Shown: piece after piece, positions 1 through 64,000 of the stretch | How positions within the stretch are numbered: position 1 is the first letter of the stretch | Layout: every line of letters begins with the position of its first letter | Origin: Oikopleura dioica | Taxonomy: Eukaryota > Animalia > Chordata | Assembly (NCBI GenBank): GCA_907165135.1 | Contig: OU015567.1 | Coordinates: 2,294,001 to 2,358,000 of the forward strand | DNA: 64,000 bases | Reading direction: 5' to 3' | The notes under the pieces: generated by a model | Told to the model about the DNA's origin: nothing | Databases searched by the model: none | Seen by the model: only the letters and a program-made list of their open reading frames with translations | Program-made: the position numbers and the translations under genes

Positions 1-2333
1 TGATTGTTCAATAAGCAAAAAAGGGGAACTCTTTTGGTCTTTACGGAAATTTAAGGGGGTGCACACCGGTTTTTCAAACGAGGTTATCGTCTTCTGAATA
101 AAGGGAGGGGAGCCCTTTTTTAATATTTTTATCTTTTATCATTTTTTAGAGTTGTCTTTCTAAATAATTTTGAGAAAAATGACGCTTATCATTTAAACTT
201 CCGTTTTCCCATCCTTCTCCCGGGCGGAAATCCAAAGGGATAATCCAGCATTAGATGCTCTTTAGTTTAAACTCTTTTATGATAATTATATCAAAATGAG
301 TTTGAGAGAAATTTTTTTTTTAGAAAATTGAAGATTTTGAGCTCTAAAATTGACGTCAATTATACCGGAAGTATCCTCTTATATTGAAAAAGCCCTTTTA
401 TAATTTTTTGTCTGGCAGACAATGATAAAAAAGGTTCAACGACACGAAGATAAAGTATCTGCTACAGTAGCGGTTGATAATTCAGGGAGATCAGTTCAGG
501 GCGTTCTTCTTTAGGAGTTATTACAGTGACGACCTTATCTAAGGGAGCCTCTACGCAAGTTGAACTTTCGAGCTGATATTTAGCATAAATTGAGCCCGAA
601 GATCTGTATGAAAATCCCCAAGCAATGCGCATCGGTTAATTCCGTCTGAAGTGTTTCTTCAAACGAAACTCGCCATGGCTCGATGATTTTGAAAATCCAG
701 AATTTGCGAAATTTTCGCCAAATTCCTAAGCTGCTTATCAACAAATCCCAAATCCCATAATTGGGATTGTTTTTTGGATAACAGGCACTTGAGGACCCCC
801 AAGTGGAAAAGCTCTTATTTTCGTTTGAAAAACAGGAATTAATGCTAATTGTAGAAATCTTGTTGGTCCGCGAAATGACGTTAATCAATTTCATCATCAT
901 TATTTTTTGAAGAGAATAGTAGCATTGCATTTCTTTTGCCACAAACGAGGGGATAGAAGAATCCGTGATTGCAGGCCGTTGATGCTGTTGAACTAGCCTC
1001 TCAAATTACGAAAAGTAACGAAACACCCTTAATCTAGCGACCAAATAACAGGTTTGTTTCGGTTGCAAATCATCCTCGAAAAACATCAGAAGAACTTCGA
1101 TGTAAGCAAATTTTTCTTTATCAAAAAAATTGCATTTTTTATCGTCAGAAATCCCCTTTTCGTGAAAATTTCATAAGACATCTAAGCAGTTTGACGTCAA
1201 TTCACAAAGTTCTAAAAGAAAAAATTTTTTTGATAAACATTTAATGAGCTTCCGACTTTTTTTATCTTCGACGGAAAGGGTTAAGAAACGGAAGTTTAGC
1301 GGTTTATGATTATCTTAATTCTTTTATTAATACACTTGTCTTTCCCCTAGCAACATTTTTGAATCGATTTCTGTAACGAAGGAAAAACTGGATTAGGGAG
1401 CTTATTTTTGCCCCGCTCATTGTCCGTAACATTTCATCCGGATCTGCGCTATTCGGACAACATCTGACATCCAGTTGCCCTTTCATGCTTCCTTGCTGAG
1501 GAAGAGAAACAAAGCTTGTTGTCATTATTTATTAAATATTCAGTTTTTATTGTGAAGTGAGCGGGAAACTGTTGTTTTCATACTATACTGAAGTAATGTC
1601 TGTCAATTCTGAAACACTGTTTTTATGACACCCAGACTTAATTACCAGATACCCTTAGCTAAATAATTGACGACAGGTTGTCGACTAGATAATAATACTG
1701 TCAGTCCAAATGGAGACGGAAAATATTCTTAAATTTTCCGATTTTTTGTCAGATTTTTGACATTTTTATCGATAAATTGGTGATTTTAGATTTTCAGCCA
1801 ATCCAAAGCCCGCATTCAACTTATTCTTCCAATCAGATTTATCAAAGTCTCCTTTGAAAATCATTAAGTAAAATTGGTTTCAGAAACTCATTTTTTTTGA
1901 TAAATTTTTGAAAAAGCCTCAAATTACCGACATCGTTTATTTCAAATCTTGGGTCTTGTTTGACCCTGGCTCCGTTAACCCGTGCTCCAAACTTGATCTT
2001 AATCTAACTCGTACACGACCTTATCATCCATCCTCGTTTGATGAAAACGCACACAAAGCCAACACTACCTATCAATAATTTAGAAATATCACTCGGATCA
2101 TCTTTTGCTTTGGCAACTCGGCCACCTGGAGGTTCTTCGTTTGATGGCAGTTTTGATTCGCGAATTTTCAAAACGAACTGATAGAGCTTGAAACCACGGG
2201 TTACAAACAATCCGATCCAGCTTTACGGTCGTTTTTCGGATGATCTAAAAAGGCTCAATTTATGGTCGCAGATTTAGTTCACCCGATTTTCTACCAAAGT
2301 TAACGAAGTGACACCCTTATTTTTTTCCTCATT

Positions 2334-2850
2334 TGATGATTTCAAAAAACTTTTTGTGGGGCCGGAAATCGTAAAAAATCTGTTAGTGCAGTTTTCTTCA
2401 GCTCGTCGAGACGAGTCGAATGATGGGTCTAACTCCTGATAACTGTCAGGATTTACCGGTTTACCGGCTGGTTACCGGAAAATACGTTGTCACCCGCCGT
2501 TTTTGTTCTAGAAATGGTAAACAGATGATCGACCCAGGAAATTGTTCCTTATAGTCGGTTCTACTCTAGGCTCAAAGATGAGGCTCGTATCAATACTCTG
2601 AAGAGAGTTATCACAAAAACAGTAAATTTTACATGCATTTTGTTGTTGCTGCACTTTCCTGATTTTTTGTCCCATTTCTGCCATAAATAGTATTTTAGTG
2701 ATAACTCTCTTCAGAGTATTGATACGAGCCTCATCTTTGAGCCTAGAGTAGAACCGACTATAAGGAACAATTTCCTGGGTCGATCATCTGTTTACCATTT
2801 CTAGAACAAAAACCATTTCCGGCCCCACAAAAAGTTTTTTGAAATCATCA
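2334..2850. repeat. Nested inverted repeats (MITE-like hairpin)
   Basis: Perfect 36-bp outer arms at 2334-2369 and 2815-2850; perfect 115-bp inner arms at 2500-2614 and 2698-2812 around an 83-bp loop; no coding capacity. Confidence 0.8.
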
Positions 2851-3725
2851 TTTTTGCGAAATGACTAAATGCTGATTCGCGTCAACCCCCTTTTTTTCTG
2901 TGACTAGACATTCTTTAGCGATAAAAAACTGGTCAACTCAGGGTCTAAGTAGCAGTTTTCTCTTATCAGGTGCTTATTCCGAAAATATGCAGAAGATTAT
3001 GGCTTGTCGCTGGTAATTTACAAAATCTACCCGAGCAATATTTTTTTTACTAAGTCGAAGAAGGGCAAAGTTTGTTGATTTTCATGGCGTCGCCGTAATA
3101 TAAACATACACCTTGCGCCAAGGTGATTTCCAGCTCTTGTTTGAATTTTTCTTTATAAGACTTCTCACTTCTGATTTATAAATACCCCAAACTTGCTTTA
3201 GAAAAAAACTTTTCCATGGAGCGCTCTTAGCTTTTGCTCTAAAAGGAGATGTGGATTACGCTTGGAAAATGATGTGAAAACATGAAAAGCGTTCTTCTTA
3301 TCTTGGGCTGGACTCGAGTTGGAGCGTCTGTTCTAGAGCAGTCAATCTTGAGCGCTTTTATCCGGTTAATTTCGATGAAAAATAGACTGACATTTTTTAA
3401 AGACTTCGAAAGTTGATGATCTTGAGCGCTGGATGGGAGCTATTTACATCAAAATAACTCGTCGAACACGAAAAGTCGTCGGAATTTGTTTTTGAGGGCA
3501 GCTTCGGCGACCTTGCGGTTTGCTGCAAATCGCTGTGGTTGTGTACTTGACCTTTTTTCTTCATGTTTCGTTGAAATTCGAGTTGGTAGTGAAATTCTTT
3601 CAATGTAATAAGGCCCTTTTATTTGTCAAAATTGATTATTTTTTCAATAAAAATCGAGCAAATTCAGTTTTTTTTTTTCAAAAACGAGACAATGATTGAA
3701 CCTTGCTCTCTCGCCTGAGGGCAAG

Positions 3726-3797
3726 TCCCGAATGGTCTAGGGGTTAGGATTCCGGATTCTCACTCCGGCGGCCCGGGTTCGATTCCCGGTTCGGGAG
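3726..3797 (+). tRNA. tRNA-Glu (anticodon CTC)
   Basis: 72-nt cloverleaf: acceptor TCCCGAA/TTCGGGA, anticodon stem CCGGA/TCCGG with loop TTCTCAC, T-arm CCGGG-TTCGATT-CCCGG; matches the eukaryotic tRNA-Glu(CTC) consensus. Confidence 0.95.
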
Positions 3798-3800
3798 GAC

Positions 3801-3808
3801 TTTTTTTT
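3801..3808 (+). terminator. RNA polymerase III oligo-T terminator of tRNA-Glu
   Basis: T8 run 3 nt after the tRNA 3' end. Confidence 0.8.
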
Positions 3809-4717
3809 CTTCGTATTTTTTTAGAAATTAAACTTCAGATTTTTCCAAAGAAAAATTGCATGAGTTTGCTTATAAACAGACATTTAAAGCAATCTCCTGA
3901 TAACTTAAACTTTTCGGTCGTTGTTTGAGACAAGGAAAAAATTGAATTTGTCGGAATACATAATCAGATCATTTCTGCAGTGTGAGTATTAAAAACCACG
4001 AAATGCCGAGCCAGTGATTTGAAAATTGCGACAAAGTTTGGACACTGCGGTTGGCTTCTCATTTTTGGCGATTTTCGGACTTTGAGTTTTTTTATTCTTG
4101 TTATTTTTAGAACGTAAAGCTCGAGAGTGATAAAAAAACGTCGTTTAGACGTATGATTTTGTTTCGGGAAAAAAGTGATAAAGGAGGAGAACACTTGATA
4201 CATAAAAAGGCATCTTGGCTTATCAAAGACCGTAGCTACTTCAGATGATAGGGAGCGAAAATTATGTTGTACTGTATCTTTGAGAGGGTAAACAAGCAGA
4301 TGTGGCTAGTTGAACCAATAGGCAATTTGCAATTAGGGTTACACCAAAGATCCCTGCTTTGTTTTCCTCCATTATTTTGAAATGTTTTGATGCATCTCCC
4401 CGGTTAGATTTCTCAATGCTAACTCCTCTATTGAAACTTTCACCGAACCCATTAAATCTCCATTTCGTAAGCGGTTCCTTGAACAAACTGGTCGATCAAT
4501 TAATTCAACAAATTATTATCAAGCAAGCAAAGATAAAATATACAACCCGGTGGAATGATAATTGACGGAAGTTTATATTTTTGGAATGCAATCTCGATAG
4601 ATTTTTTGATTGAATCCGGAAGTTTTTACCGCTCTCGTTATTTTTATCAAAATTGTTTTAATTATTTTTATCAATTAATTTTATTTATAATAATAAAATA
4701 AGGGTGTCACTGTCCTA

Positions 4718-6872
4718 GGACACTAAAAATATATTTTTTGAGAAAACTGAAAAGTTCTTGTTTCAAGGAACGAGTATGCTCAGCTGAAAGAGCATCCTCG
4801 ATTACGTATGCTGACTCAATCCGGTGGGGGGCTGAAAACGGAAATTTTCGAAAAAATGGGGTCGAAATCTCGAAAATGGTGGTTCTTATGACGCCAGTTT
4901 TGGGTACTTTTACTATCCCGTTTTAAAAGGTCAATAACTCATTTTGTAGCTCAGAGCCTGCGCTTCGCTGCAAGGTATAGATGAGCCGGTCAGTATCAGC
5001 CAAAGATTTTTATCAGGACCTGAGAAGGTAGGGTACTTTTTCGCGATAAACATGTCCCTTTCTTCTTTGATTTTGGCTAATTTCGTTCTATGTCAGGGTT
5101 GGCTGAATAATAATTGCTATTATTGCCACTTATTGCCACTTTCTGCCGGAGGACCTCCCGGAGGACCCTCTTACTGGAAGACCAACTGCTGGAAGACCAA
5201 TATAAAAAAAAATAAATAAATAGCCTTGCTTGGCCACCTATTGCCACATTTGGCCAATTGTGGTCGCTTTCTGCCGGAGGACCTCCCGGAGGACTCCCTC
5301 ACTGGAGGACCAACTGCTGGAAAACTTGTGGGGAATGAATCTGCCTCAGTGGGAGGAAGACACTCAAGCACATTAAACTCAGTCAGGGAGGGGGCCAAGC
5401 CGACCCGTAGGGGAGGCCATTCAAGCTCATTCGATTCAGTAAGGCAGGGGGCGAAGCCGACCCGATGGGGAGGCCGCGCCCGTCGACTTTATTCAGTCAG
5501 AGTCAGGGCGAAGCCGACCCAAAAGGGAGGCAACGCCCGTTTATTTTATTCAATCAGAGAAATTAGCAAGTCTTTTCTGGTTGGCTTTCGTCTTTTTAAA
5601 TTTCTGTTCCTTTTGGAATCTCGAACGTTGAATCTGTTGAAAACCTCCCAGATTATTCGGGAGACTGTAAGATTTGAAAAATCTCGAAATATTCGGTATC
5701 TTGAAATTTTGAAAGAGACAACCCTTTCGCGGACTCAGACTTTATCAAATAAACGGGCGTGGCCTCCTCTTCGGGTCGGCTTCGCCCTGACTCTGATTGA
5801 ATTATATGAACGGGCGTGGCCTCCCCTTTGGGTCGGCTTCGCCCTGACTCTGACTGAATAAAGTCGACGGGCGCGGCCTCCCCATCGGGTCGGCTTCGCC
5901 CTGACTCTGATTGAATAATATGAACGGGCGTGGCCTCCCCTTCGGGTCGGCTTCGCCCCCTGCCTTACTGAATCGAATGAGCTTGAATGGCCTCCCCTTC
6001 GGGTCGGCTTCGCCCCTACCTTACTGAATCGAATGAGCTTGAATGGCCTCCCCTACGGGTCGGCTTGGCCCCCTCCCTGACTGAGTTTAATGTGCTTGAG
6101 TGTCTTCCTCCCACTGAGGCAGATTTATTCCCCACAAGTTTTCCAGCAGTTGGTCCTCCAGTGAAGGAGTCATCCGGGAGGTCCTCCGGCAATAAGCGGC
6201 CGAAATTGTCCAAAGGTGGCAACTTGTGGCCAAGCGAGGTTATTTATTCATTTTTTTTATATTGGTCTTCCAGCAGTTGGTCTTCCAGTAAAGGAGTCCT
6301 CCGGGAGGTCCTCCGGCAGAAAGCGACCACAATTGGCCAAATGTGGCAATAGGTGGCCAAGCAAGGCTATTTATTTATTTTTTTTTATATTGGTCTTCCA
6401 GCAGTTGGTCTTCCAGTAAGAGGGTCCTCCGGGAGGTCCTCCGGCAGAAAGTGGCAATAAGTGGCAATAATAACAATTATTATTCAGCCAACCCTGACAT
6501 AGAACGAAATTAGCCAAAATCAAAGAAGAAAGGGACATGTTTATCGCGAAAAAGTACCCTACCTTCTCAGGTCCTGATAAAAATCTTTGGCTGATACTGA
6601 CCGGCTCATCTATACCTTGCAGCGAAGCGCAGGCTCTGAGCTACAAAATGAGTTATTGACCTTTTAAAACGGGAAAGTAAAAGTACCCAAAACTTGCGTC
6701 ATAAGAACCACCATTTTCGAGATTTCGACCCCATTTTTTCGAAAATTTCCGTTTTCAGCCCCCCACCGGATTGAGCCAGCATACGTAATCGAGGATGCTC
6801 TTTCAGCTGAGCATACTCGTTCCTTGAAACAAGAACTTTTCAGTTTTCTCAAAAAATATATTTTTAGTGTCC
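4718..6872. mobile_element. Foldback-type non-autonomous DNA transposon (2155 bp) with very long modular TIRs and 3-bp CTA target duplication
   Basis: Termini GGACACTAAAAAT...ATTTTTAGTGTCC; CTA at 4715-4717 and 6873-6875; arms of about 830 and 1130 bp are reverse complements built from ~120-bp and ~58-60-bp subrepeats with unequal copy number; ~200-bp spacer (about 5548-5746); no transposase ORF. Confidence 0.85.
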
Positions 6873-7559
6873 CTAGCTAACTTGGGAGAAAAGGGTTGAT
6901 TAGGTCAGGCCCTTAATAAATCAAAAATGGCTTTTTGAAAAATTGCTCGTAATAAAAGTTGACATTGTATACAAGAAAAATATAATTTGGCGATAATTGT
7001 CAAAAGATTTCGGCTGCCAGAAAAGTGTTGAGCACATAATTACCCAGGGTCATTTGTTCATTTAGGACGCTCGTTTGTGGATACCCGCTATCAAAGAACA
7101 CCACTCTAGGCAAATTGCCAGTTGTTTTTTTGGGGTCATGGAAGGTGAGGAGTCCAAATATGCAGGTGGTCTCACCTCGTTGTCTCGGGACCATGCAGAT
7201 GCGAGCAAGTGCGGCGGATCAATAGCGTAAACTGCCCTGCATCGCAGATAAAATCAACATCCGGTAGCCCCCTTAGAGAGATAATTTGACGCAAACTGGA
7301 ATTTTGAATAATATATTTCGACGATGAAATACAAAATGTACAAGATTTTGAGAAATATACAATGAATACATAATGAATATGAGTTTGTACAAATTATAAT
7401 TCGAAATAAACTGGCAAATTTCTCGGATATTTCTAGGAGTTCATTAGAAAAAGAATTTTTTAATAAAATTAACCTTCGTTGCCAATCTTCAGGCTGATTC
7501 GAAATGCTTAACTCTGACGATTGACTTTCGTCGTCGATATTTTCCGTTCGCGAATTTGT

Positions 7560-8327
7560 TTAAATTTTCCACTTTATAGTTCCACACAATTTTACAGAAC
7601 ATTGTAAGACGAAAGTGTCTTTGTACGTTTTTGACAAGTAGAGATTCATTGCAAAATTTCGGGTGTGAGACCCTTCAAATATCCAGAAAATGCTGCTATT
7701 TATCCTTTGACCCGCGGTTATAAGATAGACAAGGGGGAGTGAGAGACCTGGTTTGAGTTCTCTGGCCAGTTTTTTGATTTTCTCTTTCACTTCTTCGTAA
7801 GTAGGAAAATTAAATTTATGCTTAGCCGCCATATTTTTTGCGAATAACGCTTGCACCGAAGAGATCCGTCTCGATTACGACCTAGATTACCATCACTTCT
7901 ACCCCCAAGCTACTCTTGAACCGCCGCGCTAGCTCACAGCTGTTATCTCATTTTCAAATCTGTACCTATTTGGACTCCTCACCTTCCATAAACTCGTTTT
8001 TTTGACAGCTCGTTTCTAGTTTCTTCCATTTTCTGCAAGCTTGGAAGAAATCATCGTCCATCTTGGCAAATGAGTTTCTAAACAAGCCGATGATATTTTC
8101 GACATGGCGAGGAGTCGTGTTAGGTTGAGCACACGTTTTTCTAGCGCGATGCTGATGATGATGGCCGTGTTCGACAAATTTTTTAAATCGGATGCAAGGA
8201 TGAGTTTTTTGATTTTAGAATTTAACAGCTCAGCAGAAATAAGAGAGCGAACTTTACCTGTTTGACGATTGGCCCAGATATCAATAAATTCAGCTAGAAA
8301 GGGTTGACTGCCTTTAACGAGCATCAT
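7560..8327 (-). pseudogene. Possible decayed tyrosine-recombinase-like coding remnant
   Basis: ORF 7560-7856 reads PTYEEVKEKIKKL...LVYLITAGQRINS...LYLSKTY, resembling the start of a YR catalytic domain (TGxR arginine, KT lysine); several stops separate it from ORF 8016-8327; no HxxR or Tyr box found downstream. Confidence 0.3.
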
Positions 8328-9267
8328 GAGTTATCATGATAAAGAGGGTGAAGAAACATCGTCGGTAGTTTAAGTTTCATTATGAGAATGCTTGTTGCGG
8401 TACATCTTTTCTCATAATCGTCTGAGAAAATACTCAGAGAAGAAGTGTCCCCCGCTCAAGTACCCCTTGCCATGTCTGTCCCTTGCGACTCTTTTGACAA
8501 GTGCATACGTTGTACTTTTACAAATTGAGGGTCTCCTTTCTAGGTCATAAAGGAGCTTTTTCCTCTATAACTTCACTGCGGTCAATTTTATTTCGTTGAT
8601 GTTCAAAGAAAATAGTCGGTAATTGAATCAGAAATTGTTTTCATGAGAAAATAGTTTTAATAGATATTTATTTGACAACTTCTGCTTATTGCCCTGGCGG
8701 ATTGCCAGATTCAAGCAAGTGACATATCAAATGCCGACTCTTTTGAGACAAGACTTGTTCGACTACCCTTATCAACTCAGATTTCGAGCTCTAATAAGGT
8801 TGTCTCTCCATTAATTTTTTGATAAAAACTCCAAGAAAGATCATTTTGTACTGAATATACGTAAGTAACAGTCAGCTTTCATCATCAACTTTACGTATAC
8901 GGTACTAAAAATAACAAGAATGTCAGAGGCATTCGGCTGATTATATGCAATTACTTATGTTTCCTTCCGCAACTTTGCGGTCTCCGGAAAAAGCAGAAGC
9001 AGCTACAATTGCTACCGAAAACAAACAACGTGCCTCTTGTCTGGTTCTAAAGACTCTTAAAACCATCCAGAAAGCGGTATCGCCGAGAGCACCCATTATG
9101 CAAAAGACGCGATTATTCAGCAGCCGTTTCCTGTTCTGTATAACTCCAGCTACATATCAACTCGCAAATATTTCCGATCGTGAAATTACCGCTCGTCTAA
9201 ACAAGCAAAACGGTAATCATTTTCTTCAGAATTCGAAGCCAAAAATGGAGAAAAATAAGAAAAAACC

Positions 9268-9339
9268 CTCCCGAACCGGGAATCGAACCCGGGCCGCCGG
9301 AGTGAGAATCCGGAATCCTAACCCCTAGACCATTCGGGA
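9268..9339 (-). tRNA. tRNA-Glu (anticodon CTC), second identical copy
   Basis: Reverse complement is identical to 3726-3797; followed by a T-run on the minus strand. Confidence 0.95.
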
Positions 9340-9854
9340 CTTGCCCCGAAGCGAGAGAACCTGGTCTTCATCGAGCTAAGATTAAAATTCGGCTAGATAT
9401 TATCAATTCTTTGGTAAAAATCAGCCAAAAATCACATGAATCCGAGTTCATTTCAAAGTTTGGTTATTTTGTTTTTTTGGTTGAAAATTCTAGCGTGAAC
9501 GAAATAATGACGAAAAAATTGTTCGTTGGTAAAAAATATTAACGTTACTTTTTCGCGAAAAATATTCCCCCGACCTTCAGAATTCCGTCCTTTCATTCTC
9601 AAATTCCTTCAACTTGCTCGTTAGCGTGGGGCGGCAACCGCGTTTACGTCACTTTTTCACCGCGAAATTGGGATGTGACAGGTCCTGGCTTTCTATGAAA
9701 AATTGAGTTCTTCCGGCAACAGCCTGGCTTTATCGGCTTAGATTTCTATTTTCCAACGCATAAGAAAGTTCAAGCTCTGAAATCAAGGAAGACTATCTCT
9801 GTGGGCCAAAGACCTTGCAGTTTTTTCTCTTATCTTTTTATAACAAAACTTTAA

Positions 9855-10917
9855 TCATTCGCTTGTACAAAATGAGATCAAGTGATTGCTCTTCGTCAAT
9901 TCTTTATCTTCTGCTGCTCGAACTAGAAATCTAAAAAAGCTCCTTGACCCATTTCTCTGTCGCATTTTCTCACCTCGCGACGTCTTTCCTGCTGATTCCT
10001 TTGGGCTCATTCTTGAAGGCTTCAATTCTATCTCCTGGTTCGACCAAAAAGTCTCCCCCTGTTTTTTCGCCATCATTCAGTCGAGCTGCGCAGCAAATGG
10101 TCCAGTTGACTGCCGTATCTGTTTGAAGCAAAATCTGGCGCATCTCCTCCATATCTTCGAAAATATTGGTGAGGAGGGAGAGACCAAGGCGCGTGAAAAA
10201 GGGCTCTACAGAAGAAGCGTTGTCGGTCATGAACCAGGCTCCAAGGATGAGAAGTCGACTGATGTTGTTGAAATCCGCGGCTTGGATTATATGAGGGATG
10301 ACTTTCGCGTAACCTTCCTTTATTCCACCACAAGGACTGAACGAAAACCGATAAAACTAGGAGTGAAGAAATTTTATTCGATACATAAATCAACAAAGAC
10401 GCGAGAAAAGTAGCAGTAGCAACATGAAAAGAAACGGATTCATTTTTAATGTCATGAATGTTAACACAAAATGTTTATGAAAAAGGAAAGAATGCTAATG
10501 ATTCATTTTACAACGTTTTAAATTGCAAGCAACCAACGGCAAACTATTCGAGATACCTGTAGTTATGACTCATTTTATGAGAAAAATAATTCATTTCATA
10601 TTTGATGAATAAAATCTCGGTCTGTCCCTTATATACCCTTAGATGGCCATTTGGACGAAATGCTATCGATAAGATCAGACGCACCTGAAAGATCCGGGAA
10701 AGCCGCCCAAAGTACTTATCAAGATCTCGAGATCTGCAAAACCAGCTGACAGACTTGCTGTATTGAAGATATCGACCGCTCTGACTTCTACTCGTCTGTC
10801 AAAATTAGTGATTCTCCCATGCCGGACAAAAGCGATAACTGTATGCTTCGACTCTAGAAGCTGGTCGATGACATTTCTCCCTGTAGCTCCAGTGGCTCCA
10901 AGAACTCCTACGATCAT
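9855..10917 (-). CDS. NAD(P)H-binding flavin reductase / biliverdin reductase B-like protein (3 exons)
   Basis: N-terminal GATGATG Rossmann motif; spliced model continues GIKEGYAKVIPHIIQAA...NWTICCAARLNDG...ISRKDVARFLV, matching the atypical SDR (BLVRB/NAD_binding_10) pattern; GT-AG introns restore the frame. Confidence 0.85.
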
Positions 10918-11134
10918 GATTTTTCTCTTTTAACAACTCTGATTTGAAGCGGAAATGACTCTTTAGAAAATAAATAAATTAAATTCGAATCAAGTTATTA
11001 TTTCAAAATTGAGCTTTCAGAAAAAAAAAATCAATAATCATCAGGAACTAGTTCTTTTTTGCTTTCCCGCTTCGTTTTCATCTCAGTTCTTTGTTTCCTT
11101 TCAACGGGCTACAGTAACAATTCTCTAATATAAC

Positions 11135-14100
11135 TCAAGAATCATTTCGTTTTTGCCCAAGCCTGATAGCACAAGAAAGGTAAATAAGCGCGATTATAAC
11201 ACCAATTACAGAAGCAGTAATCAAGCAACTCCAGAGAATGATCAAACTGTCATTTCCCTGATCGACGTAGCTTTCGATAATCATAAGTAACTCCGTGACG
11301 CGAGAGATTTCATTTGAATTATTAATGCCCACAACATTGTCGCCCTGAGTAAGGGTTAGCCCTATCGATAAAAGCGGTAGCTCTCTATGTCTCTCTGTAA
11401 CCCTGCCTTGATAGTTCGAGCTTCGGGACATCGGCCAAAGGTCATTTCGGATCGGATAAATCTAGCGGTGGCATCTTCGTGGTTCACGATTTCCATGGTG
11501 ATGTACTGTTGAACTCGACTGTAGTAGTCGTCGAATCCGATGTCAACGAGGAAGTTGTACTCGGTTTCGCCGCTTGGGTAGACTCGTTCTCTAGAATAAT
11601 TTTATGATAAATTTCTCATTCAAAATCTTTAGGAAATGCTTCGTCATACCTGTACCAGGGGAAGACGGTACCAGCCTTGAACTCAGTTCCGCTCAAAATC
11701 TCTCCGGTAATCGCAAAAGTGATAGAGGTAGCGGTTGAAATGGTCACGGACAAGCATCGCTCACCGTATTGCGAGTGGGGGATTGAAGTGACCTTGGCAG
11801 TACCACGTCCAGTGATAGAGCCGTCAGACTCGATGTTGAGGTCGTCGTCGTATTCTTGTTTCATCATGCATCGGTCGTACTCGCCGACCTCGGCCATGTC
11901 GCACTCAAGCCATGTTCCAGTGGCTTCGGAAATGCCGACAGTGAAGATCATCGAGTTATCGTATACGTAGTTCCAGTCCTGAAATCAACGATGAGAACAC
12001 CCCTTTTTCGACGATCTTACTCGGTAGAAGAGAAGTCCATGGCTGATGAACTTGCTGTATCCTCGGTTAGTTGAGCCATTCTCAGAAGGATTCTCCCAGC
12101 CGCCATGAGAGGGTACGGTCGTGATCATTCGTCGCTGAGTCAGTCGGTCCTTGCATGGTTTACCCTGCTCCAGAATTCCCATTGTGATTTGCTTTCCATG
12201 AGCTGGGAAGGCCAAGGAGCTAGAATTTTTGAATCTTGTATAATTCAGGTAACAGGGGGTTTCTAACCTGTCATAATCACCGGCAACCAAGTAAGCATAA
12301 ATGGAAAGATGTCCGTAGTTGGAGCTTGATGGCTTTGAGTTAGGGTAGACACTGATTTGCCAAGTGTAACCGTCCTTGTCGACGAAAGTAGGGGATCGTC
12401 GGGAGTTGCCAGCGTCGAAGAAGGACTGCCAATCGTCGATTTTCCAGGAGAACATCGCTTCATCAGAAGGACAATAGCCGGAGGTATCCATTTCGCTGGG
12501 AAAAGGGTTAGAAAAAAGAAGCGAAATGTACGATAGTGATATACCGAATATAAGATTGATAGTTAATCTTACACAACAGAAGTTTCAACAGCTGGTTCGT
12601 CCTGAACATGGGGGGCATGAGCTTTCATGCTCGCTTCAAATCGCGGGTTGACATTAAAACTGTTCGAACCACAAGTCAATCTTGAGTCGAGAACTGTATC
12701 GTCAAAGGTACTGACGAACTTGGCAGAAGTCAAGTCGGAAATGCAGAAATCAGATGTGTGGAGAATGAATCCTTCGTGCATTTTGGTATTAAGACCTGCG
12801 CTAGCTGAGATTTCCCAGCTCTCGCCGTTGAAAAAGATCGCATAGTCCTCGGAGGCGTGGAGATAGTAGGGTCGGTGGTGGACTTCTCCGGCGGCGAAAT
12901 AGTCGCCGTTGATTTCTGGGTAGCGAGAGTTGCGGTGCATCAAGGTGAGAGAGGGGCAGCATTTTACGCTATCAACGCATCTGCTGACGACACTTCCAGT
13001 TTCATACCAGTCACCACCACTGTATTCTCTCCATGTTTTCTCAATATTCTCCGGGCAAAAGGCGACGTCTGGTGCTTCAACACCTCTTGAGCTGCCTCCC
13101 TTAGTCGATCCAATGAACCACGAATAGCTGCCTCGTCGGTAGTAAAGCCAGTCGCCACGAGTCTCATGGCCGTATCCGTATCTATCACCGGAAAGAGATC
13201 CATTCGCGTCCTTGACGTAGACACCGTTTCTGCCGCTCTGGTAGGTCAAGCCTTTCATTTCGATTTTGTTGCACCCGCAATTGGCTAGGTCTAAGTCGGC
13301 ATCGGAGTAAGAGTAGAGGTTATTGAGCAAATCATTATCCGCCTTAGTGTAACTCGCTCGCTGGCCAATGAGATCTTGGTAGAAAGGATCTTTTGTGACA
13401 ATGGTTGGCTTGCTCTTGTCAATCGCAAATCCTCCCTGAGAGTAGTGCATCACGGACATGTATGGGTAAGGGATGCCGAAGGTGGTCCACTGGTCGTCGG
13501 ACACTTTTTCGAAGTTGTTGTACTTAGTTGGGTCGATGTTGTCCCACATGATTTCTACGTAGTCATCTCGATCTGGGCGGGACTAGAATTGGGAATGAAA
13601 ATAAGGCTTTACCATCATAATCAAGTGTTACCTGGGCGTGTTTGATTCCAAGAGCATGAGTGAATTCATGCATAATTGTAGCCATGGCAGAGCAACCATC
13701 GGCGAGGGAGAGACTTTGTCTTCCACCGATTCTTCCAACTGACGAAGAGCATCCTCCACCAAGATAGATTCTGATCCAATCATCAATTGTTTCATCCGCA
13801 GCGCGGAATGAAACCAGGGATTTGGCTTCCATCTCTCGAATCGCCTGGTGTAGGGAGCCGACGACATTCATCGCGACTTGGGGTTCGACTCCGATGGAAA
13901 TGAGCCGATTGGGCCATCGGTAGGAAAGATCGAGCTGGGCGTTGCGGTCTTTGTTGAGCGTACCGGGCTCATCTGTGATGATGTCTCCCTCGAAAAGATC
14001 CAGCCCGAGAAGCTCGTTGAGCTGGAACTCATCGAGATTTCCGTATTCGGCCTCGTTGAGGGTATCGTTGTTTTCATCTACAAGTGCGTACGCACTGGTG

Positions 14101-14167
14101 GCCAAAAGGCCGTTCAAGAGCTAAAAACTCATGTAAAATAAATATAAGATGGTATACTTACTTTCAT
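11135..14167 (-). CDS. Meprin-like astacin metalloprotease with MATH domain and C-terminal transmembrane anchor
   Basis: 6-nt first coding exon (ATG AAA), signal peptide, FEGDI pro-region, HEFTHALGIKH zinc motif, SVMHY Met-turn, MATH domain (FSWKIDDW...GYTWQISVYPN...HLSIY...RGYSKFI), hydrophobic TM (LIILWSCLITASVIGVIIALIYL); joined by short GT-AG introns. Confidence 0.9.
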
Positions 14168-14489
14168 GTTGAGAAGAAAACTCTGTGTGATTGAGAAAGA
14201 AGACCTATGAATTCTGACAATTTCGACAGATGCAAAAACTCCCGCATGAAAACCCGGATGTTTTTAAATATGTTTCTTCTCATCAAAATTCTTCAAAAAT
14301 ATGTAAATCGTAATCATTTAGGACTTGTCTTCGCCTGCCCTCTGTTTAGAAATTCTTATTTTATCATAATTATTATTGTCATCATTATTTTTTTTATAAA
14401 TAAAGTAAACGGCAAGTTTTTTTATGAATATTTATTGATTTTTGAAGTATTTTTACAAAACAGAGCTGCGAACAGAAATAAAAAACGAA

Positions 14490-15463
14490 TTAAGCACATG
14501 GTTTGTTTTCAACCCAAACTGGATCAGATCGGTCGCAAGTCCAAATGTTTCGTCGGTTTCCAGTTCGGTTTCCGCTTGTGCAAGTGGCAATGCACTTCTT
14601 GTTTCCATTGGCTTTGGTTCGGCATTCGACTTCAGAGCCTGCTTGGAAAACTGGCTGGGCATCGAGGTGGTCGCACTCGTTCTTGCATTTGAACTGGACG
14701 GTGGAGTATTTGGTGGTTCCTCGGCAGGGATCGCCGACCATTCCGTTGTTGAGTTTGATAGAGCAGGCTCGTTTGCCGTTGCATCGGTCGGACATGAAAT
14801 CAGTCGCATCTCGGTTGCAGCCTCCATCGGGAACGAGGTAGTGTTTGTGAGAAGAGCCGTTGGGGTTGCAAACGTCCTGCTCTTCTCGACCGTACCAGGC
14901 GTCAACGATTTCGAGGACCTTGCCGGCGTCGCAGCTGATTCGTCGGTCATTGTTTCCTTGGTGGGAGTGCTCGCAAGAGATGGATTCTTTGACTGCATCT
15001 TCGACTCCCTCAGAGGATTCGCATTTGTAGAGGACCTCGGTGAACTTGGTGGTTCCGACGCAGGGATCCTTGACTGAAAATTACCGTAAGCCATGTCTCT
15101 TATCAAAAAATCCGTATTCTTAATATTGGTGCTGGAAGAATTTCACTTACTTTCTCTGTTGTTGGCATTGTAGTTGCAAGATCGTTTGCCATCGCAATCA
15201 GCAGCAGCGTGCTCGGTCACATCCAAGGAGCATTCTGGCCAGTTTCCGTAGGCGTTGCCACCGTGACAGGTATCAGCGTCGTTTCGACCGTATGTTGCGC
15301 CCATGACCCTGATGACTTTGTTCTTGGGGCAGGAGGCGCCGCCTTCGTTGGTACCGGTGGTGGCGAGGTGGTTGTGCTCGCAGTTGATGAATGACTGAGT
15401 CATGAATCGCTCGACAGCTTGGTCAGCGGAAGCAGCGACGAGGAGGGAAGTAAAAAGCTTCAT
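14490..15463 (-). CDS. Secreted tandem SUEL/rhamnose-binding-type galactose lectin with C-terminal Cys-rich domain
   Basis: Signal MKLFTSLLVAASA; two domains with (A)xYGR and DPCxGTxK(F/Y) motifs (ATYGR..DPCVGTTKF; AWYGR..DPCRGTTKY); one intron. Confidence 0.9.
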
Positions 15464-15875
15464 TCTTTTTATTATATTTTTTATCGTTGTATTCACGATT
15501 AGATGAATAACCTCGGATTCGCGTTCTTTTTAAGGGAAAGAGGTCAACTTCGCGAACGCGAGGTGGTGCTGGGGATGTGGCCAGGAGATAACAAGCGCCC
15601 GGGCGATGAGGGCGCTAGTACTCTACTTTTCACGATTTTGCATTGTTGTGACCTCGTTAGCGCGGGCACTGGGTTAACCGCTGGAGCTCGTTTAAGCGGT
15701 TCGAAAATATGCGATTTAGGCTTTAAATTTTGTCTCAGATTTAGCTGTTCGTGGACAACTTTATTTTAAGTATTGCATCTATTCACGTACTAGAAGATAT
15801 CCGTAGAGCATGAAAAGTAAGTGTTAGAATAAATTGGAAATGAAACCGATCATGTATATGAGTAACATAATGTCA

Positions 15876-18800
15876 CTAACCGCCATCAGTTGTCGTTGAG
15901 GTCGTTGAGGAAATTGTCGTTGAGGCCGTTGATGTTTTTGTTGTTGATGGTGTTGTTGATGTTGGTGTCGAATAGCACCAATTCTGCCATGATTTCTTTT
16001 TACCAAAAATTTTTAAGGGATGATTGTTATTTTCTGTTACGCACTCATTTGTAGACGCTGTCCTAAATTGCTCCGTTAATGTTGTTCTTAATTACAAAAA
16101 AATAGTAACCATGATGCGCTTGTAGAAGTAAACAGAGTAATTCCATCATTTGGCTAAAGTTTGGCTTTATAGCGCACTTTCCAACTTCCGTATATCGTCG
16201 GAAAAATTGTCGAGTTTTCGTATGCATCATCTTCTTAAAAATTATTGTTAACCCAGGCCCATCCTTCAGGGCCTGCCTCGAATCGTTGATTTTGGGATTC
16301 GATCCATGTTCCATTTCGATTGCGTCGTATCAAGATTGAATAATTTCCTTCAAGGCAATAATAAGTACTTAAATTCAACTCTTTCCCTAAAAATTGGTAC
16401 TTCTAGCTCCCAAAATTTTTGGACATTATCATTTTCTGCAGGATCGTAAATATATGAGAGGTTAGAGCTGCTACAGTATTGATTCGACATTGCCCATTTG
16501 AAAGTGCTATCAATAATCGCTCCATATATAAACTGATTTCTATTACAGTTTCCTGAGCAAGATCGCTGGTAGATTGGATATGACTGGTGACAAGAAGTAA
16601 CATCAACACCGGTTTCATTATTATCAACTCAACGAATAAAAAATCCAGAGCCAAAGCCAGCTTCGTCATCGCCCTGATCGAGTCCGATAGTCAAAGTCCT
16701 CGGCCAATCTCCTTCCGGCAATTGATTGTAAATTCCAGTAAAATTGCTCTCATCCAAACAGTTATTTTCAGTGACCCACAGTTATCTGGATAGCAATCGT
16801 ATCCATTAGTTGTTGTCTTGTAATTCGGGGTTGGAGGATATTCCATTGTGTTCAAATTTTCTGGCTGAATTTCCCAAAAAAGGCTTCGATCGTGTGTTCT
16901 AGAGGAGGGATGATTGCCAGAAAGTCTTGTATAATTTGAGCTTAAAAATGAAAAAACTGAATTCCCTGTCCTGTAAAAACCATTAAAGCAAGGTCCGTAA
17001 ATTGAGGGAAAAGGCGAAGATGGATCCATATAAACTTCATCAGAAGTCATCTTGTCCTTCAAAAGCATCCACCTTCCAGTCTCGATTTGAAAGCTGAAGT
17101 ACCAGTCGCCCTCCTCTCCATGACGAACATAAGCGTCCGGTCCCGGTTCGAAGAATTGATTCTGCAAGTACTCTCGATACGGGACCTGATCATTGTACCG
17201 AGTCATCATTGGCCGCTCCACATCCCAAAAATTGTCAGGCTGATTATTGTATCCCCAGTAAGCGTATTGAACCTCATCTTCATATCCAAACGCGCAAAGC
17301 TTCGGACCAAACGCCGAATTTTGTAACTCATCATCGTCTTACACCGGATAGATAAAATTGCGATCATTGAAAATGCTCTCGTAGCTTGGTATTCCTAGGA
17401 CGTGAGAATCCCAGCAAAATTCAGGATTACCCCAGTCCACTGTTGAGTGATATTTGGCGACAAAGGTTTGGAACCTAAAGCCTGAATGAGCATAACCGTC
17501 GTATGTAGAAATTGTAAGCGTTTTCGGGTATGTTCCGTTTTGGTGAGGAATTTTATGATATTCTCCAGTCCAATCGTAGGCGTCATAGTCGCCATTGCTT
17601 GAAATATGGATACTGTCATAGTTGCAGGTATGCAGCGGCATCGTTATGTTATCCCAAGAATCATAAAATGTAGTTGTTGTGGTCGTTGTCGTGGTTGTTG
17701 TTGACGTCGTTGTTGTTTGAGGACTGAAGTCTTGGTAGTAGAAATTTTTAAGCTGGTATTTTGCTGCATCATGAAACGGATTCGACACATAAACTTTCAG
17801 CGGGCCAGAGGTATACGCTTGCTGGATACGAGCCCACTGCTTTTTGAATTCCATCAATTGTTACTTCATAATGTAGAGTTTCATTAACTGGCGTGACTTC
17901 AAGAACATATGTGCTCCATTGTCCTTCAGTGCACATATGATTAATGTCTTTTGCATGCCAACCAGGGTTGCTTGGATCATCGATGTTGATAAGAAATGTA
18001 TTTCTGTTAAAGGGTTGAAAAAAAAACTGAGTTAAAAAAAGTCTCGTTAATCTCTTTGATTTGCCCACCCTAGCCTGTGTGGATGTCGGAGCATGGCAAA
18101 AGTCCTATCACCCGGTTTTCCCCAGTTGCCGCCAGGTGTGACGTGAAAAATATTCACATAGTCGGCAAGAGGAACATCCATTGTATGATTACAAAATGAT
18201 TCGGCTTCATTATATCCAAAAGCTTCATTTTATCCAAAGCTTCATTGTATCCAAATACTTCATTTGATCCAAAATTTTTTTTGGATAAAATGAAGCAATT
18301 GGGTCAAATGATGCTTTTGGATATAATGAAGCCCGATTTCCAAAAACTTCAGAAATTGGATAAAATGAAGCCTTTGTATAAAATGAAGTCATTGGATAGG
18401 ATGAAGCCACTGTTTTTCGAATCAAAAAAGTGGATAAAATGAATCAAATGGATAAAATGAAGCCGTGTTTTTCAAAGAGTAAATAACAAAGCTCGACTGG
18501 TCTTTGCTTTGAAATACTTCTCGACCCCCCTCTCAGAAATTTTTTCGAAAATTTTTCTTTGTAAATTCTTTTGAGATTCATTTTGAACAATAATAATGAA
18601 TCATCCATCATGAGTTCATTATTAAGAATTTACCAAGAGGCGTCGGCCGCCCTTTTTAAAGCTCGGGTCGGGTCACTTTAAAATGGCTAGAATTATGGTC
18701 GGGTCGGGTCTTGTGGAGTCGGCCATTTTTGTAAGAAGGATATTTATAAGTAGGATATAAAATCCTACATTTTGCTTGTTCAAAAACCCACGAACCTAGT

Positions 18801-19853
18801 CATCAACCCTTTTTCTTTACTGCCCCAAAATTTTTACTATTTAAAAACTCACCAGCCTAGTCATCACGAACCGAGTCATCAACCCATTTTCCTTACTGCC
18901 CCAAAATATAGCCCGATTTCAATACTCTGGCAGAACCCACCACGAACCTAGTCACACGAACCTAGTCCTCACAAACTTAGTCGTCATTCCCCGAAAGTGG
19001 TCAACTTCATGTTAGAATCGACACTGTAAATAATTTTCCCAGGTCGGGGTCGGTTGGTTTATGTTCGCTTGGTCGGTTTGAGATTGTTTATCACGAAAAT
19101 TCAAAAAATTTGCTGCAAAAATAATTTTTAATCATGGGGTGTTTCTTTGAAAAAGCCATTTATTTGATCGGTCTCTGAGACAGTTTATCGAAATTCATAT
19201 TCTCAGAAATAATGCTTCCGAAGCTTCATTTCATCCAAATAAGCACATGAGAAAAAAATTGTCTTCATTTTATCCAGAGGCTTCATTTTATCCGAGGCAT
19301 CATTCTATCCAAAGCATCATTTTATCCAAAAGCTTCATCTTATACAAAGCTTCATTTAATCCAATGACTTCATTTTATCCAATTTCCGAATTTTTTGAAA
19401 ATTGGGCTTCATTTTATCCAAAAGCATCATTTGATCCAATTGCTTCATTATATCCAAAAAAATATTTGGATCAAATGAAGTATTTGGATACAATGAAGCT
19501 TTGGATAAAATGAAGCTTCTGGATATAATGAAGCCAAATCCACCCGGTTTTCCCCAGTTGCCGCCAGGTGTGACGTGAAAAATATTCACATAGTCGGCAA
19601 GAGGAACATCCATTGTATGATTACAAAATACGTCGATTGAAAATTTATAATGCGGAGATGCATTAATAGTCTTCAAATGCCGATTTGGAATCGGATATGA
19701 CGGAAACTTGTTGAGAAACATCGTACATGATTCTAGCTCTAGATAAGTACATGGGTCTGCAAAACTGCCTGCAAAACGTTCATTATTTTCTGAAACTCTT
19801 TCGCCGAGCACAAGTTGAAAAATAAGCCACAAAAATGATCGAAAAAAGGACAT
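15876..19853 (-). CDS. Secreted multidomain protein with a ConA/LamG-like domain and Thr-rich mucin tracts; disrupted by an insertion and a frameshift
   Basis: Signal MSFFRSFLWLIFQLVLG; NIFHVTPGGNWGKPGDR...LKVYVSNPF domain; poly-Thr at about 17670-17720 and 15880-15970; insertion at 18198-19540 and a frameshift near 17815-17850. The 3' exons are approximate. Confidence 0.6.
18109..18197. repeat. 89-bp perfect direct repeat, copy 1 (coding exon sequence)
   Basis: Identical to 19541-19629; abuts the left TIR of the element. Confidence 0.95.
18198..19540. mobile_element. Non-autonomous TIR element (1343 bp) with ~210-bp TIRs built from ~18-bp TTCATTTTATCCAAA-type modules
   Basis: Termini GATTCGGCTTCATTATATCC and GGATATAATGAAGCCAAATC (1 mismatch); inverted similarity extends about 210 bp; internal CACGAACCTAGTC repeats; no transposase. 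Confidence 0.8.
19541..19629. repeat. 89-bp perfect direct repeat, copy 2
   Basis: Identical to 18109-18197; abuts the right TIR. Confidence 0.95.
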
Positions 19854-21504
19854 TTTTCGAAATAAAAAATGCGAATTTCTTAATCGAGCCGCGTTTGATA
19901 ATTTGGAGAGCAAAAATGTCCAAGAATAATTCGATGAGAGAATCAAAAATTCTGATTTTAAGAGAGCAATTAATTTTATATTTCAAAAATCATCGCTCAA
20001 ATGTTTAAAATTACCGAAAAAGTGACCAATTATCAAAAAACTAAAACGGTGTCTCTTAAAAAATGAATGTTTTAAGCCAAAATACGCTAACGGACTTTAT
20101 AAGTTTAGAAAATATTGGCTTGGATAAGGCTTAAAATATTGTATAAGAGAGCCTGCACTCCCAATATACTTTCGTCCACGTCATTTTATCAAATACAAGT
20201 GTCAGAAAATACCTGATAAAGGCGACGCCACACCTCTATCTTGGTCATTCTTGACAGATAGAGGATACTGAAATATTTTAGATAAAAAATATCTGTCGAA
20301 AATGCCTAAAATTGACGGAATAGAGGTTTGGTTTTATCATTTTTAAATCATGTATTGAAAAAAATGTTCATAAGAAATGACTTTTTTCCGAAAATAAGAC
20401 GTAACGAACTCATATGAGTTTACGTTTATTGCTTTCAAGTAGCTTTTGAAAGCACTATTCAGCACTTGCTGCATTTTCCAAGAAAAACCCTTCGTTGCTT
20501 TGAGCCTCGAATTACGCCAAGAGGTCGGTTCTCGAGGTCCAAAGCGCTTGTTTTTGCATATCCTGGCATTTTGAACCCAGCATCACGTGTCTAGTAGGAT
20601 CCATAGTTTGACTCTCTAACGAGCCTGTTATTATACAACTAACGCGAGTGCCGTTCGTAAACTATCCGGTGTAACGATATCAACCATTTTCTAATCATAT
20701 TTTTAGTTCAACTTCATTATTATTCAATAAATGTTTAAGAGCCAGAGAAGGCTTTTAGATAAACTGGAGACGAATCACTCAACAACTTACCAAGTTGTTT
20801 TTATCGGAAGTTATGCTTCAACCGCAGTCCAAAAATAGATTCTGCCCCGGTCATCGGAAGCACTTTCGAAAACCGGAAAGGGTTACGAAACGGAGGAAGA
20901 TATCGTTGATTCCATTATAGTCGATATTTAAGGCGATAGCGCCCTTTATTCTTAACAGAAAATATAAGTAATTTATGCACGAAAGTATCTTCCAGCTCAA
21001 CGCGAACACGTGACGGTTAATTTTTGAGCTCTCAACTATAAGTATCCGAAATACCGCTTGCAATTTTTGTAAGTACACCAAAACAACCCTCCGGACGTAC
21101 CCGTTTAGTGCCCTGAAAAGGTTATGTCAGCGAAAATAAATTCAAATTGAAGAAAGAAGCCATCTTTTAATAGCTTTTGTAAAACGAATGGCAACGCCTT
21201 TAAAAGTTTAGTATCAAAATAACGCGACTCCAGATTCTCGTAAGAAGCACGTTTTCTAAATATAATAAGATTAACTAAAGCAACTCAAAGCTGATAATGT
21301 CCAAAACAAACAGTTGGTTAAACCACGGATTCTTATGGTTTTAGTAACGTTCCAGCATCATGTTAAAATTCAACGCTGGAAATAACTCAAATGTTGAGGA
21401 TTGAATTTGACCACAATAATTTGCCGCTGCTGACTATCTTTGAGAAGAGAAAGAAAGCAAAAATTATTTCAATTATAAAATTTTTATTTCAGTATTGTTT
21501 TTCC

Positions 21505-21764
21505 TCAATATTTGTTGGCTGCTTTTGCCAAGATAGCTTCAAGAGGAAAGAGTCGTTTGGAAGGTGCAGGTTTGGCAGCAGCAGCTTGAGCAACAAGAGC
21601 GCCGATGTAATCTCGGAAGTCCTCGTCAGCTTCTCTGTCTGCAAGACCACTCGATCTCATCTTTAAAAAAATTGAAAATGAAATTTAAAAAAAAATATTA
21701 CCTGCATGGTTCCAAAATGTGCGGAAACAGCGACGAAGCAGCTCAAAAATTTCAAAAATTGCAT
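21505..21764 (-). CDS. 72-aa secreted peptide precursor (prohormone-like), 2 exons
   Basis: Exons 21764-21702 and 21660-21505 joined by a 41-nt GT-AG intron give MQFLKFLSCFVAVSAHFGTMQMRSSGLADREADEDFRDYIGALVAQAAAAKPAPSKRLFPLEAILAKAANKY*; TATA box upstream and AATAAA just downstream. Confidence 0.75.
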
Positions 21765-21831
21765 ATTATAATTTTTTTCCTTTTCTTATTTATGCGAATC
21801 AAATGATGATTCCAGCCTGTGCTTTCCTCAC

Positions 21832-21838
21832 TTTTATA
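21832..21838 (-). promoter_or_regulatory. TATA box of the peptide precursor gene
   Basis: GCTATAAAAG on the minus strand about 70 nt upstream of ATG 21764. Confidence 0.6.
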
Positions 21839-22333
21839 GCTTTTCCACGCGCCTGGGGGCGTACAAGAGGAGGAGCCGCCGAGGAGGTACGTTTTTGCAA
21901 CCGCGGAGATGTATTATTCACCGATCATTGGTAGATTGAATTTGTAAGAGCTGTCTCTCGTCCATCAATCCCTATTTTATTTGTTAAAAATTTAAATATG
22001 GGCGGAGATATGGCAATATCATGTAATGAAATACTGTCGGCTGCTGTGAGACAGTAATTTCTCCCCTGTGGTCTTAAAAAACAGACCGCTACAGTGTTCT
22101 TACGGGAAGGAGACCGTCTTGAGGTGAGAGAATTGATAGAAAAGGTACATCTTAACCCGTTTTATTATTATTCTTATTCTTTCGACAATCAAATTCAGGG
22201 TTCAGCCGATTTATGGAACTGATGTTATGGATCAGGGTTTTGATTGGCCGGTAGGCTTAATACATCAATCTTATTGATTATCCAAAAATGCACTTCATAA
22301 ATTGGTAAAATGGTAACTTTCATAAAGGCTTAA

Positions 22334-22859
22334 CCTTAGCCCGCCAAAAGTGGATTTTCTGGGGTACCCGCCAAGAACACCATATATGGTGCATCCTCTA
22401 TTAAATCTCTGCACCATATTTGGTTTATCATGATTTTATTAAAAATCTTTGCTGGAAAATAATTTTTTAATCAATATTGGTGTTCCAATCATGATACCAA
22501 AGTTCATTTAATCGAAAATTCTCTCAGAGAAGTTCATAAATTGAGGATCAGAGAAGCTGACCAAGGTAAACTTTCGTCAAAATCGCTGGGAAAAAGCTGG
22601 GGTACCCGCCAAAAACACCATATATGGTGTAGCAACAATTGTAGCTCGACACCATATATGGTGCATGGGCTTTTCGCAAAAATAAGGGTCTACCAACGCT
22701 AAGGTCTATCAGAAACAGGCCCAAAATCCCTTAAACGATAGATAATCGATCAAGCATCCTCAGCGTATCCTTAGTTTTCGAAAAAAAAAATCAACGTCCA
22801 GCGCAGTGAACAAATACTTGACCGATTCCCGAGTTGTGGTGTACCTTGGCGGGCTAAGG
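22334..22859. mobile_element. piggyBac-like MITE (526 bp)
   Basis: TTAA|CCTTAGCCCGCCAA ... TTGGCGGGCTAAGG|TTAA: 14-bp TIR with TTAA TSD; internal repeated palindrome CACCATATATGGTG x3. Confidence 0.8.
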
Positions 22860-22863
22860 TTAA

Positions 22864-23692
22864 GGGTGTCAACAACGATCCAATAAGGGTCTGTCTAATG
22901 ATTCGACCAATTAATATCTTTTTATTCAGCCTTTTAGGATTCCAAATCTTTTTCAGATCTGAAATATCTCATCTGGGTCAGGAGATACGCACCATTCTAT
23001 AGGCGCGCTAATGCACTAGCGCTCAGTAGAAATGCACTATTAGAAATGCCATTTTTCAACTTTCGTTTTTATATATTAACCAGTATATTTTCTGAAAGCT
23101 TAAAAAATTTCCTTTTCAATGATACCCATATCGATAGGATCAGGCAAGTTTTTCAAGGTCAAACAGCGCTACAAAAGTCGCAAACAGCTGCACTTTAGCG
23201 CCGGAAAAGGGGATTAAGGGATTAATCAGTACTCAATCTTTGCGCACCGGGGGATTGTGAAGGGATCAAACAATGATCGCTGCGAAAATGAAAAAAATCG
23301 ATCTGCAGAAACTGCACTAGAATCGACTTCAAAATTTGGATAAATCTTACTTCAAGATAATGCATGAAAAAAGATGCATGCAGTGAAGTTTTCAGAAATC
23401 CCTCAAATTTACTTTGTACAAAAGTGTTTGAGCTTTCATATCGTGAAAAAATAATTGAAATTGAATTACGGGAAAGTACCTAAACTATTGTTACAAGTTT
23501 GGCGAAATCCTGCATTTGGAGTTTCTTTGAAGCCGCGGTGGGGATTATGGGATTAGTATTTCAAAATTTCGTCAAATTTTCTTTGTAAATTAGGGTTCAA
23601 TTGAAAAAATGAGAGGAAAAATGAATCAAAAGCGAATCGGGAAGTAACTCAAACTATTGTTACAAATATGGCCAGAATCGTTGTTGACACCC
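22864..23692. mobile_element. TTAA-targeting MITE with GG termini (Kolobok-like, 829 bp)
   Basis: TTAA|GGGTGTCAACAACGAT ... ATCGTTGTTGACACCC|TTAA: 16-bp perfect TIR; its left TTAA (22860-22863) is shared with the preceding element. Confidence 0.8.
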
Positions 23693-24880
23693 TTAAGTCC
23701 GAAATTCACAAGAAGTTGACTCAAGACTTGACCTAGTTTTCACAGAGGAGCCTTTTTGTTATCAGCTTGTTATCTCATCATTGGTTATGAATATTCAACC
23801 CCTATGGTATGAGCGAACGCTGATGTTTTTTCAGAATGAACTTCATCATCAGATAACTTCTATTTTTTTCTTGTCAATAATTCTGAATTCTACAGAAGAC
23901 GAGTGCAATGGATTTTTCCATTGTTTTTCGAAGCTGTAGTTTTCGTAGCGTTACTAATTCAGCTCAAACTCGAGGAAATGAAGTGGTTTGGCAAGTGTTC
24001 CGCGCTGACTTTCGCTGATCAGTAGGCATAAGTAGGGATGGGCTTGTCTTTGCTTATTCAGAATAAGACTGTAGAAGCTCAATTTGCGGCATTGGTGACA
24101 TAAGAGCGTATAAGAGGCATAGTCCACTCGTGGAGGCCGACGAGTTCGAAACGTCAGCAATAAAGAATAATCCATTAGTGCAAATAAGTCTCGATAAAGG
24201 AATTAGTTCGGCAGAAAATGACGCAAATTTTTGTTAATAAAAACAATATTAATGGACCTTACTATGCAATCTCCAAAAAACATGATCTTTGATGCCTAAG
24301 ATATCATTAACTTAATGATTCATTAAGTATAAAACCAGATAAATCAATCAGAAATGCATTACCATCTTCCTCCTTTTTTGAAAATTAATGATTGTAAGAA
24401 ATATAGAATATTAGAATAATGTCGATTCAAGGCGCCGAGTCGTCGAATCGAACATGAATAGACAATTTTAACGATATTTTTTAACCTGAAACTAGCTTGC
24501 TTTGTACCGAAAATTCTCAAAGATTAGGGCAATGTCAAATGCCATCGTATCCTTACAATCATATGTTCACACCCATAATCGGCTCAAACTCCTTCTGGTT
24601 GATCCTTTTTTATGGACATGATTTGCTTTTTACATGTGTTCGATAATAGGGATTGATCATAGCCGGCAAGTTGGGATTTGTTTATTGGAGAATCTTTGTT
24701 TTACAATATTATCCAGCAATCAACAAGGAGTTCACTCAGTCGTCAGGTAAATCTGTTAATTTGCCGCTTTCTCATTCGTTCAGGATCTTTTTGGGAAAAG
24801 ATCGGAGACAGAAAATCCATTTGTAGCGTTCTCCATGTTTCTTCGAGAAAAAATCAACATCAGCGTCTTTGAAACATCAT

Positions 24881-27800
24881 TTAACCCACTCTTGACGGAA
24901 GCTCGCTTACCTGGAGACAGTAAAAAGCTATGCCAGTCAAAAATAGCTTCATGCATCCAAAGAGCAATCCTGCAATCATCGAGCCAATCGAGAATATCGT
25001 CAAAACAGCAAAAAATCGTATTGTGTATAGTAATCACGCATAAACAGATGTGGTAAGAGGAATATTCCCGAGCACGCGCGATAACTTATACTATGGATGA
25101 CTCTTAGCAGCCTTAGAGTCAAGGTTATGGTTTGGGTAGTATGTAAGCAAGTGCTCATCACCTACACACTACCTAGGGGAAATATAAATGAGCTTATTCT
25201 AGGGATGGAGGGCGGGTGAGAATTTTGAGAGTTGCATAATTCTCGGCTTCGCGAGTTTGGATACTCTCAAAATTCTCTTAACTTTTCCCCTAAGAATATT
25301 ATAGCCCTTGGCTATAATTTTCGGAACTGGTTTGCGTGAGTACCGGACAGCCGCTTAAATGACTCGCTCTCTTACGCCCGTATCACCTCCCACTTCTTTT
25401 CTGGGTCATGGCGCTGTCGTTTCCCTGGCTGCTTATCCGAGTCTACTAGCGCTTGCACTGATTATCCGAATCCTATATTCGTATAGTAATCACGCATAAA
25501 CAGATGTGGTAAGAGGAATATTCCCTCCCCTACCATTTTTGTTATTCTCATCATTTGGAGAAATTTTCTAGCCTTTTTATAAAAAGGAATTTACCAGTTT
25601 AACTTTTAAGAAAAAGGTGAGAATGTTTTGTTTATCAAGATGCTAGATTTATTATTTTTTTTTTAATAAATCTGCATCTAAGGAATCGTTTCTAGTGCAG
25701 AGCATAGTCCTTTTTTCCTTAGTTGAAAATTCTTTGGCTTCGCCATCTTGCCAGCTCTGGCTTCCGGAAAACGGAAATCAAAATTTTTAGGCGATTTTCT
25801 AAAGTTTGCACTGCGTGCGCTTTTTGAACCTGCCTAGATGATGGGCGCTAGTTAGCAAAGAGTTCTCGTCTTCAATGTCACAGATCTTATAATTTGATCG
25901 AAGCATGATACTCGGTGAGAAATGCGTCAAGCCGAGTGCAGGGAGATGCAACACGCCCACCGCCAGGAGTTAACTCCTGCTAAGACAGCTGCAGGGCCAA
26001 ACTCGAGTGAACTGGTGGCAAATCATGGAGCTTTCGGCGTGTGATGACTGAGCCAAAATGGAACTAAATGCCATATGGAGAGGCTTTGTACCTCCGAATT
26101 TCGAGAAAAATATTTTCAATCGGTTGTAAAAACCTTGAACTCGGATTTTTAGTTAAAGTCTGCGCAAATTTAACGCGCGACTCTTTTTTTTTGTACTTCA
26201 CGACTTCTAGCGAGAGTCGCTTTGTATTGCGAGTCTTATTTTTCTCGTTCCTCGTTGAGAACTTCTTTCTACGAGTATCTTAACCGGCCGGAATCAGGCA
26301 AGTGGGTCAAGATTTATTTTACACAGTCTGAAAGAATGAACTTGGTGAAGCGGTTCTGAAGGTGTTTTAGAATGAGATTTTTAAATTCTCTTTTGCACCT
26401 TGTTCAGGAAGACCTGAAGTTTTTACTTTTTGCCTTCGAATATTTGAAACGAGGCCTTTTAATTATTGTCCCAAAGACTTTCTTTTTAGTCTGCAAAAGA
26501 CTTCGCTTTCCAGTCAAGAGACTGTATAGTTTAAAGTCAAGAAGACTTAGGTTTAGAGTCAAGAGACTGTTCAGTTTATAGTCTTGAAGAGACTAGGGGT
26601 AGAATAAGCGGTAAATCCAAATGATGGTCTACCTAAGAGTGTTTTGAGAGTTGCATAATTCTCGGCTTCGCGAGTTTGGATACTCTCAAAATTCTCTTAA
26701 CTTTTCCCCTAAGAATATTATAGCCCTTGGCTATAATTTTCGGAACTGGTTTGCGTGAGTACCGGACAGCCGCTTAAATGACTCGCTCTCTTACGCCCGT
26801 ATCACCTCCCACTTCTTTTCTGGGTCATGGCGCTGTCGTTTCCCTGGCTGCTTATCCGAGTCTACTAGCGCTTGCACTGATTATCCGAATCCTATATTCT
26901 TTTAGTAGAATGGCATATTGTGCGGTTTCGTGAACAAATGGCATCACGTAGTCTATTTAATAGAGTTCAAGAAAGAAACTTTGAAAAGTTCACCTTCAGG
27001 TAAATCGAGGCCAAGGAACTTTTCCAACGGCTTGACTCCTTCCTTCACATTAAAAACCAACAACCGTTCTTTTGGAATAACAGTCTGAACGTATCTGACC
27101 CAGTTGATGTAGAACTGTTCCCAGTCAGAAGACGGCCATGCCCAGAAATTGTCGAGATCGGAAGTCAGCTGCTGATTTTCAGGGGCGGTGGAATTTCCCT
27201 TTTCGATGCCTTTGCCAAGCCAAGATCTTGCCATTTTTCGCTGATAAGAGACGGCGAAGACAGAGGCAGGATGAGCGGTAAGGTAGAAGATATTCGTCTA
27301 GAAGCCCTAAAATGGGGTAGACAAGCCTTTACGCCGACAAAATGATCAAACACTTTGTTTTTGATCTTACCTCTCTATAATGCTGCATAACTGTATTTTC
27401 AAAAGACTCAACCCATTTTTTCGGACTGTCGCGGATTCCGAGAATCACGCTTGCATCTGGAAATGCATCGGCCAGCTCTTTCACCATGAAGCAAGTCGGG
27501 ATATCCGTGCTAGAAATATACCCTCGATCTTTTACGAATGAAATTATCGAGTCAACATCGTTGCGATCAAGGCAATCGACCCAGAAACCCTGGTCATTTG
27601 AGGTGTAGCATTGCGAGCCATGATAGCTAAAAGATTTTTAAAAAATTTGAAGAATATCTCTTACCTGGGAGCAGGGATGTACATTCGCAGAAATTTTTGC
27701 TTTGCGCTGCGCTGCGATTGCGGATTTTTTTGTGGGCGATTTTGCGCTGTTTTGCGCTGCGGAATCCGAAAATCGCGCAAATTGCAAAATTTTGCGCTGT

Positions 27801-28104
27801 TTTGCGGAAAATGGTAATTTCTTGATTTTGCGGAAATTTTGCGGATTTTGCGCTTTTTGTGGAATTGCGGATTGCGCAAAAACACGCAATTTGCGTAATT
27901 TTGCGAATTTTGCTGGATTTTCGCGCATTTTGCGGAAATTTGCGGATTTTGCGCTGCAGAATGAAAAATCCCGCATTTTGCGCTGTTTTGCGGATTTTGC
28001 GCTGCGAATGTACATCCCTGCCTGGGAGAAAGACCGTTGTCTTCGAAAAATTTGCGAGTCGATAGAGTTCCAGTTCTGCAAAGACCACCTCCGATTACTT
28101 TCAT
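24881..28104 (-). CDS. Sulfotransferase (Sulfotransfer_4 / P-loop type) with C-terminal TM tail; interrupted by two insertions
   Basis: KVIGGGLCRTGTLS, PSYH, DIPTCFMVKELADAFPDASVILGIRD, IPKERLLVFNVKEGVKPLEKFLG motifs; the last exon is split by 25025-26899, and removing it gives ...AILLK-TIRFFAVLTIFSIGSMIAGLLFG in frame. Confidence 0.85.
25025..26899 (-). mobile_element. Non-autonomous element with split direct repeats A---BA--B and no TSD (PAT/Ngaro-like tyrosine-recombinase retroelement architecture)
   Basis: A = 258 bp at 26642-26899 and 25223-25480; B = 45 bp at 25481-25525 and 25025-25069; B1 abuts A2; the empty site reconstructs the host ORF exactly; the interior has only decayed ORF fragments. 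Confidence 0.75.
27672..28020. mobile_element. hAT-type MITE (349 bp)
   Basis: 19-bp perfect TIR CAGGGATGTACATTCGCAG; 8-bp TSD CCTGGGAG at 27664-27671 and 28021-28028; interior made of short TTTGCG-type repeats. Confidence 0.9.
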
Positions 28105-28740
28105 TTCTCTCAACTCTTTTGGATAATAGGTCGGGTTTGCATTTTTTACGACAATCAAGATTCAAAGATAATGAACTTTGGCCGAAGTGAGTCATTTTAA
28201 TGAAAAAAAGCAGAAGAAAAAATTTAAAATCAAAAGTTTTTAATAAGAAGTTGAATCGATCTTCAAACGAGCATTCTTCCTTGATTTAAATAAGGAAAAA
28301 TATCCCATAAAATTCTTTAAAGTACAGTCAATGAAATTTCTTTTATTATAAACGACATTCAAAGGCAAAAAAATCAGGGTTTTTCGTTTCATTTCATAAA
28401 ATCATCAGAAAACAGGTTTCATTCACGAAGGATAGGCTGATAAAAAATAAACTTTTTATTCAAATATAATTATTTTTCTCTTAATCATTCGGGAAAAATC
28501 TCTATACTATTTGCTTCATTTAAAAAATAATTTCGAGCACATCCCTCATTCATTTATATAAGAGTCATGCAAGATGTTCAACTTTCAAAACATATGTCAC
28601 TAATGACGGCTGCAGGTGCTTTTAGCTACCTCTATCCCAGCTTGCCTTAAGCGTCGGTTAGGGTAAAATATGAAGATAGCCAGATAATATTCGACGATTG
28701 ATATTATCTCAAAAATATGTCCTGTATTTACAGAAAAAAC

Positions 28741-29037
28741 TTAAAGAGCTTTTTGCTTAGAGATTTCTTGCTTTTGGTAGTCCTCTATTCCATTTGCTTG
28801 ATGTTCTCGAGTGGCATGCTGCTGTAAATGATCATGGTGAGAGCTCCACACTTGTTTTAGAATACTTCCGATCACTAAAGTTATCAAAATATATAAAGAT
28901 TTTTTTATCTCCTTACTTTTTCGCTCCTGCACCTTACTGTACTGCTTTCGCTCTTGAAACAAGAGATACAGAACGAGAGGCGCGATCAAACAAACCAAAA
29001 ACAAAACTTTTTGAAACTGTATAATTTCTTCTCTCAT
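28741..29037 (-). CDS. Possible small single-pass membrane protein of unknown function
   Basis: ATG 29037, hydrophobic VLFLVCLIAPLVLYLLF, plausible GT-AG intron; no recognisable family. Confidence 0.3.
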   Translation of the reverse strand: MREEIIQFQKVLFLVCLIAPLVLYLLFQERKQYSKVQERKSKEIKKSLYILITLVIGSILKQVWSSHHDHLQQHATREHQANGIEDYQKQEISKQKAL

Positions 29038-29267
29038 CAAAAAAGTGAAATATGAAAAAGCCAATTTTAAGTTGAACAATGAACTCGATATCGATCGAGG
29101 GTAAATAATGTAGATCCAACAAAAATCCAATGCATTAGCGGCTCAATCTGCGCGATGCATGTTTTTAATTTTAAAGAAAGTTGATTGAAGTTGCCAAAAA
29201 ACTGCGCACAATACATCAAAAAGCTTCGTTTACGCGTTTTCTTAAAAGCGGATTTATTTGAATACTA

Positions 29268-30795
29268 TTAGGTTTCAGGAGTTTTTGAAAATCGTAGAAG
29301 TCTAAGATCAAGTTTTGAAAAGGCCAGTAACGCCAGAACCATCATCGACAACTGTATCAAAAGTTGATTGTAGAGTGTTACGTAACCAGTGTAGTAGAAC
29401 ATCGCAGTCTTAAAAAATATTCCCACTTGTTGTGAATAAAGTTTTACCTGTGCAAGACCATAGTTAACATTCCAAACAGTCATACCACCAGTTGTTTCAG
29501 AGCCGGTAGAAAACATCGTCGCTAGAAAAAATAGTTGAATTAGCAAAAATAACCCTTTTCAATAATATTACCAATAGCAGCTTCGGGGAGCATACTGAAA
29601 ATGCTGTCTGTGATTCCAAACAAAAACGAGCAAGTTAAAATTATTCCAATTGTCGGATCAACCAGCGGATTTTCATAAGCGCTAGAATTCGTGCAATCAT
29701 TTGGCATGAACAAGAATATCAAAGTGTTGCCCAAAAAGAACAGTCCTCCAGCGACGAGATACAGGTACGCCCTTAGATTCTGCACTCGATGGCTGAGTTG
29801 GAAGAAAGCACCGGTTACTTCTCCGACGCCGACGATGATGGAAGAAATGCCGATGAAATGAGGAGAATCAGAACCGAGTGATTTTGAAGCGCCAACACAA
29901 GTGGGGTAAATATTCGTTACAAAGCCTTGCTCGATTCCGCCGAAAATCGCTGCAGGAATGATCAGCTGGGCTCGAATATCTTTCCCGGTTTTGAAAGCTG
30001 CTTTAATTTTTTCCATTGGTTTCATTTCATCCTCGTCCGATTGAATCTCTTTTATCATCAGCGTCAAAAATGAGCCAAGAAGACTGATTCCAGCGGCGAT
30101 CGCAATTGTAGAGATTTGCATCGACTTGGAAATCTCATCCGCTCCTCCCCAAGCAAAGAAGACGTAGAAGTTGCCAAAGAGATTTCCAGACTGAAGCCCG
30201 ATCCAGAAAAAGCAGGTGTTTCGATGGCCGGTTGTTTCGGTGGAATTGACGCCGAGGGTGATTCCAGTCACGACCCAGATGAATGCGGCTCCGAATCCGC
30301 CAATGACAGACATGATGTAAAGGAGGATGGGTTGAGGACTGATGTAGGTGGCAATGTACGCAGTTTGAAGAAGACCACCGATGAAATAAGTGTTTTTTCG
30401 ACCTATCATTGCTTTTCGAGGATTTTAGGATTATAGGACGAATGCCTTGTCTGGGAATGACAGCTAGTGCAACTTTGATTTGTGACTCGTTAGGCGGTTA
30501 TTGTTATTTTGCCATTATCTTTAATTTGAAAAAGCATTATGGTTTCCCTGATTTGTTGAACTTAAATTTTTCATTTTAAAATCCTGGTTCCTACAACAGG
30601 AGAAACGAAAAAGCAGCCAATTGCATTCGCCACGCTGAGAATTCCAAAACTCAAGAAGCTGCTCACATTATCTCCCGTCCTCTCATTATATGCTCTGATA
30701 ATCGTCTCGCTCGTACCAGCCATGGTAAAGTACCCGGTAAACATAACCATGGCACTTATCGACAACCATATTATATTTTTAAGTTTCTCGTCCAT
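29268..30795 (-). CDS. MFSD11: UNC93-like MFS transporter MFSD11
   Basis: Multi-pass protein: MFTGYFTMAG, SPVVAMIG, GFGAAFIWVVTG, NTCFFWIGLQSGNLFGN, IYPTCVG, CSFLFGITDS; intron 1 is GA-AG (30590-30412). Confidence 0.85.
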
Positions 30796-30934
30796 ATTTG
30801 GCTCTCTTGAATTGAGAAGAGTTTTTTCGTTTATTTTGACACATTTTGAAGCACAAATTTGAAGATCATGAACAAAAGTTTCATAGAAAAGACAAATATC
30901 AGAAGGTCTTTATTTATTAAAAATCGTACAAAAA

Positions 30935-32413
30935 TTAGATTCTTATATCAAATTTTGGAGCAGGTTCAGAACTCCCCAGCGCCATCTGAGCATCAAGAGC
31001 ATCCTAAAAACTGATCTCGAGCCGTTTTCGAGGCGAAAATTTACCTGGACAAGGGCGAAACCGGATTTAATAGATCCATCTACAGGAGTCTGGGCTTCAT
31101 CTTCAGAAATTTGAGTGATCGAGATTTCAGTTGAGTCTGTTGTTTCAAAAAGCGACCACCATAATTGCCAGTAGCTAGCAAATTCGCTTTGTGGTGCGAC
31201 TCTAGAAGTCCACGGCTTAGTCGATCCAAGAAAGTGAACAACTTTGACTTGGTCTTTGAACTTCTGAAAAGCTGGTGCATAGGCATAAGTTGCTGCGGCA
31301 TGGACGTTGTAACCAAAAGGGAGGATTTTGGAAGTAGAAGCGGTAGACCAGTCGGAGAAAAAATCATTCAAGAGGCCTTGATCGCCCCCGTCAAAGCTTC
31401 CCTGGTTGTTTGCGAAGTCAAGAAGAGCGGTGAACGTGTCGATCGATGGTTTGAAGACAAAAACGCCAGAGTTGAAGCAACTTGGCCAGCCACAATCAGC
31501 GACAGCAGAGAGCTCATTTCGCTGGAAAAGATCGTCGATGTTTTGAAGAACGAGGGTGTCAGCGTCGAGAAAGACCATTTTCGTGAATTGAGTTAATTTC
31601 CAGCAGTGGAGCTATCATGAAAGAATGGGTAAGTACAATCGTAAAAACAATCAAGACAAACCTTTGTTAGAGTAACTCCAAGTTCTGGACGCTTGAGAAG
31701 TGCGAGCATTGCATCATCATTTGAGTTCAAGACATCGACAATAATGACTTCATCGAATTCTTCTTCGAGTTGGGCTCTTGATGAAGCAGTAAGATTGTTG
31801 CTAACCAAGCAAACAAGCTCTGCAGCGGTTTCGACATTTCGAAGAGATCTAGCAAGAACCAAAGCGCCGGAGGCATAGCTGTCAGTTGTGGCGAGGGTAA
31901 CAAAGCCAAATCGGTCAGGAACAGCTTAATTAGAAATTGTGTCTCTTTAATTTATAACGACTTACATTTTGAGGCCTTAGGAGCTTCTTGGGTATCTTGA
32001 GGATTTTGTAAAGACGAAGAAGGGATTACAGAGTTTTCTGGAACTACGGGAGGAGAACTTGGGTTTTCAGGGGACTTATTGTTGGTTTGAGAGGGTGAAG
32101 ATGAGCTTGTATCTTGAGAAGGAGGAGGACAAATAGGGTCAGAGTTGTTTGTCGAAGAACTTGCAGAGGAAGGAACAGAGTTGTTAACGGAAGAAGAGGG
32201 AATTGTTGTAGGAGATGAAGGGGAAGGATTTGTTTGTGGAGCGGTTGGTTCTGTAACAGGGGTTGTTGGGTAGGGATTCGGGTTGGCTTCTTTTGGCCGT
32301 AGAGCTTCCGGAAGAACCACTCGGTCTCCAACTATAGTGAGAGAAAAAGGATTGCCACCGAGCTCAGTGATAAGCGCGGATAACTCCTTATTCAAAGCGA
32401 TCAAGTCGTCCAT
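30935..32413 (-). CDS. GYG1: Glycogenin with ~150-aa Pro/Ser/Thr-rich N-terminal extension
   Basis: FVTLATTDSYASGALVLARSL, KRPELGVTLTK, VFLDADTLV (DxD), CFNSGVFVFKPS, SFDGGDQGLLN, TYAYAPAF (autoglucosylated Tyr), VVHFLGSTKPW. Confidence 0.9.
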
Positions 32414-32704
32414 TCTAAACAAAATGACATATTACATCTCTTAATTGGTAAAAATCTTTGTTGGATATGAAAAATCTCTTGTCAAATGAAAATAATTATT
32501 TACGAAAATAAACAACTAGATTTAATTATATAGTCCGGCTGATCGTTAAAAAGATTAGGTGAAACAAGTTGCTTGTGCGTAATTATGTAATCGGAGCATG
32601 CTGAAAGAGGAAAAAGATGGACAGCGCATGATATGTTTTATTGTCAGGACTAATTTTATCTCAAAAGAAGGGCAAAATGAAGGAGGAATTTGACAATGGT
32701 AAGG

Positions 32705-34331
32705 TCAATTTTGAAGCACTCCAGATTCCATTAAAATCTGATCCGCGAGCTTCAGACTTTGATCGGGCCTATTTGCATAGAGTGCAATTATCTGAATGAT
32801 GATGTAGATCGTTGTTACTCCAACAAATATTCCGCCGGTAAAGCAATGCATCTTCTTGACGCCAGTATCGCACATGTTGTAACTTTCTTCAAAAACAATC
32901 ATTAATTTTCTTGGCCATTATTACATAAAAATCATACCTTCAACTTCTGGACATGACACGGGCATGATCCGGCGATAAAGTGGTTTCAAGAACCTTGGTA
33001 TTCTCACTGACCCATTTCCGTCACTGAGGTAGAGGTAGAAAATCGCTTCCAGAAATGACCAAAGGCAAATTATCGTAGCATAAACAAAGAAACCAAACAG
33101 AATCGGTTGTTTTCCAGTTCCAGATGGAGCCACTCTCTAAAATTGTCCTTGTTGATTTCAAAAGTTGAATCAGCTCGTTACCTGCTCAATCACGCTCAGA
33201 AGAACAAGCAAAGCAAGTTGAATAGTGACGACAACTCCTAGTCGCTCCCCATAAGTTGCTTCGATTGGATTTATTTGAGAAGAAGGAGCCTTGGGGCCGA
33301 AAAAATTAAAAATGAGATGTTTTAATGACTTATGCTCGCATAAAAATCGAACAAGAGATGTGTATGTTTATCAGAAAAAACTCGGTGTAAAATGTCTTTT
33401 CTCGCCATTTATGGTCCGCCCGTTTGCAAGCAAGACATTTTGTTCTAGAACTTTCTTATATCGATCCTTTTCCTGGAATCATAATCGAAACTGCAGCGAT
33501 AAAGCCCAATAAGTATAGCGGGAAAACGACGTTTTTCATTTCATGGTCGTATAAACGCGCGGCGGAAAACCCGAACTCGAGAAAGTAATCTGTTGAGCCG
33601 ACGAAATTCATTTGCTCCTCAGTTATAGGATAATTAGGTCGCGCAAAAGACAGAGGAGAATGAACCCACCACTTGTTGTGAAGAGTATTAATAGCTGCTT
33701 TGTTCAAAATCGTTTGATTTCCAGTAAGAGGAACGCTCGAATGATGATGATTAAAACCACGAAGAAACCTTTTTTCTACCTGTTGCCCCGCAATTCTAAT
33801 ATGATGGTGCAAATATTATCATCCATTGGATAAAACTGAGAGCGGATGACGCAATAACTTTCGATCGTAAATCTCTTCCAGGCCATGATGTCACCACTCG
33901 GCATCAATCGTATTTTCGACGGATTAAAATCATAAGAACTTCCGTCAAAATTGATCAAATTTGCATTAGGAAACCAGATTCTATCACTTCTTATATCAAT
34001 AGGTTTTGTCGTGATATTTGCTAAGCGATTGTCTCTAAGTCAGTTTTTCAAATTGAAATTTCAAGAGAAAAGGGACTTTTTTCTAACAAACTAAACTTAA
34101 ACTGTTTCCTCCAGTAAAAATAGATCTGAACAGATCCTTTGAAGGAGTTTTCTGATGGTAAAATGTCATTTATCCATTCCAATAAAGCAGTCACACTCAA
34201 GTCGGTTACGCCTGTTTCTTCATCTGAGTCGTAATTCGCAGGCTGATTTTATCTTTTAATTTTTTTCAAATATGTTCACTTACCATTTTCAAAGCAAGAA
34301 CCGACATATAAATAAGACAAAGGCTTTTCAT
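32705..34331 (-). CDS. Cys-loop ligand-gated ion channel subunit, cation-selective type, non-alpha
   Basis: Signal MKSLCLIYMSVLAL; Cys-loop CVIRSQFYPMDDNIC (C-x13-C); M1 VVFPLYLLGFIAAVSIMIP; M2 GERLGVVVTIQLALLVLLSV; M3 and M4 present. Confidence 0.85.
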
Positions 34332-34624
34332 TTTATGGTTCTCTTGTTTATTGCACCTAGCTTCAATCCTCAGAGTCAGCAAAATAACTCGTAAAATATA
34401 TCTATGGCAGCAAACAAAAGAAAATGTGAACGGAAGAGTGATAATTGTTCAATTATTTAGAGGTTGTGTGAAGAAGTTGAAACGAACAAGGCTTTTTTGG
34501 CCTTTTCAAAAATTCAAAAATTCTCAATAAAACGATGATTATTTATTAATGTCTTTTGATATTGAAACCATGAAAGTGGTAGAAGAATAAAGTCAGCTTT
34601 TTTTTAACAATTCATATTTATTTC

Positions 34625-35019
34625 TCAGCAGGAATCAATGAAAAGCGCCATTTCGTAGTCCAAGTCCGATAGTCCTCCAATGTCGTGAGTGGTTAGAATG
34701 ACTTCGAGCTTGTTCCAGACGTTGAACCATTCTGGGTGGTGGACAATAGCTTCGGCTTTCAATGCAGCGCGGGTCATGCAGCCAAAAGCTTCGTTGAAAT
34801 CCGCGAATTCGTGTTTTTTGAATGCTGAAATCGCTTTTTAGAGGTGATTTCTTTCTTTTCTGTACCTGAATCTCGACCATCAACAGCCAATTCCCATCCA
34901 TTTCTCACCAATTCAGCTCTTTGCTCTTGCGAAATTGGCTGCGGAAGATTTCTAGTGCCAACTTCTTTGCAATTGGTACAAGCCTGGAGAAAAGCGGGAA
35001 GGGCGAATAAAAATTTCAT
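34625..35019 (-). CDS. Pterin-4-alpha-carbinolamine dehydratase (PCBD/DCoH)-like protein with signal-peptide-like N-terminus
   Basis: After a 32-nt intron (34834-34865): [50 protein letters not shown], the PCBD signature with all three His. Confidence 0.9.
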
Positions 35020-35089
35020 TTTTTTCTGTGTGTTCTTTAGATGGTTCAGAAGAGTCAGTTAAATATGAACTTTTATTTGAGTTTGCAGA

Positions 35090-35913
35090 TGCTTTTGTCT
35101 CACATTATGTTACGGCGGAGTAACTGATGAGGAAAGATTATGTGAAAATGAAATAAAAGTGGTCTTCCATGATTTCAAACGAAGAAAACTACTACAAAGT
35201 CTTCTCAAAAGGTCACTGGTAAGATACCAGTATTAACGGTTGCTGACAAATTGGCAGAAACAATGAAAATATCCGACTATCCCAAAGCTCTTCAAATTCC
35301 TTCTGACCTTTTCTTCCTCACGAGAAACGCTTCTAGTTTTCAGTTGAGAAAATAGAGTAGAAAAAAATCGAGATGGCCTATTTTACTGAATCTCCTCTTG
35401 ATGGAAATATAACAATAACAATAAATACTGAGCCGACTCTCCTTCCGAAAATTCTTGGGAAAATTTTGTGAAGAGTTTTTCATCAAAAAAGATGACCACT
35501 TAGTTTGTTTCTCTCATTCACTTACAGAGCATAAAAAACTCGAGATAGCCATTCCAAGAACCGACTCCTCCATACATCTGGGACAAATTCACGAAACCAC
35601 GAACGACTACAACAAGTTATCAATATTTTTATCCAAAAATAACAATCAAATTTTCAGCCGAATCCACCCTCTCCGATGAGGCCAAGAACGTCTGGATTCC
35701 CTCCATCGTTGGAACATTTGCTGCCCTCTTGATTGGGCTGATCATCGTCATGTTCGTCATGCAGTATGAAAGACAGAGTTTCTTACTGTTATTTTTGTTT
35801 CGACAAGTAAATTTGAGCTAGTGATATAACTCTGAAAAAGAATCCAAAAACGAAAAAGAAAGCAAAAACTGCTCAAGGCCAACATGATGGCAGAAAAGCT
35901 TCTTGAAGCCTAA
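35090..35913 (+). CDS. Putative single-pass membrane protein of unknown function (5' end and exons approximate)
   Basis: TM segment VWIPSIVGTFAALLIGLIIVMFVM at about 35690-35762, then a probable basic stop-transfer exon RIQKRKRKQKLLK...* ending at 35913. Confidence 0.4.
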
Positions 35914-38900
35914 CTTTATGAAAACTCTTGCATGCTCAAAAATGAAATAAAAGAAAAGAAAAATCAAAAAAGGATATCAAGCGAGCATTCTAGCAAAAAC
36001 CATAACGAAGATTTTTAAAATAAGTATATATTTAAAACTGATGACTTTTATTGAGATTCTATTAACTAAAAGTCAACCATGTTTTGGGTAAATCGTTGAG
36101 GACACCCTTAATAATAACCTTCAGGAAAGAAATCTACCGTGTAAAAACAAACAACATGTGTATTCTCAATAACCGGGTTTCCTCGGCGGCGGGTGGTGCT
36201 GAAGTATCAAACCCCAGCCGTGTCAATAATCTTCATCCCGTAATTGTGTGGTTTTGTGTGTGTTTTAGTAAGTGCGAGCGCAGCGCCTCCGTGCGCGCAG
36301 CCCTGGGGCACCAATTTTCCACCAAGCCTTCTCGGAGCACGAAAAAACACCAAAATACTTATTTTGGGTAATTTTGTTTAAATAACGCATGCGGTCAGAA
36401 AGAGCATGAACAGAACCAGATCTTCCTGTTTTTGAAACGTCGAAAAATCACGAAAAAACAGAGATTCACGAAGAAATCGCTCTTCATTTTCATACTTCTG
36501 TATAATTTATACAGTATAAAGGTACTGTTATTAAATTAGTTTTGACCATTTTTTAATAGAAGTAGACATCGGAAATATCAGAAAAGTATTGGAAAAGGGT
36601 CTTTCAGGCCGTATATGAATGTTGTTACTGAAAATTTCTAGAGCTTGATTTTCGACCATTTTTGTATATTGCTGCCACATTATCTTTTGTCTTGACCTTT
36701 GAGATAGATCTTTCCCAAGCATTGAAAAGTATCACTTCCCGCCGTATCAAAAATTCATTATCCAATAATGATCAACACTCCACTTTCAACTTACAAAAAG
36801 TTGTTCAATCCACATCGATTTTCGTAGTAATAAAAAGCGCATTATTTGATAAGATAACCCGCTAGGATTCAATTAATCCTTGCTGGGAAACTCCTTCAAG
36901 GAGAGTTTTTGTCTTCCTTGACGAAAATTAACAAAAACAGTGGAAGTTAATTTCGCAGTGAAGTGACATCAAGTGATACTCTTCACTTTTTCTCGTAGCT
37001 CCTCGAAAACGGCCAAGAAAGGGGGTACAAAAGAGGACGGGATTATGAAGTTAGGCTGCAGATTAAAAATGATAGCAGGGGAAAAACAGGGGCTCTCTTG
37101 AGGGATTGAGATTGATACAAATCAAAAGCAAGAGAACGAAATTGAGAATTTCAAATTTCAAGTGCTTATTTTCAAAATTCTTAAGGATATACCCACCTTT
37201 TGATTTCAAGCGGAAAAGAGGGGGGTACTAGTAAAAACTTCCATATTAAAAAACCTGATCAAGTTTTTTTTTCTTCGACTCGAAAATTGAGCGATCAGAT
37301 CATCAAGTCAGTCTGGGTCAAATTTCATGGCTATTGCAATTTTCACATGTCACGCGTTCTCCACAGCAAAAGATGATTGATGCCAGATCAAAATTTCTAA
37401 GTTTTTAAGTTCGCCCCGCACGCTCTCAAAGAAAATCGCCTGCTGCATAAATAGAGCAGAAAAACGTGCTCCAAAAGATTCAAAACAGCGATTTTTGACA
37501 TAGTTCTATACCTTTTAGCCGCTTCCGTGGTGAATCCAAATTACATAAGGGTGGAGTCAACGGAATAACATTTGTTGGAGATCAAAAGGGAGGGGATGAA
37601 TTAAAGCAATTTAAATTTTGACAAGATAGCGTCAACCCGTAGTTTCCCGCGAATATCTCCTTTCTCGTTCTTTTTTTACTTCATGTTATCTCTAGAAAGC
37701 TTTAATTACACCCGGCGCACCTTCCCTCGATCTATTATCTCAGCCGGTAGTAGCTCTTTCAAGCTCCGCTTTCGGAAAAACATCGGACAACCGGTAATCC
37801 CGGGTAAGCGCCGCCGGGAAATCACCCTGCCCTGTATTTGTGTATGCAAAGGCGCTTATCAATACAAGATTAAGGTGGTGTTACAGTACCAGTTGCGGAC
37901 ACGCTACGATAGACATCAATTTCCAGGTGCAAACACACTCATACTTCCGCATTATCCGCCCGGAAAATCGTCAAAATAAACACCAAAATAATACTTTTCA
38001 TAACTTACTAATACTTTAGTACTCATATGTTTTATGGTAAATATGCATGAGTGAGTGAGTGAGTGAGCAAAAAGTCCGTTTTTAAGACATCCGGTCCGAC
38101 CCTTGAGTAGAAATTGAGTGCTCCAACTTCGTTTTTTTTTCAAGAGTTTCCCTCTTTTTTCGAGTAAAAACGAAAAAAGCGGATCGGATCCTCATTCAAA
38201 ATTCATAAAACCGCCCCCTGCATACATGAACATATCGGTTTTCAAAAAATAAGAATAAATTGCGCATTTTTCAGGTCTCATTTATTCCAATTATTTTCGC
38301 CCTGGCTGACCGCAAGGTGACAATAATGCAGAATTGGTGCACATGCTTCTGGGCACGACGCCAGAAGCAGAACAAGGTAGTTTTGGGCGCAGCGATCATT
38401 AGCGGCTCCTTGGCTGCAATTTTTATGAGTCGAGGCGGGGAGCAGCGCCAATTAATAATTCTTTTAATATCCTCGAAAGTCGAAATGCCGTAGTGTCAGA
38501 AAGTGGTTCCTTTTATTGCATTGAAAGGGGTGCTTTTGAAATCGATTATTTTTAATAAGCAAAATCCGGTAGTCCATTTTTATAAGAAAAAATTGAAAGA
38601 ACAAGACGCTGACTCCCTTATTTTATGAGAACAAATCGAGGGTATCCATCAAATCTTGTCACTTTTCCCCTATTTGCCAAACAACGATTTGTCGGCTATC
38701 GGGTTATTTCCCGGACAATTTGTAACTCAAGTATCGTGTACCCCGCGCTCTCTCCCACCGTTGCCACTCGATGTTTGTGGCTCAAATTGGATGTTAAATA
38801 AAAAATCTGTCTTTTCATGATGACAATATCAAGAGGATACCCTTGAGGCCTGGCAAAGTAATTTGTGGAGAGCTCTTGAGACTTGTCAAGTGAAAAAAAA

Positions 38901-39024
38901 GGAAGAATGTCTATGATGGAACTCGAGTTCTTTTTAAAAAATTTTTAACGGCCTTCCCTTACGAGCGCTAGAATTGAAATTAACCCTTTGTCTTTTCAGG
39001 GAATGCGCTAAAATCCGCCGAAAA

Positions 39025-41557
39025 ATGCTTCTCAACATAGTAACATTCCTCGCCACGCTCAATTCCGCGGCAGAGCTCCAATATACAATTAACGATGGCA
39101 CCACTCGCGGTTCATACATTGGCAACTTGCCCCAGGATGCGCAGCTCGGTTCGCCGCTGAATGTTGCTCAGCGGGTGTTTAAAATAATCGAAGGAGAGGA
39201 GTATCTGGACATTGATGCTTCTTCCGGCGATCTGTATACGAAAAAGGAAATTGACCGCGAATCGATTTGTGGAATCAAGGAAGACTGTTCCCTCGAAATC
39301 GAAGTGCTGTCTACTCCTCAAGAATTCTTCAACGTCTTCAACATCAAACTCCTCATTCTCGACCTAAACGACAATTCCCCGAAATTCCCAGAATCTCAAT
39401 TTTTCCTCACTCTTCCAGAAAGCGCCGAAATCGGCACAATTCTTCGGCTTTCTCCAGCTTCCGACGCGGATACCTTTCCTTATCAAGTGAAAAAGTACTT
39501 TTTGGAAAGCGAACAAAAACCAAAGTATTTCGAAATTAAAGAAGAAAAAGGGTCGTCGATCCGAATTCCTCAGATTCAATTGACGAGAGAATTGGATGTC
39601 AACAAGCGATCAAGACACGTGTTAAAAATAATTGCAGAAGATGGTGGTGGCAGAAGAGGAGAGGCAGAAGTGATTATTGAGATTGAAGACATAAACGACC
39701 ACAGCCCGAAATTTGAGTCGACTGAAATTGAAGTGAGCATTTCTGAAAACGCAGAAGTTGGAACAATCATCACCACTCTCCATGCTACCGACGCTGATAA
39801 GGGCATCAACGGGGAAATCGTTTATTCCTTCCAAGAAAACATAAATTCTCAATCCACGATGGACAAATTCAGCCTCAATAGCTCAACAGGAGAGTTGAAA
39901 ATCGCCAAGCCTCTGGATTTCGAATCCGCAGCCGTTTACAACCTCCATATCAAGGCAGACGATAAAGGCGTCGGCTCTTCTCCTGCGTACACAACAGTAG
40001 TTGTCAATCTTATTGACGAGAATGACAATTCTCCAGAAATACGCATCTCCTGGCTTTCCAACGCGCCCGGGTCAATGCCTGAAGATGCGAAAATCGGGGA
40101 TTTTGTTGCGCTGATCAATGTGCAGGACAAGGACAATGACGATGTTCACCTAGAAGTTCAGAATTCATCCGATTTTGAGCTTGAGAGCAATTCGAAGAAC
40201 CGATACTTGCTCAAGACAAAAAGTTTTCTGGATCGAGAAAGAATCGACGAATACAATTTGAAGCTCATTGCTCGCGATTCTGGCTTCCCAGCGAGAGAGA
40301 CGGTCAAGAACGTCAAAATCTTGATCACGGACATCAACGACAATGCTCCATTTTTCCGCCACGGGCAGTACAATCTTCAAATTGATGAAAACAATTCGCC
40401 GGGAGTCACCGTCGCGCAGATTTTAGCAGAGGATCTTGATGAGGGTCCCAACGCTGAAATTTCCTACAGTATCAACGATCCTTTGGGAATCTTTGACATC
40501 GACAGTGAAAGTGGAAACATTATTGTACTAGAATCAATCAACGCAGAAAGATTCAACGAGTCAGATTCTGATTTCCTCAGCTTCGAAATAATTGCGTCTG
40601 ACCATGGTCGACCCAGCCTATCCGGATCTACGCAAGTGAAAATATTCATCAATGATGTTAACGAGTTCGCACCAATGTTTTCATCTCGAAATTCTAATTT
40701 CTCGATCGCAAAGAACGCCAAAATAGCCACTTCGATCGGATACGTCGAGGCAATAGATGCAGATAAAAGTTCAAAAATGATCTTTACCATTTCTCCTGCA
40801 AGAGCCGACCTGCCATTTTCAATCAACGACCGTACTGGTGAAATCTCCCTATCAAAGTCCCTCTGGAATCTTTCGGACGTCCCCGTTTACTATCAATTCC
40901 AAGTGGTTGTGTCCGACAGCGAGGGGTTGATCAAAGATGGCGATGTAGCTGAGGTAGTCGTCTATGTCTCCGAAAGCTTCAGGAGCTTGGAAAATATTGA
41001 TGATGCTTCAAAAGCGGCGGTGGTTCTTGTTGGCATTTTTGCTGGTGCAGTGATGATTTTGATAACAATAACGATTTTTATTTGCGTCAGGTAGCTTTCT
41101 CAAAATCATTTCTTTGCTTACCTTTTGATAGATTCTACAAGACAAGAAACGAAAAACGAGGTCCGACGATTCCTCCGTCAAACTCCAAAGATGAGCTGTT
41201 TATTTCACTCCCTAGTAAGAAAATTTCAATTTTCATCCTTCTTACCTCCTACTTCTAGCTTGCAAACATCATCCCGATTCTCAACCCTACCCAGAACTCC
41301 ACACAAACCGCTCAGACAACTCTTACAACTCCAAAGAAAGCTACTCCCGCGACTCTGGCGTGCCCGACTCAATCATCATCGAAAACGAAAATCAAAACTC
41401 AAATTCTAGAGCTGTTCATATTGCCCAAACTCTTTCACTAGAAAGGAAGAATAATAGTTGTACAGAAAAATTGCCGAAGATATTGGAACGGAAACCGACT
41501 TTTTCAACTTTCGTCGGAGATAGTGATAGTGAATCTGTAGTTGTTACTGAATATTGA
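39025..41557 (+). CDS. Protocadherin (6 cadherin repeats, delta-2-like)
   Basis: Single ~2-kb ectodomain+TM exon; DRESIC EC1 motif, repeated DxNDNxPxF and AxDxD motifs; TM VVLVGIFAGAVMILITITIFICV; cytoplasmic SRDSG and TFSTF. Confidence 0.92.
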
Positions 41558-41834
41558 AAATAAATTTGTTCATTGAATCAACGATTTTGTGAATTTAAAG
41601 AAATGTGATCAAAGATAAAAAATAGACAACTATAAAAGCGACTTCAAATCACCGATTTGTCAAAACGTAGTATTTTGTCTCAACTTGAGGAAAATCACCA
41701 ATTGAGACTCTCAATTTGAGAGATCTTGAACAAAAATTGTGATTCATCTTTTTTTAAATCAAATTCATTTTTGCTCTAAAACTTGGGCAACCCGATAATT
41801 TGAAATTTCGACAGGGAGTTTGAAACGAGAAATT

Positions 41835-42706
41835 ATGAAAATACACGTGACTCCGGTTCAGAAAGGAGCGGTTGGGTCATGTAAAAAAATAACTGGTCGG
41901 GATGTGTATAATTGCGGTCGTTATTGCGCTGGTATAACAGAGAAAATGGCAATTCTTCCGCAGGAAGGAAAAACTGTTTGTCTTGACTGACAAGGATTTT
42001 GAAATGTAAAGTATAAAATATACTCAATTATTCTTTATTTATTTATTCTATTCCTTCCGATAATAAATTAAATCTTACTAAATCCTTTCAATGTTTTGAA
42101 AAGGAATTTTCTAAAAAACAGCATTATTTTGTCTTCTCTGACGCAAAATTTGGATGTCCTGGTATGAAATGTGATGTTTCGAATCTTTCGCATCGTGAGT
42201 TCCTAAATGTTGCGACGCCGGCAAGAAAAATCAATCAGCAGGTAATGCAATAGATACAGATCAAATATTCTTTTCAATTATTTGCAGATAAGCCTCGTCA
42301 TTTTTCACTGGTGTTGGACCATTACGAAGAAGCAAAAACGGATGTGGAAAAATTTACTGAAGAAATTAAGATAGCAACTGCGAATCTACAGCGCGCAACT
42401 GAAGTTCGTGACAGTATGAAAGACTCGCTCACATCTGCACTTGCCGAAATTTCAGATGATCTCGGAATAACTGGTATTCAACATTGATTTTATTCATTTT
42501 CATTTCAATTATTTTTTGCCGGAATCAATGTACCCTCTTGCAAAATTTGCTTCGAAGTATACAATAGCGCTGATCGTCAAGAATGTACCCTTCACTGTGG
42601 CCATCTTTCCTGCTTCAAGTGCTTGACTGGTCTTCCTGAGAAGCTCTGCCCGATCTGCCGAAAAGAATTCACAAAAGAGCGAATCATCAGACGCTTCAAT
42701 AATTAA
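41835..42706 (+). CDS. C-terminal C3HC4 RING finger protein with preceding coiled coil
   Basis: CKICFEVYNSADRQECTLHCGHLSCFKCLTGLPEKLCPICRKEF; the model needs a GA-AG intron 1 and an intron 3 ending in CG. Confidence 0.75.
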
Positions 42707-43150
42707 ATTTCTCCTTGATTTTTTTAGATCTTGAATAAATGATGGAAAAACTGTGGTTCTTTTCAAGTGTTGATCAAAGTCTTGTCAAAGCTGAGAAGTT
42801 GCCCCTTTGTGCCTGTCATTGTTGATTTAACCATTGTGAAAAGTGTTCCGAATCCAAACACACTCTCGCAGGAAAATAAGGAGAATGATTCCATGCTTTT
42901 CTTTCACTTGATGAGTCAAGAACTTAATTTTTGCGGGAGAGAGTAACTAGACATGAGATAAACGCTCCTTCTGGGCTTGTAATAACTGCAAATAGTCAGT
43001 GTATCGACGACATCAATCAAATATTTGTCCATATAAACGGCGAGTCCTGTTGACTTTTAGCGAACTCGTTTTTGCGCTATTTTTCTTCCTCTGCAAGTTG
43101 CAGTTGCGCCGCGCTGCAAATTCCGAACGTAAAAAGAGAACGCTAGAATT

Positions 43151-45294
43151 ATGGCTGCTCCTGTAAGTCAAATGAGTCACAATGCTTCGAAGACTAAGGA
43201 AGGTGGCGAATTGATAAGTGAGGAGATAGATTTAGAGCGCATATAAATTATGCGAGCAGTTTATGATTTGTAAATAGACTTAGTTCTCAATGACTTCATA
43301 ACTTTAGTCTAACAATTTAGAAATAGAAAGACGCTAGTCCTTGTTGATATCAGACTAAAAAAGCAATCCCAAAATAGGCTCATCTTGAAATTATTAGGCT
43401 TATTTTCACAAAAGATAAAAATTCCCTAATTGAAAAATTTCCAAATCTATGATTTTTCATTTATTTGTTTGGTCTAGTCAGAACGAAGCATGAAAATAAT
43501 TTTGTTTGAATGAAAAAATGACCCGGTCGACGTTTTCTGTTTGCCTAAACTTTCATTTTGTCTGCTTAGGACACGCGTAATTATTTGCAAAAGCGGCTCA
43601 AAAGCTTCAGAATTTGATCCTCAATAAGCCACTGCAAAGGACAATTATAACAACTTGCTGAATGGGTATCATCCTGCGTTGGAGCAGCTCAACTCGGCGT
43701 TCCGGCAGTATGAGACTGCAGGCGCGCAGATGATTGAGGCGCAAAATGAAATTGCAAAGGTCAGTTTTCAAAGCAAAAGAAACGATTCGAAGGTGTTCTA
43801 GAGCCTTGCAGTCCTGCTCAAACACGCAGAAGATTCCTCTGCCCGCTCCGATCTCCCAGACGGAATTTCCGCCGCCGAAGAAATCATCCGAAAACTCAAG
43901 GCCGAGCTCGAGCAATACCAAGAAGCCGCACAGGCAAACATCGTTGAACTAGGAAACGAGTTGAGCTTCGTATTTTTCTTCGCATATGAAATTTTACAAG
44001 CCGCGTGTCTGAGTTGGCTTTTAGCAAATATTAATCCTAAGCTTTCCTTGAGACTTGAAGATTTCAAAGGATGGAGAGTACCTGAACTCGGAACTGCAAA
44101 AGTTGAGAAAGAAGTGGAATGATGGGGTTGATGCTAAAGAAGCAAAAGGTAATTGAGCGCTTAAATGCTCTGCTCAGCTGGTTTATTTAGAAAAGGAAAT
44201 CTCCAAGCTGGCAAAGAAAGGCAAGTCAAAGAAAGACGACCAAAAGCGGATGCAAAAAGAACAGGAGCTGAAGCAAATCACCAAGAATCTCGACAACTAC
44301 GCCAGGGAAAGCTTGAAGAAATCAGTCTTGGAACAGAACAAACGCTACGGGTACTTTACATTCTATTTGTGTCTGGTTGATAAAGACTTTTAGGTTCGCG
44401 GTTGAATCGCTAAAGAAATCGATGACGAAGCTGTCACTATTCCACGCGCAGAATCAGAAGATTATTGCAGAGCACTTGGATGAGCTGAATCTTGGAAATA
44501 CTGATTGGCAAGCTGCTGCGGATGCGGTAAGTACCAGAAGTAAAGAAAGGATACATCATCTGTCTGCTAGGCTGTTGAAGAAACTGCTCCAACTCCTCGA
44601 AAGTCAATTTATCAGATGCCAGACATGTCCGAAGACATTCACAACATGTCCGAACCATCGATTCCACCAGCCCCTGTTGTCGCAGCTTCTACTGCAGCTA
44701 CAGTCACGCGAGGTATGGAACTAATAGTTGAACTGATTCTCGACTTGTTCAGATACGTTTTTGATTCCAAGAGCAAAAGAAGGTTAAAACGCTTTTGACA
44801 AAATATCTCCACAATCATTTTTTATCGTTTCATCATTTTTCAAGTACCAGTAGTCTCATGAAATCTTTCAGCTGTCTCGCCGAGCGGTAACTCTCCTGAT
44901 AACTCACCAGGTTTTTGCCGTGGCATCACAATTCTTGATTTGCTTTTTTTCGCTTTTTTTTAACCGGGGCTGAAAAGTAGTGTCGGATCAGCGTTTTTAG
45001 CCCCGAGCGTGTGTTTTTTCAATTATTTTTTGAAATCTTCATTCTTACAATTCTATTCTAGCTCCTTCTAAAAAGAGAGTAAAGGCTACCCACCCTTACG
45101 CCGGGGATGGTCAAACTAAGCTCCAACTGGATGTCGGAGACACCGTCCAACTTCTCATCCCCCAACCACGTGACGGCTGGCACTATGGAGAGAACGAAAA
45201 GAGCGGCCTCCGCGGCTGGTTCCCTATTCAATACACAACCAAGGTGAGGCATTCTTTGTTCTTATATTCTAACTTCTGGATTTAGCTGATGTAG
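43151..45294 (+). CDS. BAIAP2: IRSp53/BAIAP2-like protein (IMD/I-BAR domain + SH3); 1-nt frameshift in SH3
   Basis: IMD-like YNNLLNGYHPALEQL...LDNYARESLKKSVLEQNKRYGF...DWQAAA; SH3 VKATHPYAGDGQTKL...PRDGWHYGENEKSGLRGWFPIQYT, matching IRSp53-family SH3. Linker exons are uncertain. Confidence 0.8.
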
Positions 45295-45547
45295 AAGGGA
45301 TGAGTAAAAGATGCGCTGCTTCAGATTCGATTGTATTTATAAAGAAAAAACCGCCAAAATTGATTCTGCGACTTTTTGTATTGAATAAAAAACCATCAAC
45401 AACTTGCTTTAACAATCCGTACCCCTGAAGGTCTGATTGCCAATTTCTTAATTTTAAAATAATGGAACATGTTGAACGCATTTTGATTCACATCGACAGT
45501 AAGGGTTATGTACAGAGATAGAAGTGACTATTGGCTTTACTTTTAAC

Positions 45548-46602
45548 TCAACGGCGCTTTGTTCCGCCAAATCCAGAAGCTGTTTTTGTCGAGACAGGAG
45601 ATGAGCTTCGTCGTGGAGAAGGACTTGATCTAAGAAAGAAGTAGTCAGAAATAAATAAAACGTCAGATTCTTACCGTCTACCATCATGAAATCCTTGAGA
45701 ATAGCTGTTATTCGTTCCCCAATTGTTTCCGCCAAACCAGCTGTTTCCTCCGCCGAACCAGCCTCTATTTCTTCTCCTATTCGCACTCGCAGTTCCTGCT
45801 GCAAAACCGGTCGCTGCTCCAGCGGCAAAACCTGTTCCGAACCCAGGGCCATCAGAAGAAGAAGACGAGGAGCCACGACCAGGGCCAGAAAAGTAGCCAG
45901 TGTTGTTCGTTCCAGGATTGGTGCCTGCGGGAGGGATGAAATCGGGATTGTAAGGAGGGGGTCGGTCATCAGAATTGGCGTTATTGAAGCTGGTCACGAG
46001 GAGGTAAAGAACAAATGCGATTATTATGAAGAGAGCCCAAGAACCTGAATAAATTGATAATCTTCCGTTTTTATTGCAGTCACTTAGGGGCGCAGTCAGA
46101 ATAAGTTCGGGTACAAACCTTCTTCAGAATCTTCAGAGCTGCTGCTCCAAAAGCTCGTTCCTCCAAAGCTCGAGCTAGAAGTCGATCCGCCAACGCGATC
46201 AATAGTGTACTCTAAGCCACAACTACCGGCGAGAATGTACGGGTCATCGGGGTAATCGAAGCCTTCGCCGGTGACTCGAATCTGGCCAAATTTGTACTTC
46301 ATTTCCATGTCAGCTTTGCACTCCCATTGAATGTCCTGGCCATCTGTACCGCGATTGTAACATTGAACGACGGAGGGAACGAACGCTGAGCAGCCTGCAG
46401 AGCCTCCCATACACTGTAAAAATTCATTGATAAAGCATTTTTAGGGACTCAGACTCACCTGAAGCTGAGGAACAGGAGAAGATCTTCGCCCGGTGGTCAT
46501 TTTACCAGCGTAGAGGGTTAAAACATCCACATTTTTAAGTTTAACCCGTTGCTGCGCGTCTGCAAACCCAAGGAGGGCGACTGTTAGAATTTCCGCAAGC
46601 AT
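45548..46602 (-). CDS. SARAF: Store-operated calcium entry-associated regulatory factor (TMEM66)
   Basis: DVLTLYAGKMTTGRRSSPVPQLQC, VQCYNRGTDGQDIQWECKADM, GSCGLEY, TM, PPPY, C-terminal TASGFGGTKRR*. Confidence 0.92.
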
Positions 46603-47385
46603 AACTTCTCTATTTATTTCTTTTGGTACTTGTAATTTAGAATCTGAAAAGAGGATTTTTGGTTTGATGATTTTAGACGAAAAATGGCGGGTTAAAAAGA
46701 AAAGGCGACGTGGCCTAAAGCTCCAGGCCTCGTGGCTCAAGTCGTTGATGATTCAGAAGGAGTAATTTCTGATGCAAAAATGAGAGCTAGAAAACGTATG
46801 AATCATCCTCTCTTACAAGTTTTAGCGAAGAGTTTGTCAAACTGATTTTTGCAAATATAATTGAAAAATACTATCGTGCTGTGATAATTTCAGAACACGA
46901 GTTTTTTCAGTCAAGTAGACCTATTGTTGTCTGAGGATCAATATTTGCTCATGAAAAATGGCTAAATTGAAATAGACACTAGATTGTTTCAACGGATAAA
47001 TACAATATTTATTAACTTGCAATTCTATCAACAGGTTTTTCAAAAAGAACCTTTGTGGCAGAGAAAAGAAAGAAACAACCCTGTCAAGCAGTCTGAGAAA
47101 TACTCACTCAAAAGTAGTGAGAAGAAAATCAACTAAAACTTGTAAATTTGGCAAACCAGTGCCTTCGATTTTGGTGCGAATTTAAGAAGTTTTAAACTTT
47201 TAATTTTGAAGAAGCGTTTGAGATAAATTTTTGAACTCTAGTGGACCTTGTTTTTGGTTTTTTTAATTATTGGAAAAGTCTAAATGATTATTTAATGATC
47301 TGAAATTAATATTATAATAGCGCAACTGTAACGAGAAGATTTTGATGGAGCTTCAAAAGGTAAAGACAGATTTTTAGTCCGAAAT

Positions 47386-49835
47386 TTAGTCAATTTTCGC
47401 GCTTCTCTTTGAACTTTGCTGCTTGTTGATATTCACATCGAGCTCGATTTCGTCCTCATTAGCTGGGTAGCCCTTTGGATGGTAGTAGACGCCAGAGTAG
47501 ACGTTCAGCATGAGACCAACGAAAGCCCCGATGAACATGATGACAACCCATTGGATGATGTAGCTGATGTTGGCGCGGGAGAACTCTTCGAAGCCGAATT
47601 TGATTTGGACGAGCGTTTCAACAAGGACAGTCATGATGTACAGCTAGAGAACACGATGAAATGGAGAGTTGTAAGGAGATCTTACCCAGCAGTGATTCCC
47701 AAGCCGTTTGCATCGAGGATCCGTGACGTAGATGTACCACTGCTTGATGGCAGGCATTGAGCAGAGGCCCATGAAGAGAATTCGACCCCAACACATCCAA
47801 TTGTGTCCTGAAAATAAACGGTTAAGAGGTTTCTGATCGTTTTTAGGCTTTGATGGGCTCTGGTCATCGAGGTTTTTGAGGTTGAAAGAGTAAATAAAGA
47901 CATTATTTCGTGTTAGAAAACAGTTGTCGAACCTGGATATCTGAAAAAGTGCTTCGAAAAGAAGGTGTTGAGCTCTACAATCTGCCAGAGCATCATGATG
48001 ATAAACAAGGCAAGTGTTCTGCCGATCGGGTGGCGATAATTTCCATGGATCCAGTCCATTCTTCCCCACGATTCGGGCGTGAATTGAAGCAAGCAGCGTT
48101 TGAACTTTTTCTTCCGCGAGTCGATTTCGAGCACGCTCTCCCATCGGTAACGGCGTAGTTCGAGGAATTGGCCGACTATCATGCCGAGCCAAATGCCTCC
48201 GCCGTTGCAGACAACGACGTCGAGGATCCAGTGATCCCACCAGCATTCCTAAATTTTACTCTTTGAAGGATGTTGACTAATAATCAAAAGAAGCTAAAAC
48301 GACCCGACCGTTGGCCCCGCTACGACTGTTGCATGGATAAATGCATCCATTGAAAATGGCTAAGAAAAACTACAAAGAGTCTCGTAAGATCAAGTTTATG
48401 CTCTTCATCTGTGTTACTATCATTTCAACCAATTTTCATGCGCATCTAGAACAAATCTAAACTTTGGACGATTTCATTGCTGATTACTAAAAACATGGAT
48501 CTACATAAAATCGTAATAAATACATTTATTGCTACATAGCAATTTACCTTAAAATTTGGCAAAATATGCTGAAACATAACTTCGGTAATCTCCCACGTAA
48601 CTGAAATAGTCCAACAAATTCCATAGTTCCTAAAACAAGCGTGAACGATCGCCCCAACCAAAATACTACCGAATCATAAGCGCCTTCATTCCCCATCCCC
48701 AGAAATGAGCGAAAGCGAAAATGTCTAATGAGGCCCAAATCGTCTCCAAAGTAACGTTTGAGCAGTCCTCAGCGTAAGCTTCGACCATGTCGATTTCCCG
48801 CTTGGCATCTTTTAACGAGGGGTCGATGAAGATCATTGCTCGGCGAACTAGAATTCTTTTATTAACATGTAATACTAAATTTTCTTACTTTGAGACATGC
48901 TGCAGAAGAGCATAAAAACAAGCGCCAGCATATAGCAAAATAGCGCCCCAAAGACGATTCGCCAAAGAATCGGATGCGGCCGGGTAAAGGGCCCGTTTGG
49001 GAAGAGCATGATCGAAATCGGTACTCCAACGACCAAAGCGCATGTTATCAGCCCGTGGAAGATGTTCGATTCTTCATTCTCGTCCGAACGGGTAAGGCAG
49101 ATGTACCCAAGGCTCACCTAAAGAACAATTTTTATTCACAAGGAACAGCTTCTTGGGAGGATTATTTCTCGAAGCCGCAACGCGGCTTTTCATTCTTCGG
49201 AGTCCGAATTTCGACCCTGACTCAAATTTGCACACAGACAGAGCCGAGCTAGAAGCTTATAATAGCCTTATCCGAACTTACGCCAATTAAAAGGGTTGAC
49301 AAAACGGTGCTTTGCGCAGAAATAATCTCTGCCACATCATTTTTACTTTCTCTCGACTCTGCTTCTTCCATATGAGAAGAAGTTTAGACAGGAATTAATT
49401 GATTAATTATATATATGGTCAATTATCTTTCATATGAGCGCTTGCTGATCAAACTATGAGCTGATCAGAAGAAAGCGCCCTGGGAGAGGCAGCTTTTCGC
49501 TTATGAGGAGAAAATGCGACAACTGTCAAAATATGGGTCTGTCTGAGATGAAAAAATAAGATCGAAAGTGAAAGTGATTCTAGAGACCTTCGATTTCGAT
49601 CTTTGATTGTCTAGTTTTGCATTTTTTACAAGTTGACCTTTGACAGTTTTGTGAGATCGTCTGGTCGAAACAGGAATTATGGCCTCATTTTTGATCACCA
49701 TTTACTTACAGCGATAAGCAGAAGAAATGTGACAGTGTGCGGCTCGTAGAATGCGTTGATGGTGATGTCCTGGACCTTCTTTTCCGAGGGAGTCTCATTT
49801 TGCGACCCCCGTTTCAGGGGCCGGTTTGGACTCAT
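47386..49835 (-). CDS. PTDSS1: Phosphatidylserine synthase 1
   Basis: VQDITINAFYEPHTV, FPNGPFTRPHPILWRIVFG, CWTISVTWEITE multi-pass motifs. Confidence 0.9.
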
Positions 49836-50207
49836 TGTCCTCTGAAAGAATATGGAGATGAGTAACAGTTGCTTGAGTTCAAGGAGGGAAACTGAGTTGA
49901 AGTAAAATTGAAAGATTCTAGTGTTGGAAAAGGTCGTGAACTGAATTGAGTACAATATCTGGTTGAACTGTTGAGTTATCAAGGTCAAAAAATGGGGTTT
50001 TTCCCGGCAAAAAAGCACAATTTCAAAGCAGCTTTTTTTCAACATGTTCATAGTGACGCCCTTATTTGATCGTATCAAAAGATAGTTAAGACACTCTGGA
50101 TTGCCCTAACTTTACTTTGATAGAATAAAAAAAGGGTGTCTCCTGGTAATTTATAAAAAAAAAAGATTTCGTCGTTTTGCGAAGAAAATAAGCAGTAGTA
50201 CTACTAC

Positions 50208-51880
50208 TCAGAATTCTTCTAAAACGGCGATTAACTGGTCTGATCCGCGGCAGATCGCCTTTTAGAAAGATCAAAAATGAGAGCCGAAAAACCCGATTCC
50301 TTCTCTCTGCGAGTGGCCGGTGAGCACGAGCGCGGTATAAAAGTTTGCGTTTTTGCCGAATTTAATATCAGTTTCAAGATTATCGCCGATCATCAGAGTC
50401 GATTCGGGGGCGAGGGACTTTAGCGGCTCAAAGTCGCAGCCGAAAGTGTTCGGTTTCCCAAGTGTTATCTCACATTTCGATGCAGAACAGGTCCCGATCA
50501 TCGCTACACAGGGCCCGACGTCGGGGATCAGCAGGTTACTTACAAAGCAGGTTCAATTTAGCGCTTTTTTGGGAAAGAAAAGGGAGCGGTCGCACTTTCT
50601 TGGTCTGATGTTACAGCTACCAGTCGTGGATACTGGACTTAAAGTCGGTATTCAAACCTTTTTTTACGCCGAAATCGGCTAAATTTCGAACCAAAAAGTT
50701 AACATTTTGATTGGCTAAAAATTTGAATTCAAAATTTTCAAAAAACCTTTTTTCCTGATTTTTCTCTATCTTTTCTTTTCTTAGAGATTAACTGATAGCG
50801 ATAAAACCGCCATCATAGGAAGATATAAATTCTAAGTTGTGAGAAAATGCGTATAACTACTCGTAAAAAACACCCTATTAACGAGTCTTTGAACCTTTTC
50901 TTTGAGATGCAAAACCGAGTCCAAGTTCGTCGCCATAAAAACGGCTCCTCTTTTGACATATTCCGCCGCTTTGACAATCTTGTCTAGCGTCACATCTCTA
51001 TCGAAACTGACGAGCACGTGACTGACATCTTCGTCAATTTCTATTCTTTCTAATTCGTCAAAGCTGGGCAGCTGGAAGGCTCGATCATCGAAAAGAACGC
51101 TTTTCTCGTTTCTCAAAAAGAGAAAATTAAAAAAAAAATAAATTATTCTAAAATGGGGCCATAATTAGTGGCCCGGGGTCGAAGTCCATTTTCAAATTGA
51201 AGCTATTTTTATTACAGGAAGTTGTATATTTCGAAATACGACAAGAAACAACTTGCACAATCCACATTTTTCTCGCTTGGATACCCTTATTTTCAAAAAA
51301 CGAGCCTGATATTGACTGCCTCCAATTCTTCCTTCAAACATTTTGGTCCAAGAAAATAAACTTTCTTCCCCCTCTTCAGATTCTTCTCAAAGAACTTTTG
51401 CGCTAGAAAACTTGGACATATCACTTCTGATTCTTCAGCACTCTTATGCGGCTCTAAAATTATGCAGGAGAAATGAGAAGTTTCTCTTTCTCCTTCAAGT
51501 TTCTTAAAAATGTCATGAGCCGGTCCCTAAAGCCAAGAGATTTCAACTTGCCAGCATATTCCGCTCGCGTTTTCAAAGCATTGTTCGTGAAGAAAATGAT
51601 TCTTTCGTTTCTCGTTCTCAAATCTTTCTCTCAAAAAGAGGATAGAATTGAAGAATTTTCTCAATAGTAGAGTTTCAAATCGATCGTCGAACGGTGCCTG
51701 ACTCCGCGCCTCCTTAATTCGGCCACGGTATCGATGGCTCCCGGGAGAACAGTAGACGATTTCCATAAAACCCCATCGCAATCGAAAATCACTGTTTTTA
51801 TCTGAAATTTCTTTGGAAAAAGATAGCGACTTAACATTTCAAAAACTAACACAAACGTCAAAAGAAGAGGACTCACTCAT
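50208..51880 (-). CDS. PGP: HAD class IIA phosphatase (phosphoglycolate/pyridoxal phosphatase family); ends approximate
   Basis: IFDCDGVLW, FMATNLD, TLGKPN, LMIGDNLETDIKFG, LVLTG motifs. Confidence 0.85.
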
Positions 51881-52147
51881 AATACAAAAAAAACGCTTCC
51901 TGTTTTAATTTAGATCTACTGTTTTAGTTAAAAAAAACTAAAAAATGCTAGACACATAAATGCAGCAAATCAATTCACAGTCAGATTTCATGCAAAACAC
52001 AGATGCAATTACTCTTGACACAAAATTGTCAACCTGAGACAGAGAGAGAACCATTACTGTATATTTTTAATCTGAACCTAAACGATCATTTTAATAACAA
52101 GTAATCAAGAAGCAAAAAAATTAATTGGTTTTTTTGCAGAAACGGAA

Positions 52148-55100
52148 TTAAAAGTTATCCTTCATTTGTCGCGTCTTTCCAATCACTTCGACGTCTGTTT
52201 TTCCTCCAGTAGCAGTTTTAAGGGCTTCCTCGCGATATCTCAAAAATGGATTGATTTTCTTTTCATCCCCGAATGTCGATGGGGTCGTTGGTTCTATTTC
52301 ATCGGTTGGAAAATACTCCAAAGTCGATTTATTTTGAATTGCAAAAAATGACAAACGTCGAATCGGGGAATCAAGTGTATCCGATTTTACTTTCTGTCTC
52401 GCGCTCTTGGGTTAAGCCCTTGACGATAGTGTTTCGGATTGACCTAGGCCAGCGGCGGCTTGAACTCAGCCTTAGCGGGGCTTAGCAATTCACGTTCTTT
52501 CTATTCGAAATTGAGTAGTCAGAATTCAAGCCTTGGCAACTTTCATCAGCATCTTTTTCAATATTTGATGTTTGAAATTGAATACAATACAACTAGAAGA
52601 AACACGAAATAGTTAACAATCTCGCCTTCTAAGGCAAGACACGGCGAGGCTAATCTGCTCATGACGATTTGTTCTGATCAAATATCTTTGAAATAATATG
52701 GAACCAAAGCTGATGAATTTTCCCTTTTCAAAGTAACCCTACAAAATTATAAATACAGCGAGATGTTGGGTCCATTCCATATTCTGTTCAAAATCCGGGT
52801 ATGGCAAGTCGAATGAAAATATATTAATCAAATTTAAATAGATACAAGCATTAATAGTTTTCTATAAAATTGGCTATCATAACATTGCTATAACAGTGTT
52901 AATATATTTTCATTCGACTTGCCATACCCGGATTTTGAACAGAATATGGAATGGACCCAACATCTCGCTGTATTTATAATTTTGTATGGTTACTTTGAAA
53001 AGGGAAAATTAATCTGCTTTGGTTCCATATTATTTCGAAGATATTTGATCAGAACGAATCTCGTCCAAGTCAAGGGTTGGCAATTAGGAGTCTCCTCGAT
53101 CGAGGTAAATTGATGAAACCCGATGAAAGCAGGCCAATTGTCGTCGATCCCCAGGCTGGGACCCCTATCAATAAAAAAAATGTAAATTGATCCACTGCTG
53201 TTTATGCTTGCCTAAATCTACGATTAATACTCGTGAAATTTCATGATCATTGAAAACGTTTTCGCGCGAGCATTCGTGCGAATCCGCTGGTCTTGACATT
53301 AACTCCACCTAGTGCCTTGGCTCTCGAAAGATCCCAGCGTAATCCGAGCGCCCTCTCTCCTTTCACGATGCCGTATTTAACGCAGAATACGCCGCTCAGA
53401 AATCATACTACTCGAACCAACAAATTCGAGTTTTATAAAAAAAAGCTAGAAAATGAAACTTGTTGCTGGTCTCGTCGCCTTGGCTGTAAGTGATTTTTCA
53501 GAGAAGATTGATTCGAGAAGCAAAATAAAGATACCCGGACTTTCGAATAATAAATTTTCTTTAGTCGGCCAAAGAAGTTGTCACCGAGTTCTGCGGGGCT
53601 GACCTTAACGCCGCCTACGACACAACTGGTCTCGAAATCAACTATGTGTAAGTCTAAAACCCTTTATTTAAGGGAGTAGTTCTCAGTAATGTGAACTTTC
53701 TATGGGATTTTTTCCTTCGAAATTATGGCTACTGATAAGATCCTTTGATATTGATAGAAATTTTAAAAGATCCATTTCAGTTTGACAAAGAGAAAGACCT
53801 GGGACAACCGAGACCCTGAGAAGATCCAAAAGAAGCCACGAGGACCCTCTCACTGGCGAGATGTCGTCCGAGTTGAGTGTGCCGCTCAGGGCCGAGCTCG
53901 ACCACAGAACCTCAATCCCCAGGGTGGTTATCCAGTCCAAAAGGTAAAACAACTACCTTATATTTTCACTCACTAACTATTTTCTGAAGGCTGCTCCAAT
54001 GGTCAAATGCACCCGAAAAGGACCAAGCGGATCGCAAAAGCTCAAGCCCAACTCCCGACGATACGCCCGATCAAAGATCCTCCAGTGGTACCAGGCAACC
54101 TGTATGTAAAATGTCAAGATGAAAGAAAACAACAATATAACCAAATGACCAAATGAAAAATTATATATACGTATATTGATGTTTCATAAAAAATAAATTG
54201 AATACAAAACAAAAACCACTCCTTTCTTTCAGAAAAATACAACCCATATGTACATTCTTCATTGCCTTCAGCAGGAAATTAAACCTCTTGAACTCAAATT
54301 AAAGAGTAGATTCAGATAAAAGACGCATCAAGGCAGAGTTACCGGAGTTAACCTCTTACCCCCTCTCGCGTTCAAATGAGAGTCGAAGTCGTATCACTAA
54401 CGGGTTAATCCCCCACCGATTAGCTAATCAGAGTATAAAACCGCTTGCATATACACATTTTCGGTAAACGAAGAAACTTGTCTTCGAAAAAAGAAAGCGA
54501 TGAAGTTTTTCGCAGGACTCGTTCTTGCTGCGCAAGCAAGTACCAATATTGCACTTGGCACGCTTGTTGACAACTGGTGCGGATTCGACCTCCACGATTT
54601 TTACGAGACTACAGGACTTGCTCTTGAATACCGGTAAGGGGAAACTAGAGAATTCCGCCAAAAGAGAACATTTTTGTTATGATTTTATAGGAAAAGGAAT
54701 GACATATGATATTTAAATTTCCAACAAGGAAAATGAGGGAAAACTTTGAAAACTCTTGAACGAAACTTCGAGATCTTGCTCGATATTGAGACCCCCCTTT
54801 GAACCTATCGTATTAAGAGTGAAGCCCCGAAAGACCTGGGAAAACCGAGACGAGGAGAAGATCGCCAAGCGACCACGAGGGCCATCCCACTACCGAGACG
54901 TCGTCCGAGTCAACTGCGCTGTCAACACCCGTGGCGGCAGCAACCACGAGAACTTCACTCCACTTGGTGGTTACCCAACCCAAAAGATCGCCCCAATGGT
55001 CAAGTGCACCCGAAAGGGGCCAAACGGCACCCAGAAGCTCAAGCCCAACGCTCGAAGATGGAGAGGAAACAAAATCGTCGACTGGTATCAGAAAAACTGC

Positions 55101-57059
55101 TTGTAACTCATCCTTTTACTTTCTACCTAATAAATATAGCCCTCAAAAAGTGCTCTTTATTCTCGTGAAGTCAGTTGTAAAACTCAAAAAGGAACACGTG
55201 AGCCGGAATAGTTAACTGGTCTTTGCTAATCCAGTGACACCGTAATTTAAGAGCTCAGGGAAAATGCAGGTGAAAGCACTTCTAATTTAGACTAATCCCC
55301 AGAACCTCTCGGTTTTCCAACGGGAATATAAAAAGCCATACGCGGCGGTTTCAGGAACTAAATCATCATCAGTCCGGGAAATATTCAGGACAGAGAAATA
55401 TCAAAAAAAAAATGAAACTTGCTTTTGGTCTTTTTGCATTTTCCGTAAGTCTTTAAAAACAGGCAAAGATATGGCTGATATTCTTAATTTCAGGCTGCTG
55501 AAGTCATCACTTCCTGGTGCGGAGAAGATGATTTGAACGCATATTACAACACAACAGGACTCGATATTGAGTACTAGTAAGTCTGAAAGCAGAATATCTC
55601 CAACTATGAGCGTTTTCCTAAATAAAATCCTCTTAGCATGTCCAAAAGAAAGACCTGGGCAAACAGAGACCCCGAAAAGGTCCAACAACGACCAAAAACC
55701 CCTGCTCATTACAGAGACGTCGTCAAGGTCCGATGCGGTGCTCAAGCTCGACGAGGCTACAATTCTGAACCTCTTGGATCCTGGCCCGTTCGAAAGGTTC
55801 TTTCAGTAAACACCTAGCTTCTACTAACAACTGTTTACTAGCAATCACCAATGATCAAATGCACCCGAAAAGGACCCGGTGGTGTTCAAAAACTCAAACC
55901 CAATGGTCGACGATTCTTCCAGTCCAAGGTTCAACTCTGGTTCCAGCAGACCTGTGCTTAAAATATTCTCCTCTGATGGGATTCTGGTATTTCTCTCTGT
56001 TCAAAACAAATAAGAATAAAACATCAAATTTTTAACCGATTGCCTGAGATTTCTCGAAGATCGGACACTTCCTTCTGTCGCGCCTTGAGATCTTCGTTTG
56101 ATGGATCGACAGATAGAGCGAATCGGATGTTTGAGGCGGAATATTCATGCGCAAAGTACATTTTGTCATCATCGGAAACAGAGGAGAGTATATGTTCGAC
56201 TGTAGTTAACAGTTCTTCGGGCGTTCCTAAAAGAATGGTTCAAGATTTTTCACGTAGATAGAGGAGATGATTCCACTTATTTCGTAGTTAATCATGGTCA
56301 AAAAGGATTATTGATACCCAAAAACTTGAGTTTACTGAAGTTACTGAAGTAAACCTGTTTTTCAAATCCGCTCACCTTCAAATAATCGTCCACAACCAGC
56401 ATTAAACAACGTATCTCCGACAAAAACAGCCGCTTCACCACTGCTTGACTGGACAATGTACGTACTAAATTCTTTTTCTATCTTCTATGCGGAGTAGTTA
56501 TTTACCTATGGCCCGTTGTATGACAGGGAGTATGAAGAACTTTAACATCCAATCCACAAACGGACAAGTCCTGAACCGCTTTCTTCTCCAATTGATTAGT
56601 TATTCCGTGAATTCTTTCGTCCAAGCCAAAAACTTCTAGCTGTGGATAAAGTCGCTTCAGTGGAATGTTCCCTCCATCGTGATCAGCGTGATGGTGGGTG
56701 CAGAGGATTGTCTCAAGAGAAGTTCCGAGGCCGATGGTTTCGTGGGCGATTCGTTTGTGATCGACGGGGTCGATGGCGAAGGCTCGTTTCGAATTGACTG
56801 GCTTCACGAGGTACATGAAGTTGTCGCTAGAAAGATTGATTAGGCCCTTCCTTCTTATAGGAAAGAACCTGAGTGAGGGAACAATAGTGACAGTAAAGTC
56901 GCCATGATCGACAGTCTTGACTTTCGAGTGACCCTTGATCATATCTGTACTGCTTCGACGACTCATTCTATACTGACTCGTCACCCGTAGAAAGGAATTG
57001 GCGACGTCGGAGGCGCCGAACGTTTGAACTGCTTTGTTGCGCAAAAAGCTGATTATCAT
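52148..57059 (-). CDS. PNKD: Hydroxyacylglutathione hydrolase family metallo-beta-lactamase, PNKD-like
   Basis: KGHSK N-terminal motif (PNKD-like), SDNFMYL, LCTHHHADHDGGN, TPCHTTGH, GDTLFNAGCGRLFEG, AHEY, and last exon EPTTPSTFGDEKKINPFLR at 52148-52293 after a 3750-nt GC-AG intron. PNKD versus HAGH orthology is tentative. Confidence 0.85.
52666..53060. repeat. Long near-perfect palindrome (MITE-like), 162-bp arms
   Basis: 52666-52827 is the reverse complement of 52899-53060 with a few mismatches; 71-bp loop. Confidence 0.85.
53453..54109 (+). CDS. Small secreted basic 4-Cys protein, paralogue A (family not recognised)
   Basis: 4 exons: MKLVAGLVALASAKEVVTEFCGADLNAAYDTTGLEINYVLTKRKTWDNRDPEKIQKKPRGPSHWRDVVRVECAAQG...PMVKCTRKGPSGSQKLKPNSRRYARSKILQWYQATCM*. 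Confidence 0.85.
54500..55106 (+). CDS. Small secreted basic 4-Cys protein, paralogue B
   Basis: 2 exons: MKFFAGLVLAAQA...WCGFDLHDFYETTGL...RKTWENRDEEKIAKRPRGPSHYRDVVRVNC...PMVKCTRKGPNGTQKLKPNARRWRGNKIVDWYQKNCL*. Confidence 0.85.
55412..55961 (+). CDS. Small secreted basic 4-Cys protein, paralogue C
   Basis: 4 exons: MKLAFGLFAFSAAEVITSWCGEDDLNAYYNTTGL...RKTWANRDPEKVQQRPKTPAHYRDVVKVRC...PMIKCTRKGPGGVQKLKPNGRRFFQSKVQLWFQQTCA*. Confidence 0.85.
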
Positions 57060-57154
57060 TTTACAACTCGATTTTTACTGCCGATTTCTTAAATTCTCCA
57101 TTTGTTTGTTTTTCAGGAACAGGCAGTTGGGATTTATTTAAAAGGATGATTCTA

Positions 57155-58398
57155 TCAAAAAGGCGCAGGAGGGGGTAAGCAATCAGAACTATCCTCATTG
57201 TAAGTGCATAAAAGTGAATCTACTCTTCGACAATCATCAGATTCGACAGAAACTAGAGCAGCGTTCACAATCGCGCCCAAAGAATCGCCCTGGCCGAGAT
57301 CTCCAACGAGAGGAGAGGCAAGTTCTGCGGAAAATTCATCTTCTACTTCCACTGAGCCTTTTTTCTCGATCTTCTGCTTCTTAAAATTGGGTTAAAATTG
57401 CAATTTGAAGAGACCGGACGAACCTTTGATTTTCGCATGGGACTTCCTTCAAGATGAATTCGATGAATGCTGTGCTCGGCGTGAATTTCGTCCCACAACG
57501 CTGATTCGTCCCTGAAAATCGGCGACCCTGGCTTCTCACTCTCCTCCTCTTGGCCGGTCACGAGTTCTTCTCTGTACCAATCATACAGTCCCTCGACTCC
57601 CTTCCCTTTTTCTGGCACAATACCTATCTTTTCAACAGTCTTGTCCAAAATCGTCATGAAATCTTCTTTCTCCAGCGGACTTTTGCGTATTCTAGCGATT
57701 TTTTCACGAATTCTTTTGGCACTTTCGCCGAAGTTGTTGAGAAAGAGCTTCGTAAGATCGACAAGAAGGTCAACTGCGTCTTTGTGGACTTCTTCAAAGC
57801 CCTGCGCGCGGGCGAGAAGCTTGATCGAGTAGAAAAGGGCAGCGTCAGAGCTTTTTTCGTCGAGATAAAGGCTCTTTTAGGGGATGAAAATGACTGATTA
57901 CATAATTTTCAAATGAAAAAGACAAAAAAAGCCCTAATTGATGCTCTTGGCTAGGCCTACGCGCTTTTACTTTCAGACTGTGATTCAGGTTTTCTATACA
58001 GTTTGCCGAGCGCAGATGCCGCTTGTACGAGACTTTTGTATCCCTAACTCTTGGACAATTTCTTCTAATTCAGACTTTTCTTCGGTGTCATTTTTCTTCT
58101 GATTCTGAAAAATCTCATCACGGCTGAATCGCTGAAAGTACTGATCCAATGAACTTTCTTTCGACAAATTTGGAACAGTGTTTTCTTCGTCTTCTTCATC
58201 GTCTTTTTCTTTCTTTGGGAATCTAAGTTGTTTTCTCATGAAGCGGCAGGAGACCGGTGGAAAAGAAGAGGTCTGAGGAGAACGGGTAGAAATGATGGTT
58301 TCTTTTTGTGGAGAGACTTCGCGGAACTTCGCAGGAATGAGGATTATTGGGACGGGAACGCGCTCGTCAGAGGGTGGTAGTTCTCCCCAATACGGCAT
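57155..58398 (-). CDS. SUPT7L: STAGA complex subunit SUPT7L (STAF65gamma)-like; apparent 1-nt deletion in the A-run near 57682
   Basis: N-terminal PYWGELP...LIPAKFREV; bromodomain-associated histone fold LFYSIKLLARAQGFEEVHKDAVDLLVDLTKLFL...FMTILDKTVEKIGI. Confidence 0.75.
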
Positions 58399-58689
58399 TT
58401 CTGAATGTTAAAAAGTATTTTTACTGTCTACCAGAAACCCTTTGTGAGATTTTTATTCAAGAAATTACAATTTTTAAGGAAATTCAGTTATTATGAATCT
58501 TCAGACTGAAGACTTCAGTATTATGTAAGATGAAATTAAAAAACTTTTTGCAGGGAAAAAAATGACTTCCTCCTTTTTTGGGCTCATAAAAAAGCCCGTA
58601 AAATTTTGAGTCGAGTGGTCAAGATTTGGCTCAGAAATATAAGTCGATCACGTCACAGGTGACGCTAGAAGATGGCGAAAATGGCCATT

Positions 58690-58960
58690 TTGGGCAAACT
58701 TTGAGTCACTTTTTGAGCGACTTTCTGATGGAATTTTTCGATGTTAGATAGCTCAAACGAAAGCTTATCAAAAACTGAAGGTTCATTTTTGAGGGTTTTC
58801 ATTTTCGATGAAATTTTTTTTTCGAAAAATTCTAGAGCCAACTTTTTATTATTTTTTTAAAAAATTCGTCAAAATGTACCTTCAATTTTTCCTGAGCTTT
58901 TATTTGAGCTATTGAACACTGAAAATTTCTAACGGAAAGCCTGTTAAAAGTCGACTCAAG
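58690..58960. repeat. Degenerate inverted repeat (old MITE)
   Basis: Imperfect arms, e.g. ATAGCTCAAACGAAAGCTT...CTGAAGG (about 58749-58782) versus CCTTCA...TTTGAGCTAT (about 58879-58912). Confidence 0.45.
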
Positions 58961-59563
58961 GTTTAGCCTTTTTAGAACCTTCTGACGTCATTTGTGACGT
59001 CATGCTCTAGAAAATACCCACATAAATAAGGAATTTTCTACTCAGTTTTTCACGCTCTTTCTGATGAGCATAAAAACGGATAGTGTGATTTTTTCTGCTG
59101 CAAAAAGTTTTTTAATTTCATCTAAGTTATATAAAATATATTAATATTATTATCATAATATATTATATTAATATACTCATATTAACTAGTTATAAAATAT
59201 AACTAGTAGTCATTCTAATTATTTTTCAGAAGAATTCAATAATAGACTCTCATGATTCATAAACAGTCGGATGATAGATATAAATGACTTTTGCGGAGAT
59301 AAATCGTGACCTCCATCGTGCTAAAGGGAGCTAGAAGTAAAGTTTCTTCATTTCATCTCTAATTCATCAATTATTTTTTTTCATTTGTTTTCCTTGAGAT
59401 AGAATTTTAAGTCACATCTAATTGGCGCGCCTTTTTGGAAGACTCGCGCTGCTGGAAGCTCTTCACATTTCATTTCTCTGCTTCAAGAACTGATCTCAGC
59501 GTATTGTTTTTAATTTCTCATTTATGTGTTTTATTTAGATAGTGTTTATTAAATCACAAGAGT

Positions 59564-62500
59564 TTAGCTTTTTCGATAGTTTGAGGTTCTATTCTTCCAA
59601 ATGTTCTGGAGCACATTCGATAAGGGTGTCTTCTCTTTTTTCATTTCATACTGAAGTTGCTTGATAACAAGCCAAAAAAGAACCGTCAGAGTTATCAGCT
59701 GAACCATCATATATCCAAGAAAGCCGATTTCAAATCGATTCATGCATCGAAAAGGCGCTAGAATTGCATTCCCCTGATAGTCATAATCGAAACATCCTTC
59801 AAATCTCCTCCCAAATCTGTCACTGTTTGTTGAACTGAGTTCTTGTAGAGCTGAGGGATGAAGTTCTTGCAAGTAGTCTTGATAAATGGTTCGTGAAGGA
59901 ACAAGTTGATCAGAAAGAATTGTCGAATTTTTCGTGAAATCGAATCGAGTGATTTTCGGGTTGAAGCTTTCGTATGATCCGGCGAACCACCAGTCAGCGA
60001 TTGAGAGGACGAGAGTGACTGTATCGAAGCAAATGATGAGTAAGAAAGAAAGGGATGCAAGAAGATATATTCGCCAAAACTTCTTAATCTCCGCCACTGG
60101 TTCATAAAAGAACTCTTCTAGTCTTTCTCTTTCCATGATCAGCACGACAATATTTTGCAATGTATATAGCAGGTAGACAGCAATGCAGATATTGGGGAAG
60201 ATGGTAACAGGAGGAAGGGCCCTTGTGTAGGATAAATACAGTAAGAAGGCTGCTGGAACTCTTGTAACCAACGAACTGCCGAGGAAGATCAAAAAATCAA
60301 GGATTGACGTGATTGTTTTGTTGCTTACTTCAAGTTTGTAAATTGTCGTGAAATAAACTGACCCGGAAATAGCCCCGAGTAAGATACACTGAAACGGATA
60401 CATCCAGCTAAGACTTTTTTGCATTCCGATTAAGTCTGCAGAATGAATTTTCAGGTTGATTATGAAAGTTATAACCAGGCTCAAAAAGCATTGAATGATC
60501 GGAAGAAGTAGCCAGAAAATCTGCTTAGAATCATAAACTCGCCGCTGATTAACCATTTGAGAAAGATTTTCTTGAAATCTTTCGCAGACTGAAACTATGG
60601 TGAACACAACTGTTCCAAGAATAATCATGACAGAAACAAACAATAGGCCAACAAGAGCTCCAATTTTCGATTCTCTTTCGTAAGTTAAGAAAAAGGCTTC
60701 ATCTTCGTGCGGGATTGAGAAGTCGAGAAGCTCTTGAACTTCCTCTGTGATATTCTTGGTTTTTGCTTGGAAAAGAATTTCAAAAGAAGAGAATTTCATC
60801 TTTCCAGGAGAAGTGAAGATGTTTTGGGCGAAATTTTCTTTTTGCTCCTTGACCCAATCAGGTCGAAAATCGCGGATATCAAGGAGAAAAGCTTGTGTGA
60901 TATTTTCTGACGCATAACTTATTGAAAGAAGATTCACAGCCATCTTGATCAGTTCGGTTCTGTTTCTACTCTTCTCATTTCCGATGACAATCGAGTAATG
61001 CTGAAAATTTGAGGAAAATGGGTTTATTGTCTTTAGACATTTCTTGTTGCTCAACAAAATGTTAAATGATTTCTTCATCGGCTCTGGCGCAAGAGTGGTT
61101 AGACTGATATGAGAATCTTCTATTTCAATTTCTCCAACGGTCATATTCCATTCATTATTCAGAGGTATTTCATCAACGAGCAACTCTGAGAGATAGAAAA
61201 ACAAGAATTTTGGTTCCTCTTTTTTCACATTTCTCAATTCTGCTTTGATGGACAAAGTCGGTTTCTTGAAGAACTGAACTGTCGGATTCCCTCTGGCAGT
61301 AAAAGGAACTTGCCACGAAATGTCGCTTTTGAAAATGTTCGCAAAACAAGCATCAATTTCTATCGAAGCCTTTTTGCTTCCAAATCCGATGAGTGCTGGA
61401 GCTGAAGGCTGACAGATGTCAGAGCCGGAAACATGATGGTAGTTTGTGTTACAAGCGCATTCGTATGACCCGAGTGTATTTTTGCACTTTGAAGTGTAGA
61501 GATTCAACTCGTCTCGGATGTTCTTTCCTGCTAGTTTCCACAATTCTGGCTCGGGACAATCCGCTAGATCTTCTCCGCATTCATCAATGTCAACACAGAT
61601 TTCATCCTTTTTCTGATGAAGCCGGAAGCCTCTGGGGCAAATACAAAAATAACTTCCTTCAGTATCAACACACTGTGCCGGTGCCTCGCAAAAATGCGTT
61701 CCTTTTGTGCATTCGTCAATATTGCGACAGTTTTGACCATTTCCAGAGAATCCAGGGAGGCATTTGCAGATGGCCCCATTTTCAAGACAAACTGCATTTT
61801 TTGAGCAATCTTTGCAAGATTGATTTCTCTTGCAGAAGCCTCTTTCATCCCTTTCCGTCCAGCCAAGTGATTTATCACATGAACACGTCTTGTCCGGAAC
61901 ACAAGTTCCTCCCTTCTCGCAAAGGGGGAAGCAACTCTTTCTCTTCTCAACCGGCCCCAAGCAGCCATCAAGACCGACATGTCCATCCATACAAATTCGC
62001 CTGGTTCTTCTGTGGCCTTTCCCACATTCTGCATCACAAGATGTCCATCTTGTCCAGCTAGACCATTTTGGGCAAGATTGATTTTTGCATGAGTCTCGCT
62101 CTTCTAGTTTTTCTTGCTCACATCCTTTATCACCAGGCTCTCCATTCAAACAGGGTCGTTCGCGAAATCTTAGACCTTCGAAAATAACCAAAAAGAACTG
62201 TGATAAACTTACCTCCTCCACAAGTCTTTGAGCATTCCGACCATTCGTACCACTCAGCTGGATGCGGGCAGCCGTTAAAAACACACTCCCTCGTTTCCTC
62301 GTACTCCTCCTTGATATCACAACCATCATCTCCCGGATTCCCTCCAACACATGTCTTCTCTCTGAACTGTTTTCCCTTTCCAAGACATTGTGCTGCTTCG
62401 CAAACAGACCACTGATTCCAACTCGACCAAGTCGGACAGCTTTGCGTATTACAACTCGCTAGTTCTTCAGCATCTTCTTCTTTACACATATTTTTGTCAA

Positions 62501-64000
62501 TTATTTTTCTTTTCCAGTTCTCCGGATCGCTAGTGAAAGCCTGGCAAGCGCGATACCGATATTTCTGCCCACCACCGCAACTTTTCGAACAAAATGACCA
62601 CTTGGCCCATTGGCCCCAAGGAGCCCACTGCTTCGGTTCTTCTCCTGGACATAACTGGGTATTACAGTGTTTTGCGTCTTCATCCGCAAGGGGTGGGGGA
62701 GTCGGTTGGATGGGCTGAGGGGGTTGAGTTGGCTGCGCATCACTATCTTCTTCGCCTTGAGGAGTCATAATCTGTTTTGCGACTTGATTTGCTTGGATTG
62801 AAGACATAAAGGAGTTTGCGTACTGCCCTCTCATGCTCACTTCTCCATTTGCTTTTGCATTGTCGAGCTGTTTTTGATACTCTTCAAGACTCAATGAGCT
62901 ACAACCAATGTCACCAACTTTTCCATCGATGCATTCTCGATTTCGTTTCATATCCCCTCCACCGCAAAGGTTCGAGCAAGCTCCCCACTCTCCCCATTCC
63001 GCCCAATAAGGACAAGGTCCTGTCGCGCAAGGCTCTTCTTCGTTCTTTTCTCCGTCGCATTCAAGAGTCATATCATCTGGCGAAGAACACTCCCTGCTTC
63101 TCGATCGAGTTCCACCAAGACATGATTGGGAGCAAATTGACCACTGAGACCACTCGGTAAAATATGGGCATCGTATATTTGTAGCGCAGAACATTTCAGA
63201 TTCAACATCTCCGGTACATCCATTTTGCCCAATTTCACCATGCTCGCATGAGCGGGAGCGAGTTTTGACGCCATTCCCGCAGGTCACGGAACAATCGGTC
63301 CATTGCGTCCAGAAATTCCACCTGTTTTGAGGTTCTTTCATGCGTGATCAAAGAGAAATTTAAATAAAACGAACTTTCAAAACTTTCTACTTGTATTTTT
63401 GAGTTTTTTAAAATGAAAAATCTTTTTTTTCGTTTATTTTGTTAAACAAATATATATGATAAATTATCAAAATTTCGTTATCTGGGAGATTTGTAACCTC
63501 AACCTTGGACATGGATTCGTCGAGCAGAATTGATCTTCAACCTCTTCGCCGCGAGAACAAGTTCCACTTCCTTTATTAGATTTCTTGATTATGAAATGAG
63601 AACACTTAGGTTAGTGAGGAAAATCGGTGCGTTTTAAGCAACTCTTGTTCTGATTCTTATCAAACTGAAACCTTCCTACAGGACCGTGAAGACATTCTCT
63701 TCTTCTTACTTTCGAAATTCTTTATTCAATAAAATGAAAATTCTGTTTTTATAGCGGTGAAATTCCTCATTAAAATCGTTGACCTACCCGCATTTTTTAA
63801 CTGTCATCAGAACATTCAACGCTAAAGAAAATAAAGCCAAATCATAAAGAACATTCCTTGTGAAGCTCTCAATCCCATCGGATCTCTGCAAGTAACGGGG
63901 CAATTTGTCCAGTCCTGCCAATGTGCCCATTCTGGACAAGGCCTCAGATTGGTGCATTCTTTTGTCCGACTAGATTTGCCTTCGCACAAGTTTCTTGGAT
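59564..64000 (-). CDS. Large cell-surface protein: many TSP1 repeats, EGF/cbEGF repeats, unknown domain, ~7 TM segments; 5' end lies beyond the window
   Basis: WxxWxxCSxxCGxG..R.R.C repeats; CxDIDEC calcium-binding EGF; 37-nt intron 62176-62212 joins ORF 62130-63341 to ORF 59564-62383; further TSP1 exons at about 63490-64000; seven hydrophobic segments in the last ~360 aa. Confidence 0.85.

Follow-up and report, generated by a model that had tools for sequence, protein, structure and literature searches.

A 64,000-nt stretch of Oikopleura dioica DNA, hereafter the window, carries an inverted-repeat element of 1343 bp (18198-19540) flanked by identical direct repeats of 89 bp, and a duplication of this length is found throughout the family to which the element belongs. 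The insertion is recent and probably represents a low-copy, non-autonomous O. dioica transposon, with the long duplication arising from strand transfer at points 89 bp apart by a transposase acting in trans. Eukaryotic cut-and-paste superfamilies are known to duplicate 2-11 bp of their target, and 89 bp is about ten times longer than in any inverted-repeat transposon that we found described. The literature searched contained no inverted-repeat transposon with a long duplication of fixed length, and no mention of this family. With inverted termini that have common terminal nucleotides, a family-specific target duplication and an empty site, the element shows two of the three characters considered for Class II cut-and-paste transposons; the third, a transposase encoded by an autonomous member, was not found in this assembly.

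The repeats abut the element without a spacer and are 100% identical, as claimed in an earlier reading of the locus made from its letters alone (the sequence-only reading). The duplication is exactly 89 bp, as the bases beyond either repeat do not prolong the match, and the 89-mer is present twice in the 64.3-Mb genome, both times at this locus. The duplicated segment belongs to coding sequence: one copy of it is read through in a protein fragment with 85% identity (P0001) and in the corresponding DNA contig (L061), and the minus strand of the segment encodes the peptide quoted in the earlier reading plus one extra N-terminal residue (F). L061, a related ENA metagenome contig, has the orthologous host exon with a single 89-bp copy and no element, and is thus an empty site; no allelic empty site was found inside the O. 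dioica assembly itself. Each insertion creates an 89-bp direct repeat, from which exact reversion by recombination could follow, and the two repeats in the window are inferred to be a substrate for such a deletion. After excision, the scar would be a tandem duplication of 89 bp, and no such scar was found in the window.

Table 1. Features of the insertion and its host gene, in window coordinates.
Feature	Position	Strand	Remarks
Host exon 2, first part (rest of ~190-aa repeat domain)	17820..18003	-	P0003 residues 285-349 align to 18008-17820
Predicted intron 1, 65 nt, GT-AG	18004..18068	-	Predicted from reading frame and homology only
Host exon 1, last 40 nt (...DRTFAMLRHPHRLG), past the downstream duplication copy	18069..18108	-	Contiguous with the 89 bp in P0001 and L061
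Target-site duplication, low-coordinate copy (downstream in gene orientation)	18109..18197		89/89 identical to 19541-19629
Non-autonomous inverted-repeat (foldback-type) DNA transposon	18198..19540		1343 bp, without coding capacity
Left terminal inverted repeat	18198..18388	+	Array of 17-18-bp units (GCTTCATTTTATCCAAA) in both orientations; period 18
Left arm core, 141-nt near-perfect hairpin	18198..18338	+	DNA fold -45 kcal/mol, z = -12.5
Piece of unrelated high-copy ~200-bp repeat inside element	18787..18991		Sequence matches
Right terminal inverted repeat	19350..19540	-	Same 17-18-bp unit array (GCTTCATTTTATCCAAA) as left
Right arm core, 141-nt hairpin	19400..19540	-	-40.8 kcal/mol, z = -10.2; inner pseudo-terminus 19400-19419
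Target-site duplication, high-coordinate copy (upstream in gene orientation)	19541..19629		Identical to 18109-18197
Host exon 1, 5' part	19541..19853	-	ATG at 19853; signal-peptide-like start; ends in upstream duplication copy

The inverted arms of the element are 191 nt long and 92% complementary, and run up to the 89-bp repeats. Its termini are GATTCGGCTTCATTATATCC and GATTTGGCTTCATTATATCC; a terminus search allowing up to three mismatches gave four matches, with 0.01 expected by chance, and the two exact ones are the real termini. In the left core, an inner pseudo-terminus (AATCGGGCTTCAT...) at 18319-18338 mirrors the true terminus, and this 141-nt layout with its inner pseudo-terminus recurs in other family copies. 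The only ORFs in the element are spurious ones spanning the repeat arrays. At least five other loci match 250-550 bp of each end with 80-93% identity, while the interiors are unrelated. The high-copy repeat piece (element positions 590-794) has matches of 73-93% identity in more than 100 other places.

Flanking duplications at other copies had been named in the sequence-only reading as the check on its claim, and all four other two-ended copies, at unrelated loci, carry the same ~89-bp duplication. The sample is small, with only five two-ended copies including that of the window. The duplication is 89/89 identical at L031 and 88/89 at L034; at L038, an old copy, it is 89 nt with ~80/89 identical (about 90%), and at L033 it is 85 versus 87 nt, the length of a T-run being the sole difference. 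Flanks are unrelated from locus to locus. A further copy, L032, lacks its final 11 bp and retains 54-64 nt of flanking duplication, which fits a junction deletion. L038 resembles the other copies in only ~20 nt at each tip but is still flanked by an 89-bp duplication; thus, the duplication length follows whatever reads the tips. The family ends all begin at the identical nucleotide in the copies compared, and the genome has 24 occurrences of the 13-nt terminus but only 0-1 of a reversed control. No clear target motif was seen across 10 half-sites, the only preference being a weak one for T at position -1 (7 of 10). Judging by the flawless duplications of two copies, the family appears to have been active recently, so that a search of other O. 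dioica haplotypes should turn up the enzyme.

Of the other explanations, the one that survives best, although still unlikely, is a non-DDE machine nicking two distant points, such as a retrotransposon endonuclease of the R9/Dualen type or, at the terminal hairpins, a Rep/HUH nickase. The only long eukaryotic duplications reported are those of non-LTR retrotransposons (PMC9977147), and the 141-nt hairpins recall hairpin-ended replicons. However, each copy has complete, symmetric ends of identical sequence, and there is neither poly(A) nor site specificity nor a 3' bias in truncation. Dualen duplications moreover vary in length, and R9 is restricted to a single rDNA target. Independent repair accidents, in which gap repair or template switching gave a short-stagger transposon its long duplications by chance, are very improbable, as accidents would scatter in length, whereas four of the five measurable insertions have exactly 89 bp and the fifth 85-87 bp, and none has a short duplication. 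A duplication of ~89 bp recurs in all the other two-ended copies and thus characterises the family, rather than being a one-off. Thus, of the origins offered in the sequence-only reading, staggered nicks gain support from the copy survey, and one-off repair and template switching are rejected.

It is hardly credible that the assembler or polisher doubled 89 bp beside hairpin-rich inserts. The assembly (OKI2018_I69) was built with Canu from 221x Nanopore reads and polished with Racon and Pilon, with haplotypes merged by software, and such merging, the difficulty of sequencing foldback DNA and the two perfect duplications could all point to an artefact. However, three duplications have diverged (by one mismatch, a T-run indel and ~10%), which is not expected from an artefact, and the older duplications are therefore real DNA. 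The reads are also long (minimum 1 kb, at the above depth), and at no locus do the duplication boundaries depart from the exact ends of the element. Short duplications, or none, were seen at other inverted-repeat elements of this assembly (3 bp for a foldback element at 4718-6872, and none of 60-129 bp at eight MULE loci).

No family copy found in the assembly encodes a transposase. Searches for an autonomous copy with whole-element DNA, a 20-nt terminus (two mismatches) and a 15-nt unit motif found ~9 loci, none coding, and no clusters of the unit motif were seen outside known family loci; 11 exact 13-nt solo termini lie outside the set examined for a coding copy. L034 reaches 4.9 kb, owing its length only to an unrelated 1.07-kb high-copy repeat that it carries. 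There are no transposase-like ORFs in the interiors of L031, L032 and L033, and that of L038 has no relatives apart from a 120-bp high-copy repeat. Domain searches covered MULE, IS4-type DDE and Cas1, with HUH and reverse transcriptase not among them. The MULE domain (PF10551) was found at eight loci, none with the termini of this family, and no inverted-repeat pair with a 60-129-bp duplication was found there. Neither the IS4-type DDE domain (PF01609) nor the Cas1 domain (PF01867) was detectable in the 64.3-Mb assembly. A metagenome scan gave two arm fragments only (L051 and L052), without both ends, and neither a scan of viral contigs nor a word search based on the spurious ORF of the arms gave a match. 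The long duplication could be attributed to an enzyme of prokaryotic origin resembling that of casposons or IS1634, as casposases duplicate 14-15 bp. IS1634 and IS1549 duplicate 8-514 bp (PMC2266710), but as both domains are undetectable and IS1634-type lengths vary while that of the O. dioica family is fixed, such a source can be set aside almost entirely.

Under the preferred reading, that of 89-bp-spaced strand transfer, a transposase supplied in trans would recognise the family ends, which have precise inverted termini (GATTYGGCTTCAT...), 17-18-bp unit arrays and an outermost 141 nt predicted to fold as a hairpin. It would join the 3' ends of the element to opposite target strands at points exactly 89 bp apart, and host polymerases would then duplicate the 89 bp by strand-displacing synthesis starting at both free 3' ends of the target, leaving the element between two copies of the target. 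The staggered strand transfer and the repair synthesis are both inferred, as are the existence and nature of the rigid ruler that such a long, exact spacing would need. The likeliest ruler would be a large transposase assembly, or a nucleosome serving as platform, with ~8.5 helical turns between the active sites. As 89 is 8 turns of 10.5 bp plus 5, both attack points would face one side of the helix, as with classical 5-bp staggers. The target could be wrapped round the transposase assembly, or two adjacent gyres of one nucleosome could be attacked; these models rest on geometry only. More tentatively, and with the chances a little short of even, the family may belong to an undescribed eukaryotic cut-and-paste superfamily, or to a radically modified lineage within a known superfamily, whose integration complex measures 89 bp of target.

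The host is a minus-strand gene for a secreted repeat-domain protein, and the insertion lies within its first coding exon. Residues 1-90 of P0001 align to the 5' part of exon 1 with ~85% identity. The GT donor of the exon (18068/18067) is kept in L061, and the alignments of P0003 and P0008 pick up again at 18003 (NTFLINIDDP...). Host-gene searches were made with single exons only, not with a joined spliced model, and a Pfam search of the host exons found no domain. In the absence of RNA data, the element most likely inactivates the allele. The sequence-only reading had called the allele probably null, which is reasonable because the host frame enters the element, stays open for 61 codons and then meets a stop (19356-19358). 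It had also held clean splicing-out to be unlikely. The AG dinucleotide is absent from the minus (coding) strand of the duplicated segment, as it had noted, and exact removal with an AG acceptor is indeed impossible; however, a near-exact GT-AG pair is available, with a donor at 19624 and an acceptor at 18205, and splicing between them would keep the frame and take out almost the whole insert, with four residues added. Null status is therefore conditional on RNA data.

The way in which a transposase or integrase grips its target is read from the duplication length, which is also a main character in the classification of DNA transposons. A fixed 89 bp implies widely separated active sites, at the spacing given above, and a repair step that displaces an 89-bp duplex, and neither has a described precedent in inverted-repeat transposons. 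If a complex measuring 89 bp does exist, it would represent a new integration geometry for these elements. Standard transposon finders cap the duplication length, and such families are thus missed. Insertions into exons duplicate ~30 codons.

Casposons duplicate 14-15 bp, and the CRISPR Cas1-Cas2 repeat is 28-37 bp. In both systems a protein ruler holds the integrase active sites apart, so that a long stretch is duplicated, as is proposed here; however, both are prokaryotic and the O. dioica duplication is 3-6 times longer. Membership of the casposons, defined by the Cas1 integrase and the short duplication, is not met, as PF01867 is absent and the duplication is 89 bp. The family is likewise excluded from hAT (8-bp duplication, YARNG-type termini) by its GATTYGG termini and its 89 bp, and from Mutator/MULE (8-11 bp) by the duplication and the lack of a MULE-domain transposase between matching termini. 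Foldback (FB) elements and MULEs are nevertheless alike in having long inverted ends of short tandem units, heterogeneous or captured interiors, and non-autonomous copies that depend on a distant or unidentified transposase. They have the longest duplications among eukaryotic cut-and-paste elements, but these "long" duplications are 9-10 bp (PMC8277862), against 89 bp in the O. dioica family. Thus, of the FB characters, the tandem-unit arms are met and the duplication is not.

In the bacterial IS1634 and IS1549, the transposase generates direct repeats tens to hundreds of bp long, by a mechanism on which there is no agreement (PMC2266710). These repeats vary in length from copy to copy, and belong to autonomous prokaryotic elements; with PF01609 absent from this genome and the O. 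dioica repeats fixed in length, membership is not met. In the KolobokP composite-like transposons, each end likewise forms a small unit bearing short inverted termini, and such units are also found solo (PMC9587614). However, the KolobokP ends are 450-660-bp direct repeats that enclose a transposase gene, whereas the O. dioica family has inverted 141-nt hairpin ends and no gene. Exceptionally long target duplications are known in eukaryotes from rotifer R9 (126 bp) and Chlamydomonas Dualen-4b (median ~900 bp). These elements are RNA-mediated and without inverted termini, R9 using its one rDNA site and Dualen giving variable lengths. The characters of an element mobilised by a non-LTR machinery (recognition of the 3' end alone, frequent 5' truncation, no inverted termini, and a duplication that is variable or site-specific) are not met, and the O. 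dioica family differs from both in combining symmetric, complete ends with diverse targets and a fixed duplication length.

The Oikopleura dioica assembly (19 pieces of up to 17.09 Mb, 64,281,565 bp in total), in which the window occupies C5:2294001-2358000, was searched with three queries: the full element, its 20-nt terminus and the unit motif. The published OKI2018_I69 assembly comprises 64.3 Mbp in 19 scaffolds, the longest 17.1 Mbp, and was built by Canu at 221x Nanopore coverage and polished with Racon and Pilon, with haplotypes merged (PMC8008620). The element family has about nine loci, five with both termini (see table), and the start nucleotide is identical in every element. The duplicated sequences flanking different copies are unrelated to each other. 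In the window copy, L031, L034 and L038 the 89-bp length is exact, because the adjoining bases do not extend the repeat. L038 has only about 20 nt per tip in common with the rest of the family, yet carries an 89-bp duplication; therefore, duplication length follows whatever recognises the tips. A sixth copy, L032, lacks its final 11 bp and retains 54-64 nt of flanking duplication, which is consistent with a deletion across the junction. T is found at -1 in seven of 10 half-sites (too few to rely on) and at +1 in none, and target preference looks weak from these sequences. L038 also contains a repeat with >50 copies (82-95% identity), which could be a MITE or SINE.

Duplications of ~89 bp at independent loci support the widely staggered cuts that the sequence-only reading had put forward for the window copy, and extend them to the whole family. 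Misassembly, which would have refuted that reading, is ruled out, as divergence has accumulated in the older duplications (1 mismatch, an indel, or about 10%) and the assembly comes from long reads. Other inverted-repeat elements of the same assembly, with short duplications or none, also speak against it: a foldback element in the window, serving as internal control, has perfect 20-nt tips (GGACACTAAAAATAT...) and a duplication of only 3 bp (CTA), and no duplication of 60-129 bp was found at the 8 MULE loci checked. A one-off event of gap repair or template switching, the alternatives offered earlier, is contradicted by the equal length at independent loci.

An empty site is seen in a contig that encodes a relative of the host protein. 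A query with exon 1 of the host gene, taken as a single exon, recovered P0001, a 106-residue fragment with 85% identity. Two alignments of its residues 60-90 are found in the window, one per 89-bp copy, and beyond residue 90 it runs straight into the sequence after the downstream copy. L061, the 555-bp contig encoding P0001 (ENA metagenome assembly), aligns in the order upstream exon part, one 89-bp copy and exon remainder on the downstream side, with the element absent. Thus, one copy is the ancestral state, and the duplication came with the insertion.

The window element has the tips GATTCGGCTTCATTATATCC and GATTTGGCTTCATTATATCC; a search for the tip motif with up to 3 mismatches gave 4 matches against 0.01 expected, and both exact ones are the element termini. 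Its arms consist of a 17-18-bp unit (GCTTCATTTTATCCAAA) arrayed in both orientations. The arm hairpins, each ending on the inner side in a pseudo-terminus, a mirror of the true one, have DNA folds of -45 (left) and -40.8 (right) kcal/mol, with z-scores of -12.5 and -10.2, respectively. No credible ORF was found in the interior, part of which is a piece of an unrelated repeat. This repeat, found in >100 other places (for example, C4:756277-759225), has internal 76-90-bp sub-repeats (CCACGAACCTAGTCA...) and usually occurs in clusters that mix both orientations.

Locations of element copies, repeats and host gene features (window positions unless prefixed)
Feature	Location	Size or strand	Remarks
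Window copy	C5:2312198-2313540	1343 bp	duplication 89/89 identical
L031	C4:13067235-13069069	1835 bp	duplication 89/89 identical
L034	C5:3981159-3986067	4909 bp	duplication 88/89 identical
L038	C4:442489-442959	471 bp	duplication 89 nt, about 80/89 identical
L033	C4:5623156-5624743	1588 bp	duplication 85 vs 87 nt, T-run the sole difference
Direct repeat	18109-18197 and 19541-19629	89 nt	perfect; repeat search of window
Inverted arms	18198-18388 and 19350-19540	191 nt	92% complementary; directly inside direct repeats
Near-perfect hairpins	18198-18338 and 19400-19540	141 nt	outermost part of each arm
Unrelated repeat in window element	18787-18991	~200 bp
Foldback element	4718-6872
Repeat in L038	L038:1104-1225 (C4:442592-442713)	~120 bp
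Nested element in L034	L034:2890-3965 (C5:3983048-3984123)	~1.07 kb
Terminus matches outside known copies	C1:674825, C1:2415103, C1:9764186, C1:10393428, C1:10489704
Terminus matches outside known copies	C4:1571748, C4:8775015, C4:12371670
Terminus matches outside known copies	C5:4404338, C5:8059384, C5:10781428
Arm fragments, marine contigs	L051:321-455, L052:331-354
Host gene start	ATG 19853	minus	then signal-peptide-like start
Exon 1 query	19542-19853	minus
Exon 1 end, intact state	18069	minus	reading frame and alignment to relatives only
Intron 1, predicted	18068-18004	65 nt, minus	GT-AG; reading frame and alignment to relatives only
Exon 2 start, predicted	18003	minus	reading frame and alignment to relatives only
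Host protein family region	17339-19853	minus
Lectin-domain ORF	15146-15496	minus

The insertion lies 40 nt ahead of the end of exon 1, the donor GT of which is conserved in L061. The reading frame enters the element for 61 codons before a stop, giving a 165-residue product. Clean splicing-out had been judged unlikely for want of an AG, and this is borne out: the coding strand of the 89-bp segment has none, so an intron ending in AG cannot exactly remove the element plus one repeat copy. One GT-AG pair (donor 19624, acceptor 18205) would keep the message in frame and add four residues, although its use is hypothetical. The host protein family (including relatives P0002-P0016) is secreted, with ~190-residue cysteine-containing repeats (DPC...GDR.F...RNFFYQ) for which there is no Pfam model; the sole domain hint comes from a relative with 6 repeats in 1302 residues, which scores below threshold against the ConA-like family PF06439. 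Further along the minus strand, an ORF carries a SUEL-type galactose/rhamnose-binding lectin domain (PF02140, E = 2e-9); it could belong to the host gene as a further exon downstream, or to a neighbouring gene.

With misassembly and one-off repair excluded, the reading left is an integration reaction in which the two element ends are joined to the target at points 89 bp apart on opposite strands, after which repair synthesis copies the intervening stretch. The exact spacing argues, by inference, for a rigid ruler. On geometric grounds, 89 bp, being 8 turns of 10.5 bp and a further 5 bp, would place both attacked phosphates on one face of the helix, as happens with 5-bp staggers; it is also near one superhelical turn of nucleosomal DNA. 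The enzyme responsible is unidentified. None of the known family copies encodes protein, the length of L034 being due only to a nested high-copy repeat. The ~370-bp core of this nested element forms long overlapping tandem arrays elsewhere (for example, C1:9744381-9747887). The MULE-domain loci of the assembly show no connection to the family, and IS4-type DDE and Cas1 domains are absent in a domain search of the whole assembly. The 13-nt terminus GATTYGGCTTCAT has 24 exact genome matches, against 0-1 for a reversed-pattern control, and 11 of the 24 lie outside known copies. Two copies have flawless duplications despite 7-20% divergence among family members; therefore, a transposase source was recently active, possible locations being the haplotype that was merged away, other populations or an immobile gene. 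Fragments of the unit array and hairpin arm are found in two JGI marine metagenome contigs, L051 (Ga0115008_10315832) and L052 (Ga0209092_10083058); the family or a relative is therefore present in other larvacean populations. Neither contig carries both element ends. The family could be a new superfamily, but because the enzyme is unidentified this status is withheld, and it is treated as a variant of a known transposon type.

In the DNA transposon literature searched, 9-10 bp is counted as a long duplication. No inverted-repeat transposon with a long duplication of fixed length, and no description of this element family, was found in that literature, most subscription journals and Repbase being outside its scope. 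That a protein ruler can fix a long stagger is shown by casposon and CRISPR integrases, although Cas1, the enzyme of both, is absent from the O. dioica assembly. The bacterial IS1634 and IS1549 also make long duplications, of variable length (8-514 bp) and without a mechanistic model. Among retrotransposons, R9 has a duplication of 126 bp, but at a single rDNA site, whereas that of Dualen-4b is variable, with a median of about 900 bp.

Follow-up and report, generated by a model that had tools for sequence, protein, structure and literature searches.

A single-copy Oikopleura dioica gene for an orphan, putatively prohormone-like precursor with a strongly conserved C-terminal end

On the minus strand of a sequence from Oikopleura dioica, a planktonic tunicate and chordate model with a simple nervous system and a tiny genome that is the most compact among chordates, two short exons raise the question of whether they form a genuine gene for a small precursor protein and, if so, which part of its product is functional. 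The exons lie in a window of 64,000 nt, the whole stretch of DNA that was analyzed (contig OU015567.1 of assembly GCA_907165135.1, positions 2,294,001 to 2,358,000). A first-pass annotation of this window had proposed a TATA box, a signal peptide, an acidic region, an Ala-rich spacer, a dibasic KR site, a C-terminal 15-mer and an AATAAA signal, and all of these elements are present on the minus strand. They belong to a two-exon, single-copy protein-coding gene, which is real and has the following features (window coordinates):

21838-21831, minus strand: TATA box TATAAAAG, read from the sequence, 74 nt 5' of the ATG; putative promoter element
21764, minus strand: start codon ATG, preceded by an in-frame TAA (8 codons upstream) and by A at -3
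21764-21702, minus strand: coding part of exon 1, 63 nt, 21 aa
21764-21720, minus strand: predicted signal peptide, residues 1-15, with cleavage after V-S-A
21701-21661, minus strand: intron, 41 nt, GT..AG, phase 0
21660-21508, minus strand: coding part of exon 2, 153 nt, 51 aa, with acidic and Ala-rich stretches, KR and the 15-mer
21660-21574, minus strand: pro-region in exon 2, 29 aa, acidic, predicted helix, moderately conserved
21573-21508, minus strand: invariant 22-aa C-terminal block (KPAPS, KR and the 15-mer), from comparison with the metagenome contig L003
21558-21553, minus strand: KR dibasic site (Lys56-Arg57), read from the sequence
21552-21508, minus strand: 15-mer LFPLEAILAKAANKY, C-terminal end of the precursor
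21507-21505, minus strand: stop codon TGA, read from the sequence
21488-21483, minus strand: AATAAA polyadenylation signal, 17 nt past the stop

Joining the two exons yields a 72-aa product that is letter-for-letter identical to GenBank CAG5110047.1 (P0001; OKI2018_I69 chr2.g4496), and the splice junction of the GenBank model is the 21701-21661 junction. The exon-2 protein likewise gave a 100% match to the NCBI protein Oidioi.mRNA.OKI2018_I69.chr2.g4496.t1. GenBank already carries the gene as an unnamed model, and its description as hidden applies to the ORF track only, from which the spliced gene is indeed absent. Exon 2 by itself is a 51-aa ATG ORF and shows in an ORF list with a 20-aa cut-off. 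For the OKI2018_I69 annotation, AUGUSTUS was supplied with intron and exon hints from RNA-seq, and the introns of O. dioica have a median length of 49 nt (PMC8008620). Expression and splicing of the gene are backed indirectly, through this annotated model and through the conservation of the intron described below. Searches of the own genome at the protein level (E <= 10) and at the DNA level each gave this locus alone, setting the copy number at one, with no paralogues.

The first-pass annotation had also placed the gene alone in several kb of non-coding DNA. The 1.8 kb downstream of the gene are unique sequence, but the upstream side consists largely of two adjacent interspersed repeats, located at 22324-22866 (~540 bp) and 22860-23697 (~840 bp), about 0.5 kb upstream of the TATA box. 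Dozens of copies of each repeat, 74-95% identical, are spread over all chromosomes. The 22324-22866 repeat encloses short ORFs in which the strings HHIWC and PYMV recur, and this recurrence suggests that the element contains internal repeats. The neighbouring ORFs presented no Pfam domain, and an RNA-family (Rfam) scan of positions 19600-25100 found nothing.

The product had been described as belonging to no recognized family, and none of the resources that we searched contradicts this description. Pfam gave 0 matches for either exon at E <= 10, and the best match of a PDB sequence search, with E = 1.3, was not usable. All scores in the ESM Atlas were <= 0.80, a level that is attained in one third of cases by shuffled proteins; yeast alpha-factor precursors appeared among them with a score of 0.75 and were discounted as sub-noise. 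When 1.84 billion representative proteins were scanned exhaustively with a HMMER profile, only the O. dioica protein itself and a metagenomic orthologue (P0002, see below) were recovered. The profile spans 46 positions and is blind to distant kin, so the term orphan is used here for a protein with nothing detectable by sequence. With this meaning, the best reading of the gene is that of an orphan prohormone-like precursor, whose relatives beyond larvacean orthologues are undetected by sequence.

These larvacean orthologues come from metagenomes. A word-index protein search identified two ORFs of JGI metagenomes, P0002 (46 aa, 78% identical) and P0003 (45 aa, 65% identical), for three orthologous sequences in total, and the marine-metagenome contig L003 (Ga0115008_10010531) carries a complete orthologous gene with its parts in the same order. 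The L003 gene presents a counterpart of the TATA box (TATATAAA) 57 nt before its ATG, which has an A at -3 as in the window. Its exon 1 encodes 20 aa, with 17 of the 20 aligned residues identical, the hydrophobic core and V-S-A included. The intron that follows (42 nt, GT..AG) has the same position and phase as in the window, bearing out the proposal of a 72-aa precursor split by an intron. The L003 gene ends in TAA where the window has TGA, and an AATAAA follows about 9 nt after the stop. Leaving the intron unspliced shifts the frame in the window and meets a TAA in L003, and exon 2 opens with an ATG in the window but has a GCG at that place in L003; only the spliced model is therefore conserved. 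A BLASTN comparison of L003 against the whole window returned a sole alignment (window 21767-21507, L003 4884-5145), which corresponds to the CDS.

L003 derives from another larvacean lineage than the window. The sulfotransferase and the SAM-domain exon that neighbour the orthologous gene match the own genome at 54% and 82%, respectively, both on other chromosomes, and the nearest named protein to the L003 sulfotransferase is an O. dioica sulfotransferase (66%). The neighbouring ORFs of L003 comprise this sulfotransferase (1993-2559, minus strand), the SAM-domain exon (1408-1668, minus strand) and an amidinotransferase-like ORF (478-696, minus strand), whose own-genome counterpart is likewise on another chromosome. 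We found no synteny between the window and L003 and, given that the counterparts of the L003 neighbours lie elsewhere in the own genome, the microsynteny around the gene has not been kept between the two lineages.

The divergence between the window and L003 made it possible to compare their codons by a Nei-Gojobori count, in which the whole-CDS statistic pools the codon pairs of both exons. One percent-identity figure was taken from the two exons placed end to end; otherwise the full-length analyses relied on P0001, and L003 was treated one exon at a time. Synonymous sites are saturated in exon 2, with an overall pS of about 0.72. The last 22 codons present 12 synonymous differences and 0 amino-acid changes (pS 0.74, dN/dS ~0.006), the one "non-synonymous" unit counted in them being a path-averaging artefact at a Leu TTG/CTT pair. 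In the pro-region, 13 of 29 residues differ (dN/dS 0.17) and 9 positions are invariant across the aligned orthologues. The difference in residue change between the C-terminal block (0/22) and the pro-region (13/29) is significant (Fisher P 0.0002), and the chance of observing zero replacements in the block at the pro-region rate is ~4e-8. In the third lineage, represented by P0003, the C-terminal block is the same except that its penultimate residue is R instead of K, and none of the three lineages departs from KR. That the KR site and the C-terminal peptide should be conserved had been named beforehand as one of two tests of the proposed precursor, and these comparisons uphold it. The codon counts indicate that the last 22 residues are under very strong purifying selection; the saturation of synonymous sites within the block places this constraint at the level of the protein rather than at that of DNA or RNA.

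Exon 1 shows a synonymous deficit relative to exon 2, with 3 of 11 sites differing where 0.72 per site is expected (binomial P 0.002). A constraint on the nucleotides close to the start codon may account for this deficit, as may chance, the stretch being rich in T. On the opposite strand, a 103-aa ORF (L003:4829-5140, minus strand) runs antisense across the whole orthologous gene; it is a by-product of sense composition and not a gene. Antisense coding was rejected, as the frame spans only 25 aa in the window versus 103 aa in L003 and replacements accumulate in it.

Taken together, these data make it very probable that the locus is a genuine gene and that its small product is secreted and constrained at the C-terminus. 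The reading that we favour for this product, with a probability of roughly 0.45, is that of a prohormone-like prepropeptide that would be cut at KR to yield a 15-mer acting outside the cell. The TATA promoter would drive a transcript of ~0.3 kb with one 41-nt intron, and the N-terminal 15 residues would serve as a cleavable signal peptide through which the product enters the secretory pathway. A proprotein convertase would then cut after the invariant Lys56-Arg57, in a loop between two predicted helices, freeing the invariant C-terminal 15-mer (average mass 1662.0 Da), and the acidic helical pro-region would be a spacer or sorting piece. Outside the cell, the 15-mer may act as a signal in the manner of a neuropeptide or hormone, through a conserved partner for which a receptor is the simplest candidate. 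Precursors of bioactive peptides typically combine a frozen end-peptide with a spacer that drifts, and the persistence of a short peptide whose surroundings, including synteny, have diverged suggests that its molecular partner is specific and important.

The step on which this reading turns is cleavage after KR, to which we give about even odds. The main rival is a secreted mini-protein that stays uncut at KR. Following loss of the signal peptide, it would comprise ~57 residues (~6 kDa), arranged as an acidic helix, a KPAPSKR loop and a C-terminal helix, and it would act, for example, as a small ligand or as an extracellular or house-associated factor. AF2, run on the three-sequence alignment, predicted helices at residues 2-21, 28-49 and 60-71, albeit with low confidence (pLDDT 63, pTM 0.31), and the model was used for secondary structure alone; its three short helices would give meaningless fold matches. 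Its two helices joined by a loop agree with an uncut mini-protein. The confidence values of this model and of the ESM Atlas model (pTM 0.23) argue against one, as they provide no confident packing of the helices. KR itself sits in the predicted loop (residues 50-59), where it would be protease-accessible, and a strictly conserved KR that a secretory protein exposes in a loop would by default be a convertase substrate.

Conservation also bears on both readings. The invariant block begins 7 residues ahead of the proposed cut, and the five residues preceding KR are as invariant as the 15-mer, a pattern that fits an uncut functional unit equally well. The purifying selection seen in the pro-region, with its dN/dS of 0.17 and its 9 invariant positions, likewise favours the uncut protein. 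In contrast, the sharp drop in divergence at K51, from 45% to 0%, is more suggestive of two modules than of a single fold. The precursor has neither tandem peptide copies nor an amidation signal (no amidation Gly), and P4 is a Pro, hence there is no furin R-X-K/R-R site. The residue after KR (P1') is a Leu, which is ambiguous evidence because in chordate precursors, such as those of frog skin peptides, cuts do occur ahead of hydrophobic residues. In insects, a Leu at P1' disfavours Lys-Arg cleavage, and to this extent it speaks for the mini-protein (PMC6585902). Weighing these points, we regard the uncut mini-protein as rather unlikely and retain the KR-cut precursor as the preferred reading.

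The own genome contains at least 6 proprotein-convertase loci with P domains (among L004-L011), and all of the convertase catalytic motifs that could be read are ASGNGG, with an Asn at the oxyanion position. PC2 carries an Asp in place of the oxyanion-hole Asn, and no such PC2-type Asp was found among the readable convertase loci of the own genome. The Pfam model of 7B2 gave no match in a search that lacked a working positive control, the control genomes being equally silent. The convertase loci count in favour of a cut at KR; the lack of a PC2-type Asp and of a 7B2 match counts against it. O. dioica may be without the classical PC2/7B2 pair, or may have a pair too diverged to detect.

Secretion itself depends on the N-terminus, which contains one Lys followed by a hydrophobic core of ~10 residues (FLSCFVAVSA) with V-S-A at -3..-1, a layout kept in L003. 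The best 19-residue Kyte-Doolittle window reaches 1.15, too weak for a transmembrane helix, and for this reason the best reading of the N-terminus is a cleavable signal peptide. The cleavage after V-S-A suggested by the first-pass annotation agrees with these signal-peptide-like features and with the presence of both the core and V-S-A in L003. The competing explanation is a non-secreted micropeptide, in which the hydrophobic N-terminus would act as a membrane anchor or organelle-targeting segment and the basic, conserved C-terminus would bind an intracellular partner. The shortness of the hydrophobic core and a stretch of 28 initial residues without any acidic residue are in keeping with this explanation. 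We consider it improbable, since the low hydropathy is unsuited to an anchor, the two basic residues in the first 26 make a poor mitochondrial presequence, and the succession of n-region, h-region and V-x-A motif is maintained in the L003 orthologue.

A frog-skin-type antimicrobial precursor, with a signal peptide, an acidic propiece, KR and a membrane-attacking C-terminal helix, would share the architecture of the O. dioica protein, and the amphipathic defence peptide suggested beforehand is of this kind. The 15-mer is predicted to be helical (AF2), and we take it to bear a loose resemblance to the N-termini of brevinins and temporins (x-x-Pro-x-x-Ala-x-x-Ala). The properties of the 15-mer do not sustain the suggestion. 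Its net charge is +1, below the value of about +2 or more that would be expected, and its helical hydrophobic moment of 0.31 is matched by 21% of shuffles (P 0.21). Furthermore, its sequence is frozen over saturated synonymous divergence, whereas defence peptides usually diversify, and the gene is single-copy, outside any gene family. An antimicrobial role is thus very unlikely. Finally, the reading as two ORFs that arose by chance in intergenic, AT-rich sequence and were caught by a gene predictor, for which the tiny size of the gene and its lack of a Pfam domain might speak, is effectively refuted by an orthologue of identical architecture, by an alignment with L003 that is confined to the CDS, and by a substitution pattern of 12 synonymous versus 0 replacement changes in 22 codons (zero replacements having a chance of ~4e-8 even at the pro-region rate).

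In our searches of the literature, we came across no account of neuropeptides or peptide hormones in larvaceans. An O. dioica single-cell atlas preprint, which maps to the Bergen assembly, makes no mention of peptides or of such a gene (bioRxiv 10.64898/2026.03.31.715263). By itself, the locus adds one unnamed, already-annotated gene with a candidate function only. It is a good, if unproven, candidate for a lineage-specific signalling peptide. A more tentative proposal, to which we attach somewhat less than an even chance, is that the gene founds a family of peptide hormones or neuropeptides restricted to larvaceans, in which a dedicated receptor would hold the 15-mer or the whole 22-residue block invariant. 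If this is true, the most compact genome among chordates would harbour a ligand-receptor system specific to its lineage. The precursor would help toward a first larvacean peptidome, and toward establishing how much of chordate peptide signalling has been replaced by lineage-specific inventions.

Two groups of known precursors invite comparison with the O. dioica protein. Amphibian skin precursors, such as preprodermaseptin and those of brevinins and temporins, consist of a signal peptide, an acidic propiece whose last residues are KR, and a short C-terminal helical peptide, and the O. dioica precursor has the same order of parts. It differs from them in that its 15-mer is neither cationic nor significantly amphipathic, in that this peptide is frozen where theirs are hypervariable, and in that the gene is single-copy, with no homology detected. 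The second group is that of metazoan neuropeptide and prohormone precursors, exemplified among tunicates by the Ciona peptides Ci-LF, Ci-YFV/L and Ci-GALP, known from peptidomics (PMC6475428). The O. dioica precursor shows no sequence similarity to Ciona-type precursors in the Pfam, PDB and HMMER searches, and it departs from neuropeptide precursors in having one peptide copy, no amidation Gly, a Leu at P1' and invariant residues ahead of KR. What it has in common with them is its overall design, that of a small preproprotein in which a predicted signal peptide at the N-terminus is followed by an acidic spacer and a conserved Lys-Arg, and in which the peptide at the end has changed far less than the spacer.

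What the first reader, a model, noticed from the sequence alone, without database searches (positions are those of the whole stretch)
25025..26899. Miniature A---BA--B split-direct-repeat element inserted with zero target duplication
On the minus strand: A (258 bp), 1.1-kb decayed interior, B (45 bp) directly joined to A, 153-bp spacer, B. This is the layout described for PAT/Ngaro-type tyrosine-recombinase retrotransposons, which integrate without a TSD. Joining 26900 to 25024 restores the host frame (…CTA CTA AAA|ACA ATA CGA TTT…), which independently fixes both ends. The repeat copies look identical, so the insertion is recent, yet there is no RT or YR ORF. It is a candidate non-autonomous YR retroelement family.
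Basis: partly seen in the sequence, partly recalled or inferred. Interest (0 to 1): 0.85.

Follow-up and report, generated by a model that had tools for sequence, protein, structure and literature searches.

The report
Miniature tyrosine-recombinase retrotransposon in Oikopleura
This is a 1.9-kb gene-less miniature of the giant (about 15 kb) tyrosine-recombinase retrotransposons of the tunicate Oikopleura dioica; it inserted recently, without duplicating its target, into the first exon of a small transcribed open reading frame, and it shows which short end sequences such elements keep when they lose all their genes.

Summary
On the minus strand the layout is A1 (258 bp), interior (1116 bp), B1 (45 bp) joined directly to A2 (258 bp), spacer (153 bp), B2 (45 bp). 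A1=A2 and B1=B2 are both 100% identical.

A public run of a diverged O. dioica lineage carries contigs that join 25024 directly to 26900. This fixes both ends and shows there is no target duplication.

The same A..BA..B layout bounds at least 10 elements of 14.5-15 kb in this genome. They encode a reverse transcriptase and a tyrosine recombinase, have no detectable methyltransferase, and have no target duplication.

The miniature shares with them only the repeats, about 110 nt after A1 and about 65 nt before B1. These stretches include a 9-12-nt complementary pair that covaries across subfamilies.

It is therefore a non-autonomous Ngaro-like (split-direct-repeat) YR retroelement, most likely mobilised in trans. 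As a "family" it is thin: one complete copy, one fragment sharing its interior, and four or five 74-97% identical A-spacer-B solo units that resemble SIRE of VIPER.

The scan had already noted the giant partner elements elsewhere in this genome. The miniature itself is new.

Interest is moderate: a new variant of a known kind.

The parts
26642..26899 (-). A1, the 5' terminal repeat (258 bp); starts GAATATAGGATTCGG
   Evidence: 258/258 identical to A2. It is 78-81% identical to A of three 15-kb elements and 95-97% identical to the solo units.
26616..26633 (-). Conserved leader block just 3' of A1: GGTAGACC followed by CATCATTTGGA (the 5' half of the complementary pair)
   Evidence: GGTAGACC is invariant in the 11 elements in which the leader was recovered (the A1/leader end of a twelfth, E_C3_223, was not found in the fetched region). 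The 11-nt half pairs with 25549-25559.
25526..26641 (-). Interior, 1116 bp, with no RT/YR coding capacity
   Evidence: Only the first ~110 nt and last ~65 nt match the large elements. Element positions 612-927 recur at 90.5% next to a partial A at G000 C3:1052422-1052861.
25526..25559 (-). Conserved pre-B1 block: TCCAAATGATG (the 3' half of the pair), GAGAATAAC, and a purine-rich tract running into B1
   Evidence: Near-invariant across subfamilies that otherwise differ by 20-30%. Pairing with compensatory changes is shown.
25481..25525 (-). B1 (45 bp); starts with the palindrome GGAATATTCC and ends ...GATTACTATAC
   Evidence: 45/45 identical to B2. 40/45 identical to the group-1 large elements and 36-37/45 to group 2.
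25223..25480 (-). A2, joined directly to B1. The B1|A2 junction is the internal copy of the joined element ends.
   Evidence: The junction TAC|GAAT is invariant in the six elements aligned across B1|A2, and the first three bases after B1 are GAA in the six others.
25070..25222 (-). Spacer (153 bp) between A2 and B2
   Evidence: Homologous at 76-82% to the spacers of the large elements.
25025..25069 (-). B2, the 3' terminal repeat
   Evidence: An X3 contig crosses from B2 into host exon 1 with no mismatch.
26900..26944 (-). Host exon 1, upstream part (ATG plus 15 codons), 8 nt after the stop codon of a Sulfotransfer_4 gene
   Evidence: translation. PF17784 at E 4e-9 for 26956-27234.
24911..25024 (-). 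Host exon 1, downstream part (38 codons), ending at a GT donor
   Evidence: The intron 24867-24910 is absent from an X3 contig.

Best explanation
The element is a non-autonomous miniature of a family of split-direct-repeat (Ngaro-like) tyrosine-recombinase retrotransposons of Oikopleura dioica, whose autonomous members are 14.5-15 kb long.

What is shown: it keeps every non-coding part that is conserved in the family. These are A1, a ~110-nt leader, a ~65-nt pre-B1 block with a purine-rich tract, the B1|A2 junction, the spacer and B2. It has lost all genes. Its interior has been replaced by about 900 bp of unrelated sequence.

What is inferred about mechanism: its RNA is copied by a reverse transcriptase supplied in trans by the large relatives. 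The internal B1|A2 junction then serves as the template or bridge that joins the B2 end to the A1 end of the cDNA, giving a circle. The family's tyrosine recombinase crosses that B2|A1 junction with the chromosome, which explains an insertion with no target duplication.

What is shown about this insertion: it is recent and polymorphic. It sits 45 nt into the first exon of a small transcribed ORF, downstream of a sulfotransferase gene. A spliced transcript runs from the 3' part of the element into that exon.
For: 1. Layout and identity of the repeats.
2. The same layout, with the same termini (5' GAAT..., 3' ...ATAC), occurs in at least 10 large elements whose A1/A2 are 99.2-100% identical.
3. 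RT in the large elements: RVT_1 at E 5e-10. The RT ORF is 97% identical to an annotated O. dioica OKI2018_I69 protein, and distant relatives carry a Dam domain as DIRS-order elements do.
4. YR in the large elements: the ORF is homologous at E 4e-44 to an O. dioica protein with PF00589 above the cut-off. Pfam on the ORF itself gives E 0.0016, and Atlas features point to integrase.
5. No target duplication at 11 of 11 elements.
6. An exact empty site exists in run X6.
7. Retention of cis elements. A block of ~30 nt before B, B itself and the first 30 nt of A is nearly invariant across subfamilies. A 9-12-bp leader/pre-B1 complementarity is present in 10 of 11 elements (7 bp plus a bulged 4 bp in the eleventh), with double compensatory changes at 5 positions.
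8. The interior is not unique to this locus. X6 is homozygous empty here yet holds contigs 95-98% identical to the interior. X5 and X6 share a 37-bp indel and several base differences from the window copy. A fragment on C3 shares 316 bp of the interior.
9. [quoted passage not shown]
Against: 1. Only one complete miniature is in this assembly.
2. No autonomous element shares more than 81% identity in A, so the helper is unidentified.
3. No contig was seen that shows the same A1-interior-B1A2 structure at a second locus. The presence of the interior elsewhere is inferred from depth in contigs, and only one reads call was available.
4. Retrotransposition, the circle and trans-complementation are inferred by analogy, not observed.
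5. Run X3 is labelled 'DNA?' by the tool. I treat it as cDNA only because two of its contigs lack 44-nt GT..AG introns.
Confidence: 0.75

Rival explanations
1. A full-length ~15-kb element inserted here and was later gutted in place by deletion and sequence replacement, so the miniature never moved as a miniature.
For: Only one complete miniature is in the assembly.
Against: A1/A2 and B1/B2 are still 100% identical, which leaves little time for a 13-kb loss plus a 900-bp gain. About 900 bp of the interior has no counterpart in any large element. The interior is present in X6, where this site is empty on both haplotype contigs, and part of it recurs next to a partial A on C3. No 95%-identical full-length parent exists in the assembly.
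Confidence: 0.13
2. The miniature moves as DNA. The family's tyrosine recombinase excises it as a circle and re-inserts it, Crypton-like, with no RNA step.
For: YR enzymes can excise and integrate circles. TSD-less insertion and an exact empty site fit precise excision as well as ancestral absence. Solo A-spacer-B units could be resolution products of a circle with two B|A junctions.
Against: The conserved leader/pre-B1 pairing and the purine tract next to B1 look like reverse-transcription signals. Every autonomous relative keeps an RT. The terminal repeats are homogenised to 99-100% in all copies, as replication through an internal junction would give.
Confidence: 0.1
3. One reading: a 411-bp insert (25070-25480) that made a 45-bp target duplication inside an unrelated element.
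For: None beyond the geometry.
Against: B-A-spacer-B, with B conserved at 36-45/45, recurs at the 3' end of at least 11 other elements, and A recurs at the 5' end of ten of them. A target duplication would not be conserved between independent elements.
Confidence: 0.01

Closest known systems
Ngaro-like YR retrotransposons (order DIRS; Goodwin and Poulter 2004, as described in PMC9210276 and PMC4157794)
   Same: Split direct repeats with A1 at the 5' end and B1, A2, B2 at the 3' end. In the large relatives YR lies downstream of RT/RH. No methyltransferase domain. Insertion without target duplication.
   Different: The miniature has no genes at all. Its autonomous relatives are 14.5-15 kb, whereas the DIRS-like elements quoted in PMC9210276 are 4.1-6.2 kb. 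RT/YR phylogenetic placement against reference Ngaro sequences was not done.
PAT-like elements (Pat1 of Panagrellus redivivus; PMC4157794)
   Same: The A1-B1-A2-B2 split direct repeats and the DIRS-order RT/YR pair.
   Different: PAT elements carry a methyltransferase domain. None was detected in this family, although the same Pfam model does find one in another O. dioica element at C4:2824893-2825171.
SIRE, the short non-autonomous relative of VIPER in Trypanosoma cruzi (PMC6681497)
   Same: A gene-less relative of an SDR-type YR retroelement. The solo A-spacer-B units found here (for example G000 C4:473372-473825) correspond exactly to SIRE, which equals the A2..B2 region of VIPER.
   Different: The miniature keeps the whole architecture (A1, leader, pre-B1 block, B1|A2 junction, spacer, B2), so unlike SIRE it retains the internal junction thought necessary for replication.
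DIRS-1 of Dictyostelium and its truncated helper/donor construct (PMC7192593)
   Same: Shows experimentally that DIRS-order proteins act in trans and that the internal junction region is essential. This is the logic invoked here.
   Different: [quoted passage not shown] Nothing was tested experimentally here.
TRIM/LARD non-autonomous LTR retrotransposons
   Same: Terminal repeats and replication signals are kept while the coding interior is lost or replaced by unrelated sequence; mobilised in trans.
   Different: Those have full LTRs at both ends and a 4-6-bp target duplication made by a DDE integrase. Neither applies here.

Membership tests
SDR-type YR retrotransposons (Ngaro/PAT/VIPER layout) | Split direct repeats: A1 at the 5' end; B1 directly joined to A2, then B2 at the 3' end; A1=A2 and B1=B2 | tested here: met
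   258/258 and 45/45 identical, with B1 abutting A2.
SDR-type YR retrotransposons (Ngaro/PAT/VIPER layout) | Integration without target-site duplication | tested here: met
   The empty-site contigs in X6 join 25024 to 26900 with 0 shared letters. There is no TSD at 11 of 11 family elements.
SDR-type YR retrotransposons (Ngaro/PAT/VIPER layout) | Encodes RT/RNase H and a tyrosine recombinase | tested here: not met
   The miniature has no such ORF, so it can only be a non-autonomous member. The large relatives with the same repeats do encode RT and YR.
SDR-type YR retrotransposons (Ngaro/PAT/VIPER layout) | Replication through RNA and a circular DNA joined at B2|A1 | not testable with these tools
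   Only indirect evidence: homogenised repeats, a conserved junction, and cDNA-like contigs over the element in X3.
Ngaro-like (as opposed to PAT/DIRS1-like) | Absence of the methyltransferase (Dam-like) domain | tested here: met
   No PF05869 hit in ORFs of the large elements. A genome-wide six-frame search finds PF05869 only at C4:2824893-2825171, in a different element.
Ngaro-like (as opposed to PAT/DIRS1-like) | RT and YR cluster with reference Ngaro sequences in a phylogeny | not tested
The closest non-Oikopleura RT hits (30-38% identity) carry no Dam domain, while more distant ones do.
SIRE-like short elements (A2..B2 only) | Consists only of the A-spacer-B unit | tested here: not met
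   The miniature has A1, an interior and B1 as well. Four or five separate solo A-spacer-B units (95-97% identical; one at 74%) do fit this description.
TRIM/LARD (LTR type) | Identical LTRs at both ends plus a short target duplication | tested here: not met
   The 5' end carries A only and the 3' end carries B-A-spacer-B; there is no TSD.

The most novel reading that the evidence does not exclude
The miniature is a currently mobile, trans-mobilised element that defines the minimal cis-acting set of an SDR-type YR retrotransposon. That set is about 930 nt: A, a 110-nt leader, a 65-nt pre-B1 block, B|A, the spacer and B. The covarying leader/pre-B1 complementarity would be a previously undescribed cyclisation (or paired protein-binding) signal needed for replication. 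The SIRE-like A-spacer-B units would be recombinase resolution products of the two-junction circle.
Probability: 0.35. Interest if true: 0.7.

Novelty: new variant of a known kind. Interest (0 to 1): 0.55.

Why it matters
How split-direct-repeat YR retrotransposons replicate is still a model rather than an observation. The only experiments are on DIRS-1, which has a different repeat layout.

A natural gene-less copy that keeps the full repeat architecture shows which sequences selection retains. Here those include a covarying long-range complementary pair and a purine tract next to B1. That gives concrete, testable candidates for replication signals.

It also shows that O. dioica's giant YR elements have non-autonomous dependants. 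One such insertion is polymorphic between lineages, disrupts a transcribed ORF in an operon-like gene pair, and is part of a spliced chimeric transcript.

Tried and rejected
1. Two exact-pattern scans of metagenome contigs found nothing. One used a 30-mer from the miniature's interior and the other the pre-B1 block. This says little, because matches must be exact.
2. Profiles of the two YR blocks against PDB sequences gave no hit up to E 1 and E 5. The YR assignment therefore rests.
3. Atlas search of the ~1000-aa first ORF of a large element gave no usable hit. Pfam also found nothing.
4. RNA run X22 laid no read on the stretch, which the tool itself marks as 'no test'.
5. A search for paralogues of host exon 1 found only the locus itself.
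6. I considered an inverted repeat around the B|A junction (GATTACTATA / TATAGGATTC, 8/10) as a recombinase core site. I dropped it because the second subfamily does not keep it (my reading of the sequences).
7. I considered a tRNA-type primer-binding site in the leader and dropped it, because the TGG start is not conserved in group 2.
8. I looked for similarity between target flanks and the A start. The sample is too small and the similarity is not in register.
9. The joined (spliced, or insertion-removed) host ORF was translated only in a local script and was not sent to any search tool. Exon 1b was searched by reference.

Full report
**What is there.** On the minus strand of the window the stretch 25025-26899 reads as follows:
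- A1: 26899-26642, 258 bp
- interior: 26641-25526, 1116 bp
- B1: 25525-25481, 45 bp
- A2: 25480-25223, 258 bp, joined directly to B1
- spacer: 25222-25070, 153 bp
- B2: 25069-25025, 45 bp

The two A copies are 258/258 identical and the two B copies 45/45 identical. No ORF longer than 71 aa lies inside the element.

**Organism.** The genome has 64.3 Mb in 19 contigs. Proteins from the related elements are 61-97% identical to annotated proteins named Oikopleura dioica OKI2018_I69. The window is therefore from that tunicate.

**Ends and target.** One reads call was available.
- Run X6 comes from another study and carries another organism label. Its flanks are about 6% diverged from the window. 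It holds two contigs of 258 nt that join 25024 directly to 26900. They skip exactly 1875 bases, and no letter could belong to either side.
- The depths of those two contigs (55 and 45.6) add up to the local single-copy depth, so X6 appears homozygous for the empty site.
- This fixes both ends independently of any reading-frame argument and shows zero target duplication.
- The insertion is real in the assembled strain. X1 holds 95% of the sampled words, and an X3 contig crosses the B2/host junction without a mismatch.

**Is the layout a family trait?** Yes.
- A genome search with the element, followed by fetching of flanks, shows the same A1 ... B1A2 - spacer - B2 layout around at least ten elements of 14.5-15 kb.
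- Three of them (G000 C1:10099556-10114543, C2:974137-988985, C4:3747315-3762311) are 78-81% identical to the miniature in A and 40/45 in B.
- Seven belong to a second group that is 36-37/45 identical in B.
- Their own A1/A2 pairs are 99.2-100% identical.
- All start GAAT... and end ...ATAC, and none of the 11 elements has a target duplication.

It is excluded because a target duplication would not be conserved between independent elements.

**What the large elements encode.**
- One ORF matches RVT_1 (E 5e-10, above the cut-off), with weak RNase H matches. About ten RT copies of the family are in the genome.
- The ORF near the 3' end matches Phage_integrase only weakly by itself (E 0.0016). 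However, it is homologous at E 4e-44 to an O. dioica protein (P0046) that matches PF00589 over nearly the whole model at 37.7 bits.
- The recombinase is encoded in three conserved blocks in different frames. This agrees with earlier notes of this scan that the family keeps introns.
- No Dam-type methyltransferase was found in the family. The same model does find one in a different O. dioica element.
- By content and layout the family is Ngaro-like, using the definitions in PMC9210276 and PMC4157794.

**What the miniature keeps.** Apart from the repeats and spacer, only the first ~110 nt and last ~65 nt of its interior are homologous to the large elements. The central ~900 bp has no nucleotide or translated similarity to them, so it is replaced sequence rather than decayed genes. 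The kept parts are the most conserved non-coding parts of the family.
- About 30 nt before B, B itself and the first 30 nt of A are nearly invariant across subfamilies that otherwise differ by 20-30%.
- Just after A1 comes GGTAGACC, invariant in the 11 elements whose leader was recovered.
- The 11 nt that follow A1's block (CATCATTTGGA) are the exact complement of 11 nt before B1 (TCCAAATGATG).
- This complementarity of 9-12 nt holds in 10 of 11 elements. Double compensatory changes occur at five positions between subfamilies: A-T/G-C, T-A/A-T, T-A/C-G, G-C/A-T and A-T/T-A. One position shows an A·C intermediate.
- The complementarity could be an RNA or cDNA pairing that brings the two ends of the interior together, or a pair of inverted protein-binding half-sites. 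I cannot tell which.
- A purine-rich tract runs into the start of B1, in the position of a polypurine tract.

**Other members of the miniature's own subfamily (95-97% identical).** None has genes.
- Solo A-spacer-B units lie at C4:473372-473825 (intact), C4:6208901-6210093 and C3:2209937-2216902 (both interrupted by other insertions). A more diverged one lies at C3:976430-976875 (74%).
- A B-A-spacer-B unit at C3:2225787-2226285 begins exactly at GAATATTCC, after the position of the purine tract.
- A fragment at C3:1052422-1052861 has the first 128 nt of A followed by 316 nt of the miniature's interior at 90.5%.
- The solo units correspond exactly to what PMC6681497 describes for SIRE, which is the A2..B2 region of VIPER.

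**Evidence that the interior exists elsewhere.**
- X6, although empty at this site, has contigs 95-98% identical to the interior.
- X5 and X6 share a 37-bp indel and several base differences relative to the window copy.
- X3, from the same study as the best holder of the window sequence, shows two of those differences.

This points to at least one more miniature-like copy or allele outside the assembly. The single reads call could not show its flanks.

**Host context.**
- The element lies 55 nt downstream of the stop codon of a Sulfotransfer_4 gene (PF17784, E 4e-9).
- Eight nt after that stop there is an ATG (26944) that opens a 159-nt exon. The insertion cuts this exon after codon 15.
- The exon's GT donor, the 44-nt intron 24867-24910 and the next exon are confirmed by an X3 contig that lacks the intron. 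A second X3 contig lacks the 44-nt intron 27326-27369 of the sulfotransferase gene.
- I therefore treat X3 as cDNA, although the tool only guesses its kind.
- The same intron-less contig runs on from host exon 1 through B2 and the spacer into A2 (to 25239). So a minus-sense spliced transcript contains the 3' part of the element fused to the host exon.
- Contig depth is higher over this part (about 12) than over the upstream gene (0-4). This hints at a start inside the element, but depth over repeats is unreliable.
- The 81-aa ORF has no paralogue, so its coding status is open. The tight spacing of the two genes would fit an O. dioica operon; that reading rests on my own knowledge of the species.

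**Mechanism proposed.**
- Shown: the architecture, the conserved cis blocks, TSD-less insertion, polymorphism, and RT plus YR in relatives.
- Inferred by analogy with the DIRS-1 experiments, in which proteins act in trans and the internal junction region is essential (PMC7192593), and with the published SDR model: the miniature's RNA is reverse-transcribed by enzymes of the large elements. The B1|A2 junction bridges the cDNA ends into a circle. The recombinase then crosses the B2|A1 junction with the chromosome.
- The helper is not identified, because no autonomous copy is more than 81% identical in A. The junction, pre-B1 and leader blocks are nevertheless nearly the same in the group-1 large elements.

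**Novelty.**
- YR retrotransposons with split direct repeats are known. DIRS-order elements are known in O. dioica (PMC3266345, PMC5240408). A short relative (SIRE) is known for VIPER.
- The giant partner elements were already noted by this scan on other DNA of this genome.
- I found no description of a gene-less element that keeps the complete split-direct-repeat architecture, nor of the covarying leader/pre-B1 pair. The library searched is limited, and Volff et al. 2004 could not be read.

**Limits.**
- No assemblies of other O. dioica lineages were available.
- There is no phylogeny with labelled references.

Noticed in passing
G000 C1:10099556-10114543, C2:974137-988985, C4:3747315-3762311, C1:13148111-13162714, C4:14190609-14205300 (approx.), C4:3347004-3361510, C1:7996224-8010909, C5:~358437-373158: The autonomous relatives are 14.5-15 kb, about three times the size quoted for DIRS-like elements. 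Their 5' half holds a ~1000-aa ORF and others with no Pfam or Atlas match. Earlier notes of this scan describe the same giants.
   Followed up: partly
L033:2049-3322 (-), L044:4900-6227 (+) and the same region of the other large copies: The recombinase gene is split into three conserved blocks in different frames, separated by 100-250 nt of unconserved sequence. This looks like retained introns in a retroelement.
   Followed up: partly
G000 C4:2823804-2825294: A different DIRS-order element: its RT is 41% identical to the giant family's, and it holds the only Dam-type methyltransferase match in the genome.
   Followed up: no
G000 C3:2225787-2226285: A B-A-spacer-B unit in unrelated flanks. It starts exactly at GAATATTCC, the first bases after the purine tract. 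This may mark a plus-strand start or a secondary recombination site.
   Followed up: partly
window 25908-26007 (and 26343-26420): Two ~80-100-nt pieces of the miniature's interior resemble (76-83%) sequences found at many other loci. The first of these occurs as inverted pairs 0.8-2.8 kb apart (for example C5:14702644/14705412 and C2:11775833/11776626), like the terminal repeats of a DNA transposon or MITE.
   Followed up: no
window 26953-27487 (-): A Sulfotransfer_4 gene with 44-nt introns. Its stop codon lies only 8 nt before the ATG of the interrupted ORF, an operon-like spacing.
   Followed up: partly
window 25935-25971: Runs X5 and X6 both lack these 37 nt in their copies of the interior and share several base differences from the window, so they carry a distinct variant of the miniature's interior.
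   Followed up: no
window 27690-28000: A dense array of TTTTGCG-type short repeats and inverted repeats just upstream of the sulfotransferase gene. Another first-stage note calls it a hAT MITE.
   Followed up: no

Follow-up and report, generated by a model that had tools for sequence, protein, structure and literature searches.

The window, a stretch of 64,000 nucleotides of Okinawa-type Oikopleura dioica DNA, contains a glyoxalase II-type gene on the minus strand and, in the last intron of that gene, three tandem paralogues (A, B and C) on the plus strand. The first large exon of the host gene (56502-57059) encodes a metallo-beta-lactamase core with the metal motif THHHADH. Downstream lie the penultimate coding exon (56044-56226; ...TPEELL...DLREIS + G), which has 87% identity to the North Atlantic copy, and the last coding exon (52148-52293, stop included; (E)PTTPSTFGDEKKINPFLRYRE...KDNF*), which matches positions 36-83 of HAGH_C (E 9.4e-14) and has 87% identity in the North Atlantic contig L018. 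The last intron (52294-56043, minus strand) is 3750 nt long and in phase 1, with a GC donor at 56043-56042 and an AG acceptor at 52295-52294. The host thus combines a metallo-beta-lactamase core carrying a THxHxDH-type motif with HAGH_C, as expected of a glyoxalase II, and among solved structures it is closest to human hydroxyacylglutathione hydrolase (1QH3, E 1e-20). It shares these three features with the HAGH and PNKD proteins but has an extra N-terminal extension of ~75 aa; it is placed at the HAGH/PNKD level.

Paralogue C (53453-54109, plus strand; OKI2018_I69 chr2.g4506, 132 aa) has four exons (53453-53485, 53565-53647, 53781-53943 and 53990-54109, stop included) and is identical in sequence to the public model P0027. 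Paralogue B (54500-55106, plus strand; chr2.g4507, 140 aa) has two exons (54500-54633 and 54818-55106) and is 99-100% identical to the public model P0001. Paralogue A (55412-55961, plus strand; chr2.g4508, 131 aa) has four exons (55412-55444, 55494-55576, 55637-55796 and 55842-55961) and is identical to the public model P0008. The pieces of the window were searched exon by exon, and full-length analyses were run on the three public models, with which the exon models are concordant. The three genes are thus already public as uncharacterised hypothetical proteins of Okinawa-type O. dioica. The C junctions are also supported by a spliced C-type cDNA contig (L015) from which all introns have been removed. 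B lacks intron 1, whose position is inside the signal peptide, and intron 3, as the initial annotation had said of two introns present in A and C. Intron 3 is kept in the North Atlantic B orthologue; therefore, its loss is specific to the Okinawa lineage.

Each gene has its own promoter. Upstream of A, TAATCC at 55293 is followed by TATAAAAA at 55327 (55293-55334, plus strand). The same layout, TAATCC and then a TATA-like element after 24-34 nt, is found 5' of B (54406 and 54434), and 5' of C (53340, followed by TATTTAA at ~53372), and the A and B orthologues of the North Atlantic lineage have it as well. TAATCC is presumably a promoter element of the K50-homeodomain type. A scan for bacterial-type promoters and terminators gave background levels and has no bearing on a eukaryote. 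The poly(A) signal of A (AATAAA, 56016-56021, plus strand) is ~25 nt from the host splice donor, a position which suggests that A ends right beside the host exon or runs into it in antisense. The intron also holds a 395-nt foldback (52666-53060) between the host last exon and C, with 162-nt arms that are 97% complementary and a 71-nt loop. It is present in a single copy in this genome, which excludes a multi-copy MITE.

The boundaries of the host intron read TCAG|GCAATC...AAATAG|AA, and a Glu codon (GAA) is formed across the junction. The HAGH_C profile is split exactly by the intron, with positions 1-32 before it (E 1.5e-7) and positions 36-83 after it. Since the profile is continuous across the intron, the intron is taken to be real, and the antisense nest in a long GC-AG last intron of a PNKD-like gene stands as first described. 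The donor is CAG|GCAATC here and CAG|GAAATC in the North Atlantic contigs L006 and L016 (GC vs GA), within a context, CAG|G(C/A)AATCGGTTAAAAA, that is conserved between the lineages. The acceptor AG and the phase of 1 are conserved in L018, where the junction Glu codon is GAG rather than GAA. The intron is accordingly of the non-canonical G*-AG class, with a non-GT donor, an AG acceptor and a maintained frame. The North Atlantic gene order is host last exon, C' and B in L018; B, A and the upstream host exons in L006; and A and the penultimate host exon in L016. An arrangement without true nesting, in which the host mRNA ends just past 56044 (read-through ...REISGNRLKI*) and exon 52148-52293 is a relic, agrees with an old Norwegian model (234 aa, L006 11557-12689) that continues past the donor as far as the next stop, but is highly improbable given that this exon encodes half of HAGH_C (E 9e-14), has 87% protein identity in L018 although synonymous sites elsewhere are saturated, and keeps its phase and acceptor together with the conserved donor context. 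A host transcript ending near 56020, which had been named as the case that removes the nesting, is likewise unlikely, since the downstream exon is the C-terminal half of HAGH_C and the order is kept in the North Atlantic. As judged from exon order and reading frame, A, B and C are nested antisense in the last host intron, and the nested triplet predates the split between the Okinawa and North Atlantic lineages.

In animals, nested genes are commonplace; typical O. dioica introns are a few tens of nucleotides long, and the genomes of the cryptic O. dioica species are heavily rearranged. As in other animal nests, each guest is a complete gene with a promoter and a poly(A) signal of its own, and the host is an unrelated housekeeping gene. 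This nest differs in having three paralogues in one 3750-nt intron and in being kept between lineages whose synonymous sites are saturated. The GC or GA donor with an AG acceptor is shared with other non-canonical introns of O. dioica, where such non-GT donors are frequent (PMC7072748). The giant intron of the initial annotation is thus real, but the surprise attached to it was overstated, both for the donor and for the nesting. A rearrangement that broke the intron would destroy the host gene, and this constraint may account for the persistence of the block. Apart from possible antisense interference, the nesting itself probably plays no mechanistic part.

An HMM search of 1.84 billion protein representatives returned 21 matches, all from O. 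dioica or marine contigs. The family totals ~20-30 sequences, and its sources are only O. dioica or unassigned marine environmental contigs. This genome has four copies; the initial annotation was right about the three nested members but not about a total of three, as a fourth copy (D) is on another chromosome. Against the North Atlantic homologues, dN/dS, calculated as sums over separate exons, is 0.15 for A, 0.07 for B and 0.12 for C, with dS >1 (saturated), and between copies it ranges from 0.07 to 0.30. Transcripts of the family are present among the Tara MERC sequences (P0004, P0009, P0010, P0016, P0030, P0039 and P0040), and a divergent member (L010) is a SMART-seq cDNA. The repeats D1-D3, the dN/dS values and the orthologues in other lineages make the gene triplet more than chance. 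A, B and C are real, functional and separately promoted genes, and they belong to a conserved, transcribed orphan family restricted to O. dioica and larvacean-like marine sequences. Literature searches with all family accessions and gene ids found no mention of them, and a single-cell preprint and the house proteome paper contained nothing traceable to these genes. The description of the genes, the family and the nest as a whole is held with high confidence.

The three proteins have 131-140 aa, a short candidate signal peptide and four invariant Cys, and share the motifs TTGL, RKTWxNRD, H(W/Y)RDVV, PM(V/I)KCTRKGP and QKLKPN. The sequence and the public models agree with the earlier description of three secreted-looking, Lys/Arg-rich plus-strand paralogues, and the Cys and the motifs listed there (with PMxKCTRKGP) are all present. 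The exon-delimited N-terminal module (~29 aa) is acidic, with a net charge of -1 to -6, and holds the first Cys and TTGL. The basic module (~92 aa, net +15 to +18) holds the other three Cys and the motifs RKTWxNRD, HWRDVVRVxC, GGYP, PMIKCTRKGP and KLKPNxRR. The mature proteins would have a pI of ~9.9, a net charge of +11 to +13 and a Lys+Arg content of 18-19%, and the Cys are spaced by ~50, 29 and 31 residues. All full-length members, including the divergent ones, start with MK, 9-11 hydrophobic residues and A-x-A. The distance to the first A-x-A (~12-14 residues) lies towards the lower limit of what is usual for signal peptides. The proteins are predicted, with good confidence, to be secreted. 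B has two basic stretches of the Cardin-Weintraub pattern, AKRPRG and ARRWRG, the second of which is not kept in A and C; motifs of this type are weak predictors.

No exon-encoded piece of A, B or C had a Pfam match above threshold. An Orthopox_F8 row (E 0.014; 15.9 bits vs a cut-off of 25) was rejected as a compositional effect. The family profile had no match to PDB sequences at E up to 10 and no significant match to known antimicrobial or heparin-binding Pfam families (defensins, WAP, midkine/PTN and others). An initial AF2 model of P0001, made with the signal peptide included and 15 alignment rows, had a pLDDT of 42 and was unusable; a second (P0030, 26 rows) reached a pLDDT of 71 and a pTM of 0.63, which is moderate confidence only. 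Structural searches with this model gave noise in the PDB (Foldseek best E 2.6; VIA wide best Z 2.8), in the Atlas (best TM 0.44) and among viral models in BFVD (best E 0.69), and ESM Atlas feature searches with P0001 and P0011 gave nothing usable. The Foldseek search matched no characterised family, and the searches by Pfam, PDB sequence and structure were all blank, in agreement with the absence of a recognisable domain noted at the outset. In having four Cys, the last of them closely preceded by a Trp, the proteins are reminiscent of Sushi/CCP modules, and several CCP structures are among the weak structural rows, but there is no Sushi Pfam match even at E 10 and the AF2 model ends in a helix. 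The Cys spacing of CCP modules is also far narrower than that of the family. The Sushi/CCP fold was rejected at Z 2.1-2.4, since the search tool itself gives 7-8 as the usual best Z of a model that matches nothing clearly. As far as the predicted model goes, the fold and function of the family match nothing known.

The proteins, predicted to be secreted, may fold as one small disulfide-bonded alpha/beta domain, and the conserved basic motifs would bind a polyanion outside the cell. The likeliest partner would be a proteoglycan or a sulfated glycosaminoglycan; one example is heparan sulfate, which the pre-house requires for its inflation (PMC3390340). Through polyanion binding, the family proteins might cross-link, condense or decorate the secreted matrix. 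Binding to a polyanion or the matrix is a tentative assignment of function. The account as a whole, a nested secreted family that binds an extracellular polyanion and is perhaps linked to the house, is the best explanation, with a probability that falls a little short of even.

The oikosins, to which the initial annotation tentatively likened the family, are among the closest known systems. Like this family, they are lineage-restricted secreted proteins of O. dioica with tandem duplicates, high expression is likely for both, and house heparan sulfate is a possible target for a polycation (Hosp et al. 2012, PMC3390340). About half of the oikosins likewise have no known domain, and the family is not named among the 80 house proteins identified by mass spectrometry (PMC3390340). 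In the part of the oikosin in situ primer table that was compared by eye, no primer resembled the A or B coding sequence. Clusters at 90% identity that hold the A, B and C types of Norwegian and Okinawan O. dioica contain no oikosin name or accession, only 'unnamed protein product', 'Uncharacterized protein' or OKI2018 model names; in this respect the family differs from the oikosins. Small proteins very rich in Lys and Arg yield tiny tryptic peptides and could escape standard house proteomics.

The proteins could instead be host-defence effectors, the other candidate of the initial annotation. In that case, cationic proteins with disulfide bonds would be secreted to agglutinate or kill microbes in the gut, at the epithelium or at the filters of the house, and the acidic module would neutralise the cationic part during export. 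Like defensins and big defensins, they are small, have a predicted signal peptide, carry an even number of Cys (four here) and a high positive charge (net +11 to +15), and come in tandem multigene clusters. The anionic-then-cationic layout, in which K-R or P-R immediately precedes RKTW, is like that of antimicrobial precursors, and an innate-defence role has been proposed for the house (PMC3390340). However, the family has no similarity to these proteins in sequence or fold, no Pfam match and no amphipathic-helix or defensin-like signature, and its mature proteins (~120 aa) are larger than most. It is also strongly conserved, unlike many fast-evolving antimicrobial genes; the purifying selection (dN/dS 0.07-0.15) and the long conserved motifs point to a specific partner and not to generic membrane attack. 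Since the first Cys is in the acidic module, only three Cys, an odd number, would remain once that module was removed. A defence function is considered unlikely.

A role as secreted signalling ligands or prohormone-like precursors, which would target a receptor and might first be cleaved at basic sites, is improbable. The motif conservation is unusually high for an orphan family, there are several dibasic sites (KRK, RR), and a TATA-type promoter for each gene with a common TAATCC suggests tight cell-type control. Conservation over the whole length and four Cys across both modules nevertheless fit one folded domain better than released peptides, and the sequences contain neither amidation signals nor repeats of a peptide unit. 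The repeated assembly of family members in bulk ocean metatranscriptomes also suggests abundant mRNA, which is less typical of ligands. Intracellular nucleic-acid binding, for example by chromatin or sperm nuclear proteins whose hydrophobic N-terminus is not a signal peptide, would suit the very basic charge and the top Foldseek rows (dsRNA-binding domains, alpha-beta-beta-beta-alpha; E 2.7-9.6), but these rows are at noise level (TM 0.18), which led to rejection of that fold, and the M-K-hydrophobic(10)-A-x-A start, conserved in all full-length members including divergent ones, and four conserved Cys suited to an oxidising compartment make it very improbable.

The extracellular polyanion-binding account also has a bolder form, in which the proteins would have a new, larvacean-born fold and act as dedicated polycationic partners for cellulose or sulfated proteoglycans in the house. 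They would be a missing class of house component, invisible to trypsin-based methods, with genes co-regulated through TAATCC and locked in the intron. They might then keep the pre-house condensed until inflation or cross-link the filter meshes, and the three genes would be held together by the lock inside the intron of an essential gene. This full combination is improbable.

O. dioica is already known to have orphan secreted genes, nested genes and introns with non-GT donors, and if the function is generic, this is one more orphan gene family and nothing beyond. The locus itself illustrates cleanly how a nested block can be kept between lineages whose synonymous sites are saturated, and how the donor of one orthologous intron can differ, GC in one lineage and GA in the other. 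The houses of larvaceans are important for carbon flux in the ocean, and orphans make up about half of the house proteins known so far. The proteins are small and easy to express and test, and standard tryptic proteomics would tend to miss them. Strong conservation, apparently abundant transcription, predicted secretion, a polycationic character and the lack of outside relatives together make the family a candidate for a matrix-organising or defence component that has so far gone unrecognised.

The host gene on the minus strand contains a THHHADH motif and matches human HAGH (1QH3) with an E value of 1e-20; it is a member of the glyoxalase II family. The Pfam HAGH_C domain is split between two of its exons: exon 56044-56226 matches profile positions 1-32 and exon 52148-52293 matches positions 36-83. 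This sharing of one profile indicates, on sequence grounds, that the two exons encode one protein and that the 3750-nt intron between them (52294-56043) is real. The long GC-AG intron proposed in the initial annotation is supported, with boundaries CAG/GCAATC...AAATAG/AA, phase 1 in a Glu codon, and HAGH_C continuing across it. Non-GT donors are frequent in O. dioica (PMC7072748), so the GC donor of this intron is ordinary here. The host donor in North Atlantic O. dioica is CAG/GAAATC (contigs L006 and L016), and the acceptor and phase are conserved (L018). In the old Norwegian annotation the host model (234 aa) reads through the donor, and an assembly gap accounts for its lack of the last exon. 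A minus-strand HAD-family (Hydrolase_6-like) gene with an FDCDGVLW motif (51460-51900) starts approximately 270 nt downstream of the host stop codon and is also the neighbour in the Norwegian scaffold FN653426.1.

The intron holds three plus-strand genes, modelled by sequence reading and per-exon translation. Gene C has exons at 53453-53485, 53565-53647, 53781-53943 and 53990-54109; gene B at 54500-54633 and 54818-55106; and gene A at 55412-55444, 55494-55576, 55637-55796 and 55842-55961. All three are already public as hypothetical proteins, and the conceptual splices of C, B and A equal the public models P0027 (g4506, 132 aa), P0001 (g4507, 140 aa) and P0008 (g4508, 131 aa). The window belongs to the Okinawa type of O. 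dioica; exon 2 of gene B matches the NCBI model Oidioi.mRNA.OKI2018_I69.chr2.g4507 at 99% identity. Window pieces were searched per exon, and whole-protein analyses were based on the three public models. The shared motifs and four invariant Cys claimed earlier were all found in A, B and C. The claim that B lacks two introns was also borne out; it has neither intron 3 nor intron 1, which falls within the signal peptide. In the North Atlantic B orthologue intron 3 is present and ~40 nt long (L006 10377-10414; likewise L018); Okinawa B lacks it at 54989-54990. Its retention in the North Atlantic points to a loss specific to the Okinawa lineage. The difference can also be phrased as a lineage-specific loss or gain between cryptic species.

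Each of the three genes has its own TATA-like box, with TAATCC 24-34 nt upstream of the box, and its own AATAAA signal. TAATCC occurs upstream of TATA-like boxes at 53340, 54406, 55227 and 55293 in the window and at ~9914 and ~10814 in the Norwegian scaffold piece L006; its expected count in the window is 0.12 per 300 bp. This hexamer is the consensus bound by K50 paired-type homeodomain factors of the Otx, Pitx and Gsc class. In the North Atlantic A and B orthologues the distance between TAATCC and the TATA-like box is conserved despite saturated synonymous sites. The AATAAA of gene A (56016-56021) is ~25 nt from the host splice donor.

The dN/dS between Okinawa and North Atlantic homologues, with counts added up across separate exons, is 0.15 for A, 0.07 for B and 0.12 for C, and dS is greater than 1 in all three. 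Transcripts are also available. In the contig L015 a C-type ORF is fully spliced, and its junctions match those placed in the window models. The family also includes several Tara MERC metatranscriptome proteins, and L010 is a SMART-seq cDNA of a divergent member with a template-switch oligo at its 5' end. Based on dN/dS and transcripts, A, B and C are functional genes. One B-like Tara MERC transcript (P0004, ERR1711894_414589) is without the segment KRPRGPSHYRDVVRVNCAVNT, which includes the second Cys. Alternative splicing, a further paralogue or an error of assembly may account for this transcript.

The nest also occurs in North Atlantic O. dioica. On the metagenome contig L018 the last host exon, at 87% identity, stands contiguously with a C-type gene and B; this contig is 97.6% identical to L006 over a 1251-nt overlap. 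Beyond this overlap L006 continues with B, A and upstream host exons, and in L016 A adjoins the penultimate host exon. Pieced together, these three contigs show the gene order of the window. A second North Atlantic locus (L013 9518-10816; L020 2189-3484; also L015) has a HAD-type hydrolase, a diverged last host exon, a C-type gene and a convergent tyrosylprotein-sulfotransferase-like gene. Its copy of the last HAGH exon is 66% identical with the N-terminal part missing, and the Okinawa sulfotransferase orthologue is at C5:2075633-2077144, ~270 kb away. This locus looks like a segmental duplication plus rearrangement.

The part of the host intron that separates the last host exon from gene C contains a near-perfect foldback of 395 nt (52666-53060), with 162-nt arms that are 97% complementary and a 71-nt loop. 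This genome has only the one copy, which rules out a multi-copy MITE. The foldback could be a source of hairpin RNA, a relic or an assembly artefact.

This genome (64.3 Mb, 19 contigs) has exactly four family members: A, B, C and D. Gene D is on another chromosome (G000:C1:2215517-2216225; L002 1038-1746), has two exons like B, and contains a ~30-aa Lys/Gly/Trp-rich insertion after RKTW. Instead of TAATCC, D has a variant (GATCCCC/GCAATCC). The last Cys has been lost from a D-like environmental exon (P0015). When 1.84 billion representatives were searched with the family profile, 21 proteins were returned, and word searches supplied a few more. Every family sequence found comes either from O. 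dioica or from a short marine contig of metagenomic or metatranscriptomic origin. The tree has an A clade (100/99) and a B+D clade (100/99), with C-type sequences placed beside them, without resolution, inside the O. dioica group. Outside the O. dioica clade falls a set of divergent environmental sequences, which presumably represent other larvaceans.

The proteins have a short signal-like N-terminus, an acidic module and a basic module. The acidic module (~29 aa, net charge -1 to -6) corresponds to exon 2 in A and C. The basic module (~92 aa) has 22-25 Lys+Arg and a net charge of +15 to +18, and the mature protein as a whole has a pI of 9.8-10.1. The exon-encoded pieces of A, B and C matched no Pfam family, the family profile matched no PDB sequence, and Atlas feature searches found nothing. 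AF2 gave a pLDDT of 42 with 15 alignment rows. With 26 rows and the mature-like target P0030, it gave a pLDDT of 71.3 and a pTM of 0.63 for a model of four main strands and a C-terminal helix. This model had no match by Foldseek in the PDB (best E 2.6), in VIA wide (best Z 2.8), among Atlas structures (TM <=0.44) or in BFVD (best E 0.69). Weak rows for dsRBD and CCP are noise according to the tools' own guidance.

The favoured, though tentative, reading is that A, B and C are putative extracellular polyanion binders. It is favoured because the basic motifs are conserved and B has two stretches with the Cardin-Weintraub pattern, because the strong conservation implies a specific partner, and because the mRNA is apparently abundant in bulk ocean samples. 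House inflation requires heparan sulfate proteoglycans (PMC3390340), which also favours this reading. An antimicrobial role for these secreted-looking basic proteins is a somewhat weaker candidate, and a signalling role is doubtful. Intracellular nucleic-acid binding is very improbable. None of the family's protein clusters bears an oikosin name, which makes it less likely that the family is a known oikosin. A putative house role is compatible with the missing name because Lys/Arg-rich proteins are poor tryptic targets.

Nested genes, non-GT introns and families of orphan secreted proteins are each already known from O. dioica. New are the recognition that these proteins form a conserved family, seen to date in O. 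dioica and unassigned marine contigs alone and lacking any detectable fold relative, and the conservation of its three-gene nest.
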